Assembly (NCBI GenBank): GCA_963706595.1
Contig: OY970166.1
Location: 2,048,001-2,112,000 of the forward strand
Direction: 5' to 3'
Source: an uncultured cyanobacterium
Lineage (GTDB): Bacteria; Cyanobacteriota; Cyanobacteriia; Cyanobacteriales; Nostocaceae
Length of the DNA stretch: 64,000 nucleotides
A program made the translations under genes and the position numbers. Below, piece by piece: positions 1-64,000 of this stretch. Every line of letters begins with the position of its first letter. The first letter of the stretch is position 1. The notes below the pieces were generated by a model. It worked only from the letters and a program-made list of their open reading frames with translations, did no database searches and was not told the DNA's origin.

Positions 1-53
1 CGAGTCTGGTACTACCCACTTTTAATATTACCTTGCCATCTGCGTCCGAATAA
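1..53 (+). CDS. 3' end of a gene entering the window, possibly a histidine kinase HATPase C-terminus
   Basis: Reads ESGTT/TFNITLPSASE* with one extra C near 15-17, similar to the GTxFxIxLP end of HATPase domains; very short. Confidence 0.35.
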   Translation, partial: SLVLPTFNITLPSASE

Positions 54-111
54 AATTGGAAGCAGGTGGTTTCTCATTTACGGGTTAAATCTTGCGAGGT
101 TGAAAAATTAG

Positions 112-573
112 ATGACAGCGCCTCAACCAAAAGTCTTGACAAACTCCCAGCTTTACGATGAAGATTTTTATCTGTGGCTAGAGACAACAGCTAAACAACT
201 AAAAGCAGGTAAATTAGCGGAAGTTGATTTAGTCAATCTCATTGAAGAAATTGAATGCATGGGGAGAAGTGAAAAAAGAGCGTTAAAAAGTAATTTAATA
301 GTTGTTTTAATGCACTTGCTGAAATATAAGTATCAGCCAGATAAACGTACTAATAGTTGGCTATCTACTATATTTGAGCATCGCCGGAGACTTCAAGAAG
401 GTTTGTTAGAGAGTCCTAGTTTAAAAAACTACTTTGACGAAAATTTTGCGGTATGTTATCAGGATGCAAGACAACAAGCGGCTTTAGAAACTGGTTTGTT
501 AATTGATAATTTTCCTGTGGAGTCTCCTTTTACTGCGGATGAATGTTTGCGTCAAGATTTTTTGCCTGAGTAG
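112..573 (+). CDS. DUF29 family protein
   Basis: LYDEDFYLWLETTAKQL...DLVNLIEEIECMGRSEKRALKSNL..HLLKYKYQP matches the cyanobacterial DUF29 pattern. Confidence 0.9.
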   Translation: MTAPQPKVLTNSQLYDEDFYLWLETTAKQLKAGKLAEVDLVNLIEEIECMGRSEKRALKSNLIVVLMHLLKYKYQPDKRTNSWLSTIFEHRRRLQEGLLESPSLKNYFDENFAVCYQDARQQAALETGLLIDNFPVESPFTADECLRQDFLPE

Positions 574-669
574 CTAAATAGACTCTTTATATTAGCCTAA
601 ATATATGAAGCTGCATGGCATAAAATATCAAGAATAATTGAACGCAGATGGACGCAGATTAACACAGAT

Positions 670-894
670 AAAGATAGGATGTTACATTGAGATATCCCTG
701 TAGATATGCAAGAAACTGAGTTAGAAGTAACAGTGACAGTCAAACCTGTTCACCAAAAAATTGATTTGTTAGCAGAAGAAGTTAACAAACTAAAATGGCA
801 TGATTTCATTAATATGACTTACGGTTGTTTAGCAGATGATCCCATTATTAGACATCCTCAAGGTGAATATGAAGAACGAAAAACAATAGAATGA
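670..894 (+). pseudogene. Decayed antitoxin-like gene (VapB partner)
   Basis: The frame upstream of the 706 ATG reads KDRMLH*DIPVDMQETELEVTVTVKP with an in-frame TGA at 688. The N-terminus is replaced by a simple repeat, and the stop overlaps a MIYLL start (ATGA). Confidence 0.55.
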
Positions 895-913
895 TTTATT
901 TGTTATATGGGAC
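891..913 (+). pseudogene. 5' stub of a PIN/VapC toxin gene
   Basis: ATGATTTATTTGTTA = MIYLL, like the MIYLLDTN start of VapC proteins; cut off by a MITE at 914. Confidence 0.4.
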
Positions 914-1019
914 TATAGCGGTATCCACTCAAATGAAGTACATCATAGGCCCCTCCTCGCTTGAGGGGAGGGGGTTGGGGGTGGGGTTCTTGTATCTCAC
1001 TTAACTGATAACCGCTATA
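914..1019. mobile_element. MITE-like element
   Basis: Terminal inverted repeats TATAGCGGT...ACCGCTATA around a G-rich hairpin repeat. Confidence 0.55.
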
Positions 1020-1045
1020 CTATCTGATGATTGAACAAACACGTA

Positions 1046-1150
1046 GTAGCGTGGCAAGGCTAAAATGTTGCAATAGATTTTTGAGAAAATTCAGATAAAT
1101 CAATGTTTTCGGCTTTTTCCTAATGCACTATTTTAAGCTTGCCACGCTAG
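1046..1150. mobile_element. IS630-derived MITE copy 1 (105 bp)
   Basis: Ends GTAGCGTGGCAAGGCTAAAATGTTGCAATAG...CTAATGCACTATTTTAAGCTTGCCACGCTAG resemble the adjacent IS630 inverted repeats; TA on both sides. Confidence 0.9.
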
Positions 1151-1152
1151 TA

Positions 1153-1257
1153 GTGGCGTGACAAGGCTAAAATGTTGCAATAGATTTTTGAGAAAATTGA
1201 GATAAATCAATGTTTTCTGCTTTTACCTAATGCACTATTTTAAGCTTGTCACACCAG
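1153..1257. mobile_element. IS630-derived MITE copy 2 (105 bp)
   Basis: Near-identical tandem copy of 1046-1150, separated from its neighbours by TA. Confidence 0.9.
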
Positions 1258-1259
1258 TA

Positions 1260-2508
1260 GTGGCGTGACAAGCTTAAAATGTTGCATTAGAATCAACGAT
1301 TTTGTGAGTTTCAAACACTGGGTAAAGATGTTTAAGTTTGATACGAGCATCATCAGTAGTAAAACGCCAAATAACTTTACCTGCGGTGCGGTTACGTTCG
1401 TTTTGCCAAGCGGTCAATTCTCTAGATAGTTGACAAATACTAGGAATTCGTCGGTCTAGGCACTGTTGGCTTAAAACGCTTAATTCAATTTCGGCAACGT
1501 TGAGCCAGCTTCCATTGCGAGGAGTGTAATAAATCTCCAGTCTCCTAGCCAAGCGGTGAGCTTCTGGTGCGGGAAAAGCTTCGTAAAGTGATGTAATGCT
1601 ATGAGTGTTGAGGTTGTCACATAGCAATTTGACCTTGGTGGCTTGGGGATAGTCTTCATCTAATAGTTGACGGACTTCTTCGGCCCAATCAACACGAGTC
1701 CGATGAGCGCGATTGCTGACACGTCGCCAACCTCTGATAGGGTCAAAAAACATGAACAAAGCTTGGACTCCTTCGCGAGTATAGTGATAATCTTCTTTTG
1801 CATCTTCACCCGGTTCCATTGGTTTTGGCTCATAAAGATGCCCTGTTAATTGTCTAGAAGCTTCATCCATACAGATTAAAGGTTCCAAATCACTATGTTC
1901 TTGGCTGTAGAGGTCTAAAACTACTTCCATTTGAGAGACAAAACGTGCTATATCCCGTTCGGGAATACAAAATCTTTCTGTTTTCCAGGGGCGTAATTTG
2001 TTTTTTTTAATGTCTTTCTAATCGTCTCCCTAGAAATTTCTATGATAATTTTTCGGTTTTGAATTTCTTGCGTCAGTAATCTGAGACTCCAGTGTGCTTG
2101 CCCCGTGGGAGGTTCAGAACAACATAATGCAATGATTTGGGCTTCAGTCTGACCATCTATCTTGCTGACATTTGGTGGTTTTAACCTCTGATGACGATTT
2201 AAGGCAGGTTCTTCTCCCTGTTCGAGGAACCTCTTCCTGATTCTTGCCACCGTATTGCGATGAACCCTTAACCCTATACTTATTTCTTCATCTGTCCATT
2301 TTTTCCTTGCACCCTCTCCCTCATCGCACATTAACAACACCTGTGCGTGCAATATTTTTTTGGCTGGGGCCTGTCCGTTGCGAGCGATCGCTTCTAATCT
2401 TTTTCTTTTCTCTGTATCTAATATGACTTTATCTCTACGACCTCTCCCCATCAATTTCTCCTTTTTTTTCCTCCATTCTAATGCACTATTTTAAGCTTGC
2501 CATGCCAC
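1260..2508 (-). mobile_element. IS630-family insertion sequence (1249 bp)
   Basis: ~34-bp imperfect inverted repeats GTGGCGTGACAAGCTTAAAATGTTGCATTAGAAT / ATTCTAATGCACTATTTTAAGCTTGCCATGCCAC, TA flanks, HTH and DDE ORFs. Confidence 0.95.
1274..2454 (-). CDS. IS630 transposase (ORF A HTH 1948-2454, ORF B DDE 1274-1930, joined by a programmed -1 frameshift)
   Basis: MDE, DNLNTH and YTPRNGSWLNVAEIELS DDE motifs; an A8 slippery run on the minus strand at 2001-2008 gives KTLKK-NKLRPW. Confidence 0.92.
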
Positions 2509-2510
2509 TA

Positions 2511-2616
2511 CTGGCGTGGCAAGGCTAAAATGTTGCAATAGATTTTTGAGAAAATTGGGATAAATCAATGTTTTCTGCTTTTTACCTAATGCACTATTTT
2601 AAGCTTGCCACGCTAG
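2511..2616. mobile_element. IS630-derived MITE copy 3 (106 bp)
   Basis: Same sequence as copies 1-2, TA-flanked. Confidence 0.9.
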
Positions 2617-2759
2617 TAGGGTGCGTTATGGACTTTAGTCCTAACGCACCGATAATCTAGGATGGTGCGTTGCGCTACGCGACAACACACCCTACAAAAC
2701 ATAATTTTGAGTTACCGAATCATTTGTGTGTACACCGTAGCCGTTTTAACAGTTATCAG
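2616..2759. repeat. REP-like GTAG double-hairpin plus one MITE end; inverted copy at 14664-14807
   Basis: GTAGGGTGCGTTA..TAACGCACC and GGTGCGTTG..CAACACACCCTAC hairpins; 144-bp reverse-complement match to 14664-14807. Confidence 0.85.
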
Positions 2760-2891
2760 TTATCAGTCAAGAGACTTATTTGGCTTTAATCTTTGGTTTT
2801 ATTTTCGTTAAATTTGTTCCCAGCCATAAACTTTATACACTCAAATACTGAGATGTGAGCTAAACTATTGCCATTGTGTGCGGAGTTAACA

Positions 2892-4076
2892 ATGGCGAGT
2901 CAAAGAGTGTCGCAATTACTGTCACTTGGTTTTATTAGTGGCTGCTTTTGTCTAGGTATTGGGATGGGAGTTTTGATTCGCTTTGGACAATTTCCATTAT
3001 CAGGTGCGATCGCCTCATTCACTGAAACTGAGTTATCTCCCTTTGCTGAACCAGAACTTACGCCAACGCCAGAGTCAGAAAAAACTGTTTTAAATACCGT
3101 TAGTATCAAAGCAGTTGGGGATATTATTCCGGGAACTAACTTTCCTGATTATAGATTGCCTAAGTCTCCAAATAAATTGTTACCAAAATCTGTGCGTAAA
3201 TACTTGCAAGGTTCTAATATTTTGCTGGGTAACTTGGAAAGCACCTTCACTAACCATCCCTATACTTCTAAAAATATCAGTCGGGGACAAGTTTTTGCTT
3301 TTCGTTCTCCACCTAGTTATGCAAAGTTATTTTCTCAGGTGGGGTTTAATGTCTTGCATATAGCAAATAACCATGCAATGGACTTTGGACAGGTGGGTTT
3401 TCAGGATACAATGAACAACCTGAAAAACGTTGGTATTGCGACGTTAGGTCATAAAAATCAAATTCTTTATTTTGAAGCCAATAATATGGCGATCGCCATG
3501 ATCGGTTTTGCTCCCTATAATATGTATAATTCTATTCAGAACCTCACAGCAGCCCAAGCATTGGTCGCTGAAGCTAAAAAAAATGCTGATATTGTTATTG
3601 TATCTATGCACGCTGGGGCGGAAGGAACCGCAGCACTCCATGTGAGAAATAAAACCGAGTTTTTCTATGGAGAAAACCGAGGTAATTCTATCCAGTTTGC
3701 ACGAACCGTCATAGATGCGGGAGCAGATTTAGTGCTAGGACATGGCCCTCATGTTCCCAGAGCAATGGAAATGTATCAGGGGAAATTGATCGCTTATTCT
3801 TTGGGTAACTTTCTCGGATATCGGACTTTATCAACAAAGGCTCAGACTGCATACTCAATGATATTAGAAGTCAAACTAAATTCTCAAGGTGAATTAGTTG
3901 CAGGTCAGATTATCCCCATACATTTAAATAGACAGGGAATACCTGAAATTGACCAGCGTTTTCGGTCTGTGGGACTGCTGCGGAATTTAAATAAAAATGA
4001 TCATCTTGTGGGACCGATACAAATTAACGATCAAGGGGAAATTGTCTTGCGCCAGAATAATCCAGATATCCAATAG
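2892..4076 (+). CDS. CapA/PGA_cap family metallophosphatase-like protein
   Basis: AVGDI, GNLES, ANNHAMDFG, SMHAGAE, GHGPHV and YSLGNF motifs; N-terminal membrane anchor; GGAG RBS before ATG 2892. Confidence 0.88.
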   Translation: MASQRVSQLLSLGFISGCFCLGIGMGVLIRFGQFPLSGAIASFTETELSPFAEPELTPTPESEKTVLNTVSIKAVGDIIPGTNFPDYRLPKSPNKLLPKSVRKYLQGSNILLGNLESTFTNHPYTSKNISRGQVFAFRSPPSYAKLFSQVGFNVLHIANNHAMDFGQVGFQDTMNNLKNVGIATLGHKNQILYFEANNMAIAMIGFAPYNMYNSIQNLTAAQALVAEAKKNADIVIVSMHAGAEGTAALHVRNKTEFFYGENRGNSIQFARTVIDAGADLVLGHGPHVPRAMEMYQGKLIAYSLGNFLGYRTLSTKAQTAYSMILEVKLNSQGELVAGQIIPIHLNRQGIPEIDQRFRSVGLLRNLNKNDHLVGPIQINDQGEIVLRQNNPDIQ

Positions 4077-4118
4077 CACTTTTAGATAAATATCAGCGTT
4101 ATAATTGCTTAAATATAC

Positions 4119-4354
4119 TTGACAATCACAGTAGTTATCGTAGATATTTAGATTAAGCTAATTTTTGGCAGACCTATAGTGAGGTCAAAAACCCTGGGGG
4201 GTTTGCCAAATCGCCAGAACCTTGACAAATCAATAGTTACAGCGTTTCATGAGTTTCAATTGCGAATTTCGCGAAGTCTGAAATAGGGTTTCTAGATCAC
4301 CTTTGCCAAAATCGCCTCCAGAATCCACTGTTAGACTATGTTTCAAATGGCGGT
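4119..4354 (+). promoter_or_regulatory. CRISPR leader
   Basis: Non-coding region next to the non-degenerate end of the array; TTGACA at 4119 and 4222; TTTGCCAAA at 4202 and 4302, inverted TTTGGC at 4164. Confidence 0.7.
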
Positions 4355-5267
4355 CTTTCCGCTAACTAATTCCCCGCAAGGGGATTGAAACATTTATTAC
4401 TCAGGCTTCACGATTGACAAATATTGCACTTTCCGCTAACTAATTCCCCGCAAGGGGATTGAAACTTTGCGGCTTTGGCCATCGCAGAGAGACTGAATTC
4501 TCTTTCCGCTAACTAATTCCCCGCAAGGGGATTGAAACTTTAGGCATCGGGAATAATGAGCAAATCACTAGTACTTTCCGCTAACTAATTCCCCGCAAGG
4601 GGATTGAAACATTTTAATGCTACTTTTGGTGCAAATATCAATATTACCTTTCCGCTAACTAATTCCCCGCAAGGGGATTGAAACATGCAACCGGAGTATC
4701 AGCCCCAACAAGCCCCGGCTCTTTCCGCTAACTAATTCCCCGCAAGGGGATTGAAACTGGCACTTGATCTCCGCAATCATCTCAGTATCCTCTTTCCGCT
4801 AACTAATTCCCCGCAAGGGGATTGAAACATATCTGATCCCTCGGCAACCCAGTAAATGTTGCTCTTTCCGCTAACTAATTCCCCGCAAGGGGATTGAAAC
4901 TTTAGAGAAAGCATATCTTACGTTGAGAATAAATATGTTTCTTTCCGCTAACTAATTCCCCGCAAGGGGATTGAAACAGGTTTTCAATAGCATTCATGAG
5001 TAGAGTTTTAGAACTTTCCGCTAACTAATTCCCCGCAAGGGGATTGAAACCGAATTAATAGGAAGCTTGGCTACGGCCGCTTTGGCTTTCCGCTAACTAA
5101 TTCCCCGCAAGGGGATTGAAACAAAGCTTTCATGTTGTAGAAAGAATGTTTAACACCGTTCTTTCCGCGAACTAATTCCCCGCAAGGGGATTAAAACACT
5201 TAAGGACATCAACCTTTTTTGGGCTGGCATTTCTTCTTTGCGCTAATTAATTCCCCGCAAGGGGATT
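4355..5267 (+). CRISPR. CRISPR array, 13 repeats of 37 bp and 12 spacers of 34-40 bp; no cas genes in the window
   Basis: Repeat CTTTCCGCTAACTAATTCCCCGCAAGGGGATTGAAAC at 4355, 4429, 4502, 4574, 4648, 4721, 4792, 4864, 4941, 5014, 5086, variant at 5161, degenerate at 5236; CCCC-GCAA-GGGG hairpin and GAAAC 3' end. Confidence 0.98.
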
Positions 5268-5331
5268 TAGGGGGCAAAATAGACTCAAATGCAGCCCAGT
5301 TTTCGGTAACGGAGGTTAGGGTAAATCTCAC

Positions 5332-5871
5332 TCAAATCTGAATACTTAACAAAGAGGCGATCGCTTCATCGCACCATTCAATCCACATAGTTTCGTAGCG
5401 AATCCCGCACCGCAGGGTGAGATAGATATGTCGTTGCGGGCGAGACAGATGATTTAAATCGCCAAATTCTAGTTCACGGGAGAGATAATGCTGCAATTTT
5501 TGCTGATGGAATTGCTTGCGGCGCTCAATTTCACGGATGAGGATATCTTCAGGAACGATAAATCCACTGCGTACTTTTACCAGTAAATCTTCACGGATTG
5601 CGGTTGCTTCAGAAGGTTCGGCAATCCAAGAAATCAATTCTTGTCTACCTACATCGGTGAGAGAATAGATTTTTTTGTCAGGACGAGCCGATTGTGGTAA
5701 TATTTCCACTTCTACCCAGTCTTTCTCCTGCATTCGTGCCAGTTCTCGATAAATCTGCTGCGAGGTGGCTTGCCAGTAGCAACTTACTTTTTCATTAAAT
5801 TCTTTGCTCAGATCGTAGCCTGTCCGAGGAGATTGAAGCAAGATGCTGGCGATCGCATGGGCTAAACTCAT
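5332..5871 (-). CDS. PadR family transcriptional regulator (with Vir_act_alpha_C-like C-terminus)
   Basis: SLAHAI..GYDL..W.A..QQIYREL..RPDKKIYSLTDVGRQEL. Confidence 0.92.
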   Translation of the reverse strand: MSLAHAIASILLQSPRTGYDLSKEFNEKVSCYWQATSQQIYRELARMQEKDWVEVEILPQSARPDKKIYSLTDVGRQELISWIAEPSEATAIREDLLVKVRSGFIVPEDILIREIERRKQFHQQKLQHYLSRELEFGDLNHLSRPQRHIYLTLRCGIRYETMWIEWCDEAIASLLSIQI

Positions 5872-5885
5872 AATTCTATCTTGAC

Positions 5886-5950
5886 ATAAACAACTAGTTG
5901 CATATACCCTTTGATTTATATAACTAGTTTTATAACAGTCAGTTGAATAT
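5886..5950. promoter_or_regulatory. Putative PadR operator palindromes in the divergent promoter
   Basis: ATAAACAACTAGTTGCATAT, TATATAACTAGTTTTATA and ATAACAGTCAGTTGAATAT, next to TTGACA at 5881. Confidence 0.6.
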
Positions 5951-5995
5951 CACAACGCTTCTTGTCAACGTAGCATAAAAATCATTCGCCAGTTT

Positions 5996-7315
5996 ATGGA
6001 AGCCCAAATTCAAGATATAGATGATGAGGCTGCCTCGCCTTTGAAGAATTCAAAAAAGATCGGAGTCAGAAATCTGCTGATTGCGAGTGGGATGGTAGCG
6101 GCAATGGCCTTCGGAGTATATGAACGGTTGTCTACTGGTCAAGAAGTGGCTATTTCTCCGCCATTGGCAGTGCAAGTCATCAAGCTCAAGCCTGTACAGT
6201 CATACGAAACCACACGATTTTATACAGGTGAAGTAGTGTCCACTCGCCGCAGCGACTTGGGCTTTGAACGAGGGGGAAAAGTGACTGAAATTATCTTCAA
6301 TCGCGGACAAACCGTAGAAAAAGGCGCAGTCATTGCCCGGTTAGATACGCAAAATCTCCAAGCACAATTAGCACAATTAACAGCACAGCGATCGCGTGCA
6401 GTGGCAGAATTACGAGAATTGCAGAATGGACCACGCAAAGAAACCATTGCTGCGGCTCGTTCTCAAGTGGAAAATTTAGAAAATCAGTTGCGGCTAGAAA
6501 ATATTCGTCGCGATCGCCGCAGTTCTCTGTACGAAGCAGGAGCGATTTCCCGTGAACAGTTGGATGAAGTGGCATTTAATCGGGATGCCCTCGCCGACCG
6601 CCTCGCTGCTACTCAAAGTGAATTAGAAGCATTGCAAAACGGGACACGCCAAGAACAAATCGCTGCCCAAGCCGCTACGGTGGCGGAAATTACAGCCAGT
6701 ATGGGCGATGTAGAAATCAATATTGAAAAAAGCATTCTCCGCGCTCCTTTTCGTGGTGTAGTTGGGGAACGAAATTTAGATGAAGGCACTGTGGTGCAAG
6801 CCGGACAGCCGATTGTGCGCCTAGTGGAAAAACTCACCCCGGAAGTAGAAATTGGCGTACCGCCCCAAGTCGTGCAGACTTTGAAAGTGGGGAGTCGTCA
6901 ACAGGTGCAGGTGGGTGAGCAAATTTATACTGCCCAAGTGCTGGCTCATAAACCAGAGATCAACCCCCAAACCCGGACTCGGACAGTGGTTTTGCAATTG
7001 GTTTCTACAGGTCAAACTATGCCAGCATCGGGAGAAATCGCTCGTCTACAAGTGGAACAAATGGTCTCTACCCAGGGATTTTGGTTGCCAGTAACCGCCT
7101 TAATTAAAGGAGAGCGCGGATTATGGTCTTGTTTTGCCATTGCGCCAGAGGGAGAAACCTATCGCATCGAACGGCGGGATGTGGAAGTGTTGTATACCGA
7201 AGGCGATCGCATCTTAGTACGTGGCACAATCATCGCCGGGGAAGAAGTTGTCAAAAGTGGCGCACACCGCTTGGTTTCTGGGCAAATCGTTAAATCAGTG
7301 GACAGTGAACAGTGA
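5996..7315 (+). CDS. RND efflux periplasmic adaptor (membrane fusion protein)
   Basis: N-terminal TM segment, lipoyl-like halves (LGFERGGKV..GQTVEKGAVIARLD; LRAPFRGVV), long coiled-coil hairpin. Confidence 0.92.
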   Translation: MEAQIQDIDDEAASPLKNSKKIGVRNLLIASGMVAAMAFGVYERLSTGQEVAISPPLAVQVIKLKPVQSYETTRFYTGEVVSTRRSDLGFERGGKVTEIIFNRGQTVEKGAVIARLDTQNLQAQLAQLTAQRSRAVAELRELQNGPRKETIAAARSQVENLENQLRLENIRRDRRSSLYEAGAISREQLDEVAFNRDALADRLAATQSELEALQNGTRQEQIAAQAATVAEITASMGDVEINIEKSILRAPFRGVVGERNLDEGTVVQAGQPIVRLVEKLTPEVEIGVPPQVVQTLKVGSRQQVQVGEQIYTAQVLAHKPEINPQTRTRTVVLQLVSTGQTMPASGEIARLQVEQMVSTQGFWLPVTALIKGERGLWSCFAIAPEGETYRIERRDVEVLYTEGDRILVRGTIIAGEEVVKSGAHRLVSGQIVKSVDSEQ

Positions 7316-7470
7316 ACAGTTATCACGCCAATTATCCAGATAAACGTTAGCGTAGCGTGCGCGAAGCGCATACCGCAGAGACACAGAGAACACAGAGGTA
7401 TGAGAGTTTGAGAGGTTTTTTGCGTTAGATGGTTGAGTGTTTTTTTATTTGAAAGTCTCTTATCTCTCTT

Positions 7471-7505
7471 GACTGATAACTGATAACTGATAACTGACAA
7501 CTGAT
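7471..7505. repeat. Heptamer tandem repeat (CTGATAA)n
   Basis: gactgataactgataactgataactgacaactgata. Confidence 0.8.
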
Positions 7506-10500
7506 ATGGCACAGCTATTTTTTCGTAACTTGCGCTTGCTTTTGTTGGCGATTTTTTTGATTGTGGCTTGGGGAACTGTCACCTTTCAATCTCTACCTCG
7601 ATTGGAAGATCCAGAATTAACTTCTCGTTTTGCCCTAGTTACTACTTTTTTGCCAGGAGGAACCGCCGAACGCACCGAATCCCTGGTTACTGATCCCATT
7701 GAAGCGAAAATTGCCGAAATTCCGGAAGTGAAAACTTATGAGTCCACGTCACGCGCCGGGGTTTCCAGCATTTCCGTAGATTTACTCGATAGTGTGAGTA
7801 GGAGTCGTGTGCCTTTGGTGTGGTCACGGGTGCGGGATAAATTGCGGGAGGTGCAGGGGGAATTACCCAACGCCGCCAGTGAACCAGAATTAGATGAGGG
7901 AGAAGTGCGTGCCTATGCCCTGCTTACCGCCCTGACTTGGGAACAGTCTGATGCACCAAATTATGCCATTTTGCAACGACGGGCAGAGGTGTTAAAAAAT
8001 GCCTTGCGATCGCTCTCTGGCACAGATGAAGTGGAGATTTTTGGCGCACCGCAAGAAGAAATTACAGTGAATGTGAATACAGAAACTCTTGCTAGTTTAG
8101 GTATTACCGCCGCAGAATTAGCAGGGCAAATTCAACAAAGCGATGCCAAAACTTCCGCCGGACAGTTTCGCGGTGACAATACTTTGCTCTATGAAGTGCA
8201 GGGAGAATTGGATACCCTGAACCGTTTGCAGCAAATACCTGTAAGCTGTGCTAACTGTGAATCTAACCGGGAATTTCGGCTTTTGGCAGATATCGCCACC
8301 ATTGAAAAAGGAATTGCCACACCGCCCACAGAATTGGCATTTACTGCCGGTAAAGCCGCGATCGCCGTTGGTGTTTATGTCCAGTCCCAATATCGTCTGG
8401 ATCGCTGGGCTGTAGACGCACAGAAGGTGATTGATAGCTTTCGGGCTGATTTACCCAAGGGGATACAGTTAGAGATTGTCTTTGATCAGAGTCGTTATGT
8501 AACGGCGCGATTAAATAATCTCATCGGTAATTTGCTCTCTGGTACTTTGATGCTGTTCGTGATTTGCATTATCATGATGGGCTGGCAACAGGCATTAGCT
8601 GTACAGATGGCACTGCCGCTTTCAGTAGCGATCGCCCTGATTGTGATGGGCTTGTTGGGCATTCCCTTACATCAGATGTCGGTAACGGGGCTAATTGTAG
8701 CTTTGGGTATTCTGATTGATAATGCGATTATTCTCGTAGATGAGATGAATATCCGCCTGAAAGCGGGAATGTCTTTAGAAACCGCCATTACAGAAACTGT
8801 GCAGTATCTGCGTGCGCCTTTGCTGGGTGGGACATTAACCACTGTATTCTCCTTTGCACCTATTGCCTTACTTCCCGGTGCAACTGGTGAATTTGTCGGG
8901 ACGATTGGTTTAAATGTGATTGTGGCAGTGTTGGCTTCGCTGTTGGTAGCATTAACGATTTCGCCAGCGATTACCGCGAAAATTTATCAGTGGAATCATC
9001 GTCGCTCGTTCACCGCTAAAGGCATGATTGGTAAGGGAAAATGGGGGGAATCAGGATTTTCTCATCCTGCACTCACTGCTTCGTATCGCCGTTCTTTGCA
9101 GTGGTCGTTGCGGTATCCCAAACGCGCGATCGCCCTGACGCTGATTTTACCAGTCATGGGGTTTACCCTCATGACCACCTTAAGTTTACAATTCTTTCCG
9201 GCTGCTGACCGCGAACAGTTCATAGTAGAGTTAGAATTGCCTCCTACCAGTTCTCTAACGCAAATTCAGCAGTTGACACAAGAGGTAGAATCCACTTTAC
9301 GCAGTCATTCTGAAGTTCAACAAGTGTATTGGTTCTTGGGCAAGAGTGCGCCGAAAGTCTATTACAACCAACTCAATAATCGGGAGAACGAAAGCAGTTT
9401 TGCTGGGGCAATTGTGCAGATGAATGGCGTTGCTGCGGATAGCTTCATTCGCCAACTGCAAACGGAACTTAACAGCGCCTTTCCGAATGCTCGTGCTTTG
9501 GCGCGGTTGTTTGAACAGGGACCACCTTTTGAAGCCCCAATTGAGTTACGCATTTACGGCTCTGATGTAGATCGCCTGCAACAATTAAGTGAGCAACTCC
9601 GGGCAGTTTTGGCAGAAGTTCCGACTATTACTCACATTCGCAGTCGCCTTAACGATGTGCTTCCCCAACTGTCCCTAGATATTGACGAACCAGAAGCGCG
9701 ATCGCGAGGTTTAAGCCGTCGAGAAATTGCTCAACAATTGCAAATCATCACCGAAGGGGTAACTGGTGGCACAATTTTAGAAGATACCGAAGAAGTGCCT
9801 GTACGGGTGCGTCTAAGTAATAGCGATCGCGCTGACTTAAGCCAATTGCAATCAGTGAATCTGCTAACAAGCAATCGTAACGGCTACATTCCCTTAGAAA
9901 CCATTGGTAAACTCAGTTTAGTCCCCAAAAATGCCGCCATCACTCGCAAAAACGGTCGGAGAGTCAGCACAGTGCAGGGCTATCTCACAGCCGGAACCTT
10001 ACCTGCTAACGCTCTGGCTGATTTTCGCCAACGCTTGCAAAACTCGTTCTCCCTACCTCAAGGCTATAGTTTAGAATTTGGTGGTGAAGAAGCAGAACGT
10101 AACAGCGCCACTGGGGGACTACTCGGTTACGGCATTGTGCTAGGAATTGCCTTAGTGGTAACTCTGGTACTTTCGATGAATTCTTTCGCCCTGGCGGGTT
10201 TGATTGGTATGGTAGCGATTCTTGCCATTGGTTTGGGCGGATTATCGGTTTGGCTATTCGGTTATCCCTTTGGTTTTAATCCCATTATTGGCACTGTGGG
10301 ACTGATTGGGGTGGCGGTGAATGATGCGATTACCGTTCTCACTGCTGTCAAGAGTGATACCCTGGCACAGACAGGCGATCGCCCAGCCATAGTCGAAACC
10401 GTCATCCACACTACGCGCCATGTCCTGACAACCACATTCACCACGATGGCAGGTTTTATTCCTCTGATTCTCGGTGGTGGTGGATTTTGGCCTCCTTTAG

Positions 10501-10637
10501 CAGTGGTAATTGCCGGTGGTGTAGCTGGTGCAACCATTCTCGCTCTTTACTTTATTCCCTGTGCTTATTTATTATTGTCATCAAAGAAGCGATCGCCTCA
10601 AAACTCCCGGCGTTCCATAAATACGGTTCACTATTAA
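7506..10637 (+). CDS. RND efflux transporter permease (AcrB/AcrD/AcrF family)
   Basis: 1043 aa; LPRLEDP, GILIDNAII, TTFTTMAGFIPL motifs; two TM/periplasmic halves. Confidence 0.95.
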   Translation: MAQLFFRNLRLLLLAIFLIVAWGTVTFQSLPRLEDPELTSRFALVTTFLPGGTAERTESLVTDPIEAKIAEIPEVKTYESTSRAGVSSISVDLLDSVSRSRVPLVWSRVRDKLREVQGELPNAASEPELDEGEVRAYALLTALTWEQSDAPNYAILQRRAEVLKNALRSLSGTDEVEIFGAPQEEITVNVNTETLASLGITAAELAGQIQQSDAKTSAGQFRGDNTLLYEVQGELDTLNRLQQIPVSCANCESNREFRLLADIATIEKGIATPPTELAFTAGKAAIAVGVYVQSQYRLDRWAVDAQKVIDSFRADLPKGIQLEIVFDQSRYVTARLNNLIGNLLSGTLMLFVICIIMMGWQQALAVQMALPLSVAIALIVMGLLGIPLHQMSVTGLIVALGILIDNAIILVDEMNIRLKAGMSLETAITETVQYLRAPLLGGTLTTVFSFAPIALLPGATGEFVGTIGLNVIVAVLASLLVALTISPAITAKIYQWNHRRSFTAKGMIGKGKWGESGFSHPALTASYRRSLQWSLRYPKRAIALTLILPVMGFTLMTTLSLQFFPAADREQFIVELELPPTSSLTQIQQLTQEVESTLRSHSEVQQVYWFLGKSAPKVYYNQLNNRENESSFAGAIVQMNGVAADSFIRQLQTELNSAFPNARALARLFEQGPPFEAPIELRIYGSDVDRLQQLSEQLRAVLAEVPTITHIRSRLNDVLPQLSLDIDEPEARSRGLSRREIAQQLQIITEGVTGGTILEDTEEVPVRVRLSNSDRADLSQLQSVNLLTSNRNGYIPLETIGKLSLVPKNAAITRKNGRRVSTVQGYLTAGTLPANALADFRQRLQNSFSLPQGYSLEFGGEEAERNSATGGLLGYGIVLGIALVVTLVLSMNSFALAGLIGMVAILAIGLGGLSVWLFGYPFGFNPIIGTVGLIGVAVNDAITVLTAVKSDTLAQTGDRPAIVETVIHTTRHVLTTTFTTMAGFIPLILGGGGFWPPLAVVIAGGVAGATILALYFIPCAYLLLSSKKRSPQNSRRSINTVHY

Positions 10638-10692
10638 TGGTGTCTAGAAGCGGATAATTTGATTCTACCAAAACAATTTTGAGTATTTTAAC

Positions 10693-11304
10693 CTATTGAC
10701 TTGCGGCTAATTTACCCCAACTCACATAAGGCAGTTGAGCCGCCGTAGCTCGAACTTCTTCAGCATTAGCCACTAACTGACCGCAAGCATCCCATGTCCC
10801 AGCAATAAAAGTGCTGCGAGTGCCGTCATTCATGGTAACTTTGGCTGTATAGTCACCAATTTGCACTTCTAAAGTTTCCAAATTCACCGTCACAGCAGCT
10901 TGGGCATTAGCTACTACTAACTCTTGCAGTTTTTTGACTGTGACTGCATCGGCTGTTAAACAAGGGATACCCATTGCTACACAGTTACCAAAAAATATTT
11001 CGGCGAAACTTTCACCAATTAAAGCTTGAATTCCCCATTTAGCGATCGCCTGGGGTGCGTGTTCTCGTGATGAACCACAGCCAAAATTACGGTTAACGAT
11101 TAAAACGTTTGCCCCTTGATATTCTGCTTTGTCAAAAGGATGTTCGCCTTTTAATGCTGTACGGTCATCGATAAATACCCCTTCACCCAATCCATCAAAG
11201 GTGATGGCTTTCAAATAACGGGCGGGAATAATCCTATCTGTATCTATATCATCCCCAATAAGGATTATACCGCGCCCTGAGATTTTTTTAACTTCACTGA
11301 CCAT
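10693..11304 (-). CDS. leuD: 3-isopropylmalate dehydratase small subunit
   Basis: [14 protein letters not shown] and [14 protein letters not shown]; start revised to MVSEVKK. Confidence 0.97.
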
Positions 11305-11533
11305 AAATTTAAATTTTGACTCGATTTTTGACAACAATCTAATTACAAGAGATTTTCTGAAAAAAATCCCCAATTTGTAGGGTGGGTTAGGCGCACAACA
11401 CCAGATAATCAAGATTAAGATTTATTAAGCTTGCGCCGTAACCCACCATTTACCTTCTTAAACTCCTCCTCTCTGCGCCTCTGCTTACTGAGCGAAGTCG
11501 AAGTATGCGCCTTTGCGCGAAACTAATCCATAT

Positions 11534-12937
11534 TTATAACAACTCGCGCACATCTGAAACTTCCCCTTTAATAGCCGCAGTCGCCACCATAGCCGGACTC
11601 ATTAATAATGTGCGTCCAGAAGAGGAACCTTGTCTACCTTTAAAATTGCGGTTAGAGGAAGACGCGCTGATTTGTCTACCTTGGAGTTTGTCCGGGTTCA
11701 TAGCTAAACACATAGAACATCCCGGTTCACGCCACTCAAATCCGGCTGCTGCAAAGATTTTATCCAGTCCTTCGGCTTCGGCTTGTTGCTTCACCCGTTC
11801 CGAACCAGGGACAACAAAAGCTTTCACACCCTCCGCAACGTGACGACCTTGAGCAATTTTTGCTGCTTCTCGTAAATCGCTAATTCTGCCGTTGGTGCAA
11901 CTCCCAATAAAGCAGACATCAATTTTAGTGCCTTTTATCGGTTGACCGGGAAACAAATCCATATATTGATAAGCTTCTTCCGCAATAAATCGGTCTTCTT
12001 CTAATAGTTCTTCCGGCTTGGGTATAAATTGATTTACGCCGATACCTTGACCGGGTGTAATTCCCCAAGTGACTGTGGGGGAAATATCCGCCGCATCGAA
12101 GACTACAACATCATCGTATTCAGCATCAGCATCACTCTTGATGGATTCCCACCAAGCCACAGCTTTGTCCCATTCTCCACCTTTAGGAGCGAAGTCTCTA
12201 CCTTTTAAGTAATCATAAGTGACTTGATCAGGGTTGACATAACCGCATCTCGCGCCACCTTCAATAGCCATGTTGCAAACGGTCATCCGTTCTTCCATGT
12301 TCATTTGGTCAAAGGTGGTTCCAGCGTATTCATACGCATAACCTACGCCACCTTTTACACCTAATGTCCGAATGATGTGCAGAATCACATCTTTGGCGTA
12401 AACACCAGGGTTTAAAGTCCCGTTAACTTCAACTTTGCGAACTTTGAGTTTCGATAAAGCCAGGGTTTGAGAGGCGAGAACATCTCGCACTTGACTAGTA
12501 CCAATGCCAAATGCGATCGCACCGAATGCGCCGTGGCTAGATGTGTGACTATCACCACAAGCAATGGTCATTCCTGGCTGAGTCAGTCCTTGTTCTGGGG
12601 CGATGACATGGACTATCCCTTGATTACCAGAACCGATGTTATGAAAGGTAATATTATTTTCTTGACAGTTTTGTTCTAAAGCCTGGATCATATCTTCCGC
12701 CATGCTGTCAATAAATGGTCGGGCTTGGTTTTCAGTCGGGACGATGTGATCGACTGTGGCTATAGTTCGTTCTGGAAACAGCATCTTCAAACCCCTTTCC
12801 CGCAACATGGCAAAGGCTTGGGGACTGGTGACTTCGTGAATCAGGTGAAGCCCGATAAATAGTTGCGTCAGCCCTGAAGGAAGTGTTCCAACGGTGTGTA
12901 AGTTCCAAACTTTATCAAACAGGGTGCCTTTGCTCAT
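11534..12937 (-). CDS. leuC: 3-isopropylmalate dehydratase large subunit
   Basis: [33 protein letters not shown]. Confidence 0.98.
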
Positions 12938-13060
12938 ACAAAAATCGTTATTTCACGAGTTAGAGCTACTATCGTATCAAAAAGTGTCCGGCTTTTGCTG
13001 TTTTTCCAAAGGGCTGTTCCTATGATTATCACTACCTGTATATTTTCTGCGTTGCTTGAT

Positions 13061-13207
13061 GGTAAATATCGTTTTCAATTCATTTCGTTAGCAATAGATT
13101 TACTGCGATATCAGGAGTTAGAACAAGCTTATCATGAAGCTGCGGCGGAATTTAAGCCAGAATGGGATTTGACCGTCGGGGATGGGCTGACAGATGAAAT
13201 GTGGTGA
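13061..13207 (+). pseudogene. 5'-truncated CopG/RHH-type antitoxin (MazE-like)
   Basis: ISLAIDLLRYQELEQAYHEAAAE..PEWDLTVGDGLTDEMW resembles cyanobacterial antitoxin C-termini; DNA-binding N-terminus missing; overlaps the toxin start. Confidence 0.6.
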
Positions 13208-13391
13208 AATTTATTTTGCAAATCTCAGTCCCGCAGTCGGTTCAGAAATGGATAAACTTTGTTCTGTAATGATTGTCAGCAATGACGCTAATAATGCCTC
13301 GAATACGGTGACTATTTTACCAATTACATCTAATATGATTCGTGTATATCTTTTAACACATCCTGATCAAGATATTAAAACTAATCTTTGA
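13194..13391 (+). pseudogene. mazF: Truncated MazF/PemK toxin
   Basis: MKCGEIYFANLSPAVGSEMDKLCSVMIVSND..VTILPITSN; the catalytic RP motif is altered and the C-terminal half is absent. Confidence 0.75.
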
Positions 13392-13397
13392 GGCAAT

Positions 13398-14357
13398 ATG
13401 CCAGAAAATACTAGCTTTGCTTTTGTTGCTAATTTACTTGATGTTAACTGCAATCTACCTTTTAAAGTTATTGAAAATTGCTACTTTCAAAAAGCTGATT
13501 CTATCCAAACTGGCATAATCAAAAAACATTTATTAGATTCAGGATATTTTTCATTTGGTCAATGTCCCTATGAAGTAATATGGGTTGAGAAAAATACGGA
13601 GGCACAGCAAAACAAGGAGTTTACAATTCAGCGACTTGAACAAAAAGATTGGAAATATTATGTAATAAATTTTCAGGGGAACATTGGTGAAATATTTAAT
13701 TTATCCTTGGCGGCAAATTTACTAGAAATAGAACTAGAATTCAACTTAAAATTTCGCTCTTGTGACCAAAAAAAAAGCCAAGAATTTGGGCTTATAAAAA
13801 ATCTTACACACGCATTTAATTATTTCCATGAAATAGAGATGACTGTGCCGCCTTTCATTGAAGTCATTGATGATACAACTTTACAAAATTTAGGCATAAT
13901 ATATAAAAATTATCAGCAATTAGATGAAATTAAGTATCCAGATATAAAAAAAGCTATTAATATGCTTGAAGATATGAAGCATCTTCCTCATAATTCTAAA
14001 TTTAAAGTTCTGGGATTATTTACCATAATTGAATTTTTAATTACACATAAGCCAATTGATACAGGAGATTCAATTACACGACAAGTCACAAATAAAATAA
14101 ATTTATTATCAAAGCGTTTTATTAATCAACTCGATTATTCTCAGTCTTTTGGGAGTACACCCGAAAGTACAATTTGGAAAAAACTTTACTCTTACAGAAG
14201 TAAGATAGCACACGGTGGTCAACCCGATTTTGCGAAAGAGCTATCAGTATTAAAAGATGATTTGACTGCCAACAAATTCTTAAAATTAGTTGTAAAAATG
14301 CTTTTAAGACACTCTCTAATAGAACCTCAACTATACACTGATTTGAGAGAATGCTAA
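13398..14357 (+). CDS. HEPN domain protein (ApeA-like HEPN), putative RNase
   Basis: C-terminal LFTIIEFL...LYSYRSKIAHG (Rx4H); AT-rich, no HIP1 seen. Confidence 0.75.
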   Translation: MPENTSFAFVANLLDVNCNLPFKVIENCYFQKADSIQTGIIKKHLLDSGYFSFGQCPYEVIWVEKNTEAQQNKEFTIQRLEQKDWKYYVINFQGNIGEIFNLSLAANLLEIELEFNLKFRSCDQKKSQEFGLIKNLTHAFNYFHEIEMTVPPFIEVIDDTTLQNLGIIYKNYQQLDEIKYPDIKKAINMLEDMKHLPHNSKFKVLGLFTIIEFLITHKPIDTGDSITRQVTNKINLLSKRFINQLDYSQSFGSTPESTIWKKLYSYRSKIAHGGQPDFAKELSVLKDDLTANKFLKLVVKMLLRHSLIEPQLYTDLREC

Positions 14358-14439
14358 ACTAATTTAGATTAAATTCATGCTTAAGCAAAAAAAATTACAA
14401 ATCCGTGAACTGATGATTTTTTTATATTTTAGATGCGTA

Positions 14440-14545
14440 GTAGCGTGGCAAGCTTAAAATAGTGCATTAGGTAAAAAGCAGAAAACATTGATTTATCTCG
14501 ATTTTCTCAAAAATCTATTGCAACATTTTAGCCTTGTCACGCCAG
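14440..14545. mobile_element. IS630-derived MITE copy 4 (inverted)
   Basis: Reverse complement of the 1046-type unit, TA-flanked. Confidence 0.9.
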
Positions 14546-14547
14546 TA

Positions 14548-14652
14548 GTAGCGTGGCAAGCTTAAAATGGGGCATTAGGAAAAAGCAGACAACATTGATT
14601 TATCTCGATTTTCTCAAAAATCTATTGCAACATTTTAGCCTTGTCACGCCAC
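14548..14652. mobile_element. IS630-derived MITE copy 5 (inverted), followed by a 10-bp stub of another copy
   Basis: Tandem unit after TA; CTGGCGTGGC stub at 14655-14664. Confidence 0.88.
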
Positions 14653-14681
14653 TACTGGCGTGGCTGATAACTGTTAAAACG

Positions 14682-14845
14682 GCTACGGTGTACATACAAA
14701 TGATTCGGTAACTCAAAATTATGTTTTGTAGGGTGTGTTGTCGCGTAGCGCAACGCACCATCCTAGATTATCGGTGCGTTAGGACTAAAGTCCATAACGC
14801 ACCCTACCCAAATAAAAGGTTTTTGGACTTGTGTGTACACGCTAG
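14682..14845. mobile_element. MITE carrying REP-like hairpins
   Basis: Ends CTACGGTGTACATACAA...TTGTGTGTACACGCTAG. Confidence 0.6.
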
Positions 14846-14852
14846 GTTAAAA

Positions 14853-14937
14853 CGGAGAGGGGGGGATTCGAACCCCCGTTGGGTTTCCCCAAAACGCATT
14901 TCGAGTGCGTCACCATCAACCACTCGGACACCTCTCC
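14853..14937 (-). tRNA. tRNA-Ser(CGA)
   Basis: GGAGAGGTGTCCGAGTGGTTGATGGTG ACGCA CT CGA AA TGCGT, long variable arm, GGTTCGAATCCC T-loop, CCTCTCCG. Confidence 0.96.
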
Positions 14938-15071
14938 AGTTATGTATTCAATTGAGGTGAATGCCATCAGACTTCCCGCACTTATCGGCACTTAATTATT
15001 TATTGCCGATATTTTGTCCGTAAGTTTAGCAAACACCATAAACCATCATAGCATCCCCAAGGATTTCATAG

Positions 15072-16181
15072 TTAAGTTAAAACTAAATTATCTCGATGAA
15101 TCACAGTTTCAGCACCTACATAGCCCAAAATTGTGAAAATTTCCCTAGAATGGCAGCCGCTAATCTTTTGGAGTTCGTCGCTGCTATAGTTAACAAGGCC
15201 TCTGGCAATTTCGTTTCCCTGATTGTCGCACAACTGCACGGCTTCTTGAGCGTCAAACTCTCCTGATACTGATTTAATTCCAGCAGCTAATAAGGATTTT
15301 CCTGCCTGGGCGATCGCCGCGATCGCCCCCGTATCCAAGTATAATTTTCCCGCCGGGACTAAACCATAAGCAATCCAACGTTTCCGCGCCGAAGTTGGTT
15401 CTGGCTGTGGTTGAAAATGAGTCCCCAGAAGTTCCCCTGCGATAATTTTCTCAATATTCTGCGGAAATCGTCCTTGAGTAATGACGGTACGCACTCCCGC
15501 AGCAATCGCAATTCTGGCGGCGGAAATTTTAGTGGACATCCCACCAGTACCCCATTGAGAACCTGGAGAGGTGGTTTGCACTTGTAATTCTGCTAATTCT
15601 TTGAGGTTACTTACCAAAGATATGGGTTGTGCATCGGGTACAGAACGGGGATCGGCGGAATATAGCTTGTCTACATCGGTGAGGATAAATAACCAATCTG
15701 CTTCGACTAAACTCGCCACCAATGCTGAAAGAGTGTCATTATCGCCAAATTTCAGTTCGTCCACTGCAACTGTATCATTTTCATTGACTACAGGAATTAC
15801 ACCCAGTCCCAGGAGTTCCCGAAAAGTGTTGTAAGCATTGAGATAGCGGCTACGTTGTACCAAGTCGCTCCGCGTCAGTAATACTTGAGCAATGGGCTGA
15901 TTTAATGTAGTAAATAAATCATCGTATATCCGCATTAACCGACCCTGACCCACTGCTGCTACTGCTTGTTTGAGAGCGATCGCTTTCGGGCGTTCAGTTA
16001 AGCCCAACCTAGCACAACCCACTCCCACAGCACCAGAGGAAACTAAAATCACTCGATGCCCTTGCTGCCTTAAATGGCAAAGTGTCTCTGCTAAAGTAGC
16101 AATGGTAGAAAGCGCTAGCTGTCCGGTTTCTGGTTGAGTAAGGCTAGAAGTGCCGATTTTGACAACAATTGTCTTAGTCAT
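15072..16181 (-). CDS. proB: Glutamate 5-kinase
   Basis: [33 protein letters not shown]-terminal PUA domain. Confidence 0.97.
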
Positions 16182-16223
16182 TAGTCATTAGTCATTAGTC
16201 ATTAGTCATTAGTCATTAGTCAT
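16174..16223. repeat. Heptamer tandem repeat (TTAGTCA)7 over the proB start
   Basis: Directly visible. Confidence 0.9.
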
Positions 16224-16493
16224 ATCATGTTCCTTGGATGACATGAAACCTCTTGTCTCCCCTCCTCGCTTGCGGTCTGGGGCTGGGGGTGGGATGTTAG
16301 ATTGTGGTAAAAATTTGTAAAGCGCCGATCCTTCTATATGTGAAGGCCGACGCTCTACGGGTTTATTTTTATCTATTATGAACTAGGGTCTTTATTTGGC
16401 TGACCCCATATTATCAATTGTCATAATGCCCGATTTTTGTATCCTATTTACATTCCTTAATTATTTCTTTAGATTTACTTTAATCACCATTTC

Positions 16494-17033
16494 TCAAGTT
16501 TTGTGAATTTTTGTCTCTTTAGGAGTAATAGTGGCTCCCAAGATTTCCGATAACCAAACTTCAAAATTGCGGATCGGATGCGATCGCAAGGCTGCACCAG
16601 GATGGATAATTGGTTCTACTAAAACAGTGAACATTCCTAAACGATTACCCGCGATGACATCGGTAAATAAGCGATCGCCCACCATTCCCACTTGGTTGGC
16701 TGGTAGATTCATCGCTGTGAGTGCGGCTCTAATTTTCCGTCGTGATGGCTTGGCTGCACCTAAATAATAGGGCAAATTGAGCGATCGCGCGATGCCACCG
16801 ATGCGGGATTCACTGAGATTATTACTTACCAAAAACAAATCTGTACAAATACGAATTTGCTCTACCCATTGTTCTAATTCTGGTGAAGCTAGCCCCACTG
16901 TAAACGGTACTAGGGTGTCATCCACATCCAACACCAGACCCTTCAGCCCGTATTGTTGAATCATTTCAGGTGTCAGGTTTAATACAGAACCTTCTAAAAT
17001 CAAATCAGGCTGTAAGAGCTTGTTCCAGATCAT
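16494..17033 (-). CDS. yqeG: YqeG family HAD-IIIA phosphatase
   Basis: LDVDDTL, VSNN, AKP, VGDRLFTD. Confidence 0.92.
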   Translation of the reverse strand: MIWNKLLQPDLILEGSVLNLTPEMIQQYGLKGLVLDVDDTLVPFTVGLASPELEQWVEQIRICTDLFLVSNNLSESRIGGIARSLNLPYYLGAAKPSRRKIRAALTAMNLPANQVGMVGDRLFTDVIAGNRLGMFTVLVEPIIHPGAALRSHPIRNFEVWLSEILGATITPKETKIHKT

Positions 17034-17046
17034 GTGAATTTTGAAT

Positions 17047-17619
17047 TTATTCGACTTCGTTAAAAAGTTGTTCTTCTAACAGTGGTTGTACTTTCTTAAA
17101 TTCCTCTGGGGAAAGTAATTCTGGTTTGCCGGTGGTCGAAATTCGGGCAAAAAACAGCAGAGGATCGAGTGGTGTATAAACTGCGTATTCTTGATCTGTA
17201 TCATAGAAGCTAGCTAGTAGCTGCAATTGTTCAGGCTCCAAATCAGCCTCTTCATCTTCGATTTCTAAAGTGAAAAGTTCTGATTCTTCCACTGCTGGTA
17301 AATCACCCGCCACAGTCAGAGCATAAGCAGTATTTTTGACGATCAGATTTTGTTCGGCTAAGACAGCTTGAGCCGTGGCAAAAATTTGGTTAATGACATC
17401 ATCATCATCTACCAAAACCGCCTCTTCTTCTTCTTCGTCACCTTGCCAAGCAAAAATTTCTATGGGTGAGTCTACAGGGAGCAGTAAGACATATTCTTGT
17501 CCATCTACCGAAAGCGAATGTTCAACATAACATTCGAGGGTTCGGCCTGTGTCATCGGTCAGAGTGATGGAACCTGCATGAGCATGATCATTTTCTTCAG
17601 GAAATGGAGAGGGGAACAT
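17047..17619 (-). CDS. DUF3727 family acidic protein
   Basis: Acidic protein with YVLLLPVD and YTPLDP, in the usual ruvX-yqeG context. Confidence 0.75.
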   Translation of the reverse strand: MFPSPFPEENDHAHAGSITLTDDTGRTLECYVEHSLSVDGQEYVLLLPVDSPIEIFAWQGDEEEEEAVLVDDDDVINQIFATAQAVLAEQNLIVKNTAYALTVAGDLPAVEESELFTLEIEDEEADLEPEQLQLLASFYDTDQEYAVYTPLDPLLFFARISTTGKPELLSPEEFKKVQPLLEEQLFNEVE

Positions 17620-17759
17620 AGCCGAAGTGTAAAATTTTATAAATACCAGCAAATGTACAAATTTCTTGACTGTTTAATGACCAACTCAGTCAAAAAAATA
17701 GCTTCAGAACTCGATACAAATGTTGGTGATTAGCTTTCAGAATATCATGTAAAAAGGTA

Positions 17760-18236
17760 TCAATACTCTAAGGCTAGCACCGATTTCTGGAAGTTGGCTC
17801 GCCTGGTGTCCAGCCATTGTTGCAAAATTATCGAAGCTGCCTTCCGGTCAATTAAACCTTTATGGCGTGATGGGGAGCGATTTTCAGCTATTAACAGTTG
17901 CTCTGCTTGAAAAGAAGTTAATCGCTCATCTACATATTCCACAGGTAAATTGAGTGCTTTCCCCAACTTTTTGCCAAATTTCTGCACTTGACGCGCCTGG
18001 AATCCGAGAGTCCCATCCATTGAGTAAGGTAAACCCATCACCAGGACTTGCACCTGACGCTCATTCACTAAGTTGCGGACTTGCTGCACATCTCGCTCAA
18101 AAGATGTCCGCTCAATGGTGGTCAGTCCTGTAGCAATTAAACCCGTACCATCGCACCCCGCTACACCCATCCGCTTGCGACCGAAATCTAAACCCAATGC
18201 TGAAATAAACGGTTGTGGTTGCTCTTGGGGTGTCAT
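17760..18236 (-). CDS. ruvX: RuvX/YqgF pre-16S rRNA nuclease
   Basis: LGLDFGRKRMGVA, MGLP, VDERLTS, IDRKAASIILQ. Confidence 0.95.
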   Translation of the reverse strand: MTPQEQPQPFISALGLDFGRKRMGVAGCDGTGLIATGLTTIERTSFERDVQQVRNLVNERQVQVLVMGLPYSMDGTLGFQARQVQKFGKKLGKALNLPVEYVDERLTSFQAEQLLIAENRSPSRHKGLIDRKAASIILQQWLDTRRANFQKSVLALEY

Positions 18237-18238
18237 AG

Positions 18239-18270
18239 GATTTTAGATTTTAGATTTTAGATTTTAGATT
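18239..18270. repeat. Heptamer tandem repeat (GATTTTA)n
   Basis: Directly visible. Confidence 0.85.
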
Positions 18271-18322
18271 GATTTCACAGATAAATCTGGGGACTTGTAC
18301 TATTAACAAAGAATTAGTCAAA

Positions 18323-19561
18323 TTAGTTCTCCTGTGTTGGATCTGTGATCTCAGGAATGGGCAATGCTTCCATACTCAAATTTTCGCACTTGAAGGTTAC
18401 AGGTTCTGATTTGGTAGGCGCTGGTCTTTCTGACGCTGGTTGCGGCGTTTTTTGTATCCATGTCATCCCACCTGGAATTGGTTTACGAGCCGGTTGCAAA
18501 CCTTGCAGCACCCCAGTCCACTGAATTCCTTCTAAGGAAACAAATTTAGACTCCCGGAGCTTATGCCAAACAGAACGAGACATCACTAGGGTATGTTCTA
18601 TGCGTTCTGCCCCAATGCGCTCTAAGTACTCTTCTCGTTCAGCTTGGTAGTCTGAGGATGCCAGTTGTAAACCTTGCTGAGGGAAATCTTGGACAATGCG
18701 CGCTAGTTGAGAAAGCAACTCTGGGTACAGCCACGTATAAGCGGGGTGAACTGTCAGCGTGGCGACGTGAGGAGTTTTACCTTTGCGGTCAAGTTGAACT
18801 TGGAAATAGCCGATGGCGGCTTTGCGTTGGGGTTCAAACACGTAGCCACTCACTACTTCAGTTTTAGTGAGCCACTGCTTGACAGCATCAGTTAAAGCAC
18901 CAAACAAGCTGGTTTTAAAGTCGCGAGTATTGCGGTCAAAAACCTGACGCACCAAAGGCGGCATTGATGCTGTATCTAACTGATAGAGTAACTGAGCATC
19001 AGCATTACTGACAGGTAGAAGGTTGGGCAAATCAGGCTCTGCTTGCGCCAATTCCACGAGTAATTCGGGTTTAATTTCCCAATAGGTCATTTCTGCTAGA
19101 CGCTGAAACCCATTTTGGCGATATAGTGCCAGTGCGTCTTTATCATTCACATTCACTTCTAATAGCCAAGTGCGAGCTTCCAAAATCGATTCAAAGCAAT
19201 GGCGCAAAAGTTGCGAGCCGACTCCTTGCTTCTCCATCGATGGAGCCAGCATCACCCGATCAATCCGCCATGTACTGCGTGTGCGGTTGAAAGGTGACAC
19301 TTGAATCATCCCTAAAAGCGATCGCCCTTGCTCTGCTACGTAGGCACAGAAGCGATATTTTAGGGGATTAGGAAACCAACTCAAAAATTTGAGGCATCCA
19401 TACCAACGGCGTAACCATTGCATCTGGCTGATGGCCAGTTGCGCCTCTTTGGGAGTGAGGGTTGCGAATGAATCTTGGGTTATTTGTTCAATTCCGTCCA
19501 GATCCCGGTATTGGGCTGGCCGGATGACAACGCTGAGGTTTCGAGGAAGTAATGAAGTCAT
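18323..19561 (-). CDS. GNAT family N-acetyltransferase (tandem GNAT)
   Basis: KQGVGSQLL and NDKDALALYRQNGF acetyl-CoA motifs. Confidence 0.85.
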   Translation of the reverse strand: MTSLLPRNLSVVIRPAQYRDLDGIEQITQDSFATLTPKEAQLAISQMQWLRRWYGCLKFLSWFPNPLKYRFCAYVAEQGRSLLGMIQVSPFNRTRSTWRIDRVMLAPSMEKQGVGSQLLRHCFESILEARTWLLEVNVNDKDALALYRQNGFQRLAEMTYWEIKPELLVELAQAEPDLPNLLPVSNADAQLLYQLDTASMPPLVRQVFDRNTRDFKTSLFGALTDAVKQWLTKTEVVSGYVFEPQRKAAIGYFQVQLDRKGKTPHVATLTVHPAYTWLYPELLSQLARIVQDFPQQGLQLASSDYQAEREEYLERIGAERIEHTLVMSRSVWHKLRESKFVSLEGIQWTGVLQGLQPARKPIPGGMTWIQKTPQPASERPAPTKSEPVTFKCENLSMEALPIPEITDPTQEN

Positions 19562-19799
19562 TTTAATTCTAGCTTGCCATTTAGCCTTAACTTACTGGGT
19601 CAGAGGAACTGTTGCAATAATCAATTTTAACGGCTTTGTGCTTCTAGTTCTTGCTCCCAAAGGGTGATTTTTGTAACTAGATACTAAAATATGATCATAA
19701 ACAAACTAAAATAAAGCAGGACTGATGGGAACAACTTTGGTGTTGCCCCAACAATACCTGCTTCTATTTTATGAGAATTTTGAGAAAAATTTTGCTGTT

Positions 19800-20012
19800 T
19801 TACAGTCCTTGTCGAGAAATTAGCTTTTCAAAATTGGCTTGGGTTTGGTGAAGCAGTTGCTCTCGGCTATCTGCAACTGAAAATGTCTGCTTCAGGGTGG
19901 GAACCAGATTGCGGGCTTGTAGAGTCATGTGAAGTTGCAAATGGGCAACATATTCGCTGAAGTCTTCATTTGTTACAGATGCGCCCGTTGAAATATTTGA
20001 TTCCATTGCCAC
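19800..20012 (-). CDS. Small conserved hypothetical protein
   Basis: AGGAG RBS before the GTG start; YVAHLQLHMTLQARNL resembles a cyanobacterial conserved motif. Confidence 0.6.
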   Translation of the reverse strand: MAMESNISTGASVTNEDFSEYVAHLQLHMTLQARNLVPTLKQTFSVADSREQLLHQTQANFEKLISRQGL

Positions 20013-20336
20013 TGGGTTCTCCTTTCTTAGTTCTCGTCTTTGTCTTCACATCATCAGAACTTATCATGTTGTTTGGCTTTGCTTGGTGGATTCGCAATGA
20101 AGTTTAATGTTTTGCTACATTTTCTGATGTAACTGCTCTTGTGGTGTTGGTTCGGGAGAGATTTTTTTTGCCCGCACCGCCAAGAACGCCAAGGGAAGAA
20201 GTGATTCAGGACGGCTATGTTCAGCTTTTTTGCCGCTTTGGTGTAGTGGAGCCGTTAAATGAATTAAGGGAAATTACGGTTGTTTTTTGGTAATTTGTGA
20301 AATTCTACGCTTAATCTAAGATAGCGACTGGTGATT

Positions 20337-20954
20337 ATGTTTCAGAAATTCAAACAAATTCAAATGCTTCTGACTTATCAGGATTCAGAGAATTTAGGTG
20401 ATTTTGCTATTCTCAAGTCTGAGTTATTCGGTGCTAAAGTTTCGCCAGAAGTAGCTTCTAAATTACAAGAAGTACAAGGATATCATCCCTCTATTGATTT
20501 GGCAAAATTAAGCGAATATCCTCCAGGTTCTTTGGGACGAGAATATGCAGAACATTTACAAGCCAATCATCTACAACCCTTCAACATCAGTCCTGAGTTA
20601 GAGGAAGTTGCTAGACGTAACGTCTTTGCTTTGCGATATGCGGTTACTCACGATATTTTTCATGTTTTACTTGGTTTTGATACTAGCTATGCTGGAGAAA
20701 TTGGAGTTCTGGCTTTTGCAGTGGAGCAAAACTATAGTAAATCACTAAAAATTGGTTTATGGATAGCTCAATTACTTTATCCCATTCTTGCCCCTCAACA
20801 AATTAAAACAATTTTCAAGAATTTGCACAAAGCCAGAGAATTGGCAAAAAATGCTGATTTCCTCTTAGGATTTCGGTTTGAAGAACATTGGTTAGACTCA
20901 ATTGCTGACGTGAGAAAACGCTTATGTTTACCGCCAATAGCAACGTCTGCATGA
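20337..20954 (+). CDS. Coq4 family protein
   Basis: PPGSLGREY and HDIFHVLLGFDTSYAGE (HDxxH..E) motifs. Confidence 0.85.
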   Translation: MFQKFKQIQMLLTYQDSENLGDFAILKSELFGAKVSPEVASKLQEVQGYHPSIDLAKLSEYPPGSLGREYAEHLQANHLQPFNISPELEEVARRNVFALRYAVTHDIFHVLLGFDTSYAGEIGVLAFAVEQNYSKSLKIGLWIAQLLYPILAPQQIKTIFKNLHKARELAKNADFLLGFRFEEHWLDSIADVRKRLCLPPIATSA

Positions 20955-21094
20955 TTTCAAAAGATACAACAGTTTGTAATTGAGTATATAGATGAAAAAC
21001 AGGGGAGTTAATTTCCCAACCCCATCACCCCAATAATAATTTTTCTCCCTATTTCCTAATTACGAATTACAAATTACGAATTAAAAATTACTTC

Positions 21095-21673
21095 TTACCA
21101 TTTTTCAGTCCAATAGACAATTTCTGAGGCTGAACTATCAATGGCTACACCATAGCTATCGCCGTGATTCCATTTGAAGCTGGGTGTACCTTTGTTTTTG
21201 GCATCTAATACTAATATTTCATAAGTGGCGGGAAAGGATTCTATCGAAGCATCACTAGTGTAAAAGAATGTTGTCGGCACACCATTGGGTAGATTAACAT
21301 GATGGTTTGTACTACCACCTTGATACTGATATTTAGCAATATTTTTATATTGTAAAAGTAGCTGTTGGATTTTTTCTGGTGACTGTTTTAGCCTAACTTG
21401 AAAAAAACTTTCTTCTGATGCAAGTCCACGATAATAGGCAATGCGGACGTTTTTAGCTTCATTAGGCAGCGCATGAGGAAAATGTTTAATGTAGTTGTTA
21501 TTAGACAATAATTGCTGACGAATTTCTTGATAGCGAGATGTATCAGTGATGACTTTAATTTTGCTGCTACTGCTAACAGCCCTTTTCAGCAAAAAACTGC
21601 CCCCAACAATGCTAATACTACTTAGGGAAAGTAACACTATCATGGCTATGTTGACAAGATGCGATCGCTTCAT
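21095..21673 (-). CDS. Hypothetical exported protein
   Basis: 192-aa ORF with an N-terminal hydrophobic segment. Confidence 0.65.
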   Translation of the reverse strand: MKRSHLVNIAMIVLLSLSSISIVGGSFLLKRAVSSSSKIKVITDTSRYQEIRQQLLSNNNYIKHFPHALPNEAKNVRIAYYRGLASEESFFQVRLKQSPEKIQQLLLQYKNIAKYQYQGGSTNHHVNLPNGVPTTFFYTSDASIESFPATYEILVLDAKNKGTPSFKWNHGDSYGVAIDSSASEIVYWTEKW

Positions 21674-22026
21674 TGAATTGGGTACATCTAAATTTCATAG
21701 TTATCTCCCCAACTACTAAGCACTCCTAACAGAGATATTGAGTAAAACTTTGCTTAATCCGCGCAAACAACGCGGCAATTGTAAAATTATTGTAAAGGCA
21801 TGGAATATTAGCAAAATAACTTCCCCAGTTCTGTTTGGCTACACTCACGGCTAGCCCAGTCCGGGGAAAATATCTAAAAACTAGATAATAATTGAGTAAT
21901 AAATATCAACCCCTGTACTAGTTTTCAAAGTATGATTTTTAGTAGATCAACGACTTTTAAATCGACCTGACGATCTGGCTGAGTGGGCTAGGTCGCTTTT
22001 TATGAGATTTTGCTTTGTTGGCGCTA

Positions 22027-22914
22027 CTAGCCAAAAATAGATCCGGCAATCATTCCTGTCAGTAAAATAAAACCAATCCAAACATTTTGGCGGAAAATTT
22101 CACCATACACAGGGTTGGGTAAGTCTTTATTTCTTAAACGTAAACATTGCCAACTCCAGGCAATAGTAGCAATTGCTAGGCTAACCCAAAAGGCTATGTT
22201 CAGATTGATCAATATACCTAACCAAGCTAGTAAAATCACTGTACTCACAAAGAAAATACCAATAGCTACAGGGGCGTAATTACCAAAAAATAAAGCGCTG
22301 GAATTAACACCAATGCGTTGATCATCTTCGCGATCGCTCATAGCGTAAACTGTATCAAATCCCAATGTCCAGAGAATTGTCGCGCCCCACAATAGCCAAG
22401 CGGGTTGAGAAAGGTTCTGTGTGACTGCACTCCAGCTAATCAACACCGCAAAACCCCAAGCAATGGAAAGTACTAGCTGCGGTACGGGAAATACTCGCTT
22501 TGCACCTGGATAAAGTAAAATTACTGGTACAGCCTCCACAGATAACCAAAAACTTAAGGGGTTAAGATATAAAGCCAGTGCTGCTGCACAGACTAGGGAA
22601 ACAATAGCGACCACAATGCCAACTTTAATAGACAGGGCGCGAGAAGCTAGAGGGCGATCGCGTGTTCTCTCTACTTCCGGGTCAATGTCCCGATCCCACA
22701 AATCGTTAACTACACAACCAGCCGCACTTGTGGCTAGAGTACCTAAGACAATTACGCCTACTAAAGGTAAAGGTGGTTTTCCAGAGGCGGCTAAAAATAC
22801 AGCCCAAAGAGCCGGAATCATTAAAATTAACCGTCCCTCTGGTTTATGCCACCGCAAAAGCCGGATAATGGACAGCCATACAGGTTCCTGTTTGAGTTGC
22901 TGAGGATTTAGCAT
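22027..22914 (-). CDS. ubiA: 4-hydroxybenzoate solanesyltransferase (UbiA/PlqA)
   Basis: NDLWDRDIDPEVERTRDRPLA and DTVYAMSDREDD. Confidence 0.93.
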   Translation of the reverse strand: MLNPQQLKQEPVWLSIIRLLRWHKPEGRLILMIPALWAVFLAASGKPPLPLVGVIVLGTLATSAAGCVVNDLWDRDIDPEVERTRDRPLASRALSIKVGIVVAIVSLVCAAALALYLNPLSFWLSVEAVPVILLYPGAKRVFPVPQLVLSIAWGFAVLISWSAVTQNLSQPAWLLWGATILWTLGFDTVYAMSDREDDQRIGVNSSALFFGNYAPVAIGIFFVSTVILLAWLGILINLNIAFWVSLAIATIAWSWQCLRLRNKDLPNPVYGEIFRQNVWIGFILLTGMIAGSIFG

Positions 22915-22996
22915 AAAAATCAAGTAATAACTTTAGATAGATGAATTCAAACATCTTTATATCTATAGAATAACGTTATTTGATATTTGTAAAAGG

Positions 22997-23107
22997 ACGT
23001 TGCTGATTAGAAGTCTGAACAAGATTTTTGTTGATGTCAAAACCCCTGTAGAGACGTGACGTACCACATCTCTACACCTAAATTCCTACTTAATTTCAGC
23101 AACGCCT
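22997..23107. mobile_element. MITE-like element with internal GTAGAGA..TCTCTAC hairpin
   Basis: Ends GACGTTGCTGA...TCAGCAACGCC. Confidence 0.5.
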
Positions 23108-23353
23108 GTAAAAGTACCACCTTTAACTGGCATCGTCGGTTACAAAACTTCAAAAGTTGTCCTGATAGTTGTGCTACAGGATAGTATTATTACACATCAG
23201 TATTTTTTCAGTGATGCGCTGAATGTGTCGGTAGTAAGTAACTATTCTGAGATTACTCATCTTTGCACTAGTCAGACTAAAGAATATATTTATTGAGCAT
23301 CCACAAAAGTGCTAAACACCCCGATGTACCACCTTTTTATGAGAGAACACTAG

Positions 23354-25003
23354 ATGCTGAATTTAGTTTCAGCTAGCTGGGAAAGTGTTAGCACTCAACC
23401 AGTTAAGCAAAACCGGATTATTGCGGCCATTGACATGGGAACTAATTCCCTGCACATGGTAGTAGTCAAGATTGACCCGACGTTACCATCGTTTCGGATG
23501 ATCGCCAAAGAAAAAGAAACCGTCAGACTGGGTAATCGTGACATCGCCACTGGAGAACTGAAACCAGAAATCATTGACAAGGCGATTACCGCCCTCAGAC
23601 GCTTTCAAGAAGTTGCTAAAACAGCTAATGCAGAAACCATCATTGCTGTCGCCACTAGCGCTGTGCGAGAAGCCCCGAATGGCAGAGATTTTCTGCACAG
23701 AGTAGAATTGGAGTTAGGTTTAAGCGTTGACTTGATTTCAGGTCAAGAAGAAGCCCGACGCATCTACTTAGGTGTACTTTCGGGGATGGAATTTAATAAC
23801 CAACCCCATATCGTCATTGATATTGGCGGTGGTTCTACAGAGTTAATTTTGGGCGATAGTCAAGAAGCCCGCAGTCTCACCAGTACAAAAGTTGGTGCAG
23901 TGAGACTCACCAGCGAGTTTATTACTAACGACCCCATCAGTGATACTGAGTTTCAGTACCTAGAAGCCTACACACGCGGGATGCTGGAACGTTCTGTGGA
24001 AGATGTGCTAGGAAATATCCAGTTGGGGGAATCTCCCCGTTTGGTGGGAACCTCTGGTACGATTGAAACCCTGGCGATGATTCATGCACGGGAAAATTTA
24101 GATACTGTTCCTTCGACTCTCAATGGCTACGAGTTCAGCCTCAAGGACTTGCAGAATTGGGTCTATCGCTTGCGAAAAATGACTTATTCGGAGATTTCTC
24201 ATATCCCCGGTATGCCAGATAAGCGGTCAGAAGTGATCTTGGCTGGGGCTGTGATTTTACAGTCAGCCATGAGTTTGTTAGGTGTGGAATCTGTGACGGT
24301 GTGCGGGCGCGCCCTCCGGGAAGGCGTGATTGTGGATTGGATGTTAGCCCACGGGTTGATTGAAGATCGACTGCGCTATCAAGGTTCAGTGCGTGAACGC
24401 AGTGTGCTGAAACAGGCTGATAAGTATCATATCAATTTAGAACATAGCGATCGCGTGGCTTTATTTGCCTTGAGTTTATTTGACCAAACCCAAGGGAAAT
24501 TACATAACTGGGGAGTCAACGAACGACAAATGTTATGGGCGGCGGCGATATTACATAATTGTGGGCATTATATTAGCCATTCGTCTCACCACAAGCATTC
24601 CTATTATTTAGTTCGCAATAGTGAATTACTTGGCTATACCGAAACCGAGATTGAAATTATTGCTAATTTAGCCCGTTATCACCGTAAATCACAGCCCAAG
24701 AAAAAACACGAAAATTACCGAAACTTGCTGAGTAAACAGCATCGCCAATTGGTTAGTCAATTGAGTGCAGTGTTGAGATTGGCAGTGGCATTAGATCGGC
24801 GACAAATTGGTGCGATCGCCCGCGTAGAATGTGACTACAATCCTGATAGCCAGGAATTTAAAATGTTGATTTTCCCCTCTAAACCTGATGATGACTGTGC
24901 TTTAGAACTTTGGAGTTTAGATTATAAAAAACCAGTGTTTGAAGATGAATTTAAAGTCAAGTTGATGGCTAATTTAAAACAGACTCCTATCACTAGAATA
25001 TAG
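23354..25003 (+). CDS. ppx: Exopolyphosphatase Ppx/GppA
   Basis: AAIDMGTNS, ATSAVREA, DIGGGSTE, ALREG, C-terminal HD-like domain. Confidence 0.95.
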   Translation: MLNLVSASWESVSTQPVKQNRIIAAIDMGTNSLHMVVVKIDPTLPSFRMIAKEKETVRLGNRDIATGELKPEIIDKAITALRRFQEVAKTANAETIIAVATSAVREAPNGRDFLHRVELELGLSVDLISGQEEARRIYLGVLSGMEFNNQPHIVIDIGGGSTELILGDSQEARSLTSTKVGAVRLTSEFITNDPISDTEFQYLEAYTRGMLERSVEDVLGNIQLGESPRLVGTSGTIETLAMIHARENLDTVPSTLNGYEFSLKDLQNWVYRLRKMTYSEISHIPGMPDKRSEVILAGAVILQSAMSLLGVESVTVCGRALREGVIVDWMLAHGLIEDRLRYQGSVRERSVLKQADKYHINLEHSDRVALFALSLFDQTQGKLHNWGVNERQMLWAAAILHNCGHYISHSSHHKHSYYLVRNSELLGYTETEIEIIANLARYHRKSQPKKKHENYRNLLSKQHRQLVSQLSAVLRLAVALDRRQIGAIARVECDYNPDSQEFKMLIFPSKPDDDCALELWSLDYKKPVFEDEFKVKLMANLKQTPITRI

Positions 25004-25181
25004 TTTGAAAAAGAGGCAAGGGAGCAGGTAGCAGGGAGCAGGGGGGAAAGTCCAGATGGGGATTCGACCCCATCAGGACGAGAAGCACTTTGTAGAAGTG
25101 GGGGACTCAGACCCATTTTCCGCTCCGCTTCACGGCAGGAGGAAGGTGTTATTTCCCCCTGCCCCTGCCTCTTCGTTAAAC
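25003..25181. repeat. Dispersed palindromic repeat or MITE-like element
   Basis: AAGAGGCAAGGGAGCAGG...CCTGCCCCTGCCTCTT inverted ends. Confidence 0.45.
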
Positions 25182-25188
25182 AATAAGT

Positions 25189-25220
25189 GTAGGTGCGTTA
25201 CACTGTGTTACCGCACCTAC
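25189..25220. terminator. GTAG-type hairpin between convergent genes
   Basis: GTAGGTGCGTTACA...TGTTACCGCACCTAC. Confidence 0.5.
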
Positions 25221-25289
25221 CAAACCATCTAAAATTTGACAATTGATTGCCGCAACTGCGTTAAAAAAAACAATTTCTCTTATTTGCCA

Positions 25290-25772
25290 TCACGGCTGGT
25301 TTAGTCCCTCTAATTTAATTTCTGCTTCATTAATTTGCTTTTGGATTAACCTAAGTCTCGCCTCGGCTATTTGTTTTTGTACTTCTAATAGTTCAGTTTC
25401 TTTATTAATACGATTCATTCTAACTTTATGTGACGTAGTGCGTCCTGGTTGAAAAATTAATCCCATATAAACAGTGAGATTTTTAGCATCAAGAGTATTC
25501 AGTCCCACTGACATATTTAAACCAAAGTCATTCTCTGTATTCACTGGAGTATTGAGAGGATGATCTAGTGGATAGATGTTTGGGACATTAAACTCATTAA
25601 TATTCTCAGCATTATTTTGGTTGGGAGTTTGAAAAACATTATTAAAATTTCCATTGACGGTAGAATCGCTGTTAGTACTTTGTTGTGAAAAAGCAGGTTG
25701 ATTTACCAGTGTTTCGGCGATTAAGAGCTTTAAAATGGCAGTAGGCAATAAAATTGCTAATCTTCGTAACAT
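25290..25772 (-). CDS. Secreted protein: N/Q-rich curlin-like segment, amphipathic beta-hairpin and coiled coil
   Basis: Signal-like N-terminus ending PAFS|Q; STVNGNFNNVFQTPNQNN; FGLNMSVGL..LTVYMGLIF; heptad-rich C-terminus. Confidence 0.7.
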   Translation of the reverse strand: MLRRLAILLPTAILKLLIAETLVNQPAFSQQSTNSDSTVNGNFNNVFQTPNQNNAENINEFNVPNIYPLDHPLNTPVNTENDFGLNMSVGLNTLDAKNLTVYMGLIFQPGRTTSHKVRMNRINKETELLEVQKQIAEARLRLIQKQINEAEIKLEGLNQP

Positions 25773-25971
25773 GATTTGTTTACATTTACTAGTCTTACAG
25801 ATTTAACTTCAGCTATAACTTTTGTACTTGAATATCAGAGGATAGATCATCAAAATTGTTCTCCCGACCTATATTAAGGAAAGTAGATTGAATTTTTTGT
25901 AAATTAGATTACCGATATAAAAGTCCTAAATCATTTATGAACTTCTTCCCTGAATTTTACACCTTGCTACA

Positions 25972-26230
25972 TATAGGAATCTGATTTGATTATTGAAAAA
26001 ATCTAAGTATATGTAGTGGCGTGACAAGGCTAAAATGTTGCAATAGATTTTTGAGAAAATCGAGATAAATCAATGTTTTCTGCTTTTTACCTAATGCACT
26101 ATTTTAAGCTTGCCACGCTAGTAGGGTGTGTTATGGCTTTAGCCTAACGCACCGTCTTCTGTGGTCTTGGTGTCGTACTCTCCTCGATAACACACCCTAC
26201 TTGTGTTTCATAAATCAAAATCGAATACAT
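25972..26230. mobile_element. Nested elements: outer MITE containing a REP-like hairpin and an IS630 MITE
   Basis: TATAGGAATCTGATTTGATT...AATCAAAATCGAATAC degenerate inverted ends. Confidence 0.5.
26016..26121. mobile_element. IS630-derived MITE copy 6 (106 bp)
   Basis: Same unit as 2511-2616, inserted at the TA of TG-TA-GGGTGTGTTA. Confidence 0.9.
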
Positions 26231-26233
26231 TAT

Positions 26234-26671
26234 TTAGTCAACATAAATAATTAAGGTATTGGCGATATTACCATTACCTGTATTTTCCTGGGTAACTCGT
26301 GTATTGATTCCAATTAATTCCAGCTTAAATGCAGATGTAATTGGAGTATAACTACCCATAATATCTATAGTATTTTTACCTTTCTTTAAAACAGGAGAAA
26401 GATTAATCTGAGTGCTATTGTTTGTAAATTTAGCAATTATTATACCATTAAGTTTAATGTTTCCTGTTAACAGGTCAGTGTGTCGAGAACCCCTAATTTT
26501 CAGTAAATACTTTTCTTTAAATTCATCAATACTTAAATTAATAATTGTTGTTTGTGTCGTTTCTTTTAGTTGAGTTGGATTAGCAAAAGCCAAATATGGT
26601 ATTATAATAGACATACTCATTGCTAAAAAACCAGAATAGCAAATCGCAGTTAATATTTGCTGAAAATTCAT
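26234..26671 (-). CDS. Secreted hypothetical protein, probable beta-sandwich
   Basis: Signal peptide ending LAFA; INLSPVLKKGKNTIDI jelly-roll-like motif; C-terminal TQENTGNGN. Confidence 0.7.
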   Translation of the reverse strand: MNFQQILTAICYSGFLAMSMSIIIPYLAFANPTQLKETTQTTIINLSIDEFKEKYLLKIRGSRHTDLLTGNIKLNGIIIAKFTNNSTQINLSPVLKKGKNTIDIMGSYTPITSAFKLELIGINTRVTQENTGNGNIANTLIIYVD

Positions 26672-26787
26672 ATTTATTTCCAACGATTGTTTTTTATATT
26701 ATATGAGCTAAAAAATAAATGAATTTGTAGGGGTTTAACAGTGGTATGGTAAACCCTTACTAAATAAAAGATTGAATGTACTAATTT

Positions 26788-27162
26788 TTAGGGGTGAAAA
26801 TTTTTTGGTGTTTTGACATTAACGGGAACAACTATGCTACTTTTAACAGTTGGTCCACTCATACCAGTGCTATTACGCCCATTATTTCTAATTTCGTGAC
26901 GAACCTCTTGATGCTGTCTCACACGCCCATTATTACTAGTATTTACTTGTACTGCTGTAGAAGAACTGGTATTTCCTGTACAGGATTTTGGACTGTGCAT
27001 TTCCACATTAGACGTTTGTGTGGCTGGTGTGTTAGACATATTAAGCTGAACGCCAACATGGGACATAACACACTGTGCTACTGCGGGTTTAGTAGCAAAA
27101 GTAGCCACGGTTAAACACATACCAAAAGATAAAAAACCAAGATATAAATCTTTACGTTTCAT
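26788..27162 (-). CDS. Secreted hypothetical protein, N/S/T/Q-rich with predicted beta-strands
   Basis: Signal peptide ending PAVA|Q; two Cys in the mature part; GGTG RBS. Confidence 0.7.
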   Translation of the reverse strand: MKRKDLYLGFLSFGMCLTVATFATKPAVAQCVMSHVGVQLNMSNTPATQTSNVEMHSPKSCTGNTSSSTAVQVNTSNNGRVRQHQEVRHEIRNNGRNSTGMSGPTVKSSIVVPVNVKTPKNFHP

Positions 27163-27185
27163 CTAAATCACCCCATATTTGGACG

Positions 27186-27530
27186 TTAATAACAAGATAC
27201 GGAAACCGTACTACTTTGAGTGCTGTGTCTATTATTTCTGCTAACTTGTGTTGTTTCTTGTTTAACAACACTACCTGATTTTTTACAGGAATTTCTCCAA
27301 AAAATATTGAAATGATCAAGGGGACGATTTCTATTTATATAGCTGCTTCTGGAAGGAACAGTTAGCTTTGTATTTCCAGTGTCTATATAAAAATTTCCGT
27401 GGGAATCTTGATTGATTCTCACACGCCCTGCTTGCATATCTATTTCACTTGCTTGGGTAACAACAGGTAGAAATAAGGTGAAGAAAATTAGAAGGGAGAA
27501 AAATTTGTACATAAGCATGGGAAATCCCAA
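27186..27530 (-). CDS. Secreted hypothetical protein
   Basis: Signal peptide ending TQA|S; C-terminal S/T/Q-rich segment bracketed by two Cys. Confidence 0.65.
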   Translation of the reverse strand: MGFPMLMYKFFSLLIFFTLFLPVVTQASEIDMQAGRVRINQDSHGNFYIDTGNTKLTVPSRSSYINRNRPLDHFNIFWRNSCKKSGSVVKQETTQVSRNNRHSTQSSTVSVSCY

Positions 27531-27536
27531 GTTAAA

Positions 27537-27580
27537 GAAAAAGTTTAGGGTAAAGTTATGTTGTGTCAGCTTTACCCTAA
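27537..27580 (-). terminator. Intrinsic terminator after the first gene of the secreted-protein cluster
   Basis: 11-bp stem TTAGGGTAAAG/CTTTACCCTAA followed by ACTTTTTCTTT on the minus strand. Confidence 0.7.
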
Positions 27581-27641
27581 TAATTTAGCACCCGAAACTC
27601 AATCTAAGTCAAGGAAAACTGCCAATTATTCTGAATGATGA

Positions 27642-27983
27642 TTAATGATTATATCTGCCTCTATCATGGTGATTGTGTTGTTGGTCTCTTTGATGAATTT
27701 GTTGGTTGTTTTGAGAAGCTTTGTTGACACAAAGATTACCATTACCAAAAGTGTCACACTCTTGACCTATAGCTTGACCGTTAGCGCCATTACCACCAGC
27801 GTTTTTATTGACATTTAGATGGTTTTGTGTAGCATTATTAATACTGCGGTTGTGATTGCCAGTGGTAACACTTCTTTGGTTGATAATTTGAGCGTTATCA
27901 ACATGACTAGGCCGAGCATTAGCAGGAGTAGACGCAAGCGCGATCGCACTTAAAGTGAATAGACCGATGATAAACTTATTCAT
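27642..27983 (-). CDS. Secreted N/Q/G-rich protein with two curlin-like repeats (candidate amyloid subunit)
   Basis: Signal peptide ending PANA|R; repeats aa30-54 and aa68-92. Confidence 0.75.
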   Translation of the reverse strand: MNKFIIGLFTLSAIALASTPANARPSHVDNAQIINQRSVTTGNHNRSINNATQNHLNVNKNAGGNGANGQAIGQECDTFGNGNLCVNKASQNNQQIHQRDQQHNHHDRGRYNH

Positions 27984-28357
27984 GGAAAACTCTACAGTTT
28001 TGAATGGTTAATCTACCCACTAGCTCTGATTAGCTTGAAGCAGTTGGGTTTGCTAGCTTTTTGTCTCAGCTATAAATAACCATAAGAGTATTTTTAGTCC
28101 TGATCTGCTTACAAAGTACAAAGTCTCCGAAGCTTTTTGGTTGATGGCTGACATTTTTTCAAAGATTTAATAACTTTAATCAAAAAGTCATCTACAATTG
28201 TGATTTAAAAATTAACTTAATGATAAAGTTTATTAATACTCTGAGTATAATCTTCTTTCCTATTCATCAAGATCCTCAGCGAACACAAAAGTACAAAAAT
28301 CGGTAAAATTAGGTAAAGTAATTTTGGCATTGGTTAAACAAAGGCATCAGCAAACTC

Positions 28358-29374
28358 ATGCAACTGAAACTCAGTGCATCTAAATTTCCCTTCGCTCCTT
28401 TACTCTTAATCGCCCCTTTTTTCTTCTGGGGAACGGCAATGGTGGCGATGAAAGGAGTCATACCCCACACTACACCCCTATTTATGGCAGGTGTGCGATT
28501 GCTACCAGCTGGGGTGTTAATTTTGATTGCGGCAGTATTGATGGATAAACCCCAGCCAAAGGGTTGGTCAGCATGGCTGTGGATTATTTTATTTGCTTTG
28601 ATAGATGGGGCTTTATTTCAAGGCTTTTTGGCAGAAGGTTTAGTCAGAACTAGTGCTGGTTTAGGGTCGGTGATGATTGACTCTCAACCTTTGGCGGTGG
28701 CTTTGTTGTCGTTGTGGCTCTTTCAAGAACATATTGGTTTGTGGGGATGGCTGGGATTAGGACTGGGAGTCATCGGCATTAGTTTAATTGGTTTGCCCGA
28801 TCAGTTGATTTTGCAGTTGTTTGATGCCAACGTCAATGCAACTGTTGGTAATTGGCAAGATTTGTTTGCTAGTGGTGAATGGTTAATGTTGTTAGCCGCC
28901 CTCTCAATGGCTGCGGGAACAGTGATGATTCGGTTTGTGTGTAGACACGCTGACCCAGTAACCGCTACGGGATGGCACATGATTTTGGGGGGATTGCCGT
29001 TGTGGGGAATTTCATCTGTAACTGAATCTCAGCAGTGGCAGAATCTGGTAACATCTGAATGGATGGCTTTGGGTTATGCTACAGTTTTTGGCAGTGCGAT
29101 CGCCTATGGCTTATTTTTCTACTTTGCTTCTAGCGGTAGCCTCACCAGTCTGAGTTCTCTGACCTTTTTGACTCCCGTCTTTGCCCTATTATTTGGCAAT
29201 CTCTTTCTCTCGGAAGTTCTCAGTCCCTTGCAGTGGGTGGGAGTAGGACTGACTTTAATAAGCATTTATCTGATTAACCAGCGCGATAACTTGGCGGGAC
29301 AAAGTAACGAAGTGAGTGTGGGACAAGAAGTTAAACAGCACTCACGCGCCTTAGAAACCTCGGCTCATAAATAA
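28358..29374 (+). CDS. DMT/EamA family transporter
   Basis: About 10 TM segments; FFWGTAMVA; duplicated EamA domains. Confidence 0.9.
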   Translation: MQLKLSASKFPFAPLLLIAPFFFWGTAMVAMKGVIPHTTPLFMAGVRLLPAGVLILIAAVLMDKPQPKGWSAWLWIILFALIDGALFQGFLAEGLVRTSAGLGSVMIDSQPLAVALLSLWLFQEHIGLWGWLGLGLGVIGISLIGLPDQLILQLFDANVNATVGNWQDLFASGEWLMLLAALSMAAGTVMIRFVCRHADPVTATGWHMILGGLPLWGISSVTESQQWQNLVTSEWMALGYATVFGSAIAYGLFFYFASSGSLTSLSSLTFLTPVFALLFGNLFLSEVLSPLQWVGVGLTLISIYLINQRDNLAGQSNEVSVGQEVKQHSRALETSAHK

Positions 29375-29483
29375 ATTAGTCAGTTTCATGTTTTTTTTGT
29401 TACTTTAAAACTTAACATTTAGACATCTTGAAGTTATTGTGGAATCGATAACTTCAATGTACCTTCAGGCTGATACTGACAAT

Positions 29484-30665
29484 ATGAGGCTATCCCATTC
29501 CTCAATTCTGATTTTTACCTGTTTTACTTGCTTGGGTTTTTACCCACATCGCGCAAGTACGGCAGCATATCATCTAGCATCCCCAGAAATTGCACAAGCA
29601 AGTTCGACCACACCTGTCACCGAGAATGTTCTCAAACTCGGTAGTCAAGGGTCCTATGTTCAAATCATGCAAATTCAATTAAAGGATTTAGGATACTACG
29701 ATAGTGTGACAGATGGAGTATATGGGCAAAATACGCAAAATGCTGTAATTCAGTTTCAGAAATCCCAAAATTTAGAAAGAAGAGATGGAGTTGCTGATCA
29801 TGCAACTAGGCTCAGTCTGCAAACAGCTTGGGCAGAAAAAAATCCCTTTGCGCCCTTTGCTCGCGTCGCCTCCGCATCTACTACTCCAACTGTCCAGAAA
29901 ACTGAGCAGTCACAAGCCAGCGAGCGAGGGTTTATTTGGTGGTCATTATTGGGTCTAGGAATTCTAGGAACTATTGGCGCAGTCCTGTTTGGCATGAAAT
30001 GGTTCAGTCAGGTCAAAGACCAGCCAGAATCTACTCCTACCCAATTGAAAGCTTTGAGTCCTGGTGGCGAAAACTTAGTGCAGCCGCCGTTGCAAGAGTT
30101 GGAAACTGAATCAAAACCGCAGGAAAATCATGTATTGGCCATCAGTCCACAAACAGCAACAGCCTCTATTACCACAACAGTATCACCAGATGAAATGACT
30201 TCGCCTCTGACCAAACTGAATATTGTTGATGAATTGATTCAGGACTTACGCGGTAGCAATCGCCCGAAACGGCGCAGGGCTATTTGGGATTTGGGTCAGC
30301 AAGGTGACTCACGAGCTATTCAGCCCCTAGTAGACTTGATGATTGATGCTGATTCTCAACAACGCAGTTTAATTTTGGCGGCTTTGGCAGAAATTAACTC
30401 GCGCGCACTCACACCCATGAACCGTGCTTTGGCAATTTCATTGCAAGATGAAAGTCCACAAGTGCGACAAAATGCTATCCGTGACCTGACTCGCGTTTAT
30501 GACATGATGATTCAAATGAGCCAGATGTTAGTCCACGCGCTGGAGGACCCGGATGTTAATGTGCAAACTACGGCAAAGTATGCTCTGACTCAGATGAATA
30601 AAATGCGGATTTTACCCGATCAACAGAGTCTACCAAAAGGTCATCACCAAGAGGCAGAACAGTAA
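29484..30665 (+). CDS. Peptidoglycan-binding, TM and HEAT-repeat protein
   Basis: LKLGSQG..Q.QLKDLGYY..DGVYG..T..AV..FQ (PG_binding_1); TM FIWWSLLGLGILG; C-terminal HEAT repeats. Confidence 0.85.
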   Translation: MRLSHSSILIFTCFTCLGFYPHRASTAAYHLASPEIAQASSTTPVTENVLKLGSQGSYVQIMQIQLKDLGYYDSVTDGVYGQNTQNAVIQFQKSQNLERRDGVADHATRLSLQTAWAEKNPFAPFARVASASTTPTVQKTEQSQASERGFIWWSLLGLGILGTIGAVLFGMKWFSQVKDQPESTPTQLKALSPGGENLVQPPLQELETESKPQENHVLAISPQTATASITTTVSPDEMTSPLTKLNIVDELIQDLRGSNRPKRRRAIWDLGQQGDSRAIQPLVDLMIDADSQQRSLILAALAEINSRALTPMNRALAISLQDESPQVRQNAIRDLTRVYDMMIQMSQMLVHALEDPDVNVQTTAKYALTQMNKMRILPDQQSLPKGHHQEAEQ

Positions 30666-30666
30666 C

Positions 30667-31125
30667 TCATAAATATTTCAATTGGATTTGGATAACTGTA
30701 TTTGGGCCTGCTAACAAAAAAGCGGCTTCCTTGAACTTAGGAGGACTGGTGCGAACTTCTGGGTTTCTGGAAAACCCAAAGCCTTCGATGGGCATACCAA
30801 GGTTATTACGATTGAGGATTTGGTCTTTATTCTGATCATGGATAACGGCAACAGCATAACTACCCGCTTGTAAGTTATCAAAAGTCACTTTTAAAGACCC
30901 CTCGGCAATCTGGGTGCATTGCCTTTTGAATACGCGATCGCTTTTGCTGGGAAATCCTTGACTATTAGCAAATATGCTCACACAAACCTGTCCTTCTGTG
31001 TTCCGAAATCCATCAATTTCCACGGTGAGATTACCCTGAAAACTTGCCCTAGCACTGGATATCCAGGTAAAATTTCCGATAACTGCCAGTAACAGCGCAC
31101 TCAGTCCCAGTTTTTTCATCATCAT
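30667..31125 (-). CDS. DUF2141 family secreted protein
   Basis: GSYAVAVIHDQN..GMPIEGFGFSRNP. Confidence 0.9.
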   Translation of the reverse strand: MMMKKLGLSALLLAVIGNFTWISSARASFQGNLTVEIDGFRNTEGQVCVSIFANSQGFPSKSDRVFKRQCTQIAEGSLKVTFDNLQAGSYAVAVIHDQNKDQILNRNNLGMPIEGFGFSRNPEVRTSPPKFKEAAFLLAGPNTVIQIQLKYL

Positions 31126-31241
31126 GTCGTCACTAAAATCAAAAAAAATTTGTTGGCACTAAGTACAGTTTGGCATTAATTTGTCACGGTTAACATCTAA
31201 ATACTCATTTTGAATTGGTTTTGACTTGTAAGTTGCTGTAC

Positions 31242-31350
31242 TAGTACAGCACGGCGTAAATAAACCAACCATTCCAAGTCAATGAAAATCCTATAGAATA
31301 AGCTTTTTGACTTTTGACTTTTGACTTTTGACTTCCGCTTTGCGGTACTA
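31242..31350. mobile_element. MITE containing (TTTTGAC)4
   Basis: Ends TAGTACAGCACGGCG...CGCTTTGCGGTACTA, TA-flanked. Confidence 0.6.
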
Positions 31351-32706
31351 GCCCCTGGCGATGGGTATTTTAATGATGAACTCAGTTCCTTGCCCAAATG
31401 TAGATACACACTGTAGTTGTCCCCCATGTTTTTCCACTACAATTTGATAACTGATAGATAGTCCCAATCCAGTGCCTTTACCGACGGGTTTAGTCGTGAA
31501 AAATGGGTCAAATAATCGCTGTTTTACATTCTCTGGTATGCCAGTTCCATTATCACTAATGTGAATTTCTATGCATTTTTTGTTAATGATTTGAGTGGAA
31601 ATTTTAATAACTGGATTCTTCTTTTCTTTGCTCTTAACCAGTAATTCTTCTAAAGCATCTATAGCATTAGTCAAGATATTCATAAATACCTGATTGAGTA
31701 GACCAGGGTAGCATTCCACTAAAGGAAGTGTTCCGTATTCCTTAACCAGGGTAATACTTTCACTGATTTTGTGATTTTTCAGGCGACTTTGTAAAATTAG
31801 CAGGGTACTATCAATCCCTTCATGAAGATCAACTGTTTTTTTCTTAGCTTCATCAAGGCGAGAGAAATTTTTTAAAGACCGCACTATCTGCTCAATACGA
31901 ACGCAGCCAATTTCCATAGAATTCAGAAGTTTAGGAAGGTCTGCTGTTAAAAAATCCAGGTCAATTTTACTAGCCTCAGTTTGAATTTCTGCCACTGGAT
32001 GAGCATCGTATTGTTGGTACAAACTGATGAGTTTGAGTAGTTTCTGGCTGTAGTCCTTAGCGTGAACTAGATTACCAGAAATAAAATTAACTGGGTTGTT
32101 GATTTCGTGAGCTACACCAGCAACTAATTGGCCTAAAGCCGCCATTTTTTCATTTTGTAGGAGTCTACTATAATTGTGCTGGAGGTCATGAAAACCTGCT
32201 TTGGCTACTCTTGATTGTTCCTCCACACGTTGTAACTGACTCAGTGTTAAAGAATGAATTTGGGTATTAGCTAAGAGTAACTGGTGAAAATCAAGTAATC
32301 CATGCTTTCCACCAGTTATGACGATAATTGGCTCATAAACAAGTTTAGGCGATCGCTCCAACGCTTTCTGGGTAGCTTCTACAATCGGTATATCCCCCAG
32401 CAGTGTAAATATCTCTGGTCGGAGAAAGTTATAAAGATGTTGGATAGGTCGCTTAGAAAAAAGCCCAAAACTATAGGGACGGCTCATGTGTTCAAAGAAT
32501 TTCGCTCGCGACACCATTCCCTCGTAGGAATTGTTTTTAGTCAAAATAATTCCTGGGAGTAAAGGCTCTTGCTGAAAAAGTTTAGTCAATTCATTAACTG
32601 GGCTTGCTAGAGAAATCTGAGTATTCCACAGTGGTAACTCTTGCAAAATTGACTCTAATCGCAGATTTAACTCATTGGCATTTGTCATGCTACGCATAGC
32701 CAGCAT
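31348..32706 (-). CDS. Cytoplasmic sensor histidine kinase (CBS-like N-terminus)
   Basis: GVAHEINNP H-box, NAIDA, DNGTGI, FDPFFTTK, GTGLGLS. Confidence 0.92.
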   Translation of the reverse strand: MLAMRSMTNANELNLRLESILQELPLWNTQISLASPVNELTKLFQQEPLLPGIILTKNNSYEGMVSRAKFFEHMSRPYSFGLFSKRPIQHLYNFLRPEIFTLLGDIPIVEATQKALERSPKLVYEPIIVITGGKHGLLDFHQLLLANTQIHSLTLSQLQRVEEQSRVAKAGFHDLQHNYSRLLQNEKMAALGQLVAGVAHEINNPVNFISGNLVHAKDYSQKLLKLISLYQQYDAHPVAEIQTEASKIDLDFLTADLPKLLNSMEIGCVRIEQIVRSLKNFSRLDEAKKKTVDLHEGIDSTLLILQSRLKNHKISESITLVKEYGTLPLVECYPGLLNQVFMNILTNAIDALEELLVKSKEKKNPVIKISTQIINKKCIEIHISDNGTGIPENVKQRLFDPFFTTKPVGKGTGLGLSISYQIVVEKHGGQLQCVSTFGQGTEFIIKIPIARG

Positions 32707-33236
32707 AATCGAAATCCTTTGCCCTTTAGGTAATATTATTTTGCTTTTCGCCCTGAACCGCCATTTTGATAGTTGTCCAGCATATTGCTACTTCTAGCAA
32801 GATTGGCATATTTAGTATTCCCAAAATTAGATTACAAATTGATCCATTTTGTAATTTTTTTATTTACGGCTGATTAAGTTTTGGTTAAAAGTCCTGAATA
32901 TCAGGTTTTCAAATAAAATTTATCCCAATGTGATATAGAACACAAATTCACATCTCAGAAAACAGTTTTTTGCGAATTAGGGCAATAACAAGTAGAAAAA
33001 CTCTAAATTTTTGTCTTCAAGGTATTATACCGGATTAGCTTATTCTGGCATCCATCAATAAATAATATCTATTTCGGATAATTGGCGACTAAATTATCAA
33101 AAAAGTCAAGCATAAATTATACTGTTAGAAAATTTATCCCAATTATCAGCTATGGTCATGGTTTTTATTTCTCACTCCTCACGATTAATTGCTTCATCTT
33201 GGTCTATCTGTACTTTTGAATCCTAGTCAATTATTT

Positions 33237-34136
33237 ATGCAATCTAAAATATGCCCTCCACCCCTAGAACCTGGTGATTTATTGAGAGTAATTGCTCCTA
33301 GTGGTGCGTTGCGAGAATTTGAAGCGTTTGAACGGAGTGTAGAAATTTGGCGATCGCGCGGTTATCGCATTCAGATTATGCCAAAATTAACTGATAAATG
33401 GGGATATTTAGCAGAAAAAGATGAGTTCCGTCGTCAACAACTCACCACAGCCTGGTCAGATCCAGATTGTCGCGGTATTCTCTGCACCAGGGGCGGATTT
33501 GGTAGCACCCGCATTTTAGAAAATTGGAGTTGGGACATACACTCAGCACCACCCAAATGGCTAATTGGGTTTTCTGACATTACAGCTTTGTTATGGAGTC
33601 TTTACACAGCAGGTATTACCAGCGTTCATGCTCCTGTACTGACGACTTTAGCCGATGAAACAGATTGGTCAATTGAGCGATTATTCGATTTTGTAGAAGG
33701 TCGCCCTATTGCGCCTCTTAAGGGTTGTGCTTGGGGCGGTGGAATTGCTACAGGTCTTTTACTTCCAGGTAATCTCACGGTGGCAACTCATCTTTTAGCT
33801 ACATCGATTATCCCAAATTTAGATGATGTCATTTTGGCATGGGAAGATGTCACAGAAGCACCCTACCGTATTGACCGAATGCTGACGCAGTGGCGTTTAA
33901 GTGGTGTTTTATCAAAAGTCCGTGGGATTGCATTAGGAAGTTTTAGTAAATGCGAACCACCGCCAAATGTTCCTAGCTTCAGTGTGGAAGAAGTTCTACG
34001 CGATCGCTTGGGTGATTTAGGCATTCCCATTGTATCCGATTTACCCTTTGGTCATGATAGCCCCAATGCAGCTTTACCAGTTGGTGTATTAGCCACATTA
34101 GACGCAGACCAGGGGATTTTGAGTATTAGTCATTAG
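33237..34136 (+). CDS. ldcA: LD-carboxypeptidase (peptidase S66)
   Basis: IAPSG, RGGFG, GFSDIT, EDV.E..YRIDRML, FGH. Confidence 0.92.
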   Translation: MQSKICPPPLEPGDLLRVIAPSGALREFEAFERSVEIWRSRGYRIQIMPKLTDKWGYLAEKDEFRRQQLTTAWSDPDCRGILCTRGGFGSTRILENWSWDIHSAPPKWLIGFSDITALLWSLYTAGITSVHAPVLTTLADETDWSIERLFDFVEGRPIAPLKGCAWGGGIATGLLLPGNLTVATHLLATSIIPNLDDVILAWEDVTEAPYRIDRMLTQWRLSGVLSKVRGIALGSFSKCEPPPNVPSFSVEEVLRDRLGDLGIPIVSDLPFGHDSPNAALPVGVLATLDADQGILSISH

Positions 34137-34260
34137 TCATTAGTCATTGGTCATTAGTCATTAGTCATTAGTCATTGGGAAGTTACCGTCTTCTCCCCCC
34201 TGCTCCCTTCTCCCCTGCCTCTTCCCCCTCCACTCCCCACTCCCCACTCCCCACTCCCCC
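34126..34260. repeat. Heptamer tandem repeats (TTAGTCA)n and (CCCACTC)n
   Basis: Directly visible between convergent genes. Confidence 0.85.
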
Positions 34261-34262
34261 AT

Positions 34263-35861
34263 CTAACTCAACTGGGCGACAAGTTGATTTTCTAAAAGCG
34301 TGTCATTGGTTAACAAGTCTTCAACAGTGATGCGTAAAAAACGTTGTTCGTCCACTTGAAACAAAATTTTAATGCGATCGCTTCCCGGAAATCCTGGTGG
34401 TGTGAGTTGGGCGATGGTTCTCGCACCGGCTTGATCATTCAGGGGTTTAACAGTGGTTGCACCTTCTTCCATGCGACGAGTAATTAAGCGATCGCCATCA
34501 AAATAAACTTCGGTGCTAGCTGTTTCTGATCCCAATTCCCCCATAATTAATTCAATGCTGGGTTGATTTTCTAAAGATGCGCCTAAAACTAATTCCACTG
34601 GCTCACTCATGGGGTAAGCCTGTCCAGTTTTAATAATAGAATGCCAATTGTGGCGCTGATTGCGACGATCCCAATAGCGCACACCGTAACTATGATAGAG
34701 AAAATCCTTGATTTCCATGCCTTGGGCTAACTGTAATGCACCTTGAGCGATCGCTTCAAAAGGACGTTCACAGCGAATTTTTTCCGGCTGAAAATACTGT
34801 TTTACCCATGTCTGCACTGCGGGTAATTGCACAGTCCCACCAACTAACAACACGGCGTTAATATCTGCAACTTCTATCCCCTGTCGTCGCGCTTGCTGTA
34901 ATAGACTGCGTCATCGACTCATCTAATTGGGCAAAAAATCCCTGTTCTTTGAGGATATTGTCTAAAACTTCGCGGTTGAGTGACAATTCATAGCTTTCAA
35001 AATGTCTCATCATCAAAATAAACTTCACTAGCTTGGTTTTGGGTTGATAGCTGAATTTTGACCCGTTCAGCTAATCTTGTTGTCAAGGGAGTTACCGCTA
35101 GTCCTTGAGTTTTAGCAAAGTAATCTACTAACCAATCATCAATATCAGTACCGCCTAGATTTTGCCCTGCTTTAGCCAGTACACGGGCTGTTTTAGCTTT
35201 TTGTCGTGAATCTGTCAGCCAGAGATTTATTACCCCATTTGAGGAGAAATCCCACAGGCTTTTGATTCTGCACACTTTGATCCAAACGTACCAGGGATAA
35301 GTCTAAAGTCCCACCGCCAAAGTCAATCACCAAGAGAATTTCTTGGTCTGCTAAACCATAACCCAAAGCGGCGGCTGTGGGTTCATCTAGCATCTGCACC
35401 TTTCCACAGGAAGGGCTTGGCAAACTTTGCTTAACCAGTGACGATAAGCTTCAAAGCTGTCTACGGGTACTGTTAATACTAGAGAATCTAAACCGCCTTG
35501 CATAGGGATAAGTTTTTCAATTACCTTGAGTGAGGAATAATTGCCCTACTTGCTCAAAGGTGATATTTTCTCCATCTATTTCTGGTAGAAAACCTTGAAT
35601 ATCCGCACCAATTCCCCGTTTGAAGCTGCGGAAAAATCGCGTGTCATTCTTGAGGTCAAAACCGCGATCGCGTACTTCTTGCCCTACTAAAACTTTACCC
35701 TGTGTTGCATCTTCTACATACACTAGGCTGGGAATTAGTGGCGGGTTGAGGCTTTGCTGAATTGATAAACCCGGTATAGTCAGGGTTTCAGGTTGCTGGG
35801 TGACGGGGTTCCAGCGAGCAATGACTGTGTTGCTTGTACCAAAATCGATAGCGATCGCCAT
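34263..35861 (-). pseudogene. Hsp70-family (DnaK-like) gene split by about five single-base indels; true pseudogene or sequencing error
   Basis: Fragments carry AIDFGTSNT, LTVP, DEPTAAA, DFGGGTLD, GGTDID and LVGG in order; frame switches near 35524, 35402, 35213, 35000 and 34908. Confidence 0.85.
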
Positions 35862-35939
35862 ATTGGTTTAATTATCTCACGCATTAGCGAAGCGAAGTAC
35901 GAAGTACGTTAGGCGCAAAGGCGCAAAGTGTTTTTAAGA

Positions 35940-36887
35940 TTATTGTCCCATAAGCCACCAAGAGCGCAAATGAGCGATCGCTTCTTCTTTGTGTTTGGCT
36001 TCGACTTCTATCCAGGGGGCTTGGTGGTAAACTTGGGGCATAGCGGTGATTAAATTACTGTGCTTTCTGTCGTTAAAAGCGGTGTCACCATTGGAAATGT
36101 GAACTAATTGCCAATCTGGGTTTGCCCAAGTTTCTCGCGCTGCGTAAAACATAGCGGCTACACTGGGATGATCGTAGCTATCTAATTTTTCATGGCAAAT
36201 TTGGTGATGGGCATCGAATACCATGGGGATGCCTGTCTGCTCACACACTGCTAAAATTTCTTCAGAACTATAAGCGTATTCATCGTTTTCTAGAGTTAAA
36301 CGATTTTTAATTGCTTCTGGCAATTCTGAGATTACCTGAATTAGTTCGGCTGGGCGTTGAGATTTTCCGCCGTGAATATTCATCAATGACCAAGGTGAAC
36401 GAGGTAAGCCTAATAAGTCCAGTGTCCGGGCGTGTCGTTCTAAAATTTTAATACTTGTTTTGACAATTTCGGTAGAATCAGAACTCAGTACTACATATTG
36501 GTCTGGGTGCAGCACCATTCTAATATCCAATGCTTGCGCCTTTTGACCAATTTTACTTAAATTTTCGGTCATTTCCTCTAATATATTCGCTCCGATATCG
36601 TCTTCCATGTCACTCATGGGAAATAAAGCCGAAGTCATGCGATACAGCCGAATATTATTTTCTTGACAAAAAGACAATGCTGCATCTAAGCGCTGCAAGT
36701 TATCTTGATAGAGTTCTCTGAGAACAGTTTCGCGATCGCTCAGAGAAAGTTTCAAGTAACGCGTGCGTGTTATAGTCCGAAAACGCACCTGCTTGGATAC
36801 AGTAATACAAACCAGCCCTAAATATGGTGGAGATGGTTTTTGTGCTGGCTCTAGATGCGGTTGATTTTGAAATTGGATTGCAGTCAT
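35940..36887 (-). CDS. uvsE: UV DNA damage endonuclease
   Basis: LYRMTS..FP, HPDQY, NIHGG, LENDE, FDAHH, EVEAK.KE. Confidence 0.93.
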   Translation of the reverse strand: MTAIQFQNQPHLEPAQKPSPPYLGLVCITVSKQVRFRTITRTRYLKLSLSDRETVLRELYQDNLQRLDAALSFCQENNIRLYRMTSALFPMSDMEDDIGANILEEMTENLSKIGQKAQALDIRMVLHPDQYVVLSSDSTEIVKTSIKILERHARTLDLLGLPRSPWSLMNIHGGKSQRPAELIQVISELPEAIKNRLTLENDEYAYSSEEILAVCEQTGIPMVFDAHHQICHEKLDSYDHPSVAAMFYAARETWANPDWQLVHISNGDTAFNDRKHSNLITAMPQVYHQAPWIEVEAKHKEEAIAHLRSWWLMGQ

Positions 36888-36917
36888 TAACTAAAATTAA
36901 TAAATAAATTATCCATA

Positions 36918-37101
36918 TTGTGGGGTGGGCATACTTCGACAAGCTCAGTACAAGTCTTGCCCGCCCTGATTAAGGGACGGGTGGGGACACAATTGATTCT
37001 ATCCCCCTAAATCCCCCTTAAAAAGGGGGACTTCAATAAATTTCCCCCCCTGCTCCCTGCTCCCTGCTCCCCTGCCTCTTCTCCCTGCTCCCTTGCCTCT
37101 T
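36918..37101. repeat. Cluster of dispersed repeats (GTGGGGTGGGCA hairpin, CCCCCTAAATCCCCCTTAAAAAGGGGGA, (CCTGCTC)n)
   Basis: Directly visible. Confidence 0.6.
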
Positions 37102-37103
37102 TC

Positions 37104-37829
37104 TCACGCTTCTGGTTCAATACCCAAAGCACGCAATTGTGCTGTTAAGCGTTCAGCCCTTTGGCGCTCCTGTTCTGCTCTTTCTTCACCAGTCAACAAC
37201 AAATTACCTTGCAAATCCCAGCAGCGCAGCCAGGGTAATTCCATATTGTGATATGAGTCCTGCCATATACCTAACTCAACACCTAAATGAGGTATGGGAT
37301 AATGCCCACGCTCATTTGCTGGTAATGGCTGATACTGTCCCTCAATTAAGTGATAAACTTCTACACTGGCTTTATTCACTTCATAAATGCCATAGAAGGG
37401 AGGACGAATCACCTGCTCATAAATCCAAAATTTTCCCTTCCAAGGAGTTTTGTCTCGCTCCTCGCTACCATCTCCAGAGACAAATTCTAAAACAATCAAA
37501 GGGGCAATAAATTCTCGCCACAGCACGTAAGAGCGTCGTGTTTGTCCATCCAGTAAGGGCGGTACATTCGGGACATAAAACCAGTCGGGAGCTTCTGCGC
37601 CTTTTTCTGGGGGGTCAGTCATGCGCCAGTAAATACCGCTATCTTGACCAATACAGTACTGCCCATCGGGGTGAAGTTTTTGCAGTATTGGTTTAATAGA
37701 ATCGGTTAGTAGAATGCTTTGAGGATGTTCCTGGAAGTTTTTCACAAATGTGCCATCAGACTCTGGTAGCTGAGTATGGTCAGGAAAAGGGGTGAGTTCT
37801 TCAGTGGCTGGATTGGTTGCAGAGGTCAT
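37104..37829 (-). CDS. Uma2/DUF820 family endonuclease-like protein
   Basis: PDHTQLPESDG, APDWFYVP, PLIVLEFVS, C-terminal ERAEQERQRAE. Confidence 0.92.
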   Translation of the reverse strand: MTSATNPATEELTPFPDHTQLPESDGTFVKNFQEHPQSILLTDSIKPILQKLHPDGQYCIGQDSGIYWRMTDPPEKGAEAPDWFYVPNVPPLLDGQTRRSYVLWREFIAPLIVLEFVSGDGSEERDKTPWKGKFWIYEQVIRPPFYGIYEVNKASVEVYHLIEGQYQPLPANERGHYPIPHLGVELGIWQDSYHNMELPWLRCWDLQGNLLLTGEERAEQERQRAERLTAQLRALGIEPEA

Positions 37830-37961
37830 AAAGCTACCTTTGCTTAGGAGTGAGGGTTGTATTTAGTCTAGCAATAAACATTAATTAGATTTTTGGTCAG
37901 CTTACTAAGGGGAGATGAAGTAGTGGGTAAAGATAAGTCGCAAATTGTGGAACCCGTGTTT

Positions 37962-38351
37962 CTAACCCTCTTTCATCTGTAATCCCACTGACACGGAATC
38001 AAAATTCTGGGGAAAATGCGTGCTGCGATCGCAATCGGCTTTTTCCAGTTTCGCTCCCTGAAGATTAGCTTGACGCAGATCAGCCGAAAACAACAAAGCT
38101 CCCCGAAGATCAGCATCTTGTAAATTAGCTTGACTGAGATTGGCAAAGCTGAGATCACAGCCTCTGAGATTAGCACCATTAAGATTAGCTTCACTCAAGT
38201 CAGAGTAGCTGAAGTCAGAACCTTTGAGATCCACACCTTGCAAGTCAGCATTACTCAAGTTAACTTCACTAAAATTGCGTTTCCCTTCTGCATAGCTTTC
38301 TAGGAGAGTCACAGCAGTATTAATGATCTGTTGAGAGTTTGTTTCAGACAT
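37962..38351 (-). CDS. Pentapeptide repeat protein
   Basis: A(D/N)Lxx repeats after the LLESYAEGKRNF cap. Confidence 0.93.
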   Translation of the reverse strand: MSETNSQQIINTAVTLLESYAEGKRNFSEVNLSNADLQGVDLKGSDFSYSDLSEANLNGANLRGCDLSFANLSQANLQDADLRGALLFSADLRQANLQGAKLEKADCDRSTHFPQNFDSVSVGLQMKEG

Positions 38352-38510
38352 ATAACCGCCTCACAGCTTGTCTCAGGATTACTGTACACCACACTCATTC
38401 ATCATAAGACTGCTGATGCCCAAATCGGCAGATCATCAAAAATTGGGCGATCGCCTCCTCTAGGTGCGCTCCGGGCGATCGCTTGTTTTTTTACAGTATT
38501 TTCCACAGAA

Positions 38511-39044
38511 TCAGTCATCAGCATCAGTATCATTTATGTCCTGTAACCGATGGTCAGCCTTAATCGCATTCGCACACATCCAATCACTGGGCGTAATTGC
38601 TGGCCATCCCCTTCGCACAGCTTCGGGACAAATAGTATAAATTGTTAGCTGACAGTCGATTAACTCTAACCCCGATTTATCCACCTGTTTCAATGCTTGC
38701 TTAAAGATAGAATTATTCTCAAATTCGATAGTCATATTGCATTGGGCGCAAACCATGTGATGATGATGATGAGGAGAAGCTGTATTTAGTTCATAGTGTT
38801 TATGTACTTCTGCCAACTCCAACTCCCGGAGAATACCCATGCGTGACATCAGTTTCAGCGTCCGGTAAATTGTCGATAGACTAATATTTTCTCCCCGCTT
38901 TCCCAGCAAATCGAAGACATCTTCAGCACTCAAATGTTTACCACGCGTCAGATTCTGAAACACTTGTAAAATTATTTCCCTTTGGGGAGTTAGCCTCCAA
39001 CCCTTGGCATTGAGTTCAGCTTTTAAAGAATTTGCAGTATACAT
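38511..39044 (-). CDS. Fur family regulator (FurA-like paralogue)
   Basis: LKAELNAKGWRLTPQR, HLSAED, STIYRTLKL, HHHHMVCAQC; start revised to MYTANS. Confidence 0.9.
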   Translation of the reverse strand: MYTANSLKAELNAKGWRLTPQREIILQVFQNLTRGKHLSAEDVFDLLGKRGENISLSTIYRTLKLMSRMGILRELELAEVHKHYELNTASPHHHHHMVCAQCNMTIEFENNSIFKQALKQVDKSGLELIDCQLTIYTICPEAVRRGWPAITPSDWMCANAIKADHRLQDINDTDADD

Positions 39045-39077
39045 AGCTACAGCCAGATTTTTTTGATCGGTGCTTTC

Positions 39078-39154
39078 GAGAATGATAATCTCTATTTTAG
39101 AGTCTCTTTTCTCAGAAAAGTAAATTATTGAGCAGAATTTATTGAGAATAATAT
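39078..39154. promoter_or_regulatory. Fur-box-like sites upstream of the Fur paralogue
   Basis: GAGAATGATAATCTCTATT (15/19 to GATAATGATAATCATTATC) at 39078; ATTTATTGAGAATAATAT at 39137. Confidence 0.55.
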
Positions 39155-39422
39155 CATATAACTTCACAATAGCAAGTTGTGATTTTTTGGTAATTTTTTC
39201 TGTCTAACTCTTCGCATTCAAAGCATTGAGCCATTAGCAATTAGCTATATTATAGAGAATTTTTATAAGTAATACTTTTCGGCTCTGGCGTTACTTTTAT
39301 GGTAATTGAGAATTTATCATCACAAAACCTTTACGTGGCAAGGTTTCTAAAGAATTATCCTCTTTTTTAAAATAAACAGCCCACAGAGTAAGGCTTTCAA
39401 TGATTTTGAGCCAGGTTTTTCA

Positions 39423-39534
39423 TACAGCAAGTTCCAGGTATATGAGGTACAAAAGCAATAGTGAAAATATTGTGGGGTGGGCATCCTGCATCCTGCCCGC
39501 CTTTGTGTACCTCACCAAAATGAAATGTGCTGTA
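39423..39534. mobile_element. MITE-like element
   Basis: TACAGCA..TGAGGTACA / TGTACCTCA..TGCTGTA inverted ends. Confidence 0.5.
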
Positions 39535-39697
39535 TATCAATTTCTGTATTTTTGCCTCCCAAAAAGAAAAAATTATTGGGACTGTTGATTAAACCAAAGC
39601 CGCAACATCATGTCAATCAGAGGATGTCAACCCAATTCGCAATTACTAATAGAGCCTCCGCCAAGCTACGCGAACTGCGAATTGTTTTAGTCAATCT

Positions 39698-41893
39698 TCA
39701 CACGGCTGAATCATAATAACTGTTTGAATTATGCTTATCACCATTAGCAACTACACCTAAAAGATTAATAGGAGCTATTTTCAAATCAGCTATTACCCTC
39801 TCCAACACAGAACGATCAGTTTTATCTATTCTTGCTACCACCAAAAGACCATCTGTTTGCGAACCTACCAAAGTAGTATCAGCTAGTCCCACTAAAGGAG
39901 GAACATCATAAATAACCAAGTCAAAGTTGTTTTGAAAATCTGCCATCAGTCGCTTCATTTTTTCCGACGAGAGCAACTTTGCACAATCAGGTGGGGTCGG
40001 ACCAGAAGTAATTATAGATAATTCGTTCATAGAAGGTAGTCGTTTTATTACCTGCTCAACTGGCAAATTTGAACTAATTAAATTACTCAATCCCCATAGG
40101 TTATTTAAACTTGCTAAGGTATGAATCTTGGGTCGGCGCATATCAGCATCTACAAGTAATACTCGCTGCCCCATCTCTGTCGCTATTTGAGCCAGATGAA
40201 AAGCAATTGTAGATTTGCCGTCACCTTGCATCGGTGAAGTAATAGTAATAGACCTGATTTGACTATCAGAATTTAACAATTGAATATTTGTATAAAGCAT
40301 CCGGACAGCTTCTACAAAGTTGCTGGAATAGTCGTTATAGCCTGCTAGATATTCTATATTACTTGCTTCAGTAATAGCTTCAGGAACTGAATCTGAGAAC
40401 TGAAGCACGGCATTTTGTGATTTAATTATTTTCGGTTGCTCGATTTCCAATTCGCAATTGAAGGGAATATTGCCTAATAAAGGAGTTTTTACCCTTTCTT
40501 TAATACTCCAGGCGTTGTGATAGGTATGATCAAGCTTTTCTATGAGTAACGCTGCACCAATACCCAAGAAGGTACTTGTGGCTAATCCTAGAATAATATC
40601 ACGGATAATACCTGAAGACACCACAGGATTTGTTGGCTGGCTGGGTGCTTGAATCAATTGCCAACCTATTTCTGTCTGAGAATTTTGAATTTGCAAATTT
40701 TCGCGGCTAGATAAAAACCGATTCAGACTTTCAGTGGCAATTGTTAATCTACCTTGTATTTCGGTATGTTGTCGGATTAATTCTGGTAATTGTGTGCTTT
40801 GTTGTAGCAATATTTGTTGGTTTCTTTCCAGTTCTTGCCTGTTAAGCTCTAAAGACTGAAGTGTAGAAGCTGCTTCTGCTCGCAGAGTTCGTATATATCG
40901 TTCCGATTCTTCCTCTATTAATGGGATGAGGTTATCCCGTTTCTCCTTTAATGTGATGATATTGGGATTTTCGTCTCGAAAAATAGTGGATGTAGTGGCA
41001 ATTTGAATAACTAATTGACGCAATTCAGTATTTAACTCCTGATACACAGGATACCTATCCAGCAGTGCTTTTTCGCCCTCTTCACTTTGTAAAAAAGCGA
41101 AATTAGCACGAGCTTTCGCTAGCTGTAGCTCAAGTTCTTGCTTTTGTTGAGTGAAGTTAACAGTTTGTGTAGCAATTTGACTGGCAACGGATTCTGGGCT
41201 AAGAAAATTATATCTTTGTTGAAAAATTTGCAATTCTCTCTGAACCTGATCTACTCGATTTTGTAGAGATGGTAGTTCTCTATTAATGTATTGCAATCCT
41301 TGACCTAGTGAAGCTTCCCGTTGCTCCTTACTGTATTCTAAATAGTCTTGAGCAATTTGCTCTAATACTTGCTTCGATTCTAATGGATCTTGACTCCGAT
41401 AGCGCACTTCTAAAATCTTGGTTTGACCTAAACGGGCAATATTTAAAGAAGTGATCAGATAGTTATAGTTAATGTATGGATAGGTAGCTTGTAACTGCTT
41501 AATGCTATTATTAATCAGATCAGGACTCTTGAGGACTAGAATTTGACTTTCATAATCTAAACTAGATTGATTAGATGACCTCAATGGGCTAATTTGACTG
41601 ACAATATCACTGACTTTATTATCGTATGATACAGGTTCAATAAGCATCTGAAACCTGCTTTCGTATTGTAGTGGTTTGGGATTTAATATCAAGTTGATAA
41701 CAACACCTGTCATCACAGTTGTTGTTACCCCTATAATGAGTACCATTCGACGCTTTAACACATCAATAAATTGTTTATGGTCCCATTCTTCACCTTGCTC
41801 TTCATTGCCCAAAATGTTTTGATTTTGAAAAAATGAAATTATGGATTTGCTATTATATGCGTGATTTGAAGGATTGTTTTCTTGGTTATTCAT
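39698..41893 (-). CDS. wzc: Polysaccharide co-polymerase / tyrosine autokinase (Wzc/GumC)
   Basis: Two TM segments around coiled coils; TSPMQGDGKST Walker A, LLVDADMRRP, YDVPP, Tyr-containing tail. Confidence 0.92.
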   Translation of the reverse strand: MNNQENNPSNHAYNSKSIISFFQNQNILGNEEQGEEWDHKQFIDVLKRRMVLIIGVTTTVMTGVVINLILNPKPLQYESRFQMLIEPVSYDNKVSDIVSQISPLRSSNQSSLDYESQILVLKSPDLINNSIKQLQATYPYINYNYLITSLNIARLGQTKILEVRYRSQDPLESKQVLEQIAQDYLEYSKEQREASLGQGLQYINRELPSLQNRVDQVQRELQIFQQRYNFLSPESVASQIATQTVNFTQQKQELELQLAKARANFAFLQSEEGEKALLDRYPVYQELNTELRQLVIQIATTSTIFRDENPNIITLKEKRDNLIPLIEEESERYIRTLRAEAASTLQSLELNRQELERNQQILLQQSTQLPELIRQHTEIQGRLTIATESLNRFLSSRENLQIQNSQTEIGWQLIQAPSQPTNPVVSSGIIRDIILGLATSTFLGIGAALLIEKLDHTYHNAWSIKERVKTPLLGNIPFNCELEIEQPKIIKSQNAVLQFSDSVPEAITEASNIEYLAGYNDYSSNFVEAVRMLYTNIQLLNSDSQIRSITITSPMQGDGKSTIAFHLAQIATEMGQRVLLVDADMRRPKIHTLASLNNLWGLSNLISSNLPVEQVIKRLPSMNELSIITSGPTPPDCAKLLSSEKMKRLMADFQNNFDLVIYDVPPLVGLADTTLVGSQTDGLLVVARIDKTDRSVLERVIADLKIAPINLLGVVANGDKHNSNSYYDSAV

Positions 41894-43389
41894 ATATTGA
41901 TGTAGTAGTGATGAATTTTGGTAGTAGTCTATCAGTATTAATTGCAGGTAAATCAATCAATATTCGCTTTTACTTAAGCATCAATTCTATATGTTTTTAG
42001 CCACTTATGTACAAACAAATTCTGTTATTTGAATAGCTAATTTTGTCTCTTGATATTTCTGAATATTTATGTGTAATTGCTACCTTAGCACTAGCCATTT
42101 GATTCATATTCTTTACTTAAACTCAGTTATTCATAATTTACTTATACATTTTGACCATGTCAACATATAAAGATCAAGAAAATCAAAAACTCAGGTTATT
42201 TTGGCTAGAAAATTGCAACATTTGACCGATCTTATCTTTACCGATATTGCATGGTAACTTTCAGCCAGAGATTCTAAATCTCGAAGTGTTAGCGTTAGCA
42301 ACTTGATTTAAGTATCCGCGATAAGTCTTAACTTGACTGGATGCTTAAGCCCTTAATTAGTCTACCCTGTGGAATGTGGCACGGAAATTCCCTGCTTGTT
42401 AACGCAGCTTCTCTGGTAAAGTTACCAGCAGCGCAATTGTGTTGCTGTTTTTCATGGGTTTTCGGCATTTTTTTATCCCCTGTTTCAGTAGAAAAAATAG
42501 CATTATTTGGTATTAAAAAGCAGATCATTATATGTTTAGCTTGGTCTGTGTATAAGTAGATAAGTGTCAGGCTTGCCGGCAAGATGTCTGCACTACATTT
42601 TATATTTAATTCAAACTACCTAAGAGATGGGCGCGAAAATTTATAACTATTGTAACTCCTGTATTTAATGGTATGGATAAAAAGCATACGCTATTTCATG
42701 CTCAAATTTAAATTAATTTATACAGAAAGTTAAAGTATACTATATTACAACCTTAGTATAGCACTCTATATCAGGTAGTTCTGTGTAAGTTAGACGCTTT
42801 GATGATTGCGTAAAAAATTATATCGCGAACATACGCTCAAAAAGTGACTGACAAATTAATTAAGTAAATCTTAAGAAATTGAACGATCAGTGTATGAATG
42901 TTAAAGTCATAGCGTAAGTCATAACTACCCTTGTATCTCAACAAAAACACGTAATGGTTTCCAAGCTGGGGATTACAGCCCAATATGTCAAACGTAGAAT
43001 TACTTAATTTTATATAAAGTAAAATTATGGCAGAGAAAATTAACTGTGGAATATACTGAATTAATTTTTTTTTGATTTAGATATATTTTGTTATGTAAAG
43101 TTTTCGACTAGCAATACGGTGAAAGATATAAAACATAGTATGGTTAGTACCCATGAATTTTGTCAAGCCAGATTACGTAGCTGAATCAGAAATTATTCAG
43201 TAGTGGGCATTATCAAAAATAACAGTTAACTTTAAGGGGGAATGAAATTTAGTACAACACTCTAGTCAACTTTATCAAGATATCAGGGAACAAGAATGGA
43301 ACCTCATTTACCCATGCGATGCACTAATTACTTAAGTTTTTAAGTTGTATTGCCAAGAAAATTTGTTAAATCTAGAAATATGATGATCA

Positions 43390-44716
43390 ATGAAACTCAA
43401 CAAATGGATTAATCAAAAGGTAATATCGCCATCCATTGCTATTGAATCAGCATCTGAATATGAACATACTCTCAAAGTGCAGCAATCAATTAAGTTATCT
43501 GTTGTCACACAGTATTTTCCTCCTGACTATGCTGCGACAGGACAATTGATAGAGGAACTGGTAAAGCAATTAGAACAGCAAGGGTTAAATATTGAAGTTT
43601 TTACCAGTCAGCCTGGATATGCCTTTAGCCTAAGTAAAGCACCATGTTTAGAAAAGGTTGATAAAATTAAGATCCAGCGATCGCGTAGCGCTCAACTTTT
43701 TCCTGGGAGAATTCGTGGTAAGCTCCTCAATGGTGTCTTATATACCTTTCGTGCTTTAATATATTTGCTGGCCGCTTGGCGGCGTAACGATGTATTATTA
43801 GTAACTACAGCCCCGCCATTTTTGCCAATTGTGGGTTATATAGCTAATGTCCTCTTCAAACTGCCCTATGTCTGCATAATATATGATCTCTACCCAGATA
43901 TTGTCATATCCTTGGGTGTAGTGTCTAAAAACCACTGGGTAGCAAAACTTTGGCTGGCGATTAATCAGCGAGTTTGGCTCAAGTCTAAAGCGATTGTAGT
44001 TCTGAGTCCGGAGATGAAACAACGCGTTTTAGAACATTGTCCGCAAGTGGCACATAAAGTTTCTGTCATTCATAGCTGGGCTAACCCGGAATTCATCGTA
44101 CCCATTGCCAAAAAAGAAAACTGGTTTGCTTGGAAGTACGACTTAGTGAATAAATTCACTGTGCTTTACTCTGGCAATATGGGTCGATGCCATGACATTG
44201 ACACCTTATTAAAGGCTGCTATAGAACTGCAAAATGAGCCAGTGCAGTTTGTGTGTATTGGTGGAGGAGTCAAACGTGAAGAATTAATTGCACAAGTCAA
44301 TAAATTAGGGCTAAATAATTTCACATTCTTACCTTATCAAGATAAAAAAGATTTGCCCTATTCTCTCACAGCTAGCGATTTGTCCTTGGTGAGTATTAAC
44401 CCCTCTAGCGAAAGTTTAGTTTTACCTAGCAAGCTGTACTCAGCATTAGCCACCGGGAGGCCGCTGGCAGTAGTTTGTTCGCCCTACTCAAGTTTAAGAA
44501 AACTAGTTGCTGAAGCCAACTGTGGTGAAGCATTTGATCATGGTGATGGTCATGGACTGGCTCAATTTATCCGCTTGCTTCAACGTAACCAACAAATGGG
44601 GAAGCAGATGGGTAAAGCAGACTCGTCAATATCTACAATCAAATTTTACGCCTAAAATAATTGCTCAACAATACCTTGATATTTTGCGTCAGGGGTTGAA
44701 AATTAAAAAGATTTAA
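43390..44716 (+). CDS. Glycosyltransferase family 4 (WcaI-like), one frameshift near 44620
   Basis: TQYFPPD..TG, DLYPD, YSGNMG, PSKLY; the natural C-terminus RQYLQSNFT...QY lies in a shifted frame. Confidence 0.85.
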
Positions 44717-45029
44717 GCTTCTCTCTCTTAGCATCGAATAGGAGTTGGGCAGAGTTGCTCAATACTTCAAATAAGTTGGTGTGTCGGATGCATCTATTTG
44801 TGCTATAAGTTGTTCAGGAAAAACAAAATCAAAAAATACAAACGTAGATTGGTGACTAATTTAGTCTCAAGAGATTAAAAATCACATTTTAGTTAAAAAG
44901 TATTGACAAACATTCAATACTTACTCTAAACATAGAGTGCTAGTTTTTAGGAGTTGGGCTTCGATGGTCTAATTGATCTCAGTCCCTCCCAACGTAACCT
45001 TCCTATCTTATATATATTAGGAGGTCGAA

Positions 45030-45455
45030 TTGCAGAGAAGGTGTGACCGAAATCGGAAACGTTCCAAACGGAGAGCTATCTATTGTCCTATTCATGGCTC
45101 CTATCTGGATAGTGTGAGTAAAAAATATCGACTTTTTGCTGACAAAGCAGGTCAGTTAGAGCAACGGGGTTTAAGCCGGCGGGCTGCATCGTTGTCAATA
45201 GCCAATCACACAGCCGTTCCTATACAAGGAGAGTGGTTAGAGGCTTTTTGGTGTGAACAGTGCCAGCAAAAAAAGTGGTATTATGTGCGTCAGTCTGACG
45301 ATGGCATATATAACATTTCCTTAGCACCGAGGGAATTATGGCAGCAGGTAACAGGGGTGATTGATCCTCATGGAAATCCTTCTGTGGGCGAGTTTACGCG
45401 GACGAATGCCAAACAGCTTAGTTGTCATACTGTAAATTCTTTTTATTGTCTATGA
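45030..45455 (+). CDS. Conserved hypothetical protein with CxxH/CxxC (possible Zn-binding)
   Basis: AGGAGG RBS before TTG; CPIH and CEQC; stop overlaps the wzm ATG. Confidence 0.7.
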   Translation: MQRRCDRNRKRSKRRAIYCPIHGSYLDSVSKKYRLFADKAGQLEQRGLSRRAASLSIANHTAVPIQGEWLEAFWCEQCQQKKWYYVRQSDDGIYNISLAPRELWQQVTGVIDPHGNPSVGEFTRTNAKQLSCHTVNSFYCL

Positions 45456-46294
45456 ATAGTCCAAAAAGTGTTCCGCAGCAAGAGTTAATAATTGAAGCTG
45501 GACGCACAGAGCAACAGTATTGGCAAGATTTATGGCGCTATAGAGAATTATTTTATTTTCTGGCTTGGCGTGACATTTTAGTGAGATATAAGCAGACAGC
45601 AATTGGTATTGTTTGGGCATTAATTCGACCATTTCTGACGATGGTAGTGTTTACAGTCATATTTGGTCGGATAGCAAATTTACCATCAGAGGGTGCGCCT
45701 TATCCTATTCTCGTATTTTCAGCGATGTTACCTTGGCAGTTTTTCGCTAATTCCCTGTCAGAGTGCAGCAATAGTCTAATCAGTAATGCTAATTTAATTT
45801 CTAAGGTATACTTTCCTCGCTTGATAGTGCCGACAAGTGCTGTGGTAGTCAGCTTTGTAGACTTTATGATTTCTGGCATAATTTTATTAGCTTTAATGGC
45901 ATGGTATAACTTTGTTCCTAGTTGGCGAATCTTGACTTTACCCTTATTCATTGCGATCGCCTTTGCTGCTTCAATAGGGGCAGGATTATGGTTAGCTTCT
46001 TTGAATGTCCAATACCGGGATTTTCGGTTTATTGTCCCGTTTATTGTGCAGTTTGGTTTGTATATCTCTCCTGTGGGGTTTAGTAGTAGTGTGGTTCCCC
46101 AAGAATGGAGATTTATTTATTCACTAAATCCAATTGTCGGGGTAATTGATGGTTTCCGTTGGGCAATATTGGGCGGTGAGTCCCATTTATATTTACCAGG
46201 GTTTTTGCTATCTTTGGGATTTGTAGCTTTACTCTTAATTAGTGGTATTTGGTATTTCCGCAAAATGGAAAGAAAGTTTGCAGATGTGATTTAG
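45452..46294 (+). CDS. wzm: Polysaccharide ABC transporter permease (Wzm)
   Basis: RDILVRYKQTAIG, LISKVYFPR, YRDF, ERKFADVI. Confidence 0.93.
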   Translation: MNSPKSVPQQELIIEAGRTEQQYWQDLWRYRELFYFLAWRDILVRYKQTAIGIVWALIRPFLTMVVFTVIFGRIANLPSEGAPYPILVFSAMLPWQFFANSLSECSNSLISNANLISKVYFPRLIVPTSAVVVSFVDFMISGIILLALMAWYNFVPSWRILTLPLFIAIAFAASIGAGLWLASLNVQYRDFRFIVPFIVQFGLYISPVGFSSSVVPQEWRFIYSLNPIVGVIDGFRWAILGGESHLYLPGFLLSLGFVALLLISGIWYFRKMERKFADVI

Positions 46295-46582
46295 GAGGTT
46301 TAAATATAATCTAGTGTAATTAAAAGGATTGCGAAAATTTATCTCTGAGTCATCTCTTTACAAAACATACTTCGTAGGTTAGATAAATCAGCAGTAGTTA
46401 GCATTAGACAGTCTAGATTTAACAGTATTAAACTTAAAAATCTGGCTGAAGAATTAGATTCTACGGGAATTATAAAAAAAATTGAGTTAAAAAACCGCTT
46501 AGTAGCTTTTTGCTAGCTTTACTAGCTAATTTACTCAAGTGGTAACATCAGCCTCGAAACCGTTCTATGAAAGAATTGAAAA

Positions 46583-47137
46583 ATGACAGATATTGGAGCA
46601 ACAATTTGGTTTACAGGATTAAGTGGTGCTGGCAAAACTACTATCAGTACTGAAGTCGCGAAAATATTACGTAAGCGTGGACTCAAAGTAGAGGTTTTAG
46701 ATGGAGATATTGTGCGCCAAAATCTCACCAAAGATTTGGGGTTTAGTAGAGCAGATAGAGACGAAAATATTCGCCGAATTGGTTTTGTCGCCCAGTTATT
46801 AACACGTAATGGTGTGGTGGTATTAGTTTCTGCTATTTCCCCATACGGGGATGTGCGGCAAGAGGTACGCCAAAAAATTGGTACGAATTTTATTGAAGTT
46901 TATGTCAATGCGCCCTTAGCTACTTGTGAAGAGCGTGATGTTAAAGGCTTGTATAAACGAGCGCGTCAAGGGGAAATTAAGTTTTTCACAGGAATTGATG
47001 ACCCTTATGAACCTCCTTTAAAAGCAGAAGTTGAATGTTTAACTAGTCAAGAAGAGCTTGAAGAAAGTGTAGCAAAAGTTATAGAACAGTTCGATGTTTT
47101 ATTTAGCAATTTAGCTGTATCTTCTGCTTGTTTGTAA
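46583..47137 (+). CDS. cysC: Adenylyl-sulfate kinase
   Basis: WFTGLSGAGKTT, LDGD, RDENIRRIG, FTGIDDPYEPP. Confidence 0.96.
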   Translation: MTDIGATIWFTGLSGAGKTTISTEVAKILRKRGLKVEVLDGDIVRQNLTKDLGFSRADRDENIRRIGFVAQLLTRNGVVVLVSAISPYGDVRQEVRQKIGTNFIEVYVNAPLATCEERDVKGLYKRARQGEIKFFTGIDDPYEPPLKAEVECLTSQEELEESVAKVIEQFDVLFSNLAVSSACL

Positions 47138-47221
47138 TTCGCTCATTTAGATCATTAATAATTATGAGAGGAGCATTAATTCTGAGTATGGTTAATGTCT
47201 CTTCCCACCAAATTTGTACCT

Positions 47222-48488
47222 ATGTCAGACACAGTTATTCGCGTTGAAAATTTGAGTAAAAAATATATTATTGGACACCAAAAGGAGGAAAATTATTCTA
47301 CTCTTCGGGATGTGATAAGTAATAAAGTTAAGTCTCTTGGTAGTCTCATTAATTCTAAAGTCAAAGTTGAAAATCCTGCTTTTGAAGAATTTTGGGCTTT
47401 AAAGGATGTATCTTTTGAAATTAAGCAAGGCGATAGGGTTGGGATTATTGGTCGTAATGGTGCAGGTAAGTCAACTTTATTAAAGATTTTAAGTAGAATT
47501 ACAGAACCAACTACAGGAAGCATCAAAATCAAGGGGAGAGTAGCGAGTTTATTGGAAGTTGGTACAGGGTTTCATCCAGAGTTGACAGGAAGAGAGAATA
47601 TATTTCTCAATGGGGCAATTCTGGGGATGGGTAAGGAGGAGATTAAGCGGAAGTTTGATGAAATTGTGGCTTTTGCAGAGGTTGAGAAGTTTTTAGATAC
47701 ACCAGTGAAGCGGTATTCTTCAGGGATGTATGTGCGGTTGGCGTTTGCTGTGGCGGCGCATTTGGAACCGGAGATTTTGATTGTGGATGAAGTGTTAGCA
47801 GTGGGGGATGCACAATTTCAAAAGAAGTGTTTAGGGAAGATGGAAGATGTAGGCAAGGAAGGAAGAACAGTTTTGTTTGTTAGTCATAATATGGCTACTG
47901 TGACAACTCTATGCGAAAGAGCTATTTGGTTGGTTAATGGTCAAGTTAATTTGGCGGGGGATGCCGAGCAAATAACCAGTAAGTATTTAACTTACGGTGC
48001 CGAGCATTCTGGGGAGATAATTCTTAGCAAGCAATCTCAAGAATCAGCGATTTTGGTTTAATAAAGTTTCTTTAGTAGATGCAAAAGCAAATGTTAGCTC
48101 TGTTTTTGATGTACGAGAGCCAATTAAAATTCACATAGAGTATGAAGCTGCACAAACTATTAATGGATTAGAAATTGGTTTTAAGGTGATTAACTCTTCT
48201 GGAATTCCAATTTTTGTTGTGAATAGGTCATTTCATTTGTATTCTGAACTTTCAAGAGGAACTTACTTGGCTCAAATTGAGATTCCTGCTCAATTTCTAT
48301 CTCCTGGTTGTTATAGTATTGATGTAGCATCTCATATTCCTAACGTTGAAATACTGTCTCTTCATCAGTCACTGCTCAGTTTTGAAATTGAAGAAACTGG
48401 TAGCCGTATGGCTTTGTATAAAGGTCGTCCCTTTGGAGTAGTGCTTGTAGATTTTCCTTGGAAAGAATTATCTATAGATAGATCATAA
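47222..48488 (+). CDS. wzt: Polysaccharide ABC transporter ATPase (Wzt) with C-terminal domain, one frameshift near 48053
   Basis: GRNGAGKST, YSSGMYVRL, DEVLAVGD; removing one T in ATTTTGG joins it to the Wzt_C-like frame ending at 48488. Confidence 0.9.
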
Positions 48489-48646
48489 TTATAAATATAT
48501 ATATTGACTTATAGGACTATATTCAGTGAGTTAGAAGTTTTAATGAAATTAACAAAAATCTTTTTCAATTTCATCTGCCAAAAATATAATTAAAAACATT
48601 AAAAACCTTCATTCATTTTCAAATCTTACTTTTGAGGAATTAAAAC

Positions 48647-49741
48647 ATGAGCAGTCAGATAAATAATTTTCCTAAAGTTGCTGTGTGGGGATCATATCTA
48701 TGGGGTAATTTTGGCGATGATGTGATGGCAATAATTATAAGTCGCCATTTGAAAGAAAAAGGTTTCCATCCAGTTGTGTATAAACTAGATTCTAAGTTGG
48801 CAAACTATTACGGGATATCCTCGGAGTCGGATGTCGATGTTCTGTTATCCGGTTCAGTTGCTTGTATTGTTGGGGGAGGAGGTCTTTTATGCTCATCTAA
48901 TATAATGGACGATGAGTGGAAAACTTTTTATTTTGCTCTTTTACGGAATCCAATTCCCGTTCATTTCTGTAGTATTGGTGGAGATGGAAATTCGTCACTT
49001 CCTATGCTTACTTTGTATGTTACAAAAGTCTTGATGCTTCCAAATATAAAATCAGCAACAGTTAGGCTAGAATCAGATATGCAAATATTTAAGGAAATTA
49101 AAGTTCCCTGTGAATTTCACCCCGATATTATTTTATCAAGTCCTAAATTTTTTCCTATAAAATCTAAAAAATATACCACAGATATTGACAAAAAGAATCG
49201 CAAACTGTCATTTATTATCAACTTACCGAAGTGTAGGAGATTTAGCATTTTCTCAAAATTAATAAATTTAGCTTCTGGATTATTTAATATTGAAGTGACA
49301 TATTTGAGAACGCATCTATCATGGCTCCAAACCTCTGAACCTCCTTTTCTAGATTACGAATATATTCCTTCCGTATCGCATGAGCAGACTCTTGTATATG
49401 AAAATGTAGAGCAAGTTAGAGATGCTTTGCTTAATTCTGATTTAATTATATCGAGTAAATTGCACGCTGGAGTTTTTGCATTGTCTTATGGAGTCCCTTT
49501 TATATCGATTAATGGTGCTAAGAAAACAAAATCTTTCCTTGATCAAGCAGAAATCAATTCTTCTTTAACAATTGGACGATTCTACTTATTAAAGTTGTTT
49601 TTACTGATTGTGAATAGACAACAAATAATATTTTTGATCGATGCAACCAAACAAAATTCTAGGCTCGTCAGCCTAATGCATGAATGCTTTGGTCACTTCA
49701 ATTTCCTTGATCGATTTTTGTCAGAACATTTGGCAAGATAA
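48647..49741 (+). CDS. Polysaccharide pyruvyl transferase family protein
   Basis: GNFGDD, GGGGL, TVR, PD, SKLHAGVFAL..GVP. Confidence 0.8.
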   Translation: MSSQINNFPKVAVWGSYLWGNFGDDVMAIIISRHLKEKGFHPVVYKLDSKLANYYGISSESDVDVLLSGSVACIVGGGGLLCSSNIMDDEWKTFYFALLRNPIPVHFCSIGGDGNSSLPMLTLYVTKVLMLPNIKSATVRLESDMQIFKEIKVPCEFHPDIILSSPKFFPIKSKKYTTDIDKKNRKLSFIINLPKCRRFSIFSKLINLASGLFNIEVTYLRTHLSWLQTSEPPFLDYEYIPSVSHEQTLVYENVEQVRDALLNSDLIISSKLHAGVFALSYGVPFISINGAKKTKSFLDQAEINSSLTIGRFYLLKLFLLIVNRQQIIFLIDATKQNSRLVSLMHECFGHFNFLDRFLSEHLAR

Positions 49742-49886
49742 GCTTGCTACAAATTATATTTCTGGCTGAACTAACTTTAGCTTTAATTTAATTTAGATAT
49801 TGAATCTGATGCTTTTATCTATAAACCGAATACTTTGTACATAGAAGCTGTAAAACCAGTTTTGTAAAAATTTTATATAAATTTAT

Positions 49887-51122
49887 ATGAAAATATTACA
49901 TATTAACCAATCGGATATTATTGGAGGGGCAGGTATAGCAGGCTACCGCCTTCATCAAGGATTATTAAACCAAAACATTGACTCAAAACTGCTAGTTGGA
50001 ATCGCTAAAACTGATAGCGATCGCATAGCGGCTATTCCTCGTAAATTTCGGCTGGAAAACCAACTCCATCGTTTTACAAAGCGTTTTGGACTCAACCATA
50101 TTCATCTACTTAGTAGCTTTGATATTCTTAACCACCAATTTTATCAAAATGCAGATATAATAAATTTTCACAACCTTCATGATAGTTATTTTAACTACTT
50201 AGCTATTTCCAAATTAACGGCAAATAAACCTGGTATTTTTACTCTTCATGATATGTGGAGCTTTACTGGACAGTGTGCTTATAGCTTTGAGTGCGATCGC
50301 TGGAAAACTGGCTGTAGTAGATGTCCTTGTCGCAATGCCTATCCAGTTATTGACTTTGACAGTACGCACTTAGAATGGAAACTAAAAGATTGGGTTTACA
50401 GCAAGTCAAATTTGACTATTGTAACTCCCAGTCGTTGGTTAACAGAGCAAGCTAAAGCAAGTATGCTCAGTCGCTTTCCCATTTACCATATCCCCTATGG
50501 TATTGATACAACGGCCTATCAACCATTAGACCGCCTATTATGTAAAACTGTACTAGATATTCCTGCAAATAAAAAAGTTCTGCTTTTTGGCGCAGCAAAT
50601 CTTAAATATAACCGCAAAGGTGGAGATTTACTTTTAAAAGCTCTGCAAAAATTGCCTCAATCGCTGAAAGCAGAAACAATACTCCTGACTTTTGGTGATG
50701 GATCTGAAACAATCACATCTGAAGTAGGAATTTCTACTGTCAGTTTAGGCTATATTAGTAGCGAGCGCTTAAAGTCTGTTGCTTACTCTGCGGCTGATTT
50801 GTTTATCTTGCCTACCCGTGGTGATAATTTGCCCCTAGTGTTACAAGAAAGTATGGCTTGTGGCACACCAATGGTATCTTTTAAAATAGGTGGTGTACCT
50901 GACTTAGTGCGTCATAATGTCACTGGTTATTTGGCACAACCGGAAGATGCAGAAGATTTTTGTAACGGTATTGTAACGCTTCTAGAAGATGAACAATTAC
51001 GAACAAAAATGAGTGAAAATTGTCGAGCGATAGCCGTCAGTGAGTATAGCCTAGAACTGCAAGCCAAACAGTATATTAAACTATATGAACAAGTGCTGCA
51101 ATCACAATCTTTGTCATGTTGA
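49887..51122 (+). CDS. Glycosyltransferase family 4 (WcaC-like)
   Basis: GGAG, TLHDMW, C..C, RKGG, DNLPLVLQESMACGTP. Confidence 0.9.
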   Translation: MKILHINQSDIIGGAGIAGYRLHQGLLNQNIDSKLLVGIAKTDSDRIAAIPRKFRLENQLHRFTKRFGLNHIHLLSSFDILNHQFYQNADIINFHNLHDSYFNYLAISKLTANKPGIFTLHDMWSFTGQCAYSFECDRWKTGCSRCPCRNAYPVIDFDSTHLEWKLKDWVYSKSNLTIVTPSRWLTEQAKASMLSRFPIYHIPYGIDTTAYQPLDRLLCKTVLDIPANKKVLLFGAANLKYNRKGGDLLLKALQKLPQSLKAETILLTFGDGSETITSEVGISTVSLGYISSERLKSVAYSAADLFILPTRGDNLPLVLQESMACGTPMVSFKIGGVPDLVRHNVTGYLAQPEDAEDFCNGIVTLLEDEQLRTKMSENCRAIAVSEYSLELQAKQYIKLYEQVLQSQSLSC

Positions 51123-52144
51123 ATGAATTACTATCCAAACTACCTACACCACCACATGAAAAAACTGGATTTCCCTGGAATGACGAAACAGGAAATTTAT
51201 CTATTGTAAATGCTGATAAAACTGTCTATCCAAAAATTAGTATTATTACTCCTTCTTACAACCAAGGACAATTTTTAGAAGAGACAATTCGCTCTGTTCT
51301 GCTACAAAATTATCCCAACTTAGAATATATCATTATTGATGGTGGTAGCACAGATAATACTGTGGACATTATCAAGCAATATGAACCTTGGATATCATAT
51401 TGGGTAAGTGAACGAGATAATGGACAAGCTCATGCTATTAATAAAGGACTTGAAAAAGCAACAGGTGAAATTATAGCTTATTTGAATAGTGATGACTATT
51501 ATCTACCAGGAACGCTATTTAAGGTTGCTGAATATTTTCGCCAATTTCCTCAAACTGATTTGTTGCATGGAATATGTCGTTATGTCAATCAGGAAGGGGA
51601 AAAAATTGGTGAGCAATTTGGTAATATCCAAAAATTAGAGGAGATTTTAGATTTATGGGATGTATGGTGGAAAAAACGGCAATTTGTGCAGCCTGAAGTT
51701 TTTTGGACAAGACGTATTACTGATAAAGTTGGTTTATTTAAAGAAGAACTTAACTATGTTATGGATTATGATTATTGGTTGAGAATATTAGAGGCAGAAG
51801 GTACGGTTGGGAGTGTCAATAGTGAATTTTCTTGCTTCCGATTTACATCTTATCAAAAATCAAACCAAAGTGAAAAAGTAGCAGAAGAATTACTTCAAGT
51901 TGTACATCCAATCCTTTGGAATGTGTCCATTAAAATTCCGTTCAAGAGGAGATTGCTGCTACAAGGAAATTGGTTATACCAAAATGTATTTTTACAACAA
52001 ATTGAAATATCTCTTCAAGCAAAAGATAGTAAATTAACACGATATCTAAAATTATTCAAAATTATTTTCAACTATCCTCAGATTTTATTAACGTCAGCCT
52101 TTAGTAAACGGATAAAATCTGTTTTAGATATAATTCCTGAGTAA
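51116..52144 (+). CDS. Glycosyltransferase family 2
   Basis: SIITPSYNQ, IDGGSTD, LNSDD. Confidence 0.92.
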   Translation: MLNELLSKLPTPPHEKTGFPWNDETGNLSIVNADKTVYPKISIITPSYNQGQFLEETIRSVLLQNYPNLEYIIIDGGSTDNTVDIIKQYEPWISYWVSERDNGQAHAINKGLEKATGEIIAYLNSDDYYLPGTLFKVAEYFRQFPQTDLLHGICRYVNQEGEKIGEQFGNIQKLEEILDLWDVWWKKRQFVQPEVFWTRRITDKVGLFKEELNYVMDYDYWLRILEAEGTVGSVNSEFSCFRFTSYQKSNQSEKVAEELLQVVHPILWNVSIKIPFKRRLLLQGNWLYQNVFLQQIEISLQAKDSKLTRYLKLFKIIFNYPQILLTSAFSKRIKSVLDIIPE

Positions 52145-52183
52145 ATTTAATTCCTACTTTTTGAGAAAGATTAATTTAAGAAA

Positions 52184-53215
52184 ATGTGTGATGGATTACT
52201 TTCCCAGCTTCCTCTACCACCTGATGCTAAAAAAGGATTTCCTTGGACTGAGCAAACAGAAAATTTATCTATTTTAAATGCTGATAAAACTGTCTATCCA
52301 AAAATTAGTATTGTTACACCTTCTTACAACCAAGGTAAATTTTTAGAAGAAACTATTCGTTCTGTATTGCTACAAAATTATCCCAATTTAGAATATATCA
52401 TCATTGATGGAGGTAGTACCGACAATAGTAGAGAAATAATTCAAAAGTATGCTAATTATCTAACTTACTGGGTAAGTGAAAAAGATAATGGTCAAAGTGA
52501 TGCTATCAACAAAGGCTTAAAAAAAATCTCAGGAAATATATGGGCATATATAAATAGCGACGACATATATGAAAAAGGAACATTTTACAAAGTCGCTGCT
52601 GAATTGCAGCAAGATCAAAACACTTACTGGGTTACTGGTTATGGAGAATATATTGATGAAAAAGGTGGTTTTTTGGAAAGACTAATTCCTGCTCCATTTA
52701 CAGGAATGAAAGAAACTCTAATCCGTTGGGAAGGACCCAGAACAGTTGCCATTCAAGTTTCCAATTTTATGTCATCCAAAGTTCTAAATGAATATGGGTT
52801 CTTTGATGAATCTTTACATTATTCTATGGATGCGGAATTTGGTATGCGCTTATTAGTAGATGGAATTACACCGAAAATATTACCAGATGTTTTAGCCAAA
52901 GCGAGATTACACAATCAAAGCAAAACTGTTTCTAAAGGTAGTCTGGGATCTTTTAGAGAAGAAGACTTAAAAATTATCCCTCGATTTATTCCCAAATTAC
53001 CTACAAAAGATCAGATTTATGTACAAAAAAAGATCGCTGAGTGTCAGTATTTTATGGATTTAAGCAAGGTTGCTAATCTTTATGAAACTGGACGGATAGG
53101 TGACTTTATTTCTGCAACATTGAATATGCTGATTGAACATCCATCATATTTATTATATAGAGCAACATGGGGAATGTTTCGCAAAGCTCTAGGTTTGAGT
53201 AAAACAAAGGATTAG
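52184..53215 (+). CDS. Glycosyltransferase family 2
   Basis: SIVTPSYNQ, IDGGSTD, INSDD. Confidence 0.92.
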   Translation: MCDGLLSQLPLPPDAKKGFPWTEQTENLSILNADKTVYPKISIVTPSYNQGKFLEETIRSVLLQNYPNLEYIIIDGGSTDNSREIIQKYANYLTYWVSEKDNGQSDAINKGLKKISGNIWAYINSDDIYEKGTFYKVAAELQQDQNTYWVTGYGEYIDEKGGFLERLIPAPFTGMKETLIRWEGPRTVAIQVSNFMSSKVLNEYGFFDESLHYSMDAEFGMRLLVDGITPKILPDVLAKARLHNQSKTVSKGSLGSFREEDLKIIPRFIPKLPTKDQIYVQKKIAECQYFMDLSKVANLYETGRIGDFISATLNMLIEHPSYLLYRATWGMFRKALGLSKTKD

Positions 53216-53217
53216 TT

Positions 53218-54120
53218 ATGTCGATTGGTTCTATTGGACTGAAAATTAAACAAAAATATCAACATGGTTTCGGTACGGCTTATTACCGAGATAGTGTCAG
53301 ATATCGTATTCTCAAGACTAAACCTATTCTCAACGCAAATGATCTAACTTGTGAAATTCATGTTCTGACTTCTGCAAATGATTGGTTAAATTTAGTTTGG
53401 ACTTTAAAATCTTTCTATCATTTTTCCCAGCGTCAATATGCTTTATGTATTCATGATGATGGAACTTTAACTCAAGAAAGTATTACTACTTTGCAAGATC
53501 ATTTTCCAGATGCCCAAATTATTGACAGAAAACAAGCTGATGAAAAGATATTACCATTATTAGAATCCTATCCTCACTGTTTAGAGTTTCGCAAAACTAA
53601 TCACCTTTCACCTAAAGTATTTGATTTTGCTGCATATTTGCAGAGCGATCGCCTATTGCTACTAGACAGCGACATCTTATTTTTTCAATCACCCACCGAA
53701 CTACTCAACCGCATCGAAAACCCAGACTATCAACTCAATACACTTAACGCTGACGTTACCAGTTCCTACACTGTAGAACCAGAAGTAGTAAAAACCCATT
53801 TAGGCTTTGATTTAGCTGAAAGAGTAAATTCCGGGTTGGGACTAATTCACAAGCGATCGCTATCTTTCGATTGGATAGAAGAATTTCTCAGTCTTCCTGA
53901 TATTATTGGACACTTCTGGCGAATTGAGCAGACAATTTATGCTTTATGCAGTTCCCGCTTTGGCGTAGAACTGTTACCCCCAGCTTACGATGTTCACTTA
54001 GAAGGCAGTATTAACGGTTCTCCCTCGCGCCATTATGTTGGCAAAATCAGGCACTTGATGTATAGCGAAGGTATTCGGCATCTCGTACAGAATAAATTCC
54101 TGAAGGAGTTGCAAAAATGA
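53218..54120 (+). CDS. Putative GT-A fold glycosyltransferase
   Basis: IHDDG, LLDSDILF (DxD), VNSG, EQT. Confidence 0.7.
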   Translation: MSIGSIGLKIKQKYQHGFGTAYYRDSVRYRILKTKPILNANDLTCEIHVLTSANDWLNLVWTLKSFYHFSQRQYALCIHDDGTLTQESITTLQDHFPDAQIIDRKQADEKILPLLESYPHCLEFRKTNHLSPKVFDFAAYLQSDRLLLLDSDILFFQSPTELLNRIENPDYQLNTLNADVTSSYTVEPEVVKTHLGFDLAERVNSGLGLIHKRSLSFDWIEEFLSLPDIIGHFWRIEQTIYALCSSRFGVELLPPAYDVHLEGSINGSPSRHYVGKIRHLMYSEGIRHLVQNKFLKELQK

Positions 54121-55223
54121 TTAATAATACTCCTTCATCAGAAAATTTAAGAGTTTTGATCATGCCCGATTATCGAATTGATAACCCCTATCAAATACTT
54201 TTAGCTAAATCTTTAGAGAGCCAAGGAGTAGAAGTATTATTCCCTTTTGGTTATCGTCGAGTATTTCCAATATTTAGAGCTATTAAAAGTCTCAAAAAAA
54301 TAGATATTTTCCATCTTCACTGGATAAATCCCTATTTTAAAGGTGACAATATAATAATTAAATTAATTTATGCCATCAAATTTCTGATAGATATTATTTT
54401 AACTAAATGGATAGGTGTGAAAATAGTTTGGACTATTCATAATTACATTTCCCATGACTCCCAATTTCCGATTTTGGAACAGTGGCTGCAACAAATTTTA
54501 TTTAACTTAGCAGATAAAATTATTGTTCATCATTCTTTAGCCATAAAAGATATTTCCCAAAATTATAAATTTGCAAAATCAAAAGCTGAGATTATTCCTC
54601 ACGGACACTATCGAGAAATTTATGCCGGTGCAATTTCTCCAGGTGAAGCCAAAAAAGCTTTAGGAATACCCACATCTGGAACAGTATACCTCAACTTGGG
54701 TATGCTGCGTCCTTACAAGGGACTTGAACACTTACTAAAAGTTTGGAAAGCGAATCAGCAACTTCTCAAAGAAAGCACCTTATTGATAGCAGGAAAAGCA
54801 ATAGATGAATCTTATTTGCAAAAGTTAACTCAACTAGCTTCTGATACAAAGGGAGTTATTCTCTATGCAGATTTTGTAGAAGATAGTAAAATACATCTTT
54901 TTTTTAGTGCTGCTGATGTTGTCGTGCTTCCTTTTGAAAAGATTTTGACTTCAGGTAGTCTAATTTTAGCAATGTCCTACAATAAACCTATTATTGCCCC
55001 GCGCACTGGAGGTATATCTGAAACTTTAGGTACAGCAGATTGGTTACTTTATGATGATCAAGATAGTCAAGGATTATTCCAATCTTTGAAAGATAGCACT
55101 CAGGTGAATTTAAATAAACTAAGTCAGTTAGTTAGCAATGAGTGCGACAAATTAGATTGGGGTGGTATTGGCATAAAAACATACCATGTTTACGAAACAC
55201 TATTAAAGAATAGCAAAAAATAA
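54117..55223 (+). CDS. Glycosyltransferase family 4
   Basis: NPYQ, HLHW, WTIHN, IPHG, RPYKG, TSGSLILAMSY. Confidence 0.9.
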   Translation: MINNTPSSENLRVLIMPDYRIDNPYQILLAKSLESQGVEVLFPFGYRRVFPIFRAIKSLKKIDIFHLHWINPYFKGDNIIIKLIYAIKFLIDIILTKWIGVKIVWTIHNYISHDSQFPILEQWLQQILFNLADKIIVHHSLAIKDISQNYKFAKSKAEIIPHGHYREIYAGAISPGEAKKALGIPTSGTVYLNLGMLRPYKGLEHLLKVWKANQQLLKESTLLIAGKAIDESYLQKLTQLASDTKGVILYADFVEDSKIHLFFSAADVVVLPFEKILTSGSLILAMSYNKPIIAPRTGGISETLGTADWLLYDDQDSQGLFQSLKDSTQVNLNKLSQLVSNECDKLDWGGIGIKTYHVYETLLKNSKK

Positions 55224-55247
55224 TTTGTGCGGTAATTTTATAATTAC

Positions 55248-56219
55248 ATGATTAATCCAAAAGTCAGTATTCTTATTCCTTGTTATAACACAGAGCAATG
55301 GATTGCACAAGCTATCGAAAGTGCCTTAAATCAAACTTATTTTAACAAAGAAGTAATTGTTGTTGATGATGGTTCTACAGATAGAAGTTTAGAAGTAATT
55401 AAAAGTTTTGGAAATTCCATTCATTGGGAAACAGGAGAAAATCGTGGAGGTAACGCTGCACGTAATCGTTTATTAGAACTAAGTACAGGAGAATGGTTAC
55501 AATATTTAGATGCAGATGATTACTTACTTCCCAGCAAAATCGAAAAGCAAATCAAATTTCTCTCTCAACATCCCGATCCAGATATAATTTATAGCCCTAC
55601 TATTCTTGAGTATTGGGAAACAGAAATGGTGAAACAAGAAATTTTGCCTATTCCTGAACCTCATGATCCTTGGATTTTATTAGCTCGTTGGTACTTACCA
55701 CAAACAGGTAGTCCCCTCTGGAAAAAACAGGCTATTTTAGATGTGGGAGGATGGAAAGCAAATCAACCTTGTTGTCAAGAACATGAGTTGTATTTACGAC
55801 TTCTGAAAGCCAGAAAAAGATTTATATATTGCCATGATTCTGGTTCTGTTTATAGACAGTGGAGTGAATCAACAGTTTGTAAAAAAGATAAGTCAGAAAC
55901 TTATTTTAGACGATTAGATATTATTGATCAGCTAGAAACATTTATTAAATCTATTGGAAAATTAACAGATGAACGACAGTCAGCAATTAATCAAGCTCGG
56001 TTTGAATGCGCTCGAATTATTTGGTTATCTAATCCAGATTGGGCAAATCAACTGATTAATAAAATTAAACAAACACAACCACACTTTATCCCGCAAGGTG
56101 ATTATGCCCCGCAAATTTATCAGCTAAGTTATAAATTTTTTGGCTTTTCTCTGGCTGAAAATATGGCTTTCCTGAAGAGGAAATTACAAAATATACAAAT
56201 AGGTAAAGTATCTAGATAA
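55248..56219 (+). CDS. Glycosyltransferase family 2
   Basis: SILIPCYN, VDDGSTD, ARN, LDADD. Confidence 0.92.
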   Translation: MINPKVSILIPCYNTEQWIAQAIESALNQTYFNKEVIVVDDGSTDRSLEVIKSFGNSIHWETGENRGGNAARNRLLELSTGEWLQYLDADDYLLPSKIEKQIKFLSQHPDPDIIYSPTILEYWETEMVKQEILPIPEPHDPWILLARWYLPQTGSPLWKKQAILDVGGWKANQPCCQEHELYLRLLKARKRFIYCHDSGSVYRQWSESTVCKKDKSETYFRRLDIIDQLETFIKSIGKLTDERQSAINQARFECARIIWLSNPDWANQLINKIKQTQPHFIPQGDYAPQIYQLSYKFFGFSLAENMAFLKRKLQNIQIGKVSR

Positions 56220-56247
56220 ATTTAAATTTATTTATCCTGAAATAAAC

Positions 56248-57156
56248 ATGGTATTTTTTTCCGTTATTATCCCCAGTTTTAATAGAGAGAATTTAATTAA
56301 AGCTACACTTGACTCTGTATTTAGTCAAAAATTTGACGATTTTGAAGTTATTGTTATTGATGATGGCTCAACTGATAACACTATCAATATTTTAAAAGAA
56401 TATGGCAATAAGATAACAATCTGTCAACAAGAAAATCAAGGACCTGGTGCGGCTAGAAATTACGGAATTAGACTCGCTCAGGGAAAGTATATTATTTTTC
56501 TTGATAGCGATGATCTTTGGTTTCCCTGGACTCTTACCACCTTCCACCAAGTCATTACACAGCAAAATTTTCCAGAATTTGTAGCCGGAAAATCTATTCC
56601 ATTTGTCCGTGACGATGAACTTACTACTATTCAACATTTACCATTATCCATGCAGGTTTTTAATGATTACTACTCTTCTAGTCAAGAAAATATCTGTATT
56701 CCCAATGTCGGTGTTTCTCTAAACACAGATATATTGCGAAAAGTTGGCGGATTTACTCAACAATGGATAAATGCTGAAGACTGTGATTTGTGGTTAAGAT
56801 TGGGAACTACTCAGGGTTTTGTATTCATATCATCGCCTTTTGTCCTCGGTTATCGTCAGCATATTAATACTGCTATTTCTGATAAAAATAAAACTTTTGA
56901 AGGTATTAGTTATCTAATCCAACAAGAGAGAAAAAATCAATACCCAGGTGGAACAAATCGAAAGATAGAAAGGCTGAAAATATTAACAAGACACATTAGA
57001 CCTGTAAGCCTAGATTGTCTACGTAGAAGTGAAATTAAACAAGGTTGGATGTTGTATAATCAATCTTTGCAATGGCATCTTTTGTTAGGTCGATTTCGTT
57101 ATCTCATAGGGTTTTTATGGCTGATGTGCCTAGCAATAATTAAGTTATACAAGTAG
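56248..57156 (+). CDS. Glycosyltransferase family 2
   Basis: SVIIPSFNR, IDDGSTD, ARN, LDSDD, ED.DLWLR. Confidence 0.92.
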   Translation: MVFFSVIIPSFNRENLIKATLDSVFSQKFDDFEVIVIDDGSTDNTINILKEYGNKITICQQENQGPGAARNYGIRLAQGKYIIFLDSDDLWFPWTLTTFHQVITQQNFPEFVAGKSIPFVRDDELTTIQHLPLSMQVFNDYYSSSQENICIPNVGVSLNTDILRKVGGFTQQWINAEDCDLWLRLGTTQGFVFISSPFVLGYRQHINTAISDKNKTFEGISYLIQQERKNQYPGGTNRKIERLKILTRHIRPVSLDCLRRSEIKQGWMLYNQSLQWHLLLGRFRYLIGFLWLMCLAIIKLYK

Positions 57157-57226
57157 CTAGTAGATGGATATAGCAAGGCAGAAAAGAGTCAAGGAAGATA
57201 AGATTAGCTGCGAACTGGCATTTTTA

Positions 57227-58399
57227 CTAAAAATTCCTGTCTGAATCCCAAAATCGTTGGCAAATAATTTCAGCATTCTTATCCCAAGAATTATCTTGTT
57301 CATACTGTTCCCATTGAGGCGTGTCAATTCCATTTAACCATTGTTGGATGCCATCAGAGATAGCTTGCCAATCATCTGGTTGCACAAATACTCCCAGGTT
57401 ATACTTCTGAACAACGCTACGCAAATTTCCATCGCCAGCCGAGGCAATACAAGGCCGCTGATAATTAACTGCAAGATTTAGAACGCTACTAGCGGAATGA
57501 AAACTACCACTATAAGTTAATAAAGCAGCATCACAAGCATTAAAAAGATCACCTACTTGCTGTTCAGAAAGAAAATCAATTAGCCAACGACATCGTTCAG
57601 CAATGCCAAGACTCTGGGCTAAGTCTTGATAATAAGTTACAGGTCGTTGAGTAGATGAGACAACTTTGCCTGCGATCGCTAGATAAACGTTGGGGAAATG
57701 GGCGATCGCCTTTAATGCCAGATCCAGATTTTTGCCATCTCGAATATGACCAAAAGACAGTAGCAACTTAGCCTCTTGGGGAATGTTTAATTTTGTCCTC
57801 ACTTTTTCTCTGCTATTCTCAGCCTTGGGGAAATAATAAAGACCACAGGGAATGACCGTAGTTTGCAGTTGCGGCATGGGCTTGACTGTATCTAGTTCAA
57901 TGGCTTCATGAACAAAAGCCTCCCTCAGAAACGAGTACCCACATGCAATTGACCAGCGATGCCACCACAATGGCCCTACTACATATTCTCTAACTGGGTC
58001 ATGAATAATCGATCCAAAGGTTACACCCTTTTTTGCCAGTTTACGCAAAGGAGCCACCCAAACAGGAGCTAGATATTCTACATAAGAGCCGAATAAAACG
58101 TACTCAAAACCTTCATTTTCAATAGTCTGAGCAAGATTAGCGTAATTTTGAAGTATATTAGCTGCTAAGACTGCCTTTTTCACTAGAGAGATAGGAAAAT
58201 TAAATGTCCCTGTAGTGACTAGAGTGTTTTTAATATTATATAAATTAGTCTTTTCTTTTTTGTACGCGGGAGAAGTTAGTAAGGTAACTTCAATCCCCCT
58301 ACGTCCAAAAGCTTGCGCCTGTTCATGGGCATAGTCAGCTAATCCCCCTGTCCATGCTGGAGAGAAATAAAGTAACCTATGGCTTGAGTGGAAATTCAT
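57227..58399 (-). CDS. Glycosyltransferase family 4 (opposite strand)
   Basis: GGLADY, FGHIRDGKNLD, SASSVLNLA. Confidence 0.85.
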   Translation of the reverse strand: MNFHSSHRLLYFSPAWTGGLADYAHEQAQAFGRRGIEVTLLTSPAYKKEKTNLYNIKNTLVTTGTFNFPISLVKKAVLAANILQNYANLAQTIENEGFEYVLFGSYVEYLAPVWVAPLRKLAKKGVTFGSIIHDPVREYVVGPLWWHRWSIACGYSFLREAFVHEAIELDTVKPMPQLQTTVIPCGLYYFPKAENSREKVRTKLNIPQEAKLLLSFGHIRDGKNLDLALKAIAHFPNVYLAIAGKVVSSTQRPVTYYQDLAQSLGIAERCRWLIDFLSEQQVGDLFNACDAALLTYSGSFHSASSVLNLAVNYQRPCIASAGDGNLRSVVQKYNLGVFVQPDDWQAISDGIQQWLNGIDTPQWEQYEQDNSWDKNAEIICQRFWDSDRNF

Positions 58400-58545
58400 A
58401 TTGATACTAGGAATCTTTGAGTCGTGGACTTTTAGATAATAATATAGGCATCCGGTTTAATTTCTGAACGGTATTTTTTTTAACGTACCGCAGAGACACA
58501 GAGATCACAGAGGAAGAGAAAAAAGATAAATGTTCACATTTTATC

Positions 58546-58683
58546 AGGACTTACGCACAAAACCGTACCCTTCGGGAAGCTTCGCTAACGGCTGACGCTC
58601 ACTGCGAAGCCTCTCAAAATCTCATTCCTCCGTGTCCTCTGTGCCTCTGTGGTTCGTTTTTCCGTGACTTGTGCGTAAGTCCT
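58546..58683. mobile_element. MITE (AGGACTTACGC type)
   Basis: 15-bp perfect inverted ends AGGACTTACGCACAA / TTGTGCGTAAGTCCT. Confidence 0.7.
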
Positions 58684-59153
58684 ATTTATTTAGAAGGTCT
58701 ATATTTTGTATTAAACCACCTCTGGGATGAAAACCTGAGTTTTTCTTGATCTGGATCTAAGTAATTTTTCACCCATAAATTGATCAACGGGAAAAATCTT
58801 GACTATTCCTTAGCATAGTTTAGTTATTATTACGTAGCTACTAATTTTATTTTTTCAGAGTAATAAAATAGCGATAGTAACCTGATACCAATTTAATATA
58901 AAGCTGCATAGAAAGAACCCCACCGCCTACTTACCTCCCTTACTAAAGGGAGGTAAGTAGGTTTGGCTAAAAATAATGTTTAGCCTTACAAAGAATTTAT
59001 ATGAGCTTCTCAATCAAGAAATGTGAGATGATAATTTTTAGTTTTCGTAAAGATATGATTTGATCCTAGACAAAGGAGATTAAGTTGAGTTAGCTTGTGG
59101 ATTGTATCTCTGTGCATATAAAAATTAAAAAACATTAAGAAGAGTTGACAAAT

Positions 59154-60738
59154 ATGGCAATTATTGTTGGTACAAGTCTGGATGATATCTTAAATGGTAC
59201 GGCAGGCAATGATCTGATTAGAGGACTTGCGGGTAACGATGTTCTGAATGGAGGCGATGGAAACGACGAGCTGGATGGCGGTAGTGGTGCAGATATAATG
59301 AATGGTGGTGCTGGAAATGATATATATTACGTTGATAATCCCGGTGATGTCGTAAATAATGATGGTGGTTCTGCAACAATCAATACTACTATCAATTTTA
59401 ATTTGAGTTCAGTGCAGGGAACATCAACAAAATTGAATCTATTCCTGCGTACTAATGGGATTACGGGAACTGGCTCGTCAGGGGACGACTTGATTTTGAG
59501 TTACGCCAATAACACCACTCTCATCGGTGGTGATGGTAGTGATGTTTTAAAAGGGGGAACTGGATCGACTCTCCGGGGTGGAAACGGTAATGATATTTTA
59601 GAGATTACTAATGGGAATACAGGTGTTTTGAGAGGAGGTGCTGGAAATGATACTTACAACGTTTTTAATACCAATGGGAATTTAGTTATAGACGAATATA
59701 TTGATGGTGGTGGTATCGATACGGTTTTTTCCCATGTTGACTTTAGTTTGTCAGATGGTCAACCAGGAGTCGATTTTGTTGCTTCCAATTTGATTGAGAA
59801 CCTGACTCTCGCTGTCCTAGATGGTGTGATACCTGGGGATAAATTGGGAGGTCCCATCACAGGTACAGGTAATATCGCTAACAATCAAATCATCGGTAAT
59901 CGTCGCGACAATTTTTTATATGGACTTGCTGGTAACGATACCATTTACGCTTCCTTTGGTGACGATTACATTGATGGCGGCTCTGGTAATGATAGTTTGT
60001 ACGGCGAAGTGGGAAATGATACGTTAGTTGGTGGTACTGGCGCTGACTACATGGAAGGTGGTATTGGAAATGACACTTACTTTGTTGACAATGCTGGTGA
60101 TTTAGTAGTTGAAGCTCTGGAAGAAGGCACGGATACTGTTTTTGTAAGTGCTACATGGAGTACAGACGCGGAAGTTGAAAACATTAATGTCACTGGAACG
60201 AATATTGTTAACATCACACTAACTAACACTGTTGGGACTGTTATTGACATAGATTCTAGTAATACTCGTAATAATATATTCATAGGTGGGTCTGGAGATG
60301 ACACTATGAATGGAAAAGTGGGTATTGACAGTCTCACTGGTGGCCTTGGTGCTGATACTTTTGAATTTGGTGGTGCAGGTTTAAGCGTCGCCAGGCTCTG
60401 GAAGTACTTCTATCAGACAGGATACAATTACAGACTTCAGTGGTTCTGCTGGACAAGGAGATCAGATTAAACTTCTATTATCTACTTTTGGGGCAGTATC
60501 ATTTACTGGTTCAGATTTGAATGCTACTGATTTTGTCGCAAGCAACTTTGGTAATCAAAATCTTGGTATGGGTGCTAGAAGTGAACGCATTGTTTACAAT
60601 ACATTTAATGGTTTCTTGTATTACAATGAAAACGGTAGCACTGCTGGCTCAGGAGCTAATGGTGGCTTCTTCGCAACAGTTCTTAGTGGAGGTTCACCAG
60701 TTGCTAGCCTAACAGCAGCAGACTTTATTGTTGCTTAA
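59154..60738 (+). CDS. RTX/hemolysin-type calcium-binding secreted protein, one frameshift near 60385
   Basis: Many GGxGxDxL nonamers; a shifted frame continues DTITDF...IVYNTFNGFLYYNENG...LTAADFIVA, a typical T1SS substrate C-terminus. Confidence 0.88.
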
Positions 60739-60820
60739 TCGTAGTATGAATGATCATAATCTAATGGTTATAGTAGACCGATAGATAGGCTTCAAAATTA
60801 AACGTCGATATTCACTTTTC

Positions 60821-60853
60821 AAATCCCCGACTTCGTGAAGAAGTCAGGGATTT
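60821..60853. terminator. Hairpin after the RTX gene
   Basis: AAATCCCCGACTTC..GAAGTCAGGGATTT followed by T-run. Confidence 0.55.
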
Positions 60854-60875
60854 TTAGCTAAATTCCTGAGCAATA

Positions 60876-62096
60876 ATGGCTATAGCACCTTATCATTGGA
60901 TATCCTGTCAAATTGGAGCGCGTGAAAATTACACTATCCCTAGAGCTTTACACCAGCAAGGACAACTGGCTCACTTCATTACAGATGCGTGGGTATCGCC
61001 TCAGTCTACACTGAATTTTTTGCCTAAGTCTGTCTTAGCTAATTTACGAGAAAGATACCACCCAGATTTAGAACAAGCATCTGTTCACGCTTTCAATGTT
61101 TCTTTAATTCAGTTTGAACTAACTCAAATTCTGCAAAAAAATACAGGTTGGGAACGAGTTATTGCTCGTAATCAATGGTTTCAAAAACAGACAATTAAGA
61201 CTTTAGCATCACTGGCTGACCAGTTGACAAAACCTGTGGCTGTATTTTCCTACAGCTATGCTGCTTTAGAGTTATTTAAGTTTGCTAAACAACAGGGCTG
61301 GTATACTGTTCTAGGACAAATTGATCCAGGACTTCAAGAGGAAATAATTGTCTCTCAAGAGTATGAGCGATACCCCCAATATCGTGGAAATTGGCAACCA
61401 GTAACTATTGAATATTGGCAAAAGTGGCAGGAAGAATGTAATATAGCTGATGCGATTGTGGTAAATTCTGAGTGGTCACGTCAACTTTTAGCAAAAACTG
61501 GTGTTGATTCTCAAAAGATTCATCTCATTCCCTTGGTATATACTCCACCAGAAGCAGCTAATAAATTTATCCGTACTTATCCAGAATCATTTTCTCAAGA
61601 GCGTCCTTTGAGGGTATTATTTTTAGGACAGGTGATTTTAAGAAAAGGAATTGCCGCTTTATTAGATGCAGTTCGACTGCTGGAAGGCTACCCTGTTGAA
61701 TTTTGGATAGTTGGAACTCAACAAATTAAGATTCCACCTCATTTACAAACCCATCCTCAAATTCATTGGGTAGGTCATGTTAACCGCAGTCAAACAGCCC
61801 AATATTATCAACAAGCTGATGTATTTTTATTCCCCACACTTTCTGATGGCTTTGGGTTAACGCAACTGGAAGCACAAGCATGGAAATTACCTATTATTGC
61901 TTCTCGTTGCTGTGGGAAAGTAGTTACAGATGCTGTGAATGGTTGGGTTTTGGATGAAGTTAGTGGGGAAGAAATTACTCATTTAATTAAGTCTATTTTG
62001 ATCAATCCGGGACAATTGTCATCCCTGTCTGATAGATTAGCTTCAACATGGCGGTGGAATCTTGCTAATCTATTTCAATCATTAGATAATATCTGA
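60876..62096 (+). CDS. Glycosyltransferase family 4
   Basis: GARENY, LRKG, DVFLFPTLSDGFGLTQLEA. Confidence 0.9.
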   Translation: MAIAPYHWISCQIGARENYTIPRALHQQGQLAHFITDAWVSPQSTLNFLPKSVLANLRERYHPDLEQASVHAFNVSLIQFELTQILQKNTGWERVIARNQWFQKQTIKTLASLADQLTKPVAVFSYSYAALELFKFAKQQGWYTVLGQIDPGLQEEIIVSQEYERYPQYRGNWQPVTIEYWQKWQEECNIADAIVVNSEWSRQLLAKTGVDSQKIHLIPLVYTPPEAANKFIRTYPESFSQERPLRVLFLGQVILRKGIAALLDAVRLLEGYPVEFWIVGTQQIKIPPHLQTHPQIHWVGHVNRSQTAQYYQQADVFLFPTLSDGFGLTQLEAQAWKLPIIASRCCGKVVTDAVNGWVLDEVSGEEITHLIKSILINPGQLSSLSDRLASTWRWNLANLFQSLDNI

Positions 62097-62422
62097 GAAT
62101 TGAAAAAATCATTCTGTGCTTTGCCAATCCTATATTCATTATTTCATAAATTCACTGAAAACGTAGGATTTTTTCTTCCTATATGTAGAAATTGAAAATA
62201 ATTAAATTGATTCCCTAAAAAAATATATTCTATATAAAACCCAATAAAAAAATTAAATCCAACTATAGGGCATACTTGATGTAATTGAGGCAAACAATGG
62301 CGGGCTTTTTTACGCAAACTACAGGATTTATCATATTCAGATGCGTGCTTCATTTATTTACAGATTGCTGTAAATTCCCAGCGATAAGGCATTTATTCTG
62401 AGTTTCACAAACTAATAAATTT

Positions 62423-63505
62423 ATGAAGACGTTAAACATTACTTTCTATTCTATTCTTCCTTCTCCCTATCAAATAGACCTTTTCTATGCTCTATCCCAA
62501 GTTCCTAATGTCAAGCTGAATGTATACTATCTTGAGGCAGCATATACTATTTACCCCTGGCCTAAAAAACCACTATATCCATACGAAAAAATCCTGCCAG
62601 GGTTTAATCTTAATTGGGGAACATCTAGATTTCATGTTAACTGGCATTTACCTAAAATCGAGCAATCAGACGTAGTTGTGATCAATGGCTACATGAATTT
62701 AACGGCTCAATTGCTGTTGAGATTGCAAGCTAAACAGGTTCCTTGTGTGTTTTGGGGTGAAAAGATAGTAGGTTCTGCTGGTGGCTTGAAAAGTAAACTA
62801 CAGAGGATATTAGCGCAAAGTTTGAAAGAATGCCAGGCGATCGCAGCCATCGGTTCACTAGCTGAAGCCGATTATCGCCAAAGATATCCTGGTAAGCTGA
62901 TTGTGAATATTCCCTATTACTGTGATCTCAGTACCTTTAGTCACAATCTACCTCAGCGCCCCCGCACACCTATGACAATCTTATTCTGTGGGCAAATGAT
63001 AGCTCGTAAGGGAGTTGATATTCTGCTGCAAGCTTTTCATCGCTTACTCGCATACGGTTTACAGGTGAGATTGCTTCTAGTAGGACAAGAAGCAGAACTA
63101 CCTCAAATGCTAGAATCACTACCAGAACAAACACGGCAAAATATTGAATATGCAGGCTTTCAAGCACCTGAAAATCTACCTGAATTTTTTCGCCAAGCAG
63201 ATTTGTTTGTATTACCCAGTCGTTATGATGGTTGGGGTGTGGTAGTAAACCAAGCGATTGGATCTGGTTTACCTATTGTTTGTTCAGATACAGTCGGTGC
63301 GGCCTATGATTTGATCAAACCCGGTAAAAATGGTTATTTATTTCCCTGTGGAAATGTTGATGCTTTGGTAGAAATTTTGAAAATTTATGTGCAGCACCCA
63401 AATAAAATTCAAACTGCCAGTGCAGCTTCAATTCAAACATCAGCATTAATTTCACCGACGGTTGGTGCTAAACTTTGGGTTGATCTGCTTCATAAATTAA
63501 GTTAA
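62423..63505 (+). CDS. Glycosyltransferase family 4
   Basis: PSPYQ, RKGVD, LFVLPSRYDGWGVVVNQA. Confidence 0.9.
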   Translation: MKTLNITFYSILPSPYQIDLFYALSQVPNVKLNVYYLEAAYTIYPWPKKPLYPYEKILPGFNLNWGTSRFHVNWHLPKIEQSDVVVINGYMNLTAQLLLRLQAKQVPCVFWGEKIVGSAGGLKSKLQRILAQSLKECQAIAAIGSLAEADYRQRYPGKLIVNIPYYCDLSTFSHNLPQRPRTPMTILFCGQMIARKGVDILLQAFHRLLAYGLQVRLLLVGQEAELPQMLESLPEQTRQNIEYAGFQAPENLPEFFRQADLFVLPSRYDGWGVVVNQAIGSGLPIVCSDTVGAAYDLIKPGKNGYLFPCGNVDALVEILKIYVQHPNKIQTASAASIQTSALISPTVGAKLWVDLLHKLS

Positions 63506-63547
63506 ATATTTTCCTGAATTTCTTGCTAAATAACTATATCTTTACTG

Positions 63548-64000
63548 ATGAATATTCCCACTAATTTACATTATCCCGAACCCAGACCACGATTAAATAA
63601 AATACGCGTAGCCAAACCAACATTTTCAGGAACATTGGCCTTGCTCTCTGGCTTGTTGATCGGATTCGTCAACATAAGTATAGACCAAATCCCCAGCCTT
63701 ATGGCGCGTCAAGTTGCCATTTTCGTAGCGATAGGAATTGGTATTAACATCTTCTTTGATAGTAAACGGGGATGGAAAAATTTATTTCGAGCCGATTTAG
63801 CTTGTATAGTAGCGCTGTATTTCTTAACATTAATTGAATTTTTATATCCACAAACAAATTTTAATCAACTTTTGACTCCTGAGCAAACTCAGCAGGCTCT
63901 AGACGTGCTATTGATAGGTTTTGGCGGTTTAGCAATTGGTCGTCATATCAACTTATTTAAGGCAACACCACCACAATGGTTAGATTTTGGTAACATCCCT
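63548..64000 (+). CDS. Partial multi-TM protein, probable Wzy-like polysaccharide polymerase
   Basis: Open from ATG 63548 to the window end; several hydrophobic segments; lies in the glycosyltransferase cluster. Confidence 0.55.
   Translation, partial: MNIPTNLHYPEPRPRLNKIRVAKPTFSGTLALLSGLLIGFVNISIDQIPSLMARQVAIFVAIGIGINIFFDSKRGWKNLFRADLACIVALYFLTLIEFLYPQTNFNQLLTPEQTQQALDVLLIGFGGLAIGRHINLFKATPPQWLDFGNIP

Follow-up and report, generated by a model that had tools for sequence, protein, structure and literature searches.

A conserved cassette of small secreted proteins in filamentous cyanobacteria as a candidate curli-like fibre system outside the curli family

Curli of E. coli and Salmonella are encoded by csgBAC and csgDEFG, where CsgA is the major and CsgB the minor curlin, CsgC an Ig-like periplasmic chaperone and CsgG the channel, and curli subunits carry 4-22 repeats of about 22 residues. 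The curli literature gives the minimal repeat as X6QXGX2NX10 (PMC3521004). A filament confined to cyanobacteria, the cyanobacterial tubular (CT) pilus of Microcystis aeruginosa, is reported to be built from a small signal-peptide pilin, MrpC, with two long beta-hairpins; the pilin gene adjoins genes for a pilin-like paralogue and for beta-rich adhesins or surface proteins, and homologues of the cluster are reported in Nostocales (PMC12397347). In Synechococcus elongatus PCC 7942, one operon is reported to encode EbfG1-4, four small secreted proteins in which no known domain is recognised; C-DAG and TEM assays show amyloid-like fibrils for some of them, and they bear a double-glycine motif for secretion and require the C39-peptidase transporter PteB (PMC9981879).

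Here we analysed a 64,000-nucleotide stretch of the genome of an uncultured cyanobacterium of the Nostocaceae (the window) and describe five co-oriented minus-strand ORFs at 25290..27983 in its ORF list (g1 to g5, Table 1), flanked by Ppx-GppA (E 7e-80) on one side and EamA (E 9e-50) on the other and lying in AT-rich DNA (GC 0.29-0.37 over the cluster vs 0.42-0.48 in the flanking genes). In all five N-termini, small-x-small sites come after a hydrophobic segment (hydropathy over 12 residues 1.9-2.9), which makes them Sec-like by our own crude heuristic rather than by SignalP, with the basic n-region missing from that of g4, and Q, N, S and T together account for 34-43% of the mature parts. ORFs, Sec-like N-termini, flanks and base composition all bear out the preliminary description of this locus, in which the 145 aa given for gene 4 correspond to the length from its internal ATG. 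In pairwise comparisons of four congeners, dN/dS amounts to 0.15-0.58 for g1-g5 and to 0.07-0.09 for ppx, indicating purifying selection on all five genes and ruling out a gene-call artefact in AT-rich DNA, and relatives in other genera exist for every one of them.

Table 1. Features of the cassette and their coordinates in the window
Feature	Coordinates	Strand	Description
g1	27642..27983	-	113 aa; signal peptide, two ~38-residue Gln/Asn-rich strand-turn-strand repeats
g2	27186..27530	-	114 aa from TTG; 110 aa from ATG at 27518
g3	26788..27162	-	124 aa; secreted, Ser/Asn/Thr/Val-rich
g4	26234..26683	-	149 aa from TTG, 145 aa from internal ATG
inverted repeat	26115..26206		20-nt arms, 90% complementary, 52-nt loop
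g5	25290..25772	-	160 aa; signal peptide, Asn-rich linker, conserved segment, probable C-terminal helix
g1/EamA divergent intergenic region	27984..28357		presumed cassette promoter region

Searched against Pfam and NCBIfam, the five proteins yield no match at or near a family cut-off; among PDB sequences, profiles A1-A4 and g5 meet signal-peptide or chance matches only, the rest of the window's genome holds no paralogue of g1-g5 by tblastn, and hhalign among the g1, g2 and g3 families detects likeness confined to the signal peptides. The listed titles and abstract beginnings from the literature on cyanobacterial curli or functional amyloids and on the Nostoc exoproteome or sheath leave the cassette unmentioned. 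The preliminary description had further noted a G-N-x-N turn motif shared by three of the genes, and the strings TTGNHN, TFGNGN, NTGNGN and VNGNFN are indeed all present, but they are no evidence of kinship; the string is a conserved repeat turn only in g1 and falls in a beta-sandwich loop in g4 and in the N-terminal linker in g5. The g1-g5 proteins belong to no described family, and together they are the one-subunit version of a conserved, unnamed cassette common to many filamentous cyanobacteria, of which an undescribed curli-like fibre system is the most likely reading.

The conservation of this cassette was followed with our own HMMs in 30 loci from 28 other cyanobacterial genomes, picked for holding the g4 family. 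One to seven g1-family genes followed colinearly by the g2, g3 and g4 families are found in 20 of the 30, with the g2 family always lying between g1 and g3 in these; three further loci hold the g1, g3 and g4 families without g2, two the g1 and g4 families only, and one the g4 family alone. In the remaining four, two Ala/Ser-rich secreted proteins replace g1-g3 beside the g4 family, suggesting that g4 is unspecific to the g1 family. The g5 family follows the g4 family in 8/30 loci and is an optional fifth member. The gene-neighbourhood check across cyanobacteria proposed in the preliminary description hence finds a syntenic module, and the objection that the genes might not be syntenic elsewhere falls away. 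Among 61 relatives, which are kin rather than independent genomes, 16 carry both the g1 and g4 families, 2 only g4, 5 only g1 and 38 neither. Within the genus, nine sites comprise four full cassettes, one partial cassette (g1-g3 only), three empty sites and one occupied by an IS, so that the cassette is dispensable and strain-variable at this level.

A fibre-subunit role for g1 gains support from a predicted subunit anatomy that combines two repeats, tandem copies in relatives and an in-register model. The repeats agree at 12 of 35 positions and turn at TGNHN and FGNGN, with a Cys pair in the second and a basic, His-rich tail behind it. The family (alignments A1, A5 and A6) comprises 98 cluster representatives among 1.84 billion proteins (mature-part profile, E <= 1e-3), nearly all of 105-125 aa, with the profile match beginning near residue 25; Q makes up 14%, N 11% and G 10% of the mature parts. 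Family members occur as tandem copies, up to seven in a row and with twelve matches in one genome, as would suit a structural protein needed in bulk. A quick tree covering 64 rows of the g1 family was built from few columns, by a quick search and with SH-aLRT support only; in it, the g2-adjacent copies form lineages common to several genera and the distal copies are lineage-specific duplicates, a pattern of sequence relationships reminiscent of a minor/major subunit split.

AF2 models g1 at low confidence (pLDDT 55) with strands at 31-41, 46-59, 69-79 and 84-97, no helix, and a tail unstructured from residue 98. Modelling of homo-stacks, which the preliminary description had proposed, was performed with four copies in ESMFold2 and yielded scores of 0.53, 0.62 and 0.62 vs 0.02 for the best control, with at least 86% contact agreement between runs and a partner pLDDT of at least 72. 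The top inter-subunit contacts (90-52, 91-53, 72-34, 89-51, 82-44, 71-33, 87-49, 83-45, 96-58, 73-35 and 70-32) all share an offset of 38, so that the second repeat of each subunit comes to lie on the first repeat of its neighbour, and this constancy implies parallel in-register stacking in which strands cover strands and turns cover turns. Of proteins solved as same-chain pairs, 20 of 30 attain this score mark, against 1 of 23 for those with single-chain structures; these counts hold only roughly for g1, which was modelled with a custom alignment and in four copies; a passing score in such multi-copy modelling is support for binding rather than proof of it. The predictor may also stack Q/N-rich repeats by memory of solved beta-solenoids, and the modelled contacts are equally compatible with cross-beta hydrogen bonding, running along the stack, and with bonding inside each hairpin. 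With these qualifications, the models predict a curli-like fibre formed by head-to-tail polymerisation of g1.

The best-defined of the accompanying proteins is g4, which in the AF2 model (mean pLDDT 77.6) consists of an N-terminal signal/anchor segment and a C-terminal Ig/FN3-like beta-sandwich of about 105 residues with nine strands; residues 44-149 exceed pLDDT 90, in keeping with the beta-sandwich accessory predicted earlier. In relatives a Ser/Thr/Gln-rich linker of 20-130 residues separates the two parts (alignment A2). The fold matches generic Ig/FN3-like structures only, and neither VIA (best Z 6.4) nor Foldseek points to a nameable family; a search for longer or fused forms of the domain found none, which is weak evidence. 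The best Foldseek match is the pilin AggA (E 7.8e-4, but TM 0.18, hence a weak resemblance), and the cassette shares with chaperone-usher pili such as AAF/I AggA and Csu, whose Ig-like pilins are joined by donor-strand complementation, a row of small secreted proteins and an Ig-like member, but differs from them in having no usher or PapD-like chaperone family and in a g1 that is not Ig-like.

For g2, the start is probably the internal ATG, because congeners align from there, and the alignment of 14 relatives (A4) features a conserved, hairpin-like N-terminal segment, (D/E)-I-D-(I/M)-Q-x-G-x-x-R-(V/I), and a conserved C-terminal loop, Cys...SST-x-S-C. The g3 protein is the best-conserved member of the cassette within the genus (dN/dS 0.19-0.25) and has 82 relatives in a collection of 5.8 billion proteins, all unnamed or 'hypothetical' and none with a Pfam domain; its cysteines C31, right after the signal peptide, and C61 are invariant (alignment A3). 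A lipoprotein assignment for g3 was rejected, there being no consistent lipobox before the invariant Cys across that alignment. In g5, a segment running V-N-T-E-N-D-F-G...Q-P-G-R-T is highly conserved (48 invariant columns in nine sequences, A7) and, as read from the sequence, likely forms two strands ahead of a putative amphipathic C-terminal helix of about 35 residues. Searches of Pfam, NCBIfam and PDB give no match for g2 or g5, and the ESM Atlas returns only unnamed cyanobacterial clusters for g3 and g5. Minor-subunit roles for g2 and g3, and an anchor or pore role for g5, are conjectures drawn from position and composition.

Sequence comparisons refute membership of the curli family. Curlin_rpt (PF07012) matches none of g1-g5 at E <= 1, none of 25 g1-family members at E <= 1 or of 88 at E <= 0.1, and nothing in the window's whole genome at E <= 1, with the E. 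coli positive control detected. The minimal curli repeat occurs four times in CsgA and five times in CsgB of E. coli, used as controls, vs not once in g1 or in g2-g5, and at least once in 10 of the 98 g1-family representatives. Against single-sequence templates of limited sensitivity, hhalign gives the g1 family (A5) a probability of 0.2% to CsgA and 0.04% to CsgB, and the g4 family (A2) one of 0.5% to CsgC. No match to the CsgE, CsgF or CsgG families is found in g2-g5, confirming the reported absence of csgG from the cluster, and the cassette lacks a gene for an outer-membrane channel. As for the Fap amyloids (FapA-F), with their FapC-type repeats and FapF outer-membrane barrel, searches of g1-g5 against Pfam-A and NCBIfam, whichever Fap models these include, give no hit. 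The window's genome does hold one CsgG-family gene, which lies 3.2 Mb from the cassette with CRISPR type III genes next to it; a role for CsgG as channel of the cassette was rejected for want of co-occurrence, the family being found in 3 of 16 genomes with the g1 and g4 families vs 8 of 45 others, and in none of three congeners bearing the full cassette.

The resemblance to curli lies in design: g1 is predicted to be Sec-exported, is Gln/Asn/Gly-rich and has strand-turn-strand repeats with a G-x-G-N-type turn, its repeats are modelled to stack in register between subunits, it adjoins small secreted accessory genes of which one encodes an Ig-like beta-sandwich, and in relatives the proximal subunit lineage is distinct from the amplified distal copies. 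Unlike curli, g1 has two repeats of about 38 residues rather than 4-22 of about 22, and the cassette has neither CsgE, CsgF and CsgG nor any sequence or profile similarity to the system. The cassette would work like curli from outside the curli family, the fibre itself being a prediction of the models and its amyloid nature and extracellular location conjectural. To EbfG it is likened by its row of small secreted cyanobacterial proteins without known domains, and is distinguished from it, by description rather than by sequence, through Sec-type N-termini and the lack of a nearby transporter or peptidase gene.

We favour, at about even confidence, a model where g1 polymerises into a likely curli-like beta fibre beyond the cytoplasmic membrane and g2-g5 likely serve as its minor, chaperoning or anchoring parts. 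Each g1 repeat would form a strand of about 11 residues, a G-N-x-N turn and a strand of about 14 residues, and with repeat 2 placed on the next subunit's repeat 1 at the offset of 38, a chain of subunits would run as one continuous stack. The g2 and g3 proteins, each with a conserved Cys pair, could nucleate or cap the fibre or serve as adaptors; g4 might keep subunits soluble or tether the fibre through its N-terminal segment, in which tethering the long Ser/Thr-rich linker of its relatives may join; and g5, with its hairpin and amphipathic helix, could anchor the structure in the envelope. Weighing against this model are the window's lone subunit gene with just two repeats, the low-confidence g1 monomer, the dispensability of the cassette and the partnering of g4 with unrelated proteins in four loci.

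A more specific formulation, to which we lend somewhat less than even confidence, is a curli-independent cyanobacterial fibre whose two-rung Gln/Asn-ladder subunit forms a beta-solenoid-like filament with three or four non-homologous helpers and no dedicated outer-membrane channel, encoded on a strain-variable island in a genus of bloom-forming type. The helpers in that formulation are the two Cys-pair proteins, the Ig-like protein and the hairpin-helix protein. Should it prove correct, cyanobacteria would own a third independently evolved protein-fibre system after EbfG and the CT pilus, built to a new functional beta-fibre design, with two long rungs per subunit and end-to-end stacking; it would give a function to five protein families now without name, Pfam model or literature, and the island would set aggregation or surface properties of strains. 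Since the cassette is present or cleanly absent at the same site, natural isogenic-like strain comparisons are possible, and aggregation, sheath, biofilm, buoyancy and phage sensitivity could be compared between cassette-bearing and empty-site strains; the small size of the g1 subunit also makes it an easy subject in vitro.

The likeliest alternative, though we think it rather unlikely, is that g1-g5 are non-polymeric periplasmic or cell-wall envelope proteins that are co-regulated and merely share a Q/N/S/T-rich composition; stress, ion-binding and peptidoglycan- or outer-membrane-associated factors are examples of such proteins. With no channel in the cassette and CsgG not co-occurring, the proteins may stay periplasmic, and the low-confidence g1 monomer model, the dispensability of the cassette within the genus, the MltA murein transglycosylase (cell wall) gene adjoining it in other Nostocaceae, and the PG_binding_1 and secreted DUF2141 proteins among its window neighbours would all suit this explanation. 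Tandem arrays of up to seven near-copies and a strict two-repeat design are nevertheless unusual for soluble binders, and the in-register interface of the four-copy model is specific and scores far above controls.

A polymer of another kind, in which g1-family hairpins would pack antiparallel into a tubular or sheet-like pilus as in the CT pilus, rather than form a parallel cross-beta stack, appears improbable to us. The CT pilin is likewise a small, cyanobacteria-confined signal-peptide protein with two long beta-hairpins, comparable with the two long strand pairs that AF2 gives g1 at pLDDT 55, and its gene has as neighbours a pilin-like paralogue and the gene of a beta-rich adhesin (PMC12397347). 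The C-terminal helix-turn-helix of that pilin is however not predicted in the low-confidence g1 model, the O-GlcNAc transferase and FkbM methyltransferase genes of the CT cluster are found neither in the cassette nor in its flanks, and the constant contact offset predicts parallel, in-register packing of g1 rather than the antiparallel, double-layered CT arrangement. Moreover, the A1 profile meets solved PDB chains (E <= 10) through signal peptides only (best E 0.097), in a set that may lack the CT pilin.

It is highly improbable, in our estimate, that the g1 family consists of secreted signalling or antimicrobial (bacteriocin-like) peptides with g2-g5 as processing, immunity or carrier proteins. 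Small size, secretion, tandem duplication and fast evolution (pairwise g1 dN/dS 0.23-0.58 in the four congeners) agree with this reading, as do the patchy presence in the genus and, in several other genera, an XRE-type regulator upstream of the cassette, but Pfam and NCBIfam detect no peptidase, transporter or membrane immunity protein in the cassette, PADLOC and PHROGs give no match for g1-g5 at or near their cut-offs, and the repeat design with its predicted self-stacking is, to our knowledge, foreign to known bacteriocins. Barely credible, finally, is a highly diverged true curli (type VIII secretion) member, a reading that can draw on a similar composition and turn motif (Q...G-x-G-N...Q), a small Ig-like accessory as in CsgC and the one CsgG-family gene in the window's genome, but is already refuted, as far as sequence methods reach, by the curlin and hhalign (at most 0.5%) searches, the missing minimal repeat in g1, a rung of about 38 rather than about 22 residues, and the failure of CsgG to co-occur.

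Scans for promoters and terminators gave no excess over shuffles; in the presumed promoter region a consensus promoter scan found 9 sites vs 12.9 expected. Rfam gives no significant match in 24800-28500, and the 461-bp g4-g5 spacer contains no ORF of at least 60 aa. Just past the g4 stop, this spacer carries the inverted repeat of Table 1, a possible terminator or small dispersed repeat, whose position suggests that g5 may be its own transcription unit.

The region between ppx and eamA holds a conserved and undescribed cyanobacterial cassette in a version with a single subunit gene and with g5; its subunit candidate, g1, is not a curli subunit and yet is predicted from structural models to polymerise like one. 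Five co-oriented minus-strand ORFs (g1, followed by the accessory genes g2-g5) sit where the preliminary description had placed them, and its observation as a whole is confirmed. They are separated by spacers of 111, 23, 104 and 461 bp (g1-g2 through g4-g5), the last of which contains an inverted repeat, possibly a terminator or else a small dispersed repeat. The cassette is flanked by Ppx-GppA and EamA and, farther out, by UbiA, a PG_binding_1/HEAT protein and a DUF2141 protein, with a GC content of 0.29-0.37 across the cluster versus 0.42-0.48 in the flanks. None of the five products is matched by a Pfam, NCBIfam, PADLOC or PHROGs model, and no paralogue outside the cluster was returned by tblastn against the 5.57-Mb genome. 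By a crude heuristic of our own making, all five N-termini have small-x-small sites after a hydrophobic core, that of g4 being devoid of a basic n-region; Gln, Asn, Ser and Thr together make up 34-43% of the mature proteins, and g1, g2 and g3 contain exactly two cysteines each. In comparisons of the window with three congeners, pairwise dN/dS is 0.15-0.58 for g1-g5 versus 0.07-0.09 for ppx. Overall, g1-g5 are real genes that form one unit.

Coordinates of the cassette genes and of the inverted repeat in the window
Feature	Position	Strand	Description
g1	27642-27983	-	ORF, 113 aa
g2	27186-27530	-	ORF, 114 aa; congeners align from ATG at 27518
g3	26788-27162	-	ORF, 124 aa
g4	26234-26683	-	ORF, 149 aa from TTG, 145 aa from internal ATG
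g5	25290-25772	-	ORF, 160 aa
Inverted repeat	26115-26206		Directly after g4, within the 461-bp g4-g5 spacer; 20-nt arms, 90% complementary, 52-nt loop

With g4 as query, relatives were recovered in 18 of 61 related genomes, and 13-16 kb stretches around these and around further matches from a phylum-wide sample were collected, yielding 30 loci from 28 other genomes in which all ORFs were scanned with HMMs built from the family alignments A1-A4 (A1 for g1, A4 for g2, A3 for g3 and A2 for g4) and from two script-made ones. These loci were picked for the g4 family, which is hence present by construction, and the counts are minima, several loci stopping at contig ends. Conservation of the gene neighbourhood across cyanobacteria, put forward earlier as a check, was borne out: 20 of the 30 g4-selected loci feature colinear g1-family (one to seven tandem copies), g2, g3 and g4 families, three others hold the g1, g3 and g4 families with g2 undetectable, two have g1 and g4 only, in four g1-g3 are replaced by a pair of Ala/Ser-rich secreted proteins, and one has the g4 family alone. 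The g5 family directly follows g4 in eight loci, which overlap the other classes. When the g1-family profile was added to the g4 query across the 61 relatives, both families were found in 16 genomes and neither in 38, with the g4 family only in two (both with the Ala/Ser-rich variant) and the g1 family only in five; these genomes are kin, and the counts are hence given without a statistic.

In the four variant cassettes (locus stretches L022:7135-8526, L025:5106-6328, L027:4787-5954 and L039:4963-6180), two Ala/Ser/Val-rich secreted proteins of ~165-195 aa lie directly upstream of the g4-family gene, and the two that were tested had no Pfam match; secreted repeat proteins of two unrelated kinds therefore accompany the Ig-like g4 family. 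Genomes G015 and G035 carry additional g1-family genes, in arrays of 3-5, on separate contigs (L051:4387-5646 and L052:4386-6668); the scanned stretches, both of which stop at a contig end, yielded no accessory gene. At a more distant locus, in G059 (L014:6761-7533), ORFs of 105 and 134 aa between a g1-family pair and the g4-family gene occupy the g2/g3 position, yet are not recognised by the HMMs; they may be diverged counterparts.

Among 401 sampled genomes of the phylum, the g4-family profile gave 17 matches, all within the window's own GTDB order and distributed over six families (8/45, 4/20, 1/4, 1/2, 1/2 and 1/1), and none in the other orders sampled. The g3-family profile retrieved 82 proteins from a collection of 5.8 billion, all unnamed or 'hypothetical' and none with a Pfam domain, the named hosts being heterocystous cyanobacteria (Tolypothrix, Fischerella, Scytonema, Calothrix, Nodularia, Anabaenopsis and others). 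The mature g1-family profile matched only 98 of 1.84 billion cluster representatives at E <= 1e-3, nearly all of them 105-125 aa long with the match beginning near residue 25; one of ten looked up comes from a Leptolyngbya-like cyanobacterium.

Within the genus (11 genomes), the full cassette lies between ppx and eamA in the window and in congeners G001, G006 and G008, G005 has g1-g3 only, and ppx adjoins eamA at an empty site in G002, G003 and G010. In G009 the same site holds an IS605-type TnpB gene (L044:1702-2925; OrfB_IS605 plus a Cas12f1-like TNB domain), so the spot takes up insertions repeatedly. The ppx-eamA sites were inspected in these nine genomes, and searches for the g1 and g4 families found nothing in the remaining two, G004 and G007. 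Other genera of the Nostocaceae carry the cassette at a different place, beside PIN-domain, MltA and CemA/PxcA genes, and often with an XRE-type regulator divergent on the subunit side. Its presence or absence within the genus and its different location in these other genera indicate that the cassette moves as a unit and is dispensable. Four other genera have the XRE/Cro-type HTH regulator (~112-142 aa) next to their subunit array, either divergently upstream (L018:1758-2111, L020:2400-2738 and L050:4425-4787) or beyond a 593-aa ORF from the array (L026:11097-11525); the window's version of the cassette has none. Just past the EamA gene (window 29439-31125), the genes for the PG_binding_1/HEAT-repeat protein (408 aa) and the secreted DUF2141 protein (152 aa) are kept in all congeners examined, with or without the cassette.

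The preliminary description had read the locus as a curli-like functional amyloid or fibre system, and comparison with the curlin families went against kinship: Curlin_rpt is matched neither by g1-g5, nor by 25 or 88 family members, nor anywhere in the genome, and hhalign against Escherichia coli CsgA, CsgB and CsgC gave probabilities below 1%. The minimal curli repeat, in the form quoted by Dueholm et al. (PMC3521004), occurs four times in CsgA and five times in CsgB versus none in g1, and the rung spans ~22 residues in curli and ~38 in g1. The CsgG family is present in 11 of the 61 relatives, unrelated to cassette presence; it occurs in only 3 of the 16 genomes where the g1 and g4 families are found together and is missing from all three congeners that carry the cassette in full. 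In the window's genome it is encoded 3.2 Mb from the cassette. This sole CsgG-family gene (G000:C1:5338105-5339154, outside the window; PF03783, E 1.5e-47; 349 aa) lies between genes that look type III CRISPR-associated and short ORFs rich in repeats, as judged by eye from translations. The resemblance of the cassette to curli is functional and not genealogical, the fibre behaviour itself being predicted.

The g1 protein contains a pair of repeats, VDNAQIINQRSVTTGNHNRSINNATQNHLNVNKNA and GANGQAIGQECDTFGNGNLCVNKASQNNQQIHQRD, that agree at 12 of 35 positions, and the family core Q-x(4-6)-G-x-G-N-x(3-4)-Q recurs twice per protein, with at least two such motifs in 57 of the 98 representatives and none in CsgA and CsgB. 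A Cys pair is found in about half of family members and is lacking in the other half. The AF2 model (25 sequences) is of low confidence (pLDDT 55), its secondary structure being clean, with strands 31-41, 46-59, 69-79 and 84-97 and turns at TGNHN and FGNGN. Complex prediction for four copies of mature g1, with an alignment built in this analysis, gave scores of 0.53, 0.62 and 0.62 versus 0.02 for the best control; the score mark is met by 20 of 30 solved one-chain pairs and 1 of 23 solved single chains, counts that by the tool's own warning hold only roughly for four copies and for a user-made alignment. The runs have at least 86% of contacts in common, with a partner pLDDT of at least 72, and the predicted interface sets residues 63-101 of one copy against 26-64 of the next. 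The best contacts (90-52, 91-53, 72-34, 89-51, 82-44, 71-33, 87-49, 83-45, 96-58, 73-35 and 70-32) are all offset by 38, the repeat period, which would place repeat 2 on repeat 1 of the next subunit in parallel register, with strands matched to strands and turns to turns. Packed in this way, the subunits would form an uninterrupted curli-type stack of repeats. This geometry is drawn from four-copy contacts that do not give hydrogen-bond direction and from a predictor that may reproduce such stacks from solved structures it has learned, and the model supports polymerisation as a prediction. The earlier interpretation thus holds in part, for the conserved cassette and the predicted curli-type stacking of its subunit, but not for curli membership. 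In a quick tree of 64 g1-family rows (few columns, long branches, careful search unfinished), the g2-adjacent copy falls in lineages common to several genera and the distal copies were duplicated within single lineages. A 9-row clade (SH-aLRT 98), whose cassettes have a single subunit gene or a pair, includes the window's g1, and five of its rows, besides the window's own, come from g5-bearing loci.

Apart from signal-peptide hits, no solved chain was matched by the g1 profile. The CT pilus of Microcystis, as outlined in its report (PMC12397347), is a cyanobacterial filament whose small subunit has a signal peptide and two long hairpins, and it offers a precedent for a filament of this kind, but its pilin has a C-terminal helix-turn-helix that g1 lacks, it has glycosylation genes that the cassette lacks, and the predicted packing of g1 is parallel, unlike that of the CT pilus. 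The EbfG proteins of Synechococcus are described as having a double-glycine leader and relying on a C39 transporter (PMC9981879), unlike g1-g5 with their Sec-type N-termini. Full-text literature searches, judged by titles and abstract openings, returned no paper on the cassette.

In g4, AF2 confidently predicts a nine-strand beta-sandwich at residues 44-149 (pLDDT above 90), for which Foldseek (best E 7.8e-4 at TM 0.18) and a structural search against representatives (best Z 6.4) returned generic Ig/FN3-like domains only, so that it cannot be given a family name; its relatives carry a Ser/Thr/Gln-rich linker of 20-130 residues between signal peptide and sandwich domain. Relatives of g2 have in common a (D/E)IDIQ-G-R-V segment at the N-terminus and a Cys...SSTT-S-C loop at the C-terminus. 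In the g3 family two cysteines are invariant and a P-V-x-V tail is conserved, and kinship among the g1, g2 and g3 families was not detectable. By position, export signals and analogy, g2 and g3 may act as nucleator, cap or adaptor, g4 as a chaperone or tether, and g5 as a putative envelope anchor. The g5 family is strongly conserved (48 invariant columns in nine sequences), and as read from sequence g5 features a VNTENDFG...QPGRT segment followed by an amphipathic helix.
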